Positions 1-37,003 of a DNA stretch of 37,003 nt are shown here, piece by piece; position 1 is the first letter of the stretch; each line of letters opens with the position of its first letter. Both the position numbers and the translations under genes were made by a program. The stretch is taken from positions 1 through 37,003 of the IMG/VR virus record IMGVR_UViG_3300050150_000008. One strand, 5' to 3'. The notes under the pieces are model-generated. The model searched no databases. It worked only from the letters and a program-made list of their open reading frames with translations, and was not told the origin of the DNA. Origin of the DNA: a virus (lineage: Duplodnaviria; Caudoviricetes).

Positions 1-2
1 AA

Positions 3-941
3 CCTAACGAACCTATTTCTGTAGACCCAAATACTGACAACCTTGATGATTTTACTGCATTGTTTAATGGCAAGGCATCAGCAAAAGTCGAAGAAGTAGT
101 TGACGACAACTCTGTCGTTGAAGACGAGCCTATTGAAGTTGAAGATCAAGATACTCCTGAAGACGAGCCTGACGAGGAAGTCAAAGAAGAGACGGATAAG
201 AAACCTAAAAAGGTCAACGCTTTTCAAAAAAGAGTAAACGAACTACTTGAACGTGAACGTAAAGCTAATGAAGCCGCTGCTGAATTGCAGCGTAAACTTG
301 ACAAAGTAACGGCTAACCAAAAACGAGAAGTAGAACAGTCTAAGGTACAAAAGAGCAATACTCCTACTCCTGAAGATAAGAACCCTGATGGTTCTGATAA
401 ATATCCTCTAGGTGAGTTTGATCCTCAGTATCTCCGCGACTTCAATCGCGCAATTATTGAAGAAGAGTGGAACGCCAAGAAAGAGCAAGAAAGAGTAGAA
501 CAAACCAAGCGTTTTGAACAAGAAGCTCGTCAACAGCTTCAAAACCAGTGGGCTGAAAAGCTTGCTGTAGTCAATGAAAAGTATGACGATTTTGTTGAAA
601 AGACAATTGAACTAGAATCTACGTTTGAAGGACTAGACGCTAATTATAGCGATTACCTTGTACAAACCATTAAGAGTCTAGATCATGGCACGGATGTTCT
701 TTACTATTTTGCAAATAACATTGATGAAGCACAAAAGTTCGTAAAACTGGGACCGCAAGCGGCTACCCTCGCACTTGGTGAAATCAATGCAATGTTCAAG
801 GGCAACACTCGAAAAGAAGCCAAGGTATCAAAAGCTCCGCCTCCTCCGCAAGTCAATAAAGGTTCTAAGACTCGCACGACGGTTGCTCCTGATACAGACG
901 ATCTCGACGCCTTCTCTGATCTCTTTTTCAAAAAGAAGTGA
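3..941 (+). CDS. Capsid scaffolding protein (5' end truncated by window)
   Basis: Frame is open from base 3 (PNEPISVDPNTDNLDDFTALF...), so the TTG at 60 is probably not the start. Acidic N-terminus, coiled-coil middle and basic C-terminus; lies directly upstream of the coat gene. Confidence 0.75.
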   Translation, partial: PNEPISVDPNTDNLDDFTALFNGKASAKVEEVVDDNSVVEDEPIEVEDQDTPEDEPDEEVKEETDKKPKKVNAFQKRVNELLERERKANEAAAELQRKLDKVTANQKREVEQSKVQKSNTPTPEDKNPDGSDKYPLGEFDPQYLRDFNRAIIEEEWNAKKEQERVEQTKRFEQEARQQLQNQWAEKLAVVNEKYDDFVEKTIELESTFEGLDANYSDYLVQTIKSLDHGTDVLYYFANNIDEAQKFVKLGPQAATLALGEINAMFKGNTRKEAKVSKAPPPPQVNKGSKTRTTVAPDTDDLDAFSDLFFKKK

Positions 942-969
942 AGGCCTTAATCTTTAAGGAACATTAATA

Positions 970-2298
970 ATGGCTATTGTCGCAGACAATGCAAAACTAG
1001 TCCTCAACGCCTTTGCTGCTATCTTCCAGAATAACCTCACCGTCGCTGACGCAGTTACTTGGAATCAGTACAATAAGGAAATTGAAGACCGTAACCGACT
1101 GACTATCGTTGAACAGGTCGGTCCCCGCTTCGCAATCACTCAAACGACTAACGGTGTACAGGATCTTTCGTCCGGTGTCCAAGACGTCGTGTTTGGTTCG
1201 GAACAATTCCAGCTCAATCAGGTCTTCGGTACTTCGATGGGCTGGGGCGATTTTGCGGCTGTTCGTGATATTAACGACGCCCGTCAGAGTGTGGCATTGA
1301 AGAATGCCGCTATCAACCTCGCAGAAAAGATTGACGCATACATCCTGAAGGTTGCTGCCTTCTCGTCTAACAACTGGACGGGTACTCCTGGTAACAACAT
1401 TTCGACTTTTGACCATATGGCTAACGGCTATACTCGTCTTAAGGAAGAGGGTGTTGACGATGCCGATATTCGCGCCATCCTGACTTATAACGATAAGCAG
1501 GCTCTTGGTTCGGCTATTGTTTCGAATAACGCCTCTCTTGAGGGTATTGGCTCGGGTATCTATCGTAAGGGTTTTGAAGGTGAAGTCGGCGGCATCAACA
1601 CGATGTTTACCCAACAGCTTCCAACTCTTACGACTGGTACTCGTACTAACGGTACTATCAACGGTGCCAACCAGAACGTCAACTATTCGGCTGTGTCGGT
1701 GTCGACTGCTCCTGGTTTTTATAACTCGCAGACGATTGCTATCAACGGTCTTGGTGCCGCTGCTACCGTAACTGATGGTGAAATCTTTACCATTGTAGGT
1801 GTCAACGCCTGGGATAACCGTCTTGGTGCTTCGTTGGGTCGTCTCCAGCAGTTCCGCGTAATTGGCCCTGCTGGTACGATTCCTGGTACTCCTGCGGCTT
1901 ACACCGCTGATGGTACTGGTGCTATTGCCGCGATGCGTATTTTCCCTGCAATCATTGTTGCCGGTACGGGTACTGGTGGTGACATCAACGTCAATACTGC
2001 TAATGCCACTGTTTCAGCTGTGCCTGCAAACGGTGCCGTAGTTACTTGGGCAGTTGCTGCTTCTACTCAGGTTAAGCCTCGTTTGCTTATCCAGAAGGAG
2101 TCGATTGTGGTGAACACCGCAGATCTTATCACTCCTTACACCGGCACGATCATGCGCAAGTCGCTGAGCAAGTTGCCTCTGAGTGTTCGTCTGTGGCAGG
2201 ATTCGTTGTTCAATACCGGCGATCACCGTGTTCGTTTTGAAGTCGCTTTGACTGCTAACGTACGTGATCGTAGACGTCTTACTCGTATTAACGGTTAA
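970..2298 (+). CDS. Major capsid protein, P22 gp5 coat family
   Basis: 442 aa with TAAGGA RBS and strong codon bias; P22-coat-like segments (LAEKIDAY, GEIFTIVGVNA, LQQFRV); followed by a terminator and P22-like tail genes. Confidence 0.85.
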   Translation: MAIVADNAKLVLNAFAAIFQNNLTVADAVTWNQYNKEIEDRNRLTIVEQVGPRFAITQTTNGVQDLSSGVQDVVFGSEQFQLNQVFGTSMGWGDFAAVRDINDARQSVALKNAAINLAEKIDAYILKVAAFSSNNWTGTPGNNISTFDHMANGYTRLKEEGVDDADIRAILTYNDKQALGSAIVSNNASLEGIGSGIYRKGFEGEVGGINTMFTQQLPTLTTGTRTNGTINGANQNVNYSAVSVSTAPGFYNSQTIAINGLGAAATVTDGEIFTIVGVNAWDNRLGASLGRLQQFRVIGPAGTIPGTPAAYTADGTGAIAAMRIFPAIIVAGTGTGGDINVNTANATVSAVPANGAVVTWAVAASTQVKPRLLIQKESIVVNTADLITPYTGTIMRKSLSKLPLSVRLWQDSLFNTGDHRVRFEVALTANVRDRRRLTRING

Positions 2299-2305
2299 TT
2301 ATATG

Positions 2306-2344
2306 ACAGGGGCCTCTGCGAAAGTACGCCCCTGTTTTCTTTTA
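2306..2344 (+). terminator. Rho-independent terminator after coat gene
   Basis: ACAGGGGC...GCCCCTGT stem with an inner GAAA loop, followed by TTTCTTTT. Confidence 0.8.
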
Positions 2345-2354
2345 AGGTAACGAA

Positions 2355-2612
2355 ATGTCTTTTGTTTACTCCCGTTACACTCCGGCACCTATTGGTGTGA
2401 ACGGCTCTGTCACGAAAATTCCTGCCAATCAAACTGGTTGTTTTTCTTGTGTCACTACTGGCACTCTTTCTATTACTGATTCACAAGGTGTTGCCGTTCT
2501 CACTGCTTTTCCTGTGACTCTTGGTACTTTTTATTACATTCCTTTTTATACCGCAGGTGGTTTTACTGTAACTCTTGCAGGTGGTGCTTCAGGTACTCTA
2601 GGATACATCTAA
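2355..2612 (+). CDS. Small virion-associated protein (beta-rich, T/G/V-rich)
   Basis: TAAGG RBS; fills the gap between coat and gp4-like genes; function unknown. Confidence 0.6.
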   Translation: MSFVYSRYTPAPIGVNGSVTKIPANQTGCFSCVTTGTLSITDSQGVAVLTAFPVTLGTFYYIPFYTAGGFTVTLAGGASGTLGYI

Positions 2613-2621
2613 GGATTATAA

Positions 2622-3365
2622 ATGGTTAAAGTCTCTCAAATCATTACTGATGCTTACAGGGAAAGCAACAACATCCCTATTGGTACTGTTCCTAATCCAG
2701 ATGAACAGACTGAAGGTTTGAATATCTTTAACCGTTTGGTTCGTTCTTTGTTTGGGACAGAAGCAGGTGATCCTTACGTTAATTTCTATATTGGAAATAA
2801 CAACGTAAATACTTCTACAAGTAACAATCCTAACTCTTTTCCAGGAGGTTGGTTTCCTCCTGTCAATACTCGTATTGTTTGCAATAACACACAAAGTCAG
2901 ACTTTTTATATGAATCCCCAACCTCAAGATGGGGAAAGACTTGCAATCAATGACGCATCAAATAATTTTGCTACATATCCTGTTACAATAAAAGGGAATG
3001 GAAGCACTATTAATGGATCTCCAACGGCTGTTTTAAACACCGACGGAGTCAATGTAGAGTATTTTTATAGAGCAGATTTGTCGGATTGGCAGACAATTTC
3101 CTCTCTTACTTTGACTTCTGATTTACCGTTTCCTGTTGATTTCGAAGACATGTTTGTCATTGGATTGGCTATGAGAATTAATCCTAGAAATGGTACTCAA
3201 ATTGATCCTCAAAGTATTGCTGCTTATAAATCTTTGACTTCAAAGTTTAGAGCTAGGTATATGATTAGAAGCGCTCCTGACAGTGAAGAAGGTCTTCTTA
3301 GAACAAGCATTATTAAACCTTACAACAGAAGAGTCTTTATCGACAGATTTAAAACGGGGTACTAA
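2622..3365 (+). CDS. Head-tail adaptor, P22 gp4-like, with inserted beta domain
   Basis: N-terminus IITDAYRESN..GTVP..EQTEGLNIFNRL and C-terminus FVIGLAMRINPRNG fit the gp4-like pattern; lies before the gp10-like gene. Confidence 0.65.
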   Translation: MVKVSQIITDAYRESNNIPIGTVPNPDEQTEGLNIFNRLVRSLFGTEAGDPYVNFYIGNNNVNTSTSNNPNSFPGGWFPPVNTRIVCNNTQSQTFYMNPQPQDGERLAINDASNNFATYPVTIKGNGSTINGSPTAVLNTDGVNVEYFYRADLSDWQTISSLTLTSDLPFPVDFEDMFVIGLAMRINPRNGTQIDPQSIAAYKSLTSKFRARYMIRSAPDSEEGLLRTSIIKPYNRRVFIDRFKTGY

Positions 3366-4769
3366 ATGAAAATCGAACTCGCTAAGACAGATTTTGGATC
3401 ATTGACTGAAAATGTTCCTCGCCTTAAAGTGAGTAATATGTACATAGTACAAAATCCCCAAAGTCTGAGTAATGTCTCTTACATTGCAAGACCTAGTTTG
3501 TCTCTTTTGACGACTATTCCTACAGGCCCTACAAGAGGTATTTGGTTTCAGTCGCAAGGTGGTACTACTATTATTTATGTAATTGGTGGTACTAATCTCT
3601 ATACTTACAACAACGGAACTTATACTCTAATTGGAGAAATTCCTGGTACTAGTTTTTGTACCTTTGCTTCGACTATCTACGGTATTGCTATCCAAAGCGA
3701 TGGACTGCTTTATCTTTATGACGGAGAAACAATCACTAATGTACCTATTCCTGATGACAATAAAGTCAGCGATGTAACGAGTCTTGATAACTATTTCATT
3801 GTAGGGATTGAAAACACCAGTAAATTCTATTGGATTCTACCTGGTGGTACGACTATTAATCCTCTTAACTTTGCTTCTGCTGAACGTAATCCTGATGACA
3901 TCGTCACTATGATTAGTATTGGAGACGAGCTTTGGTCAATTGGTCAATCCACTGTTGAAATCTTTACAGATAGTGGTGACGTAACTGCTCCTTTTATTCG
4001 TACTCCTCAGAGAGTCTACACCACTGGTTGTATCGACAAACACTCTATTGTAAAAACAGTCTATCAATATCCAAGCACTGTAAACCAAGACGCCCTACTT
4101 CCTTGTCTTATTTGGGTTACTCCCAGTAAAGAAGTCGTTCTTGCTCAAGGCACTCCTAGAAAGATTAGTAACGAATCTATTGAAGAACTTCTTAAAGCCT
4201 CTTCGACTTTCACTGCTTGGTCTTTTAGAACTAACAGACATGACTTTTACGTCTTGAATACCGACACTGTTACGGTTGTTTATGACCTTACTTCAGAGGC
4301 TTGGTATCGCTGGAATAGTTATCAACAGACGACTTGGAAAGCTCTTTCTGGGGTACAGATCAATGATTCTACTTATTGTGTAGACGGTACTTCTGGAAAT
4401 ATTTATAGTCTGTCGTATTCTCCTGTAGACCTTACTTCTGATTATCTTATTTGTGAAGTAGGAGGTTTTGTAGGAAATACAACTAACGGTGGAATTCCTT
4501 GCAAGTCTGTGACTTTGTTCATTAACTACGGTTATAACTCTTCTTATACCAATATAGATCCTGTTATTGAAATGAGATGGTCTGACTCTGGTGGAGCTTC
4601 TTATTCTAACTATGTACAAGGATCTCTTGGTAAGAAAGGGTCTTATGCTTCTACTGTTAGATTCAGATCTTTAGGTAACTATCAAAGACCTGGCCGTTTC
4701 TTTGAGTTTAGATTCAGCGAAATTCAGACTTTTCGTCTTGATGCAGCTATAACGAATGACACTCCATAA
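3366..4769 (+). CDS. Tail hub/nozzle, P22 gp10-like (packaged DNA stabilization)
   Basis: 467 aa with propeller-like segments FASAERNPDDIV, ELWSIGQSTVEIF, MRWSDSGG and FRSLG typical of gp10 homologs; gene order agrees. Confidence 0.8.
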   Translation: MKIELAKTDFGSLTENVPRLKVSNMYIVQNPQSLSNVSYIARPSLSLLTTIPTGPTRGIWFQSQGGTTIIYVIGGTNLYTYNNGTYTLIGEIPGTSFCTFASTIYGIAIQSDGLLYLYDGETITNVPIPDDNKVSDVTSLDNYFIVGIENTSKFYWILPGGTTINPLNFASAERNPDDIVTMISIGDELWSIGQSTVEIFTDSGDVTAPFIRTPQRVYTTGCIDKHSIVKTVYQYPSTVNQDALLPCLIWVTPSKEVVLAQGTPRKISNESIEELLKASSTFTAWSFRTNRHDFYVLNTDTVTVVYDLTSEAWYRWNSYQQTTWKALSGVQINDSTYCVDGTSGNIYSLSYSPVDLTSDYLICEVGGFVGNTTNGGIPCKSVTLFINYGYNSSYTNIDPVIEMRWSDSGGASYSNYVQGSLGKKGSYASTVRFRSLGNYQRPGRFFEFRFSEIQTFRLDAAITNDTP

Positions 4770-5390
4770 ATGACAAACCTATTAAAACTTCCAAGACTAC
4801 CTGTTGGATGGAAAGATCAACCACAACTTTTTGAGAGGTATTGGGATCTTGCCATGAAACAAATCGAAGCGTCTATTGATGCAATTCTAGAACTTCCTAG
4901 TATTCAAGCAGAGTTGGCTTTAGTTTCAAGTTCTGCTGATGCAGCTAACACTGCTGCTAATGCTGCTAATATTGCTGCCGATAACGCCAATCTTGCTGCC
5001 GCTGCTGCTAATACAGTAGCAAATGATGCAGTGGCTAACAACGCCTTGACTAACTCTGGAGTTACAGGTATTACTATTTCTGCTGTAGATGCAGGTAGTA
5101 ATTGCACAATCTCTATTTCAAATCATACCAGAGTTTATGGTGACGGGGTATCTGTTTCAGTAACAGGTGGATCTATTACAGGATTGGCTTATTCAACTCT
5201 GTACTATGTCTACTACGATCAAGCCAGTAGAGCTGGTGGTACAGTGACGTATGTCGCTACAGTTGTTAAAGCCTCTGCTGCTCAAGTCAATGACAGACAT
5301 CTCGTAGGTTCTGTAACAACTCCTGCCGCTCTAGGTTCTGCCGTGACAGGTAAGTACGTAGACCTTAGTGGTCTTGGAAGTCTTGTCTAA
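4770..5390 (+). CDS. Tail needle-like protein (gp26 position): coiled coil plus C-terminal beta knob
   Basis: Ala/Asn heptads (AANTAANAANIAADNANLAAAAANTVANDA) followed by a beta-rich domain; follows the gp10-like gene. Confidence 0.55.
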   Translation: MTNLLKLPRLPVGWKDQPQLFERYWDLAMKQIEASIDAILELPSIQAELALVSSSADAANTAANAANIAADNANLAAAAANTVANDAVANNALTNSGVTGITISAVDAGSNCTISISNHTRVYGDGVSVSVTGGSITGLAYSTLYYVYYDQASRAGGTVTYVATVVKASAAQVNDRHLVGSVTTPAALGSAVTGKYVDLSGLGSLV

Positions 5391-5392
5391 TT

Positions 5393-5409
5393 TAAGGAAA
5401 TAAAATGAC
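5393..5409 (+). repeat. 17-bp direct repeat TAAGGAAATAAAATGAC, copy 1
   Basis: Identical to 8342-8358; contains the RBS and start codon of the tailspike gene. Confidence 0.85.
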
Positions 5410-8344
5410 AGTTGGTTCTCCACATTTTTTTGATGCTTCGCGCTTTATTTCTGCTTCTGGAGAAGCCGACGGAGCAACAGTTACTTTTTACTACACAGGT
5501 ACGTCTAACCTAGCACCTATTTATACCGATGCTACAATGACGACTACGTTGTCAAATCCTTTGACTATTGCTGTAGGAGCTGTCGTTCCTACTATTTTCT
5601 TGAGTCCTTTGATTAGTTATAGACGTAGGATTGTTTTTACCTCTGATGGTTCAGTCTTTGATAAAGACCCTGTCGTCGGTGGTTCGTCTACAAACTCTAT
5701 GAATATTGGTAATTTTACTGCATTAGGAACTGTGACTGTCCCTGCCGGTGTAGTTTACATTACTTCTAACGGATATACTACTTTTGGTCTTGGTGCAGGG
5801 GAATACGTCAATGACGCTCTTGCTACCAGCACTCTTGCTACTTCTTACCCTAATCTTTGTAAGGTTTCAGCAGACGGTAGATACTGGAGACTTCTTCCTG
5901 TTAACGGTGAAATCACTGTAGATCAGGCAGGTGCTTTAGGCGATCCTGAAGCTCTTGGGGTAATTAATGACGGTCTTGCTATTAACCAAGCTCTTGGTTA
6001 CGCAGCCACTGTCGGTATTCCTACTGTTGTTTTTCCACAAGGTAACTACTCTTGCTGGCATACCGCGAGAACTACTTCGTTCTGGAACTGGGGTATGGAT
6101 GGCAGTGGTATGGCTATTCCTGCTTATCTTGCTTGCAAAAGTATTACTTTGAAAGGTTCTCAAAGACCTCATACTCGTGTTCGATCTTTCAATAAAGACG
6201 GTACAGAGTTGGGAAGTAATTGGCAAATCATCCCTGCCGACGGTTTTCCTTGGAGAGGTCATGGTCTTTATGTTCATGCTCCTACTACAGACGCCAGTGC
6301 TTGTACTTTTACTGGTAGTATTTCTGGTACTACTCTTACTGTAACTTCAGTAGCATCTGGTAAAGTAAAGAACAACCAAACAATTGATACCTCTACGAGT
6401 CTTGGTGTGACTGCTACGGCAATGACTTGGTCGGCAGGTCTTCTTACGATTACTGTACCGACTATGAGTCGTGTTCCTGCTGCTGGTGAATACATCAGAC
6501 TTACTAGTACTTTGCCAGTTACTTTCAACGGTAACTTTTTGATTTCTTCGGCTACAGCGACTTCAGTCGTTCTTGTATGTCCGTATAATCCTGGTACTTA
6601 TGTAAGTGGTGGTGTTCTTTCTGCTGCAACTCTTTACGGAACTACTGTTAGTTATCAGTTGACTGGTACTCCTGGCGGAGTAGGTACTTACTTGATTAAT
6701 CAATCTCAAGTACTTTATTCTGCTACTGTAAAAGGTGGATCGACTTTTGAAAGAAATACCATCTGTCTAGAAAACATTTGGTTGGACGGCGGTACTACTG
6801 CAAACGGAAACCTTGCTTGGACCAATCCTCCGACTGATGTACCTAATGGTTGGGACGTATCCCATAAAGGTATTGCTTTCCGTCCTGACTACTTCATGGG
6901 CGATTTGATTCTTCGTAATACAAAAATTACAGGATATCGTGGTGAACTAGTTTACGCATCTAACAACAGAGAATCCGGGTTGATTCTTGACGGCCTAGTA
7001 GAGCTAGGTGAAACTAACGGTCAAGCCCTTAATCCTGCTGGTGGTCACGTCTCTTGTCCTGGATATGTCAGGGCATGGAACTGTAACGTAATGCTAGAAG
7101 GTTGGATGGGTGTCGGTAACATCAGAGGCGAATTCCTTAATATGTTCCGAGGTTCTACTTTTACTGGTGGTGTAATTGATACCACTCAATCAGGCAATGG
7201 TTTTAAACCTCAACGACCTACTGATGGACGTTGGCCTGGTATCTCTCCGATGTTTACAGTAGATATCAAACATAGTTGTCATCCTAATTACCTTGGTACA
7301 AACCAAACGATTAGTCTTGGTTCTTTTATTACAGGTAAGTTAGTCGTAGTAGATGGTGGTGTAAACTTTGCTGCTAACGAAGTCTCAGGTCCTTTTAAAT
7401 GGGGTATTATTGATACAGATGTTGAAGTAATTACTGTAGTCGATAAAGCAACTCTTCAAACCTCTCTTGGTTTTGCAGGAAGTTCTATAGCTAATTCTAG
7501 AACTATTAGCAACATCAGAGTTAAGCCTGAATTTAGGGTTACCACAAATGCCATTGATAACGGTTTTGAACTTATAGATGGTGTTAGTATTCTTGGTGGT
7601 AGTTCTATTGGACAGAATGTACTCATTGAACAAGGTTGTGGTAAAACACGCAGAGGTTCTGCTTTTTCAGGAACTCCTGCTGCTCCTGCTGCTGGTGATT
7701 ACTACGTAACTTTTAAAGGTAATAACTTTTCTGCTCCTACTGATTTTTCCGTAGCTACTCAGAACGTAGTAACTAATCCTGCTATTATTCTTCGAGGAGA
7801 TTATATGTCTCTTGGCGGCACGGCAGCAAACTCTGTAACAACGGTTACTCTTCCTTCTGCTGGCGTTCAAGACAGGTACGAGATTACTCTTTACAACGCC
7901 AACAGCCCAAGCAGTAACTCTTACTTTGCTCTTGATAGAGTTGCAACAGGTGTAAGACTTCCTGCTCGTAGATTGGTTGGCGGTGCTGATAGTATTAAAC
8001 TAAGGTATAACGCAAGTATTAATTTGTGGCAAGAAATTAAACCTCCTCTTCCTGTTTGTTATACTACTTCTGTTGGAGGCATTTCTGCCTTGACTCTTCC
8101 GGCTGTTGGTGCAAATAGTGTTTCTGCGGTTCAAACCATTTCAAATATCTATGGAGCAGAAGTAGGTATGGATATAAAACTCATTCCTACTGCTGTCAAT
8201 ACAGCTATCGAATTGGTTAATCCTCAAGTGACTGCTGCAAATACTATTAGTTTTCGAGTACGAGAAGTAAATGGTGCTGCTTATGCAGGCGGTACTTATA
8301 ACGTCACTATTATCGCTGAACATCGTCGTTCTTGGACTTCATAA
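5405..8344 (+). CDS. Tailspike / receptor-binding protein with predicted beta-helix
   Basis: 979 aa, G/T/S-rich. N-terminal head-binding-like segment (VTFYYTGTSNLAPIYTD..SNP), then a beta-helix entry motif (GALGD..NDGLAINQAL..VVFPQGNY). Confidence 0.8.
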   Translation: MTVGSPHFFDASRFISASGEADGATVTFYYTGTSNLAPIYTDATMTTTLSNPLTIAVGAVVPTIFLSPLISYRRRIVFTSDGSVFDKDPVVGGSSTNSMNIGNFTALGTVTVPAGVVYITSNGYTTFGLGAGEYVNDALATSTLATSYPNLCKVSADGRYWRLLPVNGEITVDQAGALGDPEALGVINDGLAINQALGYAATVGIPTVVFPQGNYSCWHTARTTSFWNWGMDGSGMAIPAYLACKSITLKGSQRPHTRVRSFNKDGTELGSNWQIIPADGFPWRGHGLYVHAPTTDASACTFTGSISGTTLTVTSVASGKVKNNQTIDTSTSLGVTATAMTWSAGLLTITVPTMSRVPAAGEYIRLTSTLPVTFNGNFLISSATATSVVLVCPYNPGTYVSGGVLSAATLYGTTVSYQLTGTPGGVGTYLINQSQVLYSATVKGGSTFERNTICLENIWLDGGTTANGNLAWTNPPTDVPNGWDVSHKGIAFRPDYFMGDLILRNTKITGYRGELVYASNNRESGLILDGLVELGETNGQALNPAGGHVSCPGYVRAWNCNVMLEGWMGVGNIRGEFLNMFRGSTFTGGVIDTTQSGNGFKPQRPTDGRWPGISPMFTVDIKHSCHPNYLGTNQTISLGSFITGKLVVVDGGVNFAANEVSGPFKWGIIDTDVEVITVVDKATLQTSLGFAGSSIANSRTISNIRVKPEFRVTTNAIDNGFELIDGVSILGGSSIGQNVLIEQGCGKTRRGSAFSGTPAAPAAGDYYVTFKGNNFSAPTDFSVATQNVVTNPAIILRGDYMSLGGTAANSVTTVTLPSAGVQDRYEITLYNANSPSSNSYFALDRVATGVRLPARRLVGGADSIKLRYNASINLWQEIKPPLPVCYTTSVGGISALTLPAVGANSVSAVQTISNIYGAEVGMDIKLIPTAVNTAIELVNPQVTAANTISFRVREVNGAAYAGGTYNVTIIAEHRRSWTS

Positions 8345-8358
8345 GGAAATAAAATGAC
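8342..8358 (+). repeat. 17-bp direct repeat TAAGGAAATAAAATGAC, copy 2
   Basis: Identical to 5393-5409; contains the tailspike stop codon and the RBS/start of the next gene. Confidence 0.85.
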
Positions 8359-8590
8359 TGACAAACCTTCTAATCCTGAAGTTCTTGATGAAACAGGAAT
8401 TGCTCTTCTAAAGACTTTAAAGTTTTCCAATGACTTGTTTTATTGGAACTATTCTTTAGACTGGCAAGGAGAACCTCTTTTTCTTCCTTCTTCATATTAT
8501 CGAGAAGAACCTTTTCCTTCTGGTCTTTCAATTTGTGGATGGAGATTGACTCAAGAAGGTATTGATAAATGGACAGAACTACATCAATAA
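8354..8590 (+). CDS. Hypothetical protein
   Basis: Strong RBS, 78 aa, in operon; no family recognised. Confidence 0.6.
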   Translation: MTDKPSNPEVLDETGIALLKTLKFSNDLFYWNYSLDWQGEPLFLPSSYYREEPFPSGLSICGWRLTQEGIDKWTELHQ

Positions 8591-8973
8591 CTGTCTTGAC
8601 AGACGTACAAAGGTGTAGAGAAATAACAGCAAGACATCCTCAATACTTTACTTTTGATGTAGAACAGTGGTTTTCAAATTCTAAGAACGTTTGTTTTATA
8701 GAAAGAGAAAACCTCTGTTTTGCAGAGTATAAGAAAGAAGGTGTTTACTGGGTTCATTTTTGTTTTGACTCTGCTAAAGGAAGAGAAGCAATTGAACTAG
8801 CAAAGACAATGAGAAGAGTTTTTCTTGACAGTTATGACGTGTCTTGTCTTATCGGACTTATTAGAGTAAATAACAAGAAAGCCAAATTTGTAGTTCGTCA
8901 AATTGGTTTTAAGTCTTTAGGTGAAGTCGAGACTTCGTTAGGACTTTGTGAAATGTTTTATTACAAGGAATAA
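8569..8973 (+). CDS. GNAT-fold virion assembly protein, P22 gp14-like
   Basis: VHFCF..AKGR..LIGLIRVNNKKAKFVVRQIGFKSLG matches the GNAT C-terminal N..A......GF pattern; sits before the ejection genes as gp14 does in P22. Confidence 0.65.
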   Translation: MDRTTSITVLTDVQRCREITARHPQYFTFDVEQWFSNSKNVCFIERENLCFAEYKKEGVYWVHFCFDSAKGREAIELAKTMRRVFLDSYDVSCLIGLIRVNNKKAKFVVRQIGFKSLGEVETSLGLCEMFYYKE

Positions 8974-8975
8974 AT

Positions 8976-9308
8976 ATGGGACTTTCGTCTGAGTCTTCTG
9001 GAGGTTCTACAGGGTCTCCAGCTATTAACAGCTCTCCGACTTCACTCGATAACATCACTAATGGTTCTGTAGATTCCTACTTACCGGAGAGTAAAGGAAC
9101 AGAAGCTACAAAAAAACCTAGTTTTTTAAATAGTGTTTTAAATACTATGACCACTCCATCAGCAGGAATGACTCCAGTTGGAATACCAGCTACAGGTTTT
9201 GACCCTTCTAGTCAAATGCAAGCAGGAATGTCTGAAGGACAAGCAAAATCTCTTCAAGGAGGAGGTGGAGGTCTTCAAATGATTCTAAAACTTCTTGCTG
9301 GCGCTTAA
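8976..9308 (+). CDS. Small S/G-rich putative ejection protein
   Basis: AAGGA RBS, low complexity; shares short motifs with the next two genes. Confidence 0.5.
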   Translation: MGLSSESSGGSTGSPAINSSPTSLDNITNGSVDSYLPESKGTEATKKPSFLNSVLNTMTTPSAGMTPVGIPATGFDPSSQMQAGMSEGQAKSLQGGGGGLQMILKLLAGA

Positions 9309-9319
9309 AGGAATAATAT

Positions 9320-9802
9320 ATGGGAATGAGTTCTGGGGACTCCCAATCTTCTAATCAATCGACAAGCACTAGCAGCTCTCTTAACCAGGCATATCCTAGT
9401 GTAAGCAATTCTCTTACTGGTACGATGGACCAGACGGGCAAGGCGTCTAATGCCATTGCAAGTCTTCTTGGTCTTAACGGCCCTGCTGATACATCTGGCT
9501 TGAGTAGCTTTTTGAATAGCAGCAACTACAACTTTACAAGAGATCAAGGTATTGCAGGTATTAATGCCAACAACGCCTCTAAAGGTCTTCTTGCTTCTGG
9601 GTCTGCTTTGAGAGGTATTACTGATTATAGTAGTAACCTTGCTAGTACGTATCTTGATAAATATCTAAGCAATCTATCTGGTCTTGCAGGGACTGGTATT
9701 AGTGCCGCTCAGACTATCTCTGGCGCAGGTAATACCGCCAACAGTCAAAGCAACAGTTACGGTACTTCGTCTGGTTCTAATAGTAGTGTCCAACTTAAGT
9801 AA
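9320..9802 (+). CDS. DNA transfer (ejection) protein, P22 gp7-like
   Basis: YNFTRDQGIAGINANNASKGLLASGSALRGITDYSSNLAS matches the motif of gp7-like DNA transfer proteins; gene order agrees. Confidence 0.7.
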   Translation: MGMSSGDSQSSNQSTSTSSSLNQAYPSVSNSLTGTMDQTGKASNAIASLLGLNGPADTSGLSSFLNSSNYNFTRDQGIAGINANNASKGLLASGSALRGITDYSSNLASTYLDKYLSNLSGLAGTGISAAQTISGAGNTANSQSNSYGTSSGSNSSVQLK

Positions 9803-9814
9803 GAAAGGAAGAAA

Positions 9815-10900
9815 ATGGCTAATGACTTTATCTCTTCCTTACTAGGAGGTGGAAATACTCCGTCTCTTAATGACATCACTAATGGACAAATAAATCCTAA
9901 TACTCAACAGTCAGGAGTACAACAGCTTTTACAACCTGCTCCTGACTCTCAGACACAACCTCAACCACAGTCTCAACAAAATCCAAGACCAATTCTACCT
10001 TCCGAACATCGTTTTGTAGAACACGATCCAAAGCATACAGGTGCTGCTGGTATTGCTCGTGACATTTTTGGTACTCTTGGAGACTTTCTTCTTACTCGTC
10101 TTGGAATGCCTGCAATGTATGCACCGGCACAACAACAGAGAAAACTAGAAGAGGCTCGTCAAGGTTTTGATCAAGATCCTTTGGCTGCAATCGACAGGGT
10201 GTCTTCTCTTAATTTTAAAGAAGGTGATAATCTCCGTAATCATTACATTGAACAACAGAGATTGGCAGCTACTCAAGCTTCGACACAAGAAGCTCGTGAC
10301 GCTAGAATTGCTTCTCTTAAAGTAGCAAATGAAGACAGAGTAAGGAACAGAGCTGCCGCTTACTTGAATGGTCTTGCTGCTGTATCTCCTGATAAGATGG
10401 ATGCTGCATACACACAGGCACGTAAGAATGCAATTTCCTTGGCTTCTCAACAAGGTGTTGATCTTACTAAAGAGCTTCCTGAAAAGTTTGACAGAAATGC
10501 CTTGACTTCTTTTATTAGTTCTTCTGTTCCTGCTGCAAAGCAATGGGATCAAAGTCTTACTAAAGAGAAGATCGTTAATAAGAAGGTCAATGACGAAGAG
10601 CGCCTTAAGTTGCTTCGTATGGGTCAAGCCGAGAGAATGTCTTATCTACAGAATACTCTTGGTATCGCTAATGCTCGTGAAGCCCGTATGGCAGGCTTCA
10701 CTCAAGCTCAAATCGACCGTATCTATGGTCGTAACGGCACTGTACAAGAAGGTACTAAACCTGTTCGTTTGCCTCCGGGTCAAACAAGTGTTAACCCTCA
10801 ACCTTCTTCGTCTTCACAAGCACCTCCTGTGGGTTACAAAAACAAACATGGATTGACGTTTAAAGGCGGAGATCCAAACAACAGAAACAACTGGAAATAA
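9815..10900 (+). CDS. Ejection protein (gp20 position)
   Basis: Q/A-rich helical protein between the gp7-like gene and the largest virion gene; ends in FKGGDPNNRNNWK. Confidence 0.6.
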   Translation: MANDFISSLLGGGNTPSLNDITNGQINPNTQQSGVQQLLQPAPDSQTQPQPQSQQNPRPILPSEHRFVEHDPKHTGAAGIARDIFGTLGDFLLTRLGMPAMYAPAQQQRKLEEARQGFDQDPLAAIDRVSSLNFKEGDNLRNHYIEQQRLAATQASTQEARDARIASLKVANEDRVRNRAAAYLNGLAAVSPDKMDAAYTQARKNAISLASQQGVDLTKELPEKFDRNALTSFISSSVPAAKQWDQSLTKEKIVNKKVNDEERLKLLRMGQAERMSYLQNTLGIANAREARMAGFTQAQIDRIYGRNGTVQEGTKPVRLPPGQTSVNPQPSSSSQAPPVGYKNKHGLTFKGGDPNNRNNWK

Positions 10901-10909
10901 GGATAGACA

Positions 10910-13900
10910 ATGGCTGAATCTTGGGAAGACTTTGGTGCCCCTGAACAAACTGCTACTAAAAAGCCATTGTCTAAACCGAATTGGGAAGACTTTGGGGCAC
11001 CTGAACAAATTCCTGATCCTTACGAGGGTTTTGATCCTCGTCATTTTTACCCTGCCGATCCTCTTACCGGAAAAGGGCCTGAAGCAAAATACCCTGAGAT
11101 TATGTACAATACAGATCTTACAAGGGCAGAAAAAGAAAATAAGTTGGCTGAAATTACTGCCGACTACGAAGATGAAAATACACCTTTGAGTCAAAAGACA
11201 GTTGGTGAAGCCGCTTACGAAGGCCTTAAAGGTCTTAAGAATATCTGGACTGATACTTCTGGTGAACACGGTATTTCAAAAGAGACTCAAGATTTCTTAG
11301 GCGGCAATACCGAGCATGGTATGCTTCTTAATCCTATTTTTCATGCTCCTGCTGCTATTGCAGACCTTGGTACTAGAGCCCTTGAAACTCTTGATAGTGG
11401 TGTAAAGGGCCTTGCCGACTTTGTTATTAAAGACGGTAAAGAAATGGTAGAAGGTTTGCAACAGGCTTTCCCTTTGTTCGGAGAAGAGATCGGAGGGTTT
11501 GGTAATTTTCGCACCCCTATTCATGACACTTTGTCTCCTGAAGTCCGTGCTGCAAAGAACGCCGAAGCTGATGCTCTTTTTTATGGAGATGAAGCTGCTG
11601 GACGTAAACCTGCAACTTTTGAAGAAATGAATAAGTGGGCCGAAGACAACGACATGTCTCATTTTGGGGATGACCTTAAGAAAAGGATTGAAGCCCGTGA
11701 TGCAAAAGGACCTGTCGTTGATTCGTCTTTGACGGATAATCCCCTTGGTTCTAAACCTCTTCAAGGTCATGTCGATACTATTACTAAAGACTGGAAAAAT
11801 AAACCAGAGATTCAAGTAGTAGATAAACATGAAGACCTTCCTCAAGATCTTCAAGAGCATCTTGAAATGGAGAACACCGAGGACGCCCAAGGTATCCATT
11901 GGAAAGGTAAGACTTATATCCTTGGTCATAACCTTGAAGATCCTTCTCAAGTAGCAAGTATTACGTACCATGAAGCTCTTGGCCACCACGGTCTTGAACA
12001 GACTTTTGGTGCTAATCTTGACAGCACTCTTGAGTCTATCTATAACAACAACAAGAAGTTTCAAGCCGAAGTAGATCAATGGCGTAAAGACAACGACCAT
12101 TACGAACATCGTCCTGATGCTCTTCATAGAGCCGCAGAAGAAGTCCTCGTTGAGAAGCTTGAAAATGGCGCTCTTGATAAATCAATTAAAGACAGAGTGA
12201 TTGCTGTTCTTTCTAAATACGCCCGTAAGATGGGTGTAAAACTTGACATGACTGATGCAGAGATTCGAGAGATTCTCCGTCAAGCTCAAGACACTGTCAT
12301 CAACGGAAAGAAAGAAGCCGTCGACTCTGAAGGCGGTAAGTATATGTATCTTGGTCGTCAAGCCAAGGGTGCCGATCTTACTAAACTAGACGAACTGCAA
12401 AAAAGAGACAGAGAAGGTCAAGACACTGGTCCTGATAGTCAGAACAGAAAAACGCTTAACTGGTTCCACGGCTATGACGGGAAGTCTCGTTTTGAAATCT
12501 CTGATATGTCTGCGTCTCTCAAGAAAGCTGAAGCCGGTTCTAAACCTCATGAATTTTCTTCAGATGTAAGAGAACTTCTCGGAGAGTACAATTCTAAAGA
12601 CACTCCTGAAATTCGTACTCAAAAAAATACAGCTAAAGGAACAGCAAGCTATTTTGCAGATCTTACCAATAAACTACGTCGTTATCCTACAGCAAAAGAA
12701 CTTGAAGAAGCGACTGGAAAAACAGTTCTTTACAAATCTGAAGATTTTCCTGCTGCTGTAAAGAATCTTTCTAATATTTCTGATAGACTTGGTGGTCCTT
12801 CTTCTTTGTTCCATGAAATGAAACTTGAAGACGTTCTCGACCATCCTTCTTTGTTTGCTAACTATCCTGAACTAAAAGAACTTCCTGTCAAATACAATAC
12901 AGGTCCTGACAGTCTTGGACACTTTGTTCCGGGTGAAAAAAGTCATATCGGTTTGAATGATTCTTACAAAGAGACACAGCTTTCGACTGTACTCCACGAA
13001 GTTCAACACTGGATTCAGGACAAAGAAGGTTTTGCTACTGGAGGAAGTCCTACTTCTATTTTGCAAAGAGCAGATCCTGCTGATCTTGTTCAATTTATCC
13101 CTAAGATTGAAGACGGATTTAAAACAGAGAAAACTATTGCTCAAGGCAATATCGACTTTTATAATTGGTTAGAACAGCATCCTCTTAAACCTGAACTCGA
13201 TAAGTTGTATCAAAAGTTTAGAGATGGTGAAGAAACTGATAGAGATGTCAATCTTGCTATTTCAGCAAAAGAAAAATTAAGACTTGAGTATAACGAATAT
13301 AGAGCAAAAAATGGACTCATGCCTGGCAAAGCCAGCACTGTAAGAGAAGTCCTTAATTCTTTACAAGGAGATTGGTTTAAACAAAGATTTGAAGATTGGA
13401 CTGCCGATGTACATGACGCAAATGTAAATCTTACTCGTCTTGACAACATTAAGAAAGGTGTTGAAGATTCTAGTGGATTGAAAGAAATTCTTAATCAGAG
13501 TTCTAAAAAACAGTCTGTTGCAAGAGATGCTTATCAAAATATCTCTGGTGAAATTGAAGCTCGTGATGTCCAAGATCGCCAATACTTAAGCAAAGGCGAA
13601 AGAGAAGACACTACTCCTTACTCTTCTTCTGATGTAAATCCAGATAATCATATCTTGCTTTTCAGAGAAGAACCTGGCTCTCCTTTGTCTAAGCAAGCCA
13701 ATGAGCTTGGTGCAAAATACATGAAGAGGAAAAGTCAAGCCGGTAATATCAATCTTACTAAGCTTCATACAAGTCGTGCCATGGATGATCTTCTTGAAGA
13801 CATTGCTAAAGACATTCATCTTTTGCCTGAGCAAAGTCATAAAGAAACTGTTGAACTTGCTAAAGAACTTGGTATGACAAGGGAATCTTTTATTAAGTCT

Positions 13901-16066
13901 GCTCTTGGATGGACTCCACAAAAGATTGTTGCAGCAAGGATGTTTCTTCTTCAAAGTGCATCTGACACTGTTCGTCTTAGTAGAGAATACGCCGCACTTG
14001 AAAATCCTACTGAAGCAGAAACTGCTCAATGGATGGCTCAATTGGCAAGACATGCCACTATCCAACAAAAGCTTCAAAACATCACTAAGGTTACTGCTCA
14101 AAATCTTGACTCTTTTAAGATCAAACTTGACAACCGTGGTGAAATGAATGAAGCCGCTGTTAAGTTGGCTATGGGTCGTATTCCAGAAAGTCTTCGTAAC
14201 GATCCAGAGAAGATGCGTAATCTTGCTCTTATGATTGTAAGAAACAGCAACGATCCTCGTATTCTTAATAAGATTGCAAGGGACGCAATGAGAACAAAGG
14301 GTGACCTTGTTACTCAAGTCTGGTATAACATGATCCTGTCTAACCCTATTACCCATCTTAGGTATTGGGGAGGCAATCTTGCAGCGGCTGGTACTGATCT
14401 GGCTTCTCAAGGTCTTGCTGCCGCAATAGGGCAACCCAAGCGTTTCTTGTCTCCTAATGCAGACCGTGTCCTTGGCAGGGAAGTCCTTGCCCGTACAGTC
14501 GGTTCTGTCATGGGTATCAAGCAAGGTCTTATGAATGTCTTTGAAAATATTACTGAAGCAGGTGCAGCAGACTCTAGTCTGGGTAAAGCCGCAATTGATG
14601 CAATGACAAGTAAGAATCCTTCTACTGCCAATAGAACTCTTGGGTCTGAAATCTCTAAGAGAGCTAACAAATATAAGGCAGTCGGTGGAAACTTTCTCCC
14701 TACGGGTATTCTTCATAACGTAGAAAGTCTTTTTCAAGGTGTTCTACAAAGTGGAGACTATTGGGCTAATGCAGTAAGGACTGCCGAGAAAGAAGGTAAA
14801 GGTTGGAACAAAGCAAGAATTGCCGAGTTAATTAACAACCCTACTGAAGAAATGATTGCTTCTGCCAATGAGTATTCGTCTAGAATGCAGTACACAGATC
14901 CTGTAGGACCTGTCGCTAACATCTTAGAGCGCTGGAGAAATTCTCCTAATACTCAACCAGGTCAAGGTGCTTTGAAATACGCATCTAGATTTATCATTCC
15001 TTTTGTACAGCGTCCTGATGGTATTATTCGTTTTGCTATCAGACACTCTCCAGCAGGAGCTCTTGATCGCTACAACCAAGCCGACTTCCTCGCAGGAGGG
15101 GCTCGTCGTGATCTTGCTATTGCTAGAGTTGCTGTAGGTTCTGCAATTGCTCTCTACATCGGGGGAAAAGTTCTCAACCAAGAAGTCACTGGGAGCGGTC
15201 CTACGGATTACGTCGCTCAACAACAGTGGCTTGCAAATGGTAATCGTCCCTACTCCTATAAGGACAGAGACGGAAACTGGGTGTCTTACAAGGGCTGGGG
15301 TCCAATGGCTGACATGATTGGCAGTACTGCCGACCTTGTTCACAGCTATGAACATCAAGACCCTAGTAAAGAAGACTTTGATAAAGCAGCTTCTGTGATT
15401 GGTCATGGCGCTCGTATTCTTTACAACGATCAATGGGTTTCTGATATGGCTCCATTTATGAAAGCCCTTGATGAAAAAGCCCCTGAAAGTACGTTGTCGA
15501 GTACGGCTAAAAATCTTATTGCCAATCAAGTATCTTCTATGGTTGTTCCTGCCGGTGTCAGACAGATCACTCAAATGAACGATCCTGTTGTCAGAGACAT
15601 GAGAGGAGACTCTTTGTCTGAGATGATTAAGAATCGTATCAAGGGTGGTATTCCAGGACAGACAGAAAGTCTTCCTGTTAAACTTGACGCCTATGGAGAT
15701 CCAACTCCGGCTGAGAAAAGTATTTTTCCGACAAAGAAAAAAGAAACTGATTCAATGCGAATTGAAATGGATCGGTTGTCGGAAGGTAAAGCCCTGTTTA
15801 CTGGAACTCCTACTAAACTCTCAGATGATGACGGAAACGAAATCAAACTGACTAAAGAACAGAAGATTAAATACGCCTCTGTGACTGGTCAAGAGTTTCA
15901 AAAGAGCCTTAGACAGTGGATGGCTCATCCGTCTTGGAAAAAAATGTCTGATGACGACAAAAGAGAAATCATCAGAGAACTTCATCATGACGCAACTGAA
16001 GTCGCTAAAGATGCAGTAATTGCTCCATCTAAAGAAGTCACTCCTAGTTACGAAAATTTTAAATAA
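10910..16066 (+). CDS. Large ejection / polyvalent protein (gp16 position) with two zincin-like motifs and an LPD23-like domain
   Basis: 1718 aa; HEALGH near 11969; WFHGYDGKSRFEISD..LDHPSLFANYPEL..LHEVQHWIQDKEGFATGG..GEIEAR block; helical C-terminal half. Confidence 0.7.
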   Translation: MAESWEDFGAPEQTATKKPLSKPNWEDFGAPEQIPDPYEGFDPRHFYPADPLTGKGPEAKYPEIMYNTDLTRAEKENKLAEITADYEDENTPLSQKTVGEAAYEGLKGLKNIWTDTSGEHGISKETQDFLGGNTEHGMLLNPIFHAPAAIADLGTRALETLDSGVKGLADFVIKDGKEMVEGLQQAFPLFGEEIGGFGNFRTPIHDTLSPEVRAAKNAEADALFYGDEAAGRKPATFEEMNKWAEDNDMSHFGDDLKKRIEARDAKGPVVDSSLTDNPLGSKPLQGHVDTITKDWKNKPEIQVVDKHEDLPQDLQEHLEMENTEDAQGIHWKGKTYILGHNLEDPSQVASITYHEALGHHGLEQTFGANLDSTLESIYNNNKKFQAEVDQWRKDNDHYEHRPDALHRAAEEVLVEKLENGALDKSIKDRVIAVLSKYARKMGVKLDMTDAEIREILRQAQDTVINGKKEAVDSEGGKYMYLGRQAKGADLTKLDELQKRDREGQDTGPDSQNRKTLNWFHGYDGKSRFEISDMSASLKKAEAGSKPHEFSSDVRELLGEYNSKDTPEIRTQKNTAKGTASYFADLTNKLRRYPTAKELEEATGKTVLYKSEDFPAAVKNLSNISDRLGGPSSLFHEMKLEDVLDHPSLFANYPELKELPVKYNTGPDSLGHFVPGEKSHIGLNDSYKETQLSTVLHEVQHWIQDKEGFATGGSPTSILQRADPADLVQFIPKIEDGFKTEKTIAQGNIDFYNWLEQHPLKPELDKLYQKFRDGEETDRDVNLAISAKEKLRLEYNEYRAKNGLMPGKASTVREVLNSLQGDWFKQRFEDWTADVHDANVNLTRLDNIKKGVEDSSGLKEILNQSSKKQSVARDAYQNISGEIEARDVQDRQYLSKGEREDTTPYSSSDVNPDNHILLFREEPGSPLSKQANELGAKYMKRKSQAGNINLTKLHTSRAMDDLLEDIAKDIHLLPEQSHKETVELAKELGMTRESFIKSALGWTPQKIVAARMFLLQSASDTVRLSREYAALENPTEAETAQWMAQLARHATIQQKLQNITKVTAQNLDSFKIKLDNRGEMNEAAVKLAMGRIPESLRNDPEKMRNLALMIVRNSNDPRILNKIARDAMRTKGDLVTQVWYNMILSNPITHLRYWGGNLAAAGTDLASQGLAAAIGQPKRFLSPNADRVLGREVLARTVGSVMGIKQGLMNVFENITEAGAADSSLGKAAIDAMTSKNPSTANRTLGSEISKRANKYKAVGGNFLPTGILHNVESLFQGVLQSGDYWANAVRTAEKEGKGWNKARIAELINNPTEEMIASANEYSSRMQYTDPVGPVANILERWRNSPNTQPGQGALKYASRFIIPFVQRPDGIIRFAIRHSPAGALDRYNQADFLAGGARRDLAIARVAVGSAIALYIGGKVLNQEVTGSGPTDYVAQQQWLANGNRPYSYKDRDGNWVSYKGWGPMADMIGSTADLVHSYEHQDPSKEDFDKAASVIGHGARILYNDQWVSDMAPFMKALDEKAPESTLSSTAKNLIANQVSSMVVPAGVRQITQMNDPVVRDMRGDSLSEMIKNRIKGGIPGQTESLPVKLDAYGDPTPAEKSIFPTKKKETDSMRIEMDRLSEGKALFTGTPTKLSDDDGNEIKLTKEQKIKYASVTGQEFQKSLRQWMAHPSWKKMSDDDKREIIRELHHDATEVAKDAVIAPSKEVTPSYENFK

Positions 16067-16119
16067 AAAAACCCCCCTAGAAGTTTCCGAAAGGATTCCT
16101 CTAGGGGGGTTTTTTTATT
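16062..16119. terminator. Bidirectional rho-independent terminator between the two arms
   Basis: Perfect 20-bp inverted repeat AATAAAAAAACCCCCCTAGA / TCTAGGGGGGTTTTTTTATT, inner TCC-GAAA-GGA hairpin, T7 run on both strands. Confidence 0.95.
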
Positions 16120-16390
16120 AGTTCGAAGTAACTGTGTCTGTCGAAGTCTGAGTAATACTCAGTTCCTTGGCACCGCTTTCAATCGCTGAAATAACTACAC
16201 CTGTCAACCCTGGGGCTGTCGAAGTAGTAATGGCAGATCGAATAGTACCAAGACCGGCTGCACCGAGGAGGGCGTAGACAAACTCAGGAATAGGAGTATG
16301 GTAATAAGCAGAAACACCTGCAAGAATAGCAGTCGCTGCTGCAACGATGTAAGTCTTCTTGCCTGCAAGAATAGTCGAAATAGTCATCAA
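16118..16390 (-). CDS. Holin
   Basis: About 90 aa, LAGKKTYIVAA followed by two hydrophobic segments; overlaps the endolysin stop. Confidence 0.7.
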   Translation of the reverse strand: MMTISTILAGKKTYIVAAATAILAGVSAYYHTPIPEFVYALLGAAGLGTIRSAITTSTAPGLTGVVISAIESGAKELSITQTSTDTVTSN

Positions 16391-16809
16391 ATAGTTCCTC
16401 CGTTTTGAAAATAAGACAAGGGATGTCCCTTTGTCATTTGAAAGTGGGGCTTTTCTTTAAAAGACTTCCAGTCATAACCCCATTCGAAACCTTCGGCTTT
16501 AAAGATATCAGCCATTGATTTCCATACGTTTTTATAAGCACCTGCTAGATCAATCTTACTGTTGACGATAGGATAGATATCAAAGGCACATCTGTATTGG
16601 TGTAAGCTTTCACCTGGTCTGGCATTCGTTACCTTAGGTCCAGGTTTTGTCCTGCCTTGCTCATACAGCTCTTGTTGTTGTTCTCGAGTTCGATAAGTAC
16701 AGGTGACTACGTAAGAAATACCTGCTTTCTTCAAACCTTCAATACCTTTGTTAAAGGCTTCGAGTACGACAGGAAGAAGTTCTTTAGGATCACGGATCGA
16801 GTTTGACAT
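16387..16809 (-). CDS. Endolysin, M15 family L-Ala-D-Glu peptidase
   Basis: TYRT..Q..LY.QGRTKPGPKVTNARPGESLH....AFD..WGYDW..EKPHFQ. Confidence 0.9.
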   Translation of the reverse strand: MSNSIRDPKELLPVVLEAFNKGIEGLKKAGISYVVTCTYRTREQQQELYEQGRTKPGPKVTNARPGESLHQYRCAFDIYPIVNSKIDLAGAYKNVWKSMADIFKAEGFEWGYDWKSFKEKPHFQMTKGHPLSYFQNGGTI

Positions 16810-17272
16810 TTACTTTTTCTCTAGTATCTAAAAGTTGTTGATAAAAAGTCTGCCAACCTTCCAAGAGAATAGTGTTAGTTACACAAATTTCTTGGTCTTT
16901 ATTTATTTCGGAAAGTAAGACGGGTGTTGGACTTTCTGGGTCAGGATTTGAGGAGGTTTTGGCAATGGCTGTATCAACTCTGCTCTTATTCTTGGACCGC
17001 AACTTACTAATAGCGACATCAACGGTAGTAGAAGTAGATACTTGGCTTGTCTCGACATTTTTTGTATCCTCTTTAGCAACAATACTTTGTCTTGTCTTTG
17101 CCACGGCTTGTACAGTCTTTTGTACGTCGTAACATTGTTGTGTCTTTTGAATTTCTCTGAAGAGGAAGAAACCTTCCACTCCAGAGATAACCAGTAGACT
17201 TGCAACAACAACAGAAAGGACTTTAGTTAACAGAGAAGTTTGTATCGACGTCTTTAAACTGTCTAAGAGCAT
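16790..17272 (-). CDS. Rz: Inner-membrane spanin (Rz-like)
   Basis: ATG at 17272 with GGAAGG RBS, single N-terminal TM segment, helical periplasmic part; contains an embedded lipoprotein gene. Confidence 0.7.
   Translation of the reverse strand: MLLDSLKTSIQTSLLTKVLSVVVASLLVISGVEGFFLFREIQKTQQCYDVQKTVQAVAKTRQSIVAKEDTKNVETSQVSTSTTVDVAISKLRSKNKSRVDTAIAKTSSNPDPESPTPVLLSEINKDQEICVTNTILLEGWQTFYQQLLDTREKVNVKLDP
16903..17058 (-). CDS. Rz1: Outer-membrane spanin lipoprotein (Rz1-like), embedded in +1 frame
   Basis: MSRQAKYLLLLPLMSLLVS-C lipobox followed by a Pro-rich segment; 51 aa. Confidence 0.75.
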   Translation of the reverse strand: MSRQAKYLLLLPLMSLLVSCGPRIRAELIQPLPKPPQILTQKVQHPSYFPK

Positions 17273-17429
17273 CTTCAAAACCTTCCCAATTATCTACACC
17301 GTTATCGAGAAGAAGGGCAAGAAACTTTGCGTCTTCTACAATAGAAAGCAACTCCTGCAAAGGAAGAGTTGCCATAACTACACCGTCTTCAAACTGAGAC
17401 AATTTAAGCTCCTGTTTAAAATCACTCAT
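17223..17429 (-). CDS. Hypothetical phage protein (GVDNWEG motif)
   Basis: GGAG RBS; overlaps the RNR stop; I recall the motif from small phage proteins. Confidence 0.65.
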   Translation of the reverse strand: MSDFKQELKLSQFEDGVVMATLPLQELLSIVEDAKFLALLLDNGVDNWEGFEDALRQFKDVDTNFSVN

Positions 17430-19341
17430 GTACTACTCCAATACTAACTACTTCACAAGTCCCACCAGAACAAGCAAGTTCTTGACTGCCAGTGGTGTTG
17501 TCTTCCTGTTCATAAAGACGGAGATCGTCCCAATTGATTTCAGGAATAGGATGTTTCTCTAGCCAAGCGTCATACTCTTCTTCCGTGATTTCTTGATAGG
17601 GAGCTTGCTTGTAAGAACCGCCATCATAAGGAAGGAAAGACACACCAGAGAGATTATCAAAATTGTCATAAACCCAAGACCCTACTTCCATCCATTCATG
17701 TTCTTGTACATAGACAGTAGCAGAAGGCTTGTGTTCACACCAACTCTTTTGAAGCTTATCCCAAATCTCCAGACTTTCAATTGCAGATAAGTCATACCTC
17801 TTCTTACTTGAAGCAGGAGCTTTCTTTGCAAAGTAAAAGACCGTAGTGGCGTCAGGTTTCATTACGTCGGCTTCCCAATACACTCCAGCATCCTTAAGGA
17901 ACTGAGTCATTGGGTCTTTGTTATCAGCCCGTACAGTCCGAAGATAGTACGGGGAATGACGAGCATGGAGACCGGAAGCAGAGTCCACAAGTTGACTGAC
18001 TGTCCCTGAAGGCTTGACGCAAGTAGTAGCAGTAGACTGAGGAATGCCGATACGTTCAGCCCATTCTTTATTAGTTTCAACGACAATTCCCTTGAGATGT
18101 TCAAGAGTTGCATCGTCAAGTATAAGACTGGGATTATCGAGAATGCCAGTAAGGGAAACACCAAGTAGTCGCTCTTCATTACAATTGTCCTTCCAGATTT
18201 TTCTCAGATACTTGAAGTTAGTGAAGGTGCTTTGGATTGTACCAAGGATAGCAGCAGCTTTAACTTTTCGTTCAAGACTTTGAATCGTGTCGTTGCTTCG
18301 AACAACGACTTCCGTAAGATTGCAGAATTGGAACGGTCGAAGGATGATCTCTGAACAAGGGTTCGTGCCGAAATCAAACTCTGGGTTACGTCGACCATTT
18401 CGTTTTGCAATATTTTGGCAAGCATATCTGCTAAAAAAGCCTCGTTCTCCTGACTTGCTGTCATAAAGACTTTTCCATTCCTTCATAAACAAACCCATAT
18501 CAGGTTTACGTCGTGGGTATACGGCAGAGTTATTAGCAAGAGCTCTCTGTCCAGCAGTTGCCCACCAAGCCCCTGACTTGGCTTCGCGCATCCGGTCGTC
18601 AGTGACGTCAGACAATGAAATCATGGCAGAACGTCGAACACCACCTACGACGACGACGTCTGCAATCTTACACATCAAGTCATGGCATTCAAGACTTGTT
18701 AGACGGCGACCTGCTGCACCTTGAAAGAGTTTACAAGTGAAGTGAAAAAGATCTTCCAAAGGTTGTGGTCCGCTAGCGCGTCCCCCAAATGTTTTGAGGC
18801 GAGCTCCGGCAGGTCGAACTCGAGAACAATCCCATCTGGGGAGCTGACCAGCAAATAGTAGGGCGATAAGTTCTCGGAGGGACTTTGCCCATCCCTCTTT
18901 ACTATCATCCACGGTAATGACAGTGTCTGTTGGCTCAAATCGTTCGGCGACTGTTGGGAGTTTTGTGACATACATTTCCTCTACTGAAAAACCTACACCA
19001 GTACCACACATCAGGATGTACATGGTTTCGTCAAAAGAACGGGGGCTATCTACAGTAAGATAGGCACAATTATAAGCAGGGACGTTACACCGATCCATAG
19101 CTGGACCAGCAGTCATCAACGCCCGCATACTTGGCATTACTTCAAGATTGAATATCGAATCATAAAGATTCATATACTCTTCGTTTGTGAGATAATTCTC
19201 ACGATTATAATAATCAAGAAGACGAGTAACAGTCTCGTCCCATGACTCACGACGCTTCTCATCATCTACCCACTTTGCGTAACGGCTCTTAAAAATGAAC
19301 TCTTCATAGACGGAAGGAAAAGGATTAGTATTGGTTTTCAT
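17422..19341 (-). CDS. nrdJ: Class II (adenosylcobalamin-dependent) ribonucleotide reductase
   Basis: PSMRAL, YNC, GTGVGFSV, RRSA, GTNPCSEI, FCNL, VKPSGTVSQL, C-terminal CSGGTC; no beta-subunit gene nearby. Confidence 0.92.
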   Translation of the reverse strand: MKTNTNPFPSVYEEFIFKSRYAKWVDDEKRRESWDETVTRLLDYYNRENYLTNEEYMNLYDSIFNLEVMPSMRALMTAGPAMDRCNVPAYNCAYLTVDSPRSFDETMYILMCGTGVGFSVEEMYVTKLPTVAERFEPTDTVITVDDSKEGWAKSLRELIALLFAGQLPRWDCSRVRPAGARLKTFGGRASGPQPLEDLFHFTCKLFQGAAGRRLTSLECHDLMCKIADVVVVGGVRRSAMISLSDVTDDRMREAKSGAWWATAGQRALANNSAVYPRRKPDMGLFMKEWKSLYDSKSGERGFFSRYACQNIAKRNGRRNPEFDFGTNPCSEIILRPFQFCNLTEVVVRSNDTIQSLERKVKAAAILGTIQSTFTNFKYLRKIWKDNCNEERLLGVSLTGILDNPSLILDDATLEHLKGIVVETNKEWAERIGIPQSTATTCVKPSGTVSQLVDSASGLHARHSPYYLRTVRADNKDPMTQFLKDAGVYWEADVMKPDATTVFYFAKKAPASSKKRYDLSAIESLEIWDKLQKSWCEHKPSATVYVQEHEWMEVGSWVYDNFDNLSGVSFLPYDGGSYKQAPYQEITEEEYDAWLEKHPIPEINWDDLRLYEQEDNTTGSQELACSGGTCEVVSIGVVHE

Positions 19342-19700
19342 TAAAGACCCTTTAGGTTAGGAGCTGCATAGGTAGAGGGTTTGAGGATTTTACCGTCCTC
19401 ACGACGACGCAGCTTGCCGTCGACAAGTTTAGTCATGTTACTTTCGTGGACACGACCAAAAGCTTCTTCGAGATCGACTCTATACCCTACAGCAAGTTGG
19501 GACAAGGTATATTGTACGTCTGCGAATTCTTTTACTAGATTTTCTCTTTCAGAAGGATCGTCTTTGTACTTCTTAAGACTTTCAAGAAGCTCTTCGACTT
19601 CTTCTTTAAAGCAAGTCTTATAAAGTTTCAAGTCATTCATTGCAGGATTTGCAACTACCATAAAGTCTTCGAGGTACTCCTCGCGGTTCTTAGTTCTCAT
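19341..19700 (-). CDS. MazG-like all-alpha NTP pyrophosphohydrolase
   Basis: EEVEE..KEFADVQY..RVHESNMTK..RREDGKILKP; start likely ATG 19700 (track gives 19718). Confidence 0.85.
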   Translation of the reverse strand: MRTKNREEYLEDFMVVANPAMNDLKLYKTCFKEEVEELLESLKKYKDDPSERENLVKEFADVQYTLSQLAVGYRVDLEEAFGRVHESNMTKLVDGKLRRREDGKILKPSTYAAPNLKGL

Positions 19701-19860
19701 TAAAATCTTCCAAATCATCTAGCAAAGAGTAAGCAGCAAATTCTGGTTGTTTAGAAAGACGTCTATGTCTGAAGTCTTTTTCTTCGTGATTACGTCGCCG
19801 AAACTTCCGGCGTTCTTTTTCGTTGTAGTGATTCATTCCGGTCACGGAGTAGTTCCTCAT
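19690..19860 (-). CDS. Small basic/acidic hypothetical protein (56 aa, not in ORF track)
   Basis: Hand translation MRNYSVTGMNHYNEKERRKFRRRNHEEKDFRHRRLSKQPEFAAYSLLDDLEDFNEN; fills the gap and overlaps the next start. Confidence 0.5.
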   Translation of the reverse strand: MRNYSVTGMNHYNEKERRKFRRRNHEEKDFRHRRLSKQPEFAAYSLLDDLEDFNEN

Positions 19861-19924
19861 ATCTTTCAAGGAAACGTCATTTAGCTACTTCTTTTACGAC
19901 TTGATTGAGACAAAGATAGAAGAC

Positions 19925-20275
19925 TTAGTCTGTTCCATCTTCTTTTCTTAGAAGTAGTTCTAGTTTAGCCATCGCACCCCAGGCTTCATGGGCGGCATGT
20001 TTCAATTGGCTGTCTTCTGCCACGACTTCGCCTTTAGCTTCGGACAACATATGTCGAGTCTTTGCGTCTTGGTAGCGATTAAGACCGTCTTCGACAGAAA
20101 GCCACCCTCCCCAACTACCATACTTTTCAAAACCAAACTTACTGATGTTAGCTACGGCTTCAATGGCACGAGGAAAGTATTTAATAAAGCCCTGGTAGAC
20201 AGGAGACTTACCGGCGTCTAGTTTAAAACCACCAATGGCTTGCTTCTCTACAGAATCAGAGGTTACTTCCGTCAT
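19925..20275 (-). CDS. dATP/dGTP diphosphohydrolase-like protein (DUF5664 type)
   Basis: KLDAGK..AVANISKFGFEKY..W..RYQDAKTRH..DSQLKHAAH pattern; ATG 20275 with GAAGGA RBS. Confidence 0.75.
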   Translation of the reverse strand: MTEVTSDSVEKQAIGGFKLDAGKSPVYQGFIKYFPRAIEAVANISKFGFEKYGSWGGWLSVEDGLNRYQDAKTRHMLSEAKGEVVAEDSQLKHAAHEAWGAMAKLELLLRKEDGTD

Positions 20276-20444
20276 CTTCATTTCCTTCGAGTTCATCATC
20301 GTCATCTTCGGTATCAAAAAGTCCGGGATTTTCCCATCGGTACTGGCGCTCAGCCAAATCCTCAACGCGGGCACTGAAAGATTCTTCGGTTTGTTCATAT
20401 AGTTCGCCGTCAGCTCCCAGCCAAAAATACAGATCAGTCATCAT
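20256..20444 (-). CDS. Small acidic hypothetical protein
   Basis: MMTDLYFWLG.. with AAGGA RBS; overlaps both neighbours. Confidence 0.6.
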   Translation of the reverse strand: MMTDLYFWLGADGELYEQTEESFSARVEDLAERQYRWENPGLFDTEDDDDELEGNEDDGSNL

Positions 20445-20676
20445 TATCTTCCTTTGTAATTCCGAGTTCTTCTTCAATGAAGTCAAGCTCTTTTAGGATC
20501 TCTTCTTCAAACAAGTCTACAATGTCTTCGATGTCAATGTCCAGAAGCTCTACTAGCTCCCAACCTTCAAACCTAGCAATCAAGGCGTCCTTGATGTACC
20601 GAGGCAATTCTTCGTCTTCTCTAATAGTCACTTTAATGTCCCGTACACTTTCTTCAACTTCGTTAGACTTACCCAT
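20434..20676 (-). CDS. Acidic helical hypothetical protein
   Basis: ATG 20676 with AGGAG RBS; ELVELLDIDIEDIVDLFEEEI segment. Confidence 0.6.
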   Translation of the reverse strand: MGKSNEVEESVRDIKVTIREDEELPRYIKDALIARFEGWELVELLDIDIEDIVDLFEEEILKELDFIEEELGITKEDNDD

Positions 20677-21380
20677 TGGACGTCTCCTACTCCGTCTTCG
20701 ACTTCTGTAATAATGACTGCACCACGATGCCAGATAGAATTGGCAGGACCGGCGTAGTTTGCGTCGTAGTCTACAAAACAACCTACGTTAATACCCATAA
20801 GATCTCTGCCGTGAGTTCTATCAATCTTTAAGTCAAAGACATGGCTGTGACCAAATACAGAAGACTTGTTTCTTTTCTTAATTGTAGACCATGCAGAATG
20901 TGTTCCTGAAATTGGCCTTCCCATAAGACCACTAGTAAAATAGTGGCTGTAGTCAATGCCGTCAATATCAACGGCTTCCAAGAAAGGATAGACTTCCCAA
21001 GGAAACTCTTTGTATCCGATGTCTTCATTGCGAAGTTTACCTTCTAGATGAGGATGCTCTTTTACATACCTTTCAGGACGGATGTCGTGATTACCTAATG
21101 TCCAGACAAAGCGAGGCATCTTTTTCTTAGCCTTACGAACATAATGAAAGAGTCTCTCTTGGGCGTCAATGGCGGCGTTACAGTCTGCCTTATAACGGGC
21201 CCCTTCTTTTTCAAGAGGGTTGCTATGGGCACACAAAGAAGCCATGTCTGCGAGATCACCAATATTAATAACAACGTCAGGTTTTACGTCTTGGATTAGT
21301 TGACCGAAGAGGTTAAATCTGTCGTTGTTATAAGACGGATGGGCATGACTGTCTGGTAGGATTAGATGTGTTTTACTCAT
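20628..21380 (-). CDS. Calcineurin-like metallophosphoesterase
   Basis: DSH, GDLAD, GNHD, H and GHSH motifs in the expected order. Confidence 0.9.
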   Translation of the reverse strand: MSKTHLILPDSHAHPSYNNDRFNLFGQLIQDVKPDVVINIGDLADMASLCAHSNPLEKEGARYKADCNAAIDAQERLFHYVRKAKKKMPRFVWTLGNHDIRPERYVKEHPHLEGKLRNEDIGYKEFPWEVYPFLEAVDIDGIDYSHYFTSGLMGRPISGTHSAWSTIKKRNKSSVFGHSHVFDLKIDRTHGRDLMGINVGCFVDYDANYAGPANSIWHRGAVIITEVEDGVGDVQWVSLTKLKKVYGTLK

Positions 21381-21681
21381 AAAAATAATGTCCACCGATA
21401 CGCTTTATGAAGCGTTTGTTCCCCCACTTACCAGGGTAGTTCTTGAAGTAGAGAGCCCCTCCAGTAGGGTCTGTATCTGCAAGTTTGATTGTAAAATTGC
21501 TTGGAGGAGTGACTCTGTAAAACTGCCTTGGTGCATTAACAATTGCGCAAGGTGGTCGTTTTTGGGCTTTTGCTCTGTTGAGGATGACGTGGGCAACTGC
21601 CTGTCTTCCGATTTCTGGTTCGCCTTTGGCCTCGCCATAAATTACTCCTAAAATACAAGCCAGTGCTATTACTTTACTCAA
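21373..21681 (-). CDS. SleB/CwlJ-like cell wall hydrolase (minimal)
   Basis: IYGEAKGE..AVAHVILNR..QF..DPTGGALYF..IGGHYFY; start uncertain (TTG 21681). Confidence 0.85.
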   Translation of the reverse strand: MSKVIALACILGVIYGEAKGEPEIGRQAVAHVILNRAKAQKRPPCAIVNAPRQFYRVTPPSNFTIKLADTDPTGGALYFKNYPGKWGNKRFIKRIGGHYFYE

Positions 21682-21994
21682 TCTTTTTCTTTCTAGGGCG
21701 GCGGCGCTTCTTTTGGGGAGGAACAAACCAGCCGGTGTGTCTTTCGACATAATCAGCCATCCTCCGAAGAAGGTCTCCGTCTCTGTGTCTACCGATTACT
21801 CTGTGGTTACAATAGGCACATAACAATCCTCGAATTTCTCCTGTTGCATGGTCATGATCAACCGCAAGGCGTATGACGAACTCAGAGGAATCCCTCTTAC
21901 ATAAAGCGCAAGCATTGCATTGTTCAGACAGGAGTTGTTCATATTGTTCTTCTGTAATCCCATATTTGGATTTGAGATGACTAGCTCTTGACAT
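21674..21994 (-). CDS. Endonuclease VII-like nuclease
   Basis: KYGIT..Q...CALC..LAVDHDHATGEIRGLLCAYCN. Confidence 0.9.
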   Translation of the reverse strand: MSRASHLKSKYGITEEQYEQLLSEQCNACALCKRDSSEFVIRLAVDHDHATGEIRGLLCAYCNHRVIGRHRDGDLLRRMADYVERHTGWFVPPQKKRRRPRKKKIE

Positions 21995-22667
21995 TTGCCA
22001 TCAAGACTTTCCAACTCTCTGGAAAAATAGGTTCAATGATGTCAGAAATCATTTGAGCTACTTCACGAGTTTCTTGTTGGGCGTGGCTATCAAGACGCTG
22101 ACGACACATCCGTGCATAAGCGGCCAAAGAACCAGTCCAAAACCATTCCGTATACATACTCTGAGGAAGTACCATACGGGCTTGTTCGGGAGCTACTCCG
22201 TCTTCAATGAGTTGTTCATACATCTCAAGAGCTTGTTCAATAAACCATTCATACTCTACTTTAATGGCGTCGTTACGAGGGACAAATCCTTCTGCCGATC
22301 CTTGTTTTGCTCCATCAGTAGGACGAGGTCGAAACCCTTCAGGAAAGAAGAATTCAGGTTCGTCATCGACATACCTGCGAGAGACTTCATTTTCAGTAAA
22401 CCCTACTTTATGCTTAAACAACTGTGTCCTTACAAAGACAGGAGCTTTTACACGAAGAGTAATTTGAGGGTGGGCAAAAGGTGTCCAATGTTGGTGCTTT
22501 GCAAGGTAAGAAAGAAGCTTGACGTCTTGATCAGGAAGCTTGAAACTCCAGTCGTCTCCACTACTGTCACCTACGATTTCGTATTGACTTTCTTTATTGA
22601 AAGAAACACGGGCGGCGTTAACGACCATTACGTCATCACCTAGACTGTCGATGTATGTTACTTCCAT
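21981..22667 (-). CDS. thyX: FAD-dependent thymidylate synthase
   Basis: VVNAARVSF, HWTPF, QLFKHK..NEVSRRY, EQARMVLPQ, HAQQE. Confidence 0.93.
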   Translation of the reverse strand: MEVTYIDSLGDDVMVVNAARVSFNKESQYEIVGDSSGDDWSFKLPDQDVKLLSYLAKHQHWTPFAHPQITLRVKAPVFVRTQLFKHKVGFTENEVSRRYVDDEPEFFFPEGFRPRPTDGAKQGSAEGFVPRNDAIKVEYEWFIEQALEMYEQLIEDGVAPEQARMVLPQSMYTEWFWTGSLAAYARMCRQRLDSHAQQETREVAQMISDIIEPIFPESWKVLMANVKS

Positions 22668-23503
22668 TAGTTAACCTCATATACTTCAGGAGTCTTGACA
22701 ACTTTAATAAGGTATCTAGGTCCAGTTGAATAAATAAAAGTCCTTACTTCTGGCCAACAAGAAAACTTATGGGCACAATAAGAACACTCAGTCCCTAGTT
22801 TCATGTTACCACTTTTACCATCTGGTTCAGGTTGGAAACATTTTTCAGGAGGAGTGTCAGAAGCAATTACTTCTTGTAGGTGTTTAATTCTGTCTTCAGG
22901 AGGATGCTCTGCAATAACAGAAGGAGACAAAGTCATAAGAGTCAAATCGGCAGAGACTTTATCACAAGCAAGAAATGCAGCTTTTTCTCCAGGAGTTTCT
23001 ACTGTTGAATATCCCGATAGTTGCTGAATATAGCCGAAGGGATCTTTCTCAAGAAGAGAGTGGTTCTTGAATTTCTGGAAGCCGAAAGGAGAAGCAGACT
23101 TAACGTCAACGACAACACCATCAATTTTGGCGTCGATATGGCCTTTGACTCCAAGACAGGAGAGTTCTTTTTGTTCATCAGTGACGTCATGTCCGGCTTC
23201 TTTAGCAAGAAAGAGAAGAAGGGCTTCAATTATGTCTCCGTAGAGGAATTTGAAGTAGGTTTTCGACGAAAGTTCCTCTTTCTGAAAGCCGTGGGCGTCG
23301 TACCAGATTTGCCTGTCTTGCTTACCCAGATTGGAAAAGCGAAGGGTAAATCCTGAGATACGTTCTTGAAACCGGATTCGGATGGTTTCTGCAAGGGACT
23401 CTGTGAATTGTCTGAGGTTTTCTTCATTGACTGTGTGTGACTCATCAGGGTTAAAGAGGCCGTAGATATCCTCAACTAGTGTGTTCAACGATTTTTGGGA
23501 CAT
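22667..23503 (-). CDS. Cas4-like PD-(D/E)XK exonuclease
   Basis: GHIDAKIDGVVVDVKSAS, YIQQLSGY, C-terminal CSYC..C. Confidence 0.8.
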   Translation of the reverse strand: MSQKSLNTLVEDIYGLFNPDESHTVNEENLRQFTESLAETIRIRFQERISGFTLRFSNLGKQDRQIWYDAHGFQKEELSSKTYFKFLYGDIIEALLLFLAKEAGHDVTDEQKELSCLGVKGHIDAKIDGVVVDVKSASPFGFQKFKNHSLLEKDPFGYIQQLSGYSTVETPGEKAAFLACDKVSADLTLMTLSPSVIAEHPPEDRIKHLQEVIASDTPPEKCFQPEPDGKSGNMKLGTECSYCAHKFSCWPEVRTFIYSTGPRYLIKVVKTPEVYEVN

Positions 23504-23714
23504 CTCTGCTGTCTTTCTGTTCAGGAATAAAAGTCCAAGAATCTTCTGAGAATTGAATACTCTTTTGAAGAAATTCAGAAAATAACTTATCTCTTAAGGC
23601 AGGTTCGAGTTCGGACAAAGGGACTTTTCTTTTGTCTGTGTCTAGGTCGACTGAAACTGAACCTTCCATGACGAACTTACCAGTTCTTTTAAAATGAAAA
23701 TCGAAGCGTTTCAT
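23472..23714 (-). CDS. Hypothetical protein
   Basis: GAAGGA RBS, 80 aa, overlaps the next gene. Confidence 0.6.
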   Translation of the reverse strand: MKRFDFHFKRTGKFVMEGSVSVDLDTDKRKVPLSELEPALRDKLFSEFLQKSIQFSEDSWTFIPEQKDSRDVPKIVEHTS

Positions 23715-23808
23715 AAACGTCCTTCATGTTATGCCTCCGGTAGCGACTTATTCTACGCGCTCGTTACTCTACCACGCCGGAGGGACCCATGGCTCGAGAC
23801 TCAATTAC

Positions 23809-24360
23809 TTAGAAAGGGATTTCATCATTCAAGTCCTCGTCTTGCTCCTGAGTTTGAGTACCTTGAGCGGCTGCGGCTTGTGCAGCGGCAAAATAAGGAT
23901 CGCTTTCATCAAGAGCAGTAAAAGGCTTCGACTCGTAAGGGACGTGTTCAAGTACTCGAATAGCCCGAATATATACACCCTTCTTCATACCCTTACCGTA
24001 ATCTACAACGACAAACTTCAAATCAGCAACAGTGCCGTTGCCAAGTTCTTTCTCCTGATCCCAAGGCTTACCGAGAATATCAGTAACCTTAATGGTTTCA
24101 TTAGGAGAACCATCTTTCTTCAATTCGGCTTGCTTAAAAGACAGGAAAGGATTACCAGAGAGGTATTCGTCTTTAGTCTTTACACGGTCGGCAATACCGA
24201 CACTCTTCAAACCCTTTGCATCATCAGGCGTAATTTCCAGATCGACCTTCCATTCTCTCCCGTCTTTGTTGTAGTTCAAAGACAACTGATGTTCGAGAAC
24301 CTTAGCGAACGAAAGCTTACCACGGAGGGTAATCGTCTGGACGTCATTAGCCTTAGCCAT
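23809..24360 (-). CDS. ssDNA-binding protein, T7 gp2.5-like
   Basis: GKLSFAKV, ELGNGTVADL, RAIRVLEHVPY; acidic tail ending DEDLNDEIPF; adjacent to the polymerase. Confidence 0.8.
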   Translation of the reverse strand: MAKANDVQTITLRGKLSFAKVLEHQLSLNYNKDGREWKVDLEITPDDAKGLKSVGIADRVKTKDEYLSGNPFLSFKQAELKKDGSPNETIKVTDILGKPWDQEKELGNGTVADLKFVVVDYGKGMKKGVYIRAIRVLEHVPYESKPFTALDESDPYFAAAQAAAAQGTQTQEQDEDLNDEIPF

Positions 24361-24405
24361 ACATTATTCCTTTCATAAAAGGTAGAACTGCCTACCTTAT
24401 ACACT

Positions 24406-24434
24406 ATTATACCACAATTGTAGTGGTTTGTCAA
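24406..24434 (-). promoter_or_regulatory. Consensus sigma70 promoter for the ssb-to-lysis operon
   Basis: TTGACA-17 nt-TATAAT with extended -10 TG and AT-rich upstream sequence. Confidence 0.9.
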
Positions 24435-24446
24435 CAACTATTTTAA

Positions 24447-24686
24447 TTAAAATTTAAAAGAAGGATCGTAAACATCTACAACGTCGAATCGACCACATTT
24501 TTGGCATTTATACCAAGAATAATCACCTGTCTTACGTCTAAAAGTATAAAAATGATTACAAGGCTTTTGTTTTTCACTCTCTTTAGTGGGTTTCAGCCCA
24601 TGTTCTACCGACTTTCGAATCACATTCAATTGGTACACGGTAGTTAAAGCTATTCCCAGCACGAGCGAAAGCAATAGGGTACACAT
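24447..24686 (-). CDS. Small Zn-ribbon-like protein (start uncertain)
   Basis: CNH....CQKCG in the part that does not overlap the polymerase; true start probably downstream of 24686. Confidence 0.45.
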   Translation of the reverse strand: MCTLLLSLVLGIALTTVYQLNVIRKSVEHGLKPTKESEKQKPCNHFYTFRRKTGDYSWYKCQKCGRFDVVDVYDPSFKF

Positions 24687-26454
24687 CTTGTCTTAACTCC
24701 TCTACATGGTCTTTAAAAACATCACTCTGCCACTCGTCATGGATATCCCCTACTTTAAGGACATCAAGTTTACGTCTATAAATCAATGACGAACTATAGA
24801 TGGAAGCTTGTTTCATGATTCTTGATTCGTCTCCTTGTAGTAAGTAGCCAAGACGTGTGTGTGGAGAGGAGACGATAATGGGTGTCCCGTCACAAAGGAC
24901 AATTCTTCTAGTTCGCTCCACCTGTCTAGCAAGGTAATGGAGTAGATCTGCAAGACCCGGAAAATTAGAGATAAATCGCTTTTTAATTTCTCCACCGTCT
25001 CTTTTTGAGCCGCCAATGATTTGGCCGACTTTTTCGTCTCCTGCTCCCAATAGGAATGCGTAGATGAAAGTCTTAGCGACAGCTCTTGTTGTAAAGCCTC
25101 CAACTTCTTGGTTATAACTGTGTGGGTCGCCTCCGACGACTGCTTCTGTGAATTTGTCATTATTTAAATACTGCGCAAGGACGCGAAGCTGAATACCTTT
25201 AGCGTCAACTCCAACGAGAAGACGAGTCCTAGGATCGCGGCAACGCCATAGATCACGGCTTTCATAGGTGAATACCCCATCAGTTCCTTTAAGAGGGGAT
25301 TCGTCAGTCTTGCTAACGCGAACTGCTGGAATGTTAGCCGTGTTAGGATTAGAGTGGCGATAGCGGAGGGTATTAGCAAACCATAAACTGCCATGAATTG
25401 CGTGGGTGTGTTCATTGTATGATTCCATCCATGTATTTATCATGTTACCACGGGCGTTGTAGTCGATCCATTTTGCAATCAATCTAGCCCCTTGGTGATC
25501 TGATTTCTCTACGAAGGCTTCAAGAGAAGGAGATAGTTTACCTTTGATTACGGGCTGTGGCTGCCCTTTTGGATGTGACTTACTTGGCTTGGTGAATTCA
25601 AGAGGTTTCCATCCAAGTTCCAGTAGTCTTTCAACTCGCTGAGGTGGACTTCCAACGTTGAAACTAACGTAGGAATAGCAGTCATAGCTACCGTCGTCTC
25701 TCCGTCGAACATCATCATACTGTTCGAGATGTCGTTTAAAGTTTTGAGTGTCGCTTCCATCTTTCTTGCGACTTTGCTTCCCTGTAAAAACTCTTGTAAG
25801 TTGAGGAGGCCAATACTCATGGATTTCCCTTTCAAGTTCTTTCTCAATTTCACGAATCTTTGCATACAAGACGAGAGCTTCTTCGTAAGCAAAGTAAAAA
25901 CCGTTTCTTTTTTGGATTTGAATAAGAGCCCAAGACCTGTGTTCGAGTTCAATACCTCTTTCTGTAAAACCTACTTCGAGCATACGACGACGCAACTCTA
26001 GATAGACACGAAGACAGAGATGGCTGTCACGGAGACAGTAATCTTCTTGTCCTTGAGACCACTGAGAGAAATCAGACCAGTCACCTTTAGGATAGTTCAA
26101 ACGATTACCCCAAGCTTCAAGTGAGTGACCACCTGCAAGACTTGGAGAATAGATCATCGACATAATCATGGTGTCAATGATGTTAGCGACAGTAAGAGTA
26201 GTTGATAGGACTTTATTCAAGGTCGGCCCGTCGTATCCAAGACCGTTATGAAAGACAAGGTAATGGCCTTCTAAGACACGACTAGTAACCCAGGCTTTGA
26301 TGAGTTCTGGGTTACGTAGACGTATTTCTTGTTTAGTCTTGGCATTAACGGCAGTCAGACACCACACTTTCGTAACAGCAGGATATAAGTCGTTACCTTC
26401 GATGTCACATCCCCAAACGGTCGATAGATCAGCCGAAAGGTATTTGATCGTCAT
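24583..26454 (-). CDS. Family A DNA polymerase (T7 gp5-like) with 3'-5' exonuclease
   Basis: Exonuclease DIE, HN..YD, YC..D; motif A DAKGIQLR, motif B RAVAKTFIYAFLLG, motif C IHDE. Confidence 0.93.
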   Translation of the reverse strand: MTIKYLSADLSTVWGCDIEGNDLYPAVTKVWCLTAVNAKTKQEIRLRNPELIKAWVTSRVLEGHYLVFHNGLGYDGPTLNKVLSTTLTVANIIDTMIMSMIYSPSLAGGHSLEAWGNRLNYPKGDWSDFSQWSQGQEDYCLRDSHLCLRVYLELRRRMLEVGFTERGIELEHRSWALIQIQKRNGFYFAYEEALVLYAKIREIEKELEREIHEYWPPQLTRVFTGKQSRKKDGSDTQNFKRHLEQYDDVRRRDDGSYDCYSYVSFNVGSPPQRVERLLELGWKPLEFTKPSKSHPKGQPQPVIKGKLSPSLEAFVEKSDHQGARLIAKWIDYNARGNMINTWMESYNEHTHAIHGSLWFANTLRYRHSNPNTANIPAVRVSKTDESPLKGTDGVFTYESRDLWRCRDPRTRLLVGVDAKGIQLRVLAQYLNNDKFTEAVVGGDPHSYNQEVGGFTTRAVAKTFIYAFLLGAGDEKVGQIIGGSKRDGGEIKKRFISNFPGLADLLHYLARQVERTRRIVLCDGTPIIVSSPHTRLGYLLQGDESRIMKQASIYSSSLIYRRKLDVLKVGDIHDEWQSDVFKDHVEELRQDVYPIAFARAGNSFNYRVPIECDSKVGRTWAETH

Positions 26455-28093
26455 TTAATTGCCCTCCTGAAGTGAAGATGGCAGATTCTGCCTCGTCTAG
26501 TTCAGTAAGTCTTGCGGTATGTTTGTTGTAAAACAAATAACCGGCAGGGCCTGTAAAACCAGAGAAACGGTTCTTTTCGACAGAAACAGAAGTGATATTA
26601 CGACGCCACTCATTTGCTTCTGTCTTGTCACGTTGCAACCTAATAACGACATTGGCTAGTTGTTCAACACCGGCAGTACCACGAATCTGTCCTTGGCGAT
26701 TGGTGTGAATAATAGCAATGACAGAGATATCAAGCTCCATCGTCAATGTCTTTAATTTGGTGGCAATTTCGTCGAGTTGCTTTCGTTCGTCACCGGATTG
26801 ATCGGAAACAACGATGCTAAGGTGGTCAAGAACAATATACTTACAACCCAAGGCAACCATATGCCTGACTTTGTTAAGTACGGCATCAACAGTGTTACTA
26901 CCGAAATGGTCCCAAATGACAACCCGATTATTATTGAGAAGCTCGTCATATGCTCGACGAATATCCGTAGTAGGCCATTCGGCTTTAGGTAGAAGATGGT
27001 ACGGCTGAGAATTATGGACAGTAATAAGCCCGAGGGCGGTATCACCATTAGGCTCTTCAAGATGAAGGAATCCAACTCCGTAACCCTTTTCTTTGATCTC
27101 AGGATCGGTAAGAAGTTTGTGTTCGATGTGCTTGATGATGCTCGTCTTACCAACACCAGTGTCGGCGGTGACAATTACCATTTCAGACAGTCTCAAACCA
27201 AATGTCTTCTCATTCAATCCTGGAAAGGGATAGAGAGTAGAAAAACTCTCCTGTCTATTGATGATTTCATCCCACATTTCCGAGCCGAACTTGATCTCGT
27301 CTGGACGGAAGTTAGGGGCACCCCACCATTCTCGGACAAAGACGTCACTTTCTTTGTTCAAGAGATAGTCCGAGGCGTCTTTATATTTACGCATCGTGAG
27401 GATTTTAATCTTATTCAGAGGGAGTCCGCATCCTGCTGCTGCTCTAACAGCCTTGCGACCTGCTTCGTCGTTGTCGAAAGCAAAGACAATAGTATCGAAA
27501 GAGTTTAGGTACTCGAAGTCAGCAGATACATCGGCTTCAGCGGTGGAAGCAGAGTGGACAGAAACAGCAGGATATTTGCCGCCTGTCATTTGGTGGGCAG
27601 CCATGGCGTCGTCCTGTCCTTCTGTGACAGTAATAGCCTTGGCAGACCCTGGTTCAAAGGCGTGACGACCCCAGAGGCCTTTGTGTTGAAAAGAACCCTC
27701 GACAGAGAATTTCTTTTCTGGGTAACGAATCTTGTTACCGATGTGGTTGTTATTTGTGTCGTAGAGAGGGTATTTAGCCTCGTAGGGGGCGTTGCCAGAT
27801 CCGATGTCTACTTTGTATCGGCGGATCGTTTCCTCTGTCAGGAGGCGCTCCTTGAAAGGACGATAGACTTGTGTGATTGGGGAAAAGGGAGAAGACTTCT
27901 CTTTAGGTTCAGAAGTGACAGTAGTTGTAGTTGTAACTGTACCACTTTCAAAAGAACCGGGAGCCCACTTGGGCTTATCACAGCTCCCACTGTGACAGAA
28001 ACCTACACCAGAGGGTAGGACAGAGAATGCGTCAGACGACTTGCCACAAGGACAAGGTAAGTGAGTTTTACTCATCTTATTATTAGACCTCAT
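26429..28093 (-). CDS. Primase/helicase, T7 gp4-like
   Basis: Zn finger CPC..SSDA..CHSGSC, TOPRIM TEGQDDA / FDNDEAG, Walker A ADTGVGKT, LDHLS, KNRFSG; start 28093 or 28075. Confidence 0.93.
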   Translation of the reverse strand: MRSNNKMSKTHLPCPCGKSSDAFSVLPSGVGFCHSGSCDKPKWAPGSFESGTVTTTTTVTSEPKEKSSPFSPITQVYRPFKERLLTEETIRRYKVDIGSGNAPYEAKYPLYDTNNNHIGNKIRYPEKKFSVEGSFQHKGLWGRHAFEPGSAKAITVTEGQDDAMAAHQMTGGKYPAVSVHSASTAEADVSADFEYLNSFDTIVFAFDNDEAGRKAVRAAAGCGLPLNKIKILTMRKYKDASDYLLNKESDVFVREWWGAPNFRPDEIKFGSEMWDEIINRQESFSTLYPFPGLNEKTFGLRLSEMVIVTADTGVGKTSIIKHIEHKLLTDPEIKEKGYGVGFLHLEEPNGDTALGLITVHNSQPYHLLPKAEWPTTDIRRAYDELLNNNRVVIWDHFGSNTVDAVLNKVRHMVALGCKYIVLDHLSIVVSDQSGDERKQLDEIATKLKTLTMELDISVIAIIHTNRQGQIRGTAGVEQLANVVIRLQRDKTEANEWRRNITSVSVEKNRFSGFTGPAGYLFYNKHTARLTELDEAESAIFTSGGQLNDDQIPFG

Positions 28094-28180
28094 ATTATTG
28101 TTTTTATCGGTCGATTTAATTGTAGCAATTGTTTAGATATTGTTTAGAAACGGGGGGTGTATTAACCCCCCTGTACTAAT

Positions 28181-28209
28181 ATTATAACACAATATGTGTC
28201 ATTTGTCAA
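28181..28209 (-). promoter_or_regulatory. Consensus sigma70 promoter for primase/helicase and polymerase
   Basis: TTGACA-17 nt-TATAAT with extended -10 TG. Confidence 0.9.
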
Positions 28210-28218
28210 GCACTATTT

Positions 28219-28437
28219 TTAAGGAACACCTTTATTCATGTCTTCTTGACGTTCTCCGTCAGTGAGAATACCCCATTCTTCGTCGAGCATGGCGGTGATT
28301 TGCTCTTCGTCGTAGCCGTCGTTGAAGACGTCTTCGATAGCCATAAGGCAAGAACCACAAGGGTCCCACTCTCCGTGGTCTTTCGACCAGTGGACTTCCT
28401 CAGGGGATAGCGTCTTGTCACAGATATGACACTTCAT
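28219..28437 (-). CDS. Small Zn-finger protein
   Basis: MKCHICD..CGSC, acidic tail, AAGGAG RBS. Confidence 0.75.
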   Translation of the reverse strand: MKCHICDKTLSPEEVHWSKDHGEWDPCGSCLMAIEDVFNDGYDEEQITAMLDEEWGILTDGERQEDMNKGVP

Positions 28438-28451
28438 TGACCTTACTCCTT

Positions 28452-28480
28452 ATTATATCATTGTTCTATGGGAAAGTCAA
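28452..28480 (-). promoter_or_regulatory. Sigma70 promoter upstream of the Zn-finger gene
   Basis: TTGACT-17 nt-TATAAT with TG; -35 overlaps the ATP-grasp stop; very short leader. Confidence 0.75.
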
Positions 28481-29247
28481 GAGAAAAATTCGGCGTAATC
28501 CGTAACAGTCTGACCTTCAAGACCTGGAGCGGTGTTGACTTCGAGAACGAAAGAACGGCTTTGACGGGTGTTCCAGATGACATCGACTGCACCGAAGTCC
28601 AAACCAAGACAAGCAATAGTTGTCTTAGCAGCTTGGATACAGTGCATAGGGACTTCAATGCCTTGACGTTGAAAAACGAATCCGTTGTCGAGATTACGGA
28701 CACGCCAGTCAGTAGGTTCAACGTCTTGACGACGGACTTTTTGCTGGCGAGAAATCACGACTTCTTCGGTAATGTAACCATTCGTGCTTCTATGGTCGTC
28801 AAGACCAACAAACACCGAACGCTGGCCGACATGGATACGATATTCGGAAGCTTTCTTTACGTATTTGACGTAAAGAGGAGCAGGTACGAGATCGTCCCGA
28901 CGATCAGCAATGACAATGCCGTTGCCGCTATGTCCGTTGAGGACAGTTCGACAGACAATCGGAAACGCCTCGTCAGGAATGTCGGCTGGGCTAGTCCAGA
29001 AATCAGGGACGAGTCCTGTACTTTCCATTGCCTGAAAAAAAGTAAGCTTGTTCGTTGCTCGTTCGACAGCATTGTTGTAGATCCTCGGAAAGGTGAAACC
29101 GTGGTTGTTGTTACCCCAGTTGATAACCTTGTCGCCGTCTCGATACCGATAACGACTGCCTTCAAGCTTCAAGACACGACCACCAAGGGCTTGTGCCAAG
29201 GCAGCCGCTGAGCGACTACCCTGACGGTAAGGGATAATACGAATCAT
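28477..29247 (-). CDS. ATP-grasp ligase (RimK-like, phiEco32 cluster type)
   Basis: NKL, GHSGNGI, EYRIHV, LDFGAVD, LEVNTAPG. Confidence 0.9.
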   Translation of the reverse strand: MIRIIPYRQGSRSAAALAQALGGRVLKLEGSRYRYRDGDKVINWGNNNHGFTFPRIYNNAVERATNKLTFFQAMESTGLVPDFWTSPADIPDEAFPIVCRTVLNGHSGNGIVIADRRDDLVPAPLYVKYVKKASEYRIHVGQRSVFVGLDDHRSTNGYITEEVVISRQQKVRRQDVEPTDWRVRNLDNGFVFQRQGIEVPMHCIQAAKTTIACLGLDFGAVDVIWNTRQSRSFVLEVNTAPGLEGQTVTDYAEFFS

Positions 29248-30524
29248 CAGAAATCATCCACAACAGGAGGAGCAGGAGGAACGTCCCAAATTGCCAAAGG
29301 CTCTTCATCATTGAAGACGTCTAACCAACCAGGGGCAGGCTGAGTAGTAATTTCCTCAACAAGAGAAGCAGTGGCAGCGCCGTCAGTAAGACCACGCCGA
29401 CGATTTGGAACAGGGGCTTGCGGAGTGTCTCGCAGGACTTCATTAAACCACCGAGGACTATCTGTCCTAACAGAGAACCTTTGAGCCGTACGAACCATCT
29501 CCTCGCTAATGGGAGATGCCTGCAAACGAAGCCCTTCACGTGAAGAGCGAGGACTTCGCCGTCCTCCTTCATCAAAAGGGTTAGGAATATAAACCTTGTT
29601 AACCTCCTTCATCCAATCGTTCCAAGGAAAACCCTGACTCAAAGACTGGGAGCGACGAAACCCTTCGAGGACGCTACGCTCGAAATCTTTGTTTTCTTCA
29701 AGAGAAAGCACAGTGTCGAAAAATTCGACAGAGACCTCACCGAGTTGGCAAATCTCACCAAAGATTTCACGAGCAGGACGTTCCGAAAGATCGTTGGCAA
29801 TCAACGAAGGATTCGGAAAACGAGTCACGGCATAATCAACCAAAGCCTTGAGGAACTTCGCCCAATCAATAATCGGTTGATACGTCGTCGAACCTGCCAT
29901 GGTACGAAACTCGAGACTACCAAGAGTCGGAAGAGTCGCAACATTGAGAGCGGCGTATTTGAAGCGCCCCTCAGGAAAGTCATAACGACCACGGCTGAGA
30001 AGATTCTCCCAGCCACGAATGAGATTGTTCGAATCTTTGACCGAGAGACAGAAGTGATTCGTCTTGCGCTGGACACCACACCAGTTAATCAGAGCTTCCT
30101 CAAAAGCAGTCCAAAGACAGATGATTGAGGTAATCTCGTTGATTTTCTTGCCGCCCATGTTGATGTGGACGTGAGTCGAACAACGATTGCTGAGATTGAA
30201 CCGAGTCTGATGCCGAGTGAACTTTTCCCAAAGCCGACTGAGCATGAACTCAAGTTCTTCGGCATAAATAGGAGTCGTCACGACGAATTCGGCGCTCTCA
30301 CCACGAAGAGAACCGTCACGCTTCGGCGACCACATAGCCATGCTCTTCGGAGCCTGAATGTCAGCGAGATGACCAGCCGAAGGAAGATTGAGAGCTTCAA
30401 TCTCAAGTTCGAGACCGATGTCACCAAGACCGTTCACAGCAACAAGAGGGCTGTTAAGAGGAAGACCAGGAATCGCCTGGTCACTCGGTTCTTTTTTCTT
30501 GAGGTATTCGTCCAGAAAAGCCAT
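29247..30524 (-). CDS. Amidoligase (COOH-NH2 ligase, glutamine synthetase/GCS fold)
   Basis: GLELEIE, DGSL..AEFV, CSTHVHIN, KYAALN, SLEFR; start probably ATG 30524. Confidence 0.88.
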   Translation of the reverse strand: MAFLDEYLKKKEPSDQAIPGLPLNSPLVAVNGLGDIGLELEIEALNLPSAGHLADIQAPKSMAMWSPKRDGSLRGESAEFVVTTPIYAEELEFMLSRLWEKFTRHQTRFNLSNRCSTHVHINMGGKKINEITSIICLWTAFEEALINWCGVQRKTNHFCLSVKDSNNLIRGWENLLSRGRYDFPEGRFKYAALNVATLPTLGSLEFRTMAGSTTYQPIIDWAKFLKALVDYAVTRFPNPSLIANDLSERPAREIFGEICQLGEVSVEFFDTVLSLEENKDFERSVLEGFRRSQSLSQGFPWNDWMKEVNKVYIPNPFDEGGRRSPRSSREGLRLQASPISEEMVRTAQRFSVRTDSPRWFNEVLRDTPQAPVPNRRRGLTDGAATASLVEEITTQPAPGWLDVFNDEEPLAIWDVPPAPPVVDDF

Positions 30525-30525
30525 G

Positions 30526-31176
30526 TCAAAACTCCGAAATATTTTCAATAGGAAGAGTAGGCGCTTCGATCAACTCCTCCTTGAGAAAAGAAAAACGACT
30601 CATGAGGAGAATCGAAGAATTGTCAGTGAAAAGACCGACTTTCGAAGTGTCTTTGTAAAGCCAACGAATTCCGTTGTTGTCACGAAACACCGCGAGATTG
30701 TTCGAGATAGCAATGGTGTCGCCGATACGAATGTTTGTCAAGGTGTCTGCCAAAGAAGGAAAGACACCGTTGTTGGCATCGGAAAAACCAGGATCGGAAA
30801 CAAAACTCTCTAAACGAATGTCACGGGAAAAAGTCTCACCGCTTCTATCGACGGCTAAGACAGTGGTGTTTTCACCAGTGAAGCCATGACGAGTCGTACG
30901 AACGACACGACGCTCAAGGTAAAGGGCACGACCTTGGCTGATGTTGTTGCTCCATCCGAGACGAGGAAGATTCCGAAAATGATGGAAGAGAGGATCGGCG
31001 AGATTCAAACGAGTCGTGGCACCGACAGGAAAAATCCTGACGTCTGCAAAGATTTGCTCGTCACGACTCGGCAAGATACGCTCAACCAGAGCCGGTGAAG
31101 TCCCGTAAAGAACAACCGACCCTGTGAGACGCTCCGAAGCCTGCTGCGAATCTTCCCAAAAGGCGTCGTTACGCAT
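30526..31176 (-). CDS. Hypothetical protein within the ligase cluster
   Basis: Tightly packed between the two ligases; start MRNDAFW at 31176 (track gives 31206). Confidence 0.7.
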   Translation of the reverse strand: MRNDAFWEDSQQASERLTGSVVLYGTSPALVERILPSRDEQIFADVRIFPVGATTRLNLADPLFHHFRNLPRLGWSNNISQGRALYLERRVVRTTRHGFTGENTTVLAVDRSGETFSRDIRLESFVSDPGFSDANNGVFPSLADTLTNIRIGDTIAISNNLAVFRDNNGIRWLYKDTSKVGLFTDNSSILLMSRFSFLKEELIEAPTLPIENISEF

Positions 31177-32071
31177 CGGCTTTTTCCTTCTGTTCGTATT
31201 GGGCACGGATGTTACCTTCCTTGCGGACTTGAGTCATCCACTTCTGCGAACCCCAAGTGTTATCGGCAACATAAGTCATGGCAACCAATGCCCGTTGCCA
31301 ATCGCCGGTGTCGATGATTTCACGAATCTGATCTTGGGTCAGATTGAAAATACGCTCGACGGTCTTCTTCGAACGAAGACTGTTGACAGCAAGCTGACAG
31401 AGTTCGAAAATGGCACGACGACGACCGACATGACTGAGCCAGACATTCGACGGAGTCCGATATTCGACGCCGTAAGGCTTGGGACGGAAAGCACCAGCCT
31501 TGCCGTAGAGTTCACGACGACGACTCTCGGAATCAATGATCGTCATAAACAAACCGACATAGCCGTCGAGACGCTTCACGGCGTTGCGGCAGATTTCGAT
31601 GTGGTCGGGGTGATCGACAGGAATATCCGAACCCCAGCCGATGTGGATGTGACCTGCGGCGGTACGGAAGAGGACTTCGCCGTTGGGACGAGGATTGACT
31701 TCGCCGGTATAGGCGTTGTAATCAGGATCACAACCAAGATCCTTGGCAGCGATAGGTTGAGCCGCGAGATACTCTTCCGAAAATTCCTGGACAGGAATGA
31801 TGTTCAGAGTGTTCCGAGGATCAACATCCTTGACGGCTTTCCGAAGAGACGAAACGACGTCAGTGATGCGACTGTCGAAAGTCGAAAAGTTGTTGCCCAT
31901 CAAAGGAGTCGGATCGACGTTGAACTCGACAGCCATGCCATCGACTTGGTAGGCTCCGTTCGGGACAGGGAAAGGTTCAGCTTTCGTGCCCTTGATGAGG
32001 CCGTAAGCCGATACAGGCTTGCCGTCTTTGCGAACGAACAGTTCAGGGTCAGCACCAATGGTAAACGACAT
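31169..32071 (-). CDS. phiEco32-like COOH-NH2 ligase type 2
   Basis: IGADPELF, QVDGMAVEFN, GCDPDYNAY, RTAAGHIHIG, RRELYGKAGAFRPKPYGVEYRTPSN. Confidence 0.92.
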   Translation of the reverse strand: MSFTIGADPELFVRKDGKPVSAYGLIKGTKAEPFPVPNGAYQVDGMAVEFNVDPTPLMGNNFSTFDSRITDVVSSLRKAVKDVDPRNTLNIIPVQEFSEEYLAAQPIAAKDLGCDPDYNAYTGEVNPRPNGEVLFRTAAGHIHIGWGSDIPVDHPDHIEICRNAVKRLDGYVGLFMTIIDSESRRRELYGKAGAFRPKPYGVEYRTPSNVWLSHVGRRRAIFELCQLAVNSLRSKKTVERIFNLTQDQIREIIDTGDWQRALVAMTYVADNTWGSQKWMTQVRKEGNIRAQYEQKEKADA

Positions 32072-32081
32072 ATAGGTATCC

Positions 32082-33554
32082 TTAAGCAACGACCGAAGTG
32101 TCGGTCACACAAGATTGACACAGAAAGAAGGCTTTACCTTCCCAAGGTGTTTTGGCAGATTGGTCAAGAAAGATTTCAAAAACTTCCTTGAGATCTCCGA
32201 CAGGGTGTTTGCAAAATTGACAGACGCAATCCGTCAGTTCTTCAAAACGAGCCGAAGACATTTCATGTCCGGTTTTGTTGTCCGTGATGAAATCAATTCC
32301 GGCGACGGTTCGCAGCGAAGTCTTCGAAATCGAACTGCGCTGAGCGATTGAGTTTCGCTCCCTCTCTGTCCAGTTTCTTGAGGGCCTTCCTCTGAGCGCC
32401 GACGGAGAGTTGCTTGAATTCGGAGACACCAACGATAGCCTTGGACGCCCTGAACTTGTCGAATTCGTCAACGCCGTCTTGGAATCCGAACCAGTCGCAG
32501 AAGAGGGTGGTGATCCGATTGTAACCATGTTCGTATTCGTAGACTCGTCCGCTCTCGGCGTAAGCGCCTGCTGGCTTAGGAGTCGAGGGGACGGAAGCCA
32601 CATTCCCCCCTCGCCGAGGATGTAGTCCTCCATTCCGATATCGTCGAGCTGATCGTCTGGAAGTGAAAAAGGGTCGGCTACCTCTCCTCCTTGGTCGGGG
32701 ACATCAACCACAGTAACGTTGCCCATACCGTTGCGACTTCGAAACCCCCAGTCATTCCCAGTCAAGCCACGGTTGTTCATACCCGACGACACTACGTTTC
32801 CCGTGTAAGTTCGAACCTCCGAAGCAAGCTCAACAGGTTCAGCAAGGGTGAAGATCTCCGAAGGAGTCTTGCCCAACCAATTGATTTTGTAGGAGAAAAG
32901 ACGATTCTCGGGAAGCTTCCAGAACATCGGCTCACCTGTCTCGGGATCGCCTTGGAAGAGTTTGTACTTGTCACGACTGAATGCGTTGATCATCCAAGGC
33001 TCGGAAGCCCAGATCATGACTTTCTTGTCTTCGGTATAACCGAACCAGAGAGGACGCTCGGCGTTGCGAAGAAAGTTCAAAGTCTTCTCGTTCGAGTCAT
33101 ACCAAACAAGAGCCCAAGCGCCTTGCATCTGAGGGATCGTCTCACGAACGCCCTCTTTGCTGATCTTCGAAAAAAGAAAATCAGAGTCGACCTCGAAAGT
33201 CGAAGCCCCTGACATGTTGTAATGACCACGGAGAGTTCCGTTGTGGACACCAAGGATGTGGTCATGTTCAAAAGGGTGGGCGTTCCGACCAGTGACGGCA
33301 CCGAAAGTCTTGGCACGGCAATGGCCGACCATGATCTTGGCGTTGGTGACGTCGACGATCTTGTCATAAGACTTCGTATCGAGAAGCTGTTCAGGCGTCC
33401 CGACAGTCTTGACGAAGCCGGTCACGCCGGTATTGTTGACCGAAAAAGCCCCCGTCGAGTCACGACCACGGACTTGACAGACCCGCAGAAGGTCTTTGAA
33501 TGCGTCGCGATGACCTGCGTTGATGTCACCAGCGATACCTACGATGCCACACAT
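32082..33554 (-). CDS. Class II (Ntn) glutamine amidotransferase with long linker and C-terminal Zn finger
   Basis: MCGIVG at 33554 (TAATG coupling), RGRDSTG, GHCR..T, NAHPF, HNGT, VDS; ends in CQFC..CQSC. Confidence 0.9.
   Translation of the reverse strand: MCGIVGIAGDINAGHRDAFKDLLRVCQVRGRDSTGAFSVNNTGVTGFVKTVGTPEQLLDTKSYDKIVDVTNAKIMVGHCRAKTFGAVTGRNAHPFEHDHILGVHNGTLRGHYNMSGASTFEVDSDFLFSKISKEGVRETIPQMQGAWALVWYDSNEKTLNFLRNAERPLWFGYTEDKKVMIWASEPWMINAFSRDKYKLFQGDPETGEPMFWKLPENRLFSYKINWLGKTPSEIFTLAEPVELASEVRTYTGNVVSSGMNNRGLTGNDWGFRSRNGMGNVTVVDVPDQGGEVADPFSLPDDQLDDIGMEDYILGEGGMWLPSPRLLSQQALTPRADESTNTNMVTIGSPPSSATGSDSKTALTNSTSSGRPRLSLVSPNSSNSPSALRGRPSRNWTERERNSIAQRSSISKTSLRTVAGIDFITDNKTGHEMSSARFEELTDCVCQFCKHPVGDLKEVFEIFLDQSAKTPWEGKAFFLCQSCVTDTSVVA
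32293..32601 (-). CDS. Putative overlapping gene in the -1 frame of the amidotransferase linker (102 aa)
   Basis: GTG start preceded by GAGGGGGG; C-ending codons match neighbouring genes, whereas the main frame here is S/T/R-rich and uses CTA/TCA. Confidence 0.55.
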   Translation of the reverse strand: MASVPSTPKPAGAYAESGRVYEYEHGYNRITTLFCDWFGFQDGVDEFDKFRASKAIVGVSEFKQLSVGAQRKALKKLDREGAKLNRSAQFDFEDFAANRRRN

Positions 33555-34369
33555 TATGCTTCGACTCCCATGTTCAAGGCCGTGGCTGCAATAGCAGTGG
33601 CTTCCTTTTGACGAGCTTCCGAAGGAGCTTCGTCTTTCCAATTGTCAAGAAATTCCTTGAGGCGAGTCATCGTCCAATGACGGAAGACGTCGTCACCGAC
33701 TTCGGGATGCCCTTGAACAAAGAAACAACCAGTCTCGTCGTAAGAGCCTGCCTCGATTTCGAGTTCAGACACCGCCGCCGAATTGGTGCCAGCCGATACG
33801 TGGACAGTGCCACAGGCGTCTTTGAAAGACGTCGCGACTTGCTCACGAGTGATGGCGATGACGTTGATCTTGTCGTTGATCTGCAACATCTGGTGGTGAA
33901 TCGAAGTCGAACGAAGGATGTTACCCCACTCGACGTCGATGATGTCATGACTCGTGCCGTGGTTGTTGACGTCTTGCCAGAGCTTGCCGCCATTCATGGC
34001 ATGAAGGAACTGAGCGCCGCGACAGATGCCGAACATCGGCTTGCGATTCTTGACACACTGGCCGAAATGCCATTGTTCCGAAATGTCACGTTCGTTGTAG
34101 AAATGACTGGCGACATTCTTGTCACCATAGAGGGCAGGATTGATATCCGAACCTCCGGTGAAGACAACGACGTCTGCCTTTTCGACAGTGGTGGCGCGTT
34201 CAAAACCGAACTCAGCCATCAAAGAAACGACATTGCCGAAGAAAGCACCAGGAAGGACATAAGCCTTCAGACCCTTGAAGGAAGGTTTTTCCTTCTGAAG
34301 AGTCCAAGGCGTGAAACCCGAGAGGTCGATACGACCCTGAGTCTCAATGAGCTGCTTTGTCAAAGACAT
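33554..34369 (-). CDS. Class I glutamine amidotransferase / peptidase C26 (gamma-glutamyl hydrolase-like)
   Basis: FTGGSDI.P.LY, GICRGAQ, SIHHQM, QGHPE. Confidence 0.9.
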   Translation of the reverse strand: MSLTKQLIETQGRIDLSGFTPWTLQKEKPSFKGLKAYVLPGAFFGNVVSLMAEFGFERATTVEKADVVVFTGGSDINPALYGDKNVASHFYNERDISEQWHFGQCVKNRKPMFGICRGAQFLHAMNGGKLWQDVNNHGTSHDIIDVEWGNILRSTSIHHQMLQINDKINVIAITREQVATSFKDACGTVHVSAGTNSAAVSELEIEAGSYDETGCFFVQGHPEVGDDVFRHWTMTRLKEFLDNWKDEAPSEARQKEATAIAATALNMGVEA

Positions 34370-35318
34370 CAAGAAGTCCTTTCTTTTTCATGAAGGGAAT
34401 GACGACATTCCGAAGCTCGGAAAGAGTCACGACGTAAGGCATTTCCGACGACGGCGTGTTGAAACTCGAAGAAAAAGGATCGACAATCCTCTTCTCTTTG
34501 GTAGGCTTGCGGAAAGCCGAAAGCTCTTTGGCAAATTCCTTGTCCTTGAGAAGGCTTTGCGTGAAATACTGTCCGCTGGAGTAGGTATCACCTTTGGCTT
34601 GACAATACTTCAGACCCCCATAGATGGTTGCTTTGTGACGATAATGAGTCGTCTCGTCGTCCTTCAAAGAAGAACCGTAATCGCCGACAGCGAAATTCTT
34701 CATCGTTTCAAGGCTCGGCCAAAGAGGAAAAGCCGTGTGCGTCCACAAAGAACGGACTTTGAAATCACCTTCCGATTGAGACGGAAGGAAATTCCGAATG
34801 TTCGAATTGAAAGCGATGCCATAAGCGAAATCTTCAGGGTAACCTTCGGAAACAAGGTCATTGAAGAGTTCGAAAGGCTTTGCAATGCACTCGTAGAAAT
34901 GTCGACTCACGAGAAGAACATTCTGGAAGAGAGCCGACGGAACATCCGAACAGACGACAATGCCATGACGGAAGGCAAATTCGGGATCGTCTTTGTTCAG
35001 AATGAAGCGGGAAGCAAAAGACCGATTGAGGAAGTACTCGAAGAAAGGCCGCATGAGGTTGACAGACACCTTATCCCAATTACGAGTCGACCCGATTTCA
35101 GTTGCGATACAGGCCCGAGTTCCATCCAAATTAGTAAAATTCTGCATTCGACCGTGGCAAGGAGCGCCAAGATTGGCGTGGACAGTTCCTTTGTCGGTGA
35201 TGACAAAGAAGTTGGTGTTTCCCGTAAAATGTTTTTCTTGGTCGACCAGAGCCTTGAGACCGGCTTTGATGGCGACTTCAGGAGTCTTAGGGGAAAACGA
35301 AAGATCAGCAAGGTTCAT
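34344..35318 (-). CDS. Hypothetical protein (324 aa) at the head of the ligase cluster
   Basis: TAAGGA RBS, same codon bias, overlaps the GATase I start. Confidence 0.75.
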   Translation of the reverse strand: MNLADLSFSPKTPEVAIKAGLKALVDQEKHFTGNTNFFVITDKGTVHANLGAPCHGRMQNFTNLDGTRACIATEIGSTRNWDKVSVNLMRPFFEYFLNRSFASRFILNKDDPEFAFRHGIVVCSDVPSALFQNVLLVSRHFYECIAKPFELFNDLVSEGYPEDFAYGIAFNSNIRNFLPSQSEGDFKVRSLWTHTAFPLWPSLETMKNFAVGDYGSSLKDDETTHYRHKATIYGGLKYCQAKGDTYSSGQYFTQSLLKDKEFAKELSAFRKPTKEKRIVDPFSSSFNTPSSEMPYVVTLSELRNVVIPFMKKKGLLDVFDKAAH

Positions 35319-35327
35319 GGTCTTTCC

Positions 35328-35675
35328 TTATTTGCTGCGATACGACCGATACGAAGAGTAGGAAGGCCGATACGAAGACCGATAGGATGGCATCGAAGGA
35401 CGGTAGTTGTACGACTTCTGAGGGACGTACGAAGGTTTGTAGGGCGGTCGATAGTTGTGCTGCACAATCGTGGTGTGCGTCTGATTGACGACAGGAGAAG
35501 GGCGATTGCCGAGCATACGACCAGCAAGAAAGCCCACACCCGCTCCGATCAAACCGTCGGAAAAACCCGACCCTTGAGCAACCGGCTGGCCGGTATTGGG
35601 ATCGGTGATCGGGGCCGAGCAAGCCGTGAGCAAAGTCAACGAAAGCAGAGAAAGAAAAGCCATGATCTTCTTCAT
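35328..35675 (-). CDS. Lipoprotein with glycine-zipper segment and S/Y/R/P-rich tail
   Basis: GGAGG RBS; MKK..LLTA-C lipobox; GLIGAGVGFLAG; tail PSYRSSYRPSYSSYRSYRSK. Confidence 0.8.
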   Translation of the reverse strand: MKKIMAFLSLLSLTLLTACSAPITDPNTGQPVAQGSGFSDGLIGAGVGFLAGRMLGNRPSPVVNQTHTTIVQHNYRPPYKPSYVPQKSYNYRPSMPSYRSSYRPSYSSYRSYRSK

Positions 35676-35704
35676 AATTACCTCCAGAGATTAAAGTGTT
35701 GAAA

Positions 35705-36520
35705 TCAAACAGAATTCGAAGTCGTCGTACCATCGGACATGACACAACGGCGCATGAAATTCGTGATATTGGGCCATTCATCGGTGACACGAGCAACGCT
35801 CGCAAAAGGCCCGACCCAGCGACCATCGCGGCGAACACCAAAGAATTCTTCGAGAATTACCGACGTTTCAGTCGGAGCCGTTTCAATCACAGGGCGGACA
35901 TTCCGAATTCGAGGATAACGGGTATCGTTCGACCGACCGTTGTACCAGCCGTCGCTGAGATTGTAGAAATAGTCGTTGCTGATGCGGACTTCACCGATGC
36001 GATGATTGGCCAAGGCACGACCACGAATGAGACCATCATTTCTGCGATCAACGTCGTTGTCGACAATGAAAGGCGATCCGTCTTCGAATTCGTATTGACC
36101 ACCTTCAATCAAGGGCCAGAAAGAGAATTCCGAAGGAGAAGGAAGATAGAAGACTTCATTACCGGAATAGCGAATGTAGTGGTTGACGTAGTTCGAAGAG
36201 TTTTGATTCTTGAACCGCATCAGCATTTTGAAGCCGAGATCGAGAAGAGGTTTCGCCCAGAAAACGTCTTGACTGTCGGTGATGTTGATTTCGAGACAAC
36301 GCATACCGCCCTTGCCGGACAGCTCCTTGTCGAATTCTTCGACCATGCTTTTGAGACGCTCAAGCTTGGTCTGCTTGTCTTGAACAATCGACGAACCGCT
36401 GTTGTATCCGACTTTGTTCGGACTTTTCGGATCATTCGACAGATTGAAGATGTGGTTCAGACCACAGCAGCCGCCGCCATGAGGGATGCGCTTCAAACTG
36501 TCAGTCACAGGATAGGACAT
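35705..36520 (-). CDS. Hypothetical early protein, possibly with a GNAT-like N-terminal domain
   Basis: AAGGAG RBS; GCCG..LLDLGF....FKNQNSSN pattern. Confidence 0.65.
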   Translation of the reverse strand: MSYPVTDSLKRIPHGGGCCGLNHIFNLSNDPKSPNKVGYNSGSSIVQDKQTKLERLKSMVEEFDKELSGKGGMRCLEINITDSQDVFWAKPLLDLGFKMLMRFKNQNSSNYVNHYIRYSGNEVFYLPSPSEFSFWPLIEGGQYEFEDGSPFIVDNDVDRRNDGLIRGRALANHRIGEVRISNDYFYNLSDGWYNGRSNDTRYPRIRNVRPVIETAPTETSVILEEFFGVRRDGRWVGPFASVARVTDEWPNITNFMRRCVMSDGTTTSNSV

Positions 36521-36619
36521 TTATAACTCCTTATTGATAAACTTGATGATAAGCTCAGAGACGAGAACGGAGATGCCGATTGTGGCGGCAAATACTCCCA
36601 AAACAACGAAGTAGACCAT
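36521..36619 (-). CDS. 32-aa single-pass membrane peptide (not in ORF track)
   Basis: MVYFVVLGVFAATIGISVLVSELIIKFINKEL; starts 3 nt after the upstream stop and its TAA abuts the next ATG. Confidence 0.65.
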   Translation of the reverse strand: MVYFVVLGVFAATIGISVLVSELIIKFINKEL

Positions 36620-36622
36620 TTT

Positions 36623-36853
36623 TTACCCCATCAAAGGAACAGCCATGTTAGGGTTGTTGGGGTTGATACGATACCGAGTGATGTCGATCTTGCGACCAGC
36701 CTGACTCTCGGTGGTGAGGACGAAGTCAAAATGAGCCTGCATTCCTTCTTCGGTGGTGACGCCTTGATTTTCAAGGGAACGTCGAAGACTGTATCCGTGC
36801 TGCCCCTTACGGGCATTTAAGGACATGTCGAAACCTTCAATAGAAGAAATCAT
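36623..36853 (-). CDS. Hypothetical early protein (76 aa)
   Basis: AAGGAGG RBS before ATG 36853; the track's longer start at 36925 is unlikely. Confidence 0.65.
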   Translation of the reverse strand: MISSIEGFDMSLNARKGQHGYSLRRSLENQGVTTEEGMQAHFDFVLTTESQAGRKIDITRYRINPNNPNMAVPLMG

Positions 36854-36875
36854 AAATCCTCCTTTTGAACTTGTT

Positions 36876-36896
36876 AAAAAAAGACTTGACAAAGTC
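36876..36896 (-). terminator. Possible weak terminator
   Basis: GACTT-TGTC-AAGTC followed by T7 on the minus strand. Confidence 0.35.
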
Positions 36897-37003
36897 AGAA
36901 AACGTCTTTTCTTCAACCGAAACACCAGAAATAGTGTAAGTTAAGCAACCTTTCGGACTTTGCCAGAAAAAGAAGACGTTGCAAAAATTGCCGGAATTGC
37001 TGT

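Follow-up and report, generated by a model that had tools for sequence, protein, structure and literature searches.

The class II glutamine amidotransferase gene of the podophage described here very probably yields two proteins: judging from its sequence features, -1 ribosomal frameshifting stimulated by an internal Shine-Dalgarno (SD)-like element most likely gives a form with a basic helical tail beside the main-frame form that ends in a putative zinc finger. The gene lies on a 37-kb contig (the window, that is, the entire 37,003-nt stretch of IMG/VR record IMGVR_UViG_3300050150_000008 that was analysed; all coordinates refer to it), with the capsid and tail genes on the plus strand and the replication genes on the minus strand. 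The contig occurs in leaf-litter metagenome runs, with no RNA run among the 22 runs carrying it. The gene is part of a cassette with the order class I amidotransferase, class II amidotransferase, COOH.NH2 ligase, conserved unknown, amidoligase and ATP-grasp enzyme (Table 1), and this adjacency identifies the gene set as the phage amidoligase cassette of the PA11/phiEco32 type. The same genes, including a class II amidotransferase, form the cassettes of phiEco32, PA11, LUZ24 and RIO-1, and in these and other phages the cassette has been hypothesised to be a peptidoglycan-modification unit (according to passages of PMC5498523). As to a possible relation to Zobellviridae, the best matches from cultured phages for this one gene alone are those from PA11-like phages and CVT22, with 37-38% identity over half of the protein. 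A 115-aa ORF upstream of the cassette (35328-35675, minus strand) shows a lipoprotein-like signal, a weak glycine-zipper match and a tail of Ser/Tyr/Arg/Pro repeats.

Table 1. Features of the amidotransferase gene and its neighbourhood in the window
Feature	Position	Strand	Remarks
Class I amidotransferase / peptidase C26 (upstream neighbour)	33554..34372	-	its stop codon overlaps the class II start
Class II (Ntn) glutamine amidotransferase gene	33554-32082	-	main-frame product of 490 aa (about 54 kDa), predicted to consist of a catalytic domain, a disordered linker and a zinc-finger domain
Ntn amidotransferase domain, ~residues 1-245	32820..33554	-	common to both predicted products; N-terminal Cys, GHxRxKT, HPF and HNGTL motifs
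Upstream -1 frame stop codon	32704..32706	-	10 codons before the heptamer
Internal SD-like element AAGGAGGAG	32684..32692	-	predicted to stimulate the shift; its GGAGG core ends 12 nt upstream of the heptamer
Slippery heptamer C_CCU_UUU	32667..32673	-	encodes Pro-Phe whether read in the 0 or the -1 frame; predicted site of the -1 shift
-1 frame from heptamer to TGA, 126 codons	32293..32673	-	predicted 420-aa (about 47 kDa) trans-frame product; net tail charge +10
G_GGG_GGA and GTG of the earlier note	32599..32610	-	present here, not conserved
Conserved core of the -1 tail (SGR..Y...GF.DG.E...LPS...F..LS..QQRK.LRR)	32299..32559	-	predicted folded; predicted helices at tail residues 42-62, 64-77, 83-87 and 91-125
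Main-frame C-terminal domain	32100..32327	-	two CxxC motifs (32222-32211, 32120-32109); predicted folded
phiEco32-like COOH.NH2 ligase (downstream neighbour)	31169..32089	-	
Remaining cassette	28477..31206	-	conserved unknown (phrog_11055), amidoligase, ATP-grasp (RimK-like) enzyme
Clade genes with an earlier heptamer			L004, L008-L010, L013, L016-L019, L021, L085, L087, L088, L104, L109, L115

The N-terminal part of the protein matches Pfam GATase_6 (E 1.6e-13), and its AlphaFold2 model has a pLDDT above 85 in every ten-residue block up to residue 240. Foldseek retrieves the GlmS glutaminase domain (E 1e-13; 1xff, TM 0.71 by target), and the fold matches include GlmS, PurF and EgtC. With an MCG start, the HNGTL motif and a modelled Ntn fold, this is a class II (Ntn) glutamine amidotransferase domain with putative glutaminase or gamma-glutamyl hydrolase activity. 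The C-terminal domain contains a CxxC..CxxC pattern that is present in 117/119 homologues and that suggests zinc binding. The Atlas search with this part gave no match, a scan aimed at the C-terminal part found zero loci, and no cultured phage matched either the zinc-finger part or the -1 core of a relative. Between the two domains, approximately residues 248-407 of the main frame are mostly modelled with pLDDT <50 and are predicted to be disordered. A G..V..PF motif is kept in 110/119 homologous proteins, and the 40 closest homologues (38-46% identity) all contain the same S/T-rich stretch between an invariant Pro-Phe and the CxxC domain, which pointed to a common hidden frame.

We collected 172 loci that, with the window, made 173, of which 172 gave an amidotransferase ORF; 157 ORFs with an intact 3' end and a length of 340 aa or more were kept, and 126 remained after dropping copies with >90% identity. 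In 36 of these 126 genes, the -1 frame is open for 86-144 codons after an in-frame C|CCT|TTY located at residue 249-312, compared with none of the 90 outgroup genes; the 80-codon cut for the -1 tail was chosen after the data had been seen, and no outgroup gene has such a tail of more than 47 codons. The 36 genes occupy one side of a single branch (SH-aLRT 88; 99 for the inner 33 rows), with no featureless row inside, in a quick IQ-TREE tree built from the catalytic domain only, with no bootstrap; they come from related genomes, so the clade counts given here are not independent. The codon preceding the Pro ends in C and the Pro codon is CCT in 36/36 clade genes. In contrast, at the equally invariant His-Pro-Phe of the catalytic domain, which we used as a control site, the heptamer is present in 5/35 clade and 7/87 outgroup genes, and at other Pro-Phe pairs in 6/50 cases. 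The heptamer is thus conserved beyond the needs of the protein. H_HH.U_UU.Y heptamers are among the most efficient motifs in E. coli, according to a part of PMC4066793.

No stop interrupts the -1 frame in 36/36 clade genes, whereas the +1 frame contains stops in the overlap in 33/36. When the main frame was shuffled synonymously, the -1 frame was fully open in 0/1000 shuffles of the window gene and in at most 3/1000 for any of the 36 clade genes. Long -1 stretches lacking the heptamer are found elsewhere in a few genes (for example, 197 codons in L048). In the clade genes, the main frame likewise continues without a stop into the CxxC domain, and both products hence appear to be kept.

The second conserved signal is an SD-like element. 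Upstream of the heptamer, 30/36 clade genes have a GG[AG]GG core, which ends at a distance of 12 nt in 25 of them and of 15 nt in the other 5, compared with 0/35 at the control site; the remaining 6/36 have no SD core at 9-16 nt. SDs that stimulate -1 shifts sit 9-14 nt upstream, as stated in a part of PMC5009743, and the five 15-nt cores fall just beyond this range as measured here. The glycine codons at the site are GGA or GGG in 56/70 cases, against 183/680 across the domain, and the mean anti-SD pairing energy is -10.5 kcal/mol, against -7.9 +/- 0.3 in synonymous shuffles, 0/200 of which were as low. We rejected a conserved 3' hairpin as a further element: under nested folding only, the 70-nt downstream folds have a mean z of +0.2 relative to other gene windows, with 7/36 below -1. 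The frameshift efficiency could therefore be low; 3' structures are not always found at prokaryotic frameshift sites, according to a published passage.

The heptamer, the SD-like element 12 nt upstream and the open, selected -1 frame together imply that some ribosomes likely slip back one base. A ribosome translating the main frame would be engaged by pairing between the 16S rRNA tail and the SD-like element, and tandem slippage at C_CCU_UUU would move tRNA-Pro from CCU to CCC and tRNA-Phe from UUY to UUU, presumably with no need for a conserved 3' hairpin. A fraction of the ribosomes would thereby make the 420-aa form, in which the predicted four-helix tail replaces the zinc finger, and the rest would complete the 490-aa form.

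In the core over which the 36 tails align (approximately 70 residues), one Gln is invariant and one Gly nearly so. AlphaFold2 predicts four helices for the -1 tail of this phage (mean pLDDT 84, with blocks 41-110 at 95-97). The tail is basic, with a median net charge of +8.5 in the clade and +10 in this phage, and in 35/36 genes the -1 domain ends before the zinc finger. Conservation favours the -1 frame: across the 66 core columns, the mean BLOSUM62 score is 1.20 in the -1 frame vs 0.33 in the main frame, and identity in the overlap is 29% vs 22%. In nine disjoint pairs of genes, the changed codons divide into 139 synonymous and 228 non-synonymous in the -1 frame, compared with 78 and 299 in the main frame, and the differences peak at -1 position 3 (256, vs 192 and 119 at the other two). 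These substitution patterns indicate that, where the two frames overlap, it is the -1 frame that is under purifying selection. Among strains, five differences fall inside the -1 ORF, three of which change the -1 protein, all in the variable N-terminal linker; the sole difference in the folded core leaves the -1 protein unchanged and causes T363M in the main frame.

Searches for homologs of the tail yielded little. The 102-aa product alone gave no matches. There was no consistent Pfam or PHROG match over the 36 members, no match of the tail model in PDB or BFVD at E <=0.001, and no match of the core profile to solved structures by sequence; the best structural match (Z 7.0) is to generic helical bundles, which does not show a new fold. 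Because an annotated gene conceals the whole domain, the tail is missing from protein databases. Among 1.84 billion representatives, a profile search produced nine hits, three of which are true members of the tail family; we discarded the other six, of which P0124 and P0126-P0129 resemble unrelated proteins with 'kYG..eG' repeats and P0130 presumably does as well. Two of the true members, P0122 and P0123, are fragments of the tail produced by gene callers and entered as free proteins. The third, P0125 (395 aa, from a 46-kb contig; E 4e-6), carries the tail in frame with the catalytic domain; this one protein record may represent a fixed fusion or an assembly indel error. In P0125, the change of frame apparently lies upstream of the Pro-Phe. 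No longer fused proteins were found with the core profile in a word-index search, which is a weak method, or among the 119 main-frame homologues.

The overprinted frame had been pointed out in an earlier note on this DNA, and the observations on which that note drew hold up. It described a main frame rich in Ser, Thr and Arg, and these make up 42% of residues 316-421 vs 18% of residues 1-295; the CTA and TCA codons that it considered avoided elsewhere number 2 and 5, respectively, in the 106 codons of the former stretch vs 0 and 1 in the 295 codons of the latter, although with 5.1 and 4.3 per 1000 in the training genes (see below) they are rare, not absent. The C-ending bias of the -1 frame is borne out by a C at the third position in 46/102 codons; a 102-aa ORF with a GTG start is indeed present in the -1 frame of the 490-aa gene, at 32601-32293; of the antisense ORFs, 32410-32625 follows the register of the -1 frame, and 32691-33212 and 33222-33611 that of the main frame; and the main frame is open as far as the two CxxC motifs. 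Scored for codon usage with 12 other minus-strand genes as the training set, the main frame falls below zero and the -1 frame rises above it from approximately 32610 to 32330. The start needs correction: the -1 frame is open upstream as far as the stop at 32706-32704, beyond the coordinates of the note, and the conserved entry is at 32673. The G_GGG_GGA (32610-32604) that the note took for a slip site is present, but only in this phage among the 36 clade genes; other XXXYYYZ heptamers up to 45 codons downstream occur in 6/36 genes, each different in kind and place. We rejected this heptamer and the GTG start as private to this phage. Of the two outcomes that the note envisaged, an overprinted eighth gene of the cluster with its own GTG start is not supported, and two amidotransferase forms with alternative C-termini produced by a -1 frameshift are supported, with the conserved slip site C_CCU_UUY lying 63 nt further upstream.

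A separate overprinted gene with its own start (GTG 32601 here, unusual codons in the relatives) that would use the SD-like element for initiation is, in our assessment, improbable. A G-rich stretch does precede the in-frame GTG in this phage, gene callers have placed two such free proteins in databases (P0122 and P0123), and some GTG or TTG is in range in 9/36 genes. However, in 27/36 genes the stretch between the upstream -1 stop and the 45th codon after the slip site contains no ATG, GTG or TTG, and the starts present in the other genes are scattered; the conserved SD sits 12 nt before CCC-UUU rather than before a start codon; a -1 stop lies directly before the heptamer in 5/36 clade genes; and a separate gene leaves the invariant heptamer unexplained. 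Some added initiation at the GTG of this phage may nevertheless take place. Even less credible, and practically refuted by the relatives, is an assembly artefact with two compensating indels in this contig. The six-G run at the apparent start would be a natural place for such an error, but the contigs of eight further runs, possibly from one campaign, show substitutions only and no indels, five single records (one flagged as a possible source of this DNA) span both the overlap and the slip site, and the G..V..PF motif and the S/T-rich stretch recur in the homologues, as given above.

Transcriptional slippage, in which RNA polymerase would add one base in the C3-T4/5 run so that normal translation makes the fusion, predicts the same product and the same selection on the -1 frame as ribosomal frameshifting, and we still consider it very improbable. 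Productive transcriptional slippage usually requires longer runs, whereas those at the clade sites are short (three C and three to five T, with CCCTTTC at 11/36 sites); moreover, this explanation accounts neither for the SD at a fixed 12-nt spacing nor for the switch to A_AAA_AAG, G_GGA_AAG and C_CCA_AAG in relatives (see below). The -1 frame might also be a relic, an ancestral in-frame domain displaced by old compensating indels and untranslated now. The protein P0125, which has the domain in frame with the enzyme, and the resemblance of the main frame in the overlap to an off-frame reading would fit such a history, but a relic is extremely improbable given that the -1 frame is still under apparent purifying selection between close relatives, that none of the 36 diverged genes has a -1 stop, whereas most have +1 stops, and that the only strain difference in the folded core (T363M) spares the -1 protein at the expense of the main frame. 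Programmed ribosomal frameshifting hence is the reading that we adopt.

Such frameshifting would work like that in E. coli dnaX and IS911: there as here, an X_XXY_YYZ heptamer in the 0 frame lies at a domain linker, an internal SD is at a -1-stimulating spacing, and the two products have a common N-terminal catalytic part. The heptamer is A_AAA_AAG in those genes and C_CCU_UUY here, and both dnaX and IS911 have a 3' stem-loop, whereas none is conserved here, so we do not file this gene as a full dnaX-type cassette. In dnaX, the shift leads to an immediate stop and thus to gamma; here, in contrast, it would add a predicted folded domain of approximately 85-145 aa that is encoded inside the main frame, and the gene is for a phage metabolic enzyme. 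The phage tail assembly chaperone G/GT and T7 gene 10A/10B are structural and assembly genes in which the shifted frame mainly extends past the 0-frame stop; unlike in these genes, the whole trans-frame domain is here overprinted on the linker. They likewise produce two proteins from one gene via a slippery site (a part of PMC5009743), and phage 9g uses CCCUUUUUUU, reported as a -2 shift (a part of PMC4276943). West Nile virus NS1' depends on the same heptamer, C_CCU_UUU, and an internal overlapping trans-frame ORF (a passage of PMC11797035), but with a eukaryotic ribosome and a 3' structure as the stimulator, and no homology is implied.

Our literature search, at the level of titles and the opening of abstracts, found no report of recoding in this gene, although a related gene might be listed in the supplementary cluster tables of PMC4066793 and PMC3711429, and the word 'amidotransferase' is absent from the first 300,000 of the 449,034 characters of PMC5009743 and from the main text of PMC3711429. 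As far as we found, the class of mechanism has been described before (dnaX, IS911), but not its occurrence in this gene, the joint presence of such a heptamer and an SD with no hairpin, or the domain overprinted in the main frame. Most phage frameshifts described so far concern structural and tail-assembly genes, whereas the present gene, for which the support is strong, encodes a phage metabolic enzyme; it would also provide a natural bacterial -1 site made from an SD and C_CCU_UUY with no conserved hairpin.

Slip sites of other kinds appear in the amidotransferase genes outside the clade. In the 90 outgroup genes, 33/103 Lys-Lys pairs in the linker are encoded by A|AAA|AAG, vs 2/72 in the catalytic domain and 3/60 further on; this heptamer is found in the linker of 31/90 genes (shuffle mean 6.9, maximum 16, 200 shuffles), and one of four efficient heptamers in that of 50/90 (shuffle mean 12.3, maximum 24), with none in 40/90. 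The outgroup -1 tails are short, and many are basic and amphipathic-looking. Among the cultured phages, G_GGA_AAG occurs in the linker of PA11 (L173, residue 266) and FBPa8 (L180, residue 267), A_AAA_AAG in that of GP100 (L175, residue 278) and IME271, and C_CCA_AAG in LUZ24 (L185, 1301-2833, residue 397) and EPa87 (L181, residue 405), where the tails end in DEIPF and DIPF, respectively, which we take to resemble the C-terminal tip of SSB. Most of these sites lack a strong SD, and no linker heptamer was found in CVT22, StenR_269 and Slicky01 among the 16 cultured phages. In phage TL (L184, 1301-2402), a deletion of approximately 430 nt has fused the catalytic domain, in frame, with the -1 tail of LUZ24, and the gene stops there; a random deletion would give such an in-frame join one time in three. 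None of the 16 cultured-phage records annotates a frameshift in the amidotransferase gene (that of phage TL is entered as two misc features), and none has a long -1 domain.

A second efficient heptamer, upstream of the conserved one, is present at residue 242-255 in 16/36 clade genes (Table 1; shuffle mean 4.8, maximum 11, 300 shuffles); a search of the window gene for such a site found none. It is mostly A_AAU_UUU or A_AAA_AAG, mostly with a short aromatic tail, and would yield a short third form of the enzyme with such a tail. In L021, the earlier heptamer opens into the same long -1 frame.

Why one catalytic head would need several tails is a matter for speculation. We tentatively suggest that the two tails are alternative docking modules for the same glutamine/gamma-glutamyl-cleaving head, because the enzyme has no synthase domain of its own; each tail would seat the head on a different partner, either one of the three cassette ligases or a polyanion (membrane or nucleic acid). 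It is likewise conceivable, although we would not favour it at present, that the amidotransferase is a family-wide recoding hub across the PA11-like phages, the LUZ24-like phages and those of this clade, in which one or two -1 slips in the linker would swap the zinc finger for other docking tails, namely, the basic four-helix domain, short aromatic or amphipathic peptides, or the SSB-like acidic DEIPF tip. If so, fixed proportions of the one catalytic head would go to different partner ligases or cell sites, and this would offer a handle on the product of the cassette. In any case, the amidotransferase of this cassette, which is found in many lytic podophages, probably exists in several forms, and reconstitution of the cassette must allow for them; the related slip sites in the cultured phages PA11, FBPa8, GP100 and LUZ24 make the general claim testable at the bench.

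Some further sequence features were noticed in these proteins. In most clade genes, the main frame after the heptamer encodes an acidic LDD..(I/L)P motif (32666-32620 in the window; DDIPF in L164 and DDDLPF in L108), and in L111 the heptamer coincides with a DDELPF motif. The ssDNA-binding protein and the primase-helicase of the window (23809-24360 and 26429-28093) end in DEIPF and DQIPFG, respectively. In L192 and L193, which are distant LUZ24-like genes, the -1 tails that open at residue 252 end in LSKKQRRKLRR, resembling the last helix of the clade tails (LS..QQRK.LRR); this likeness may be due to convergence from the -1 reading of S/Q-rich main frames.
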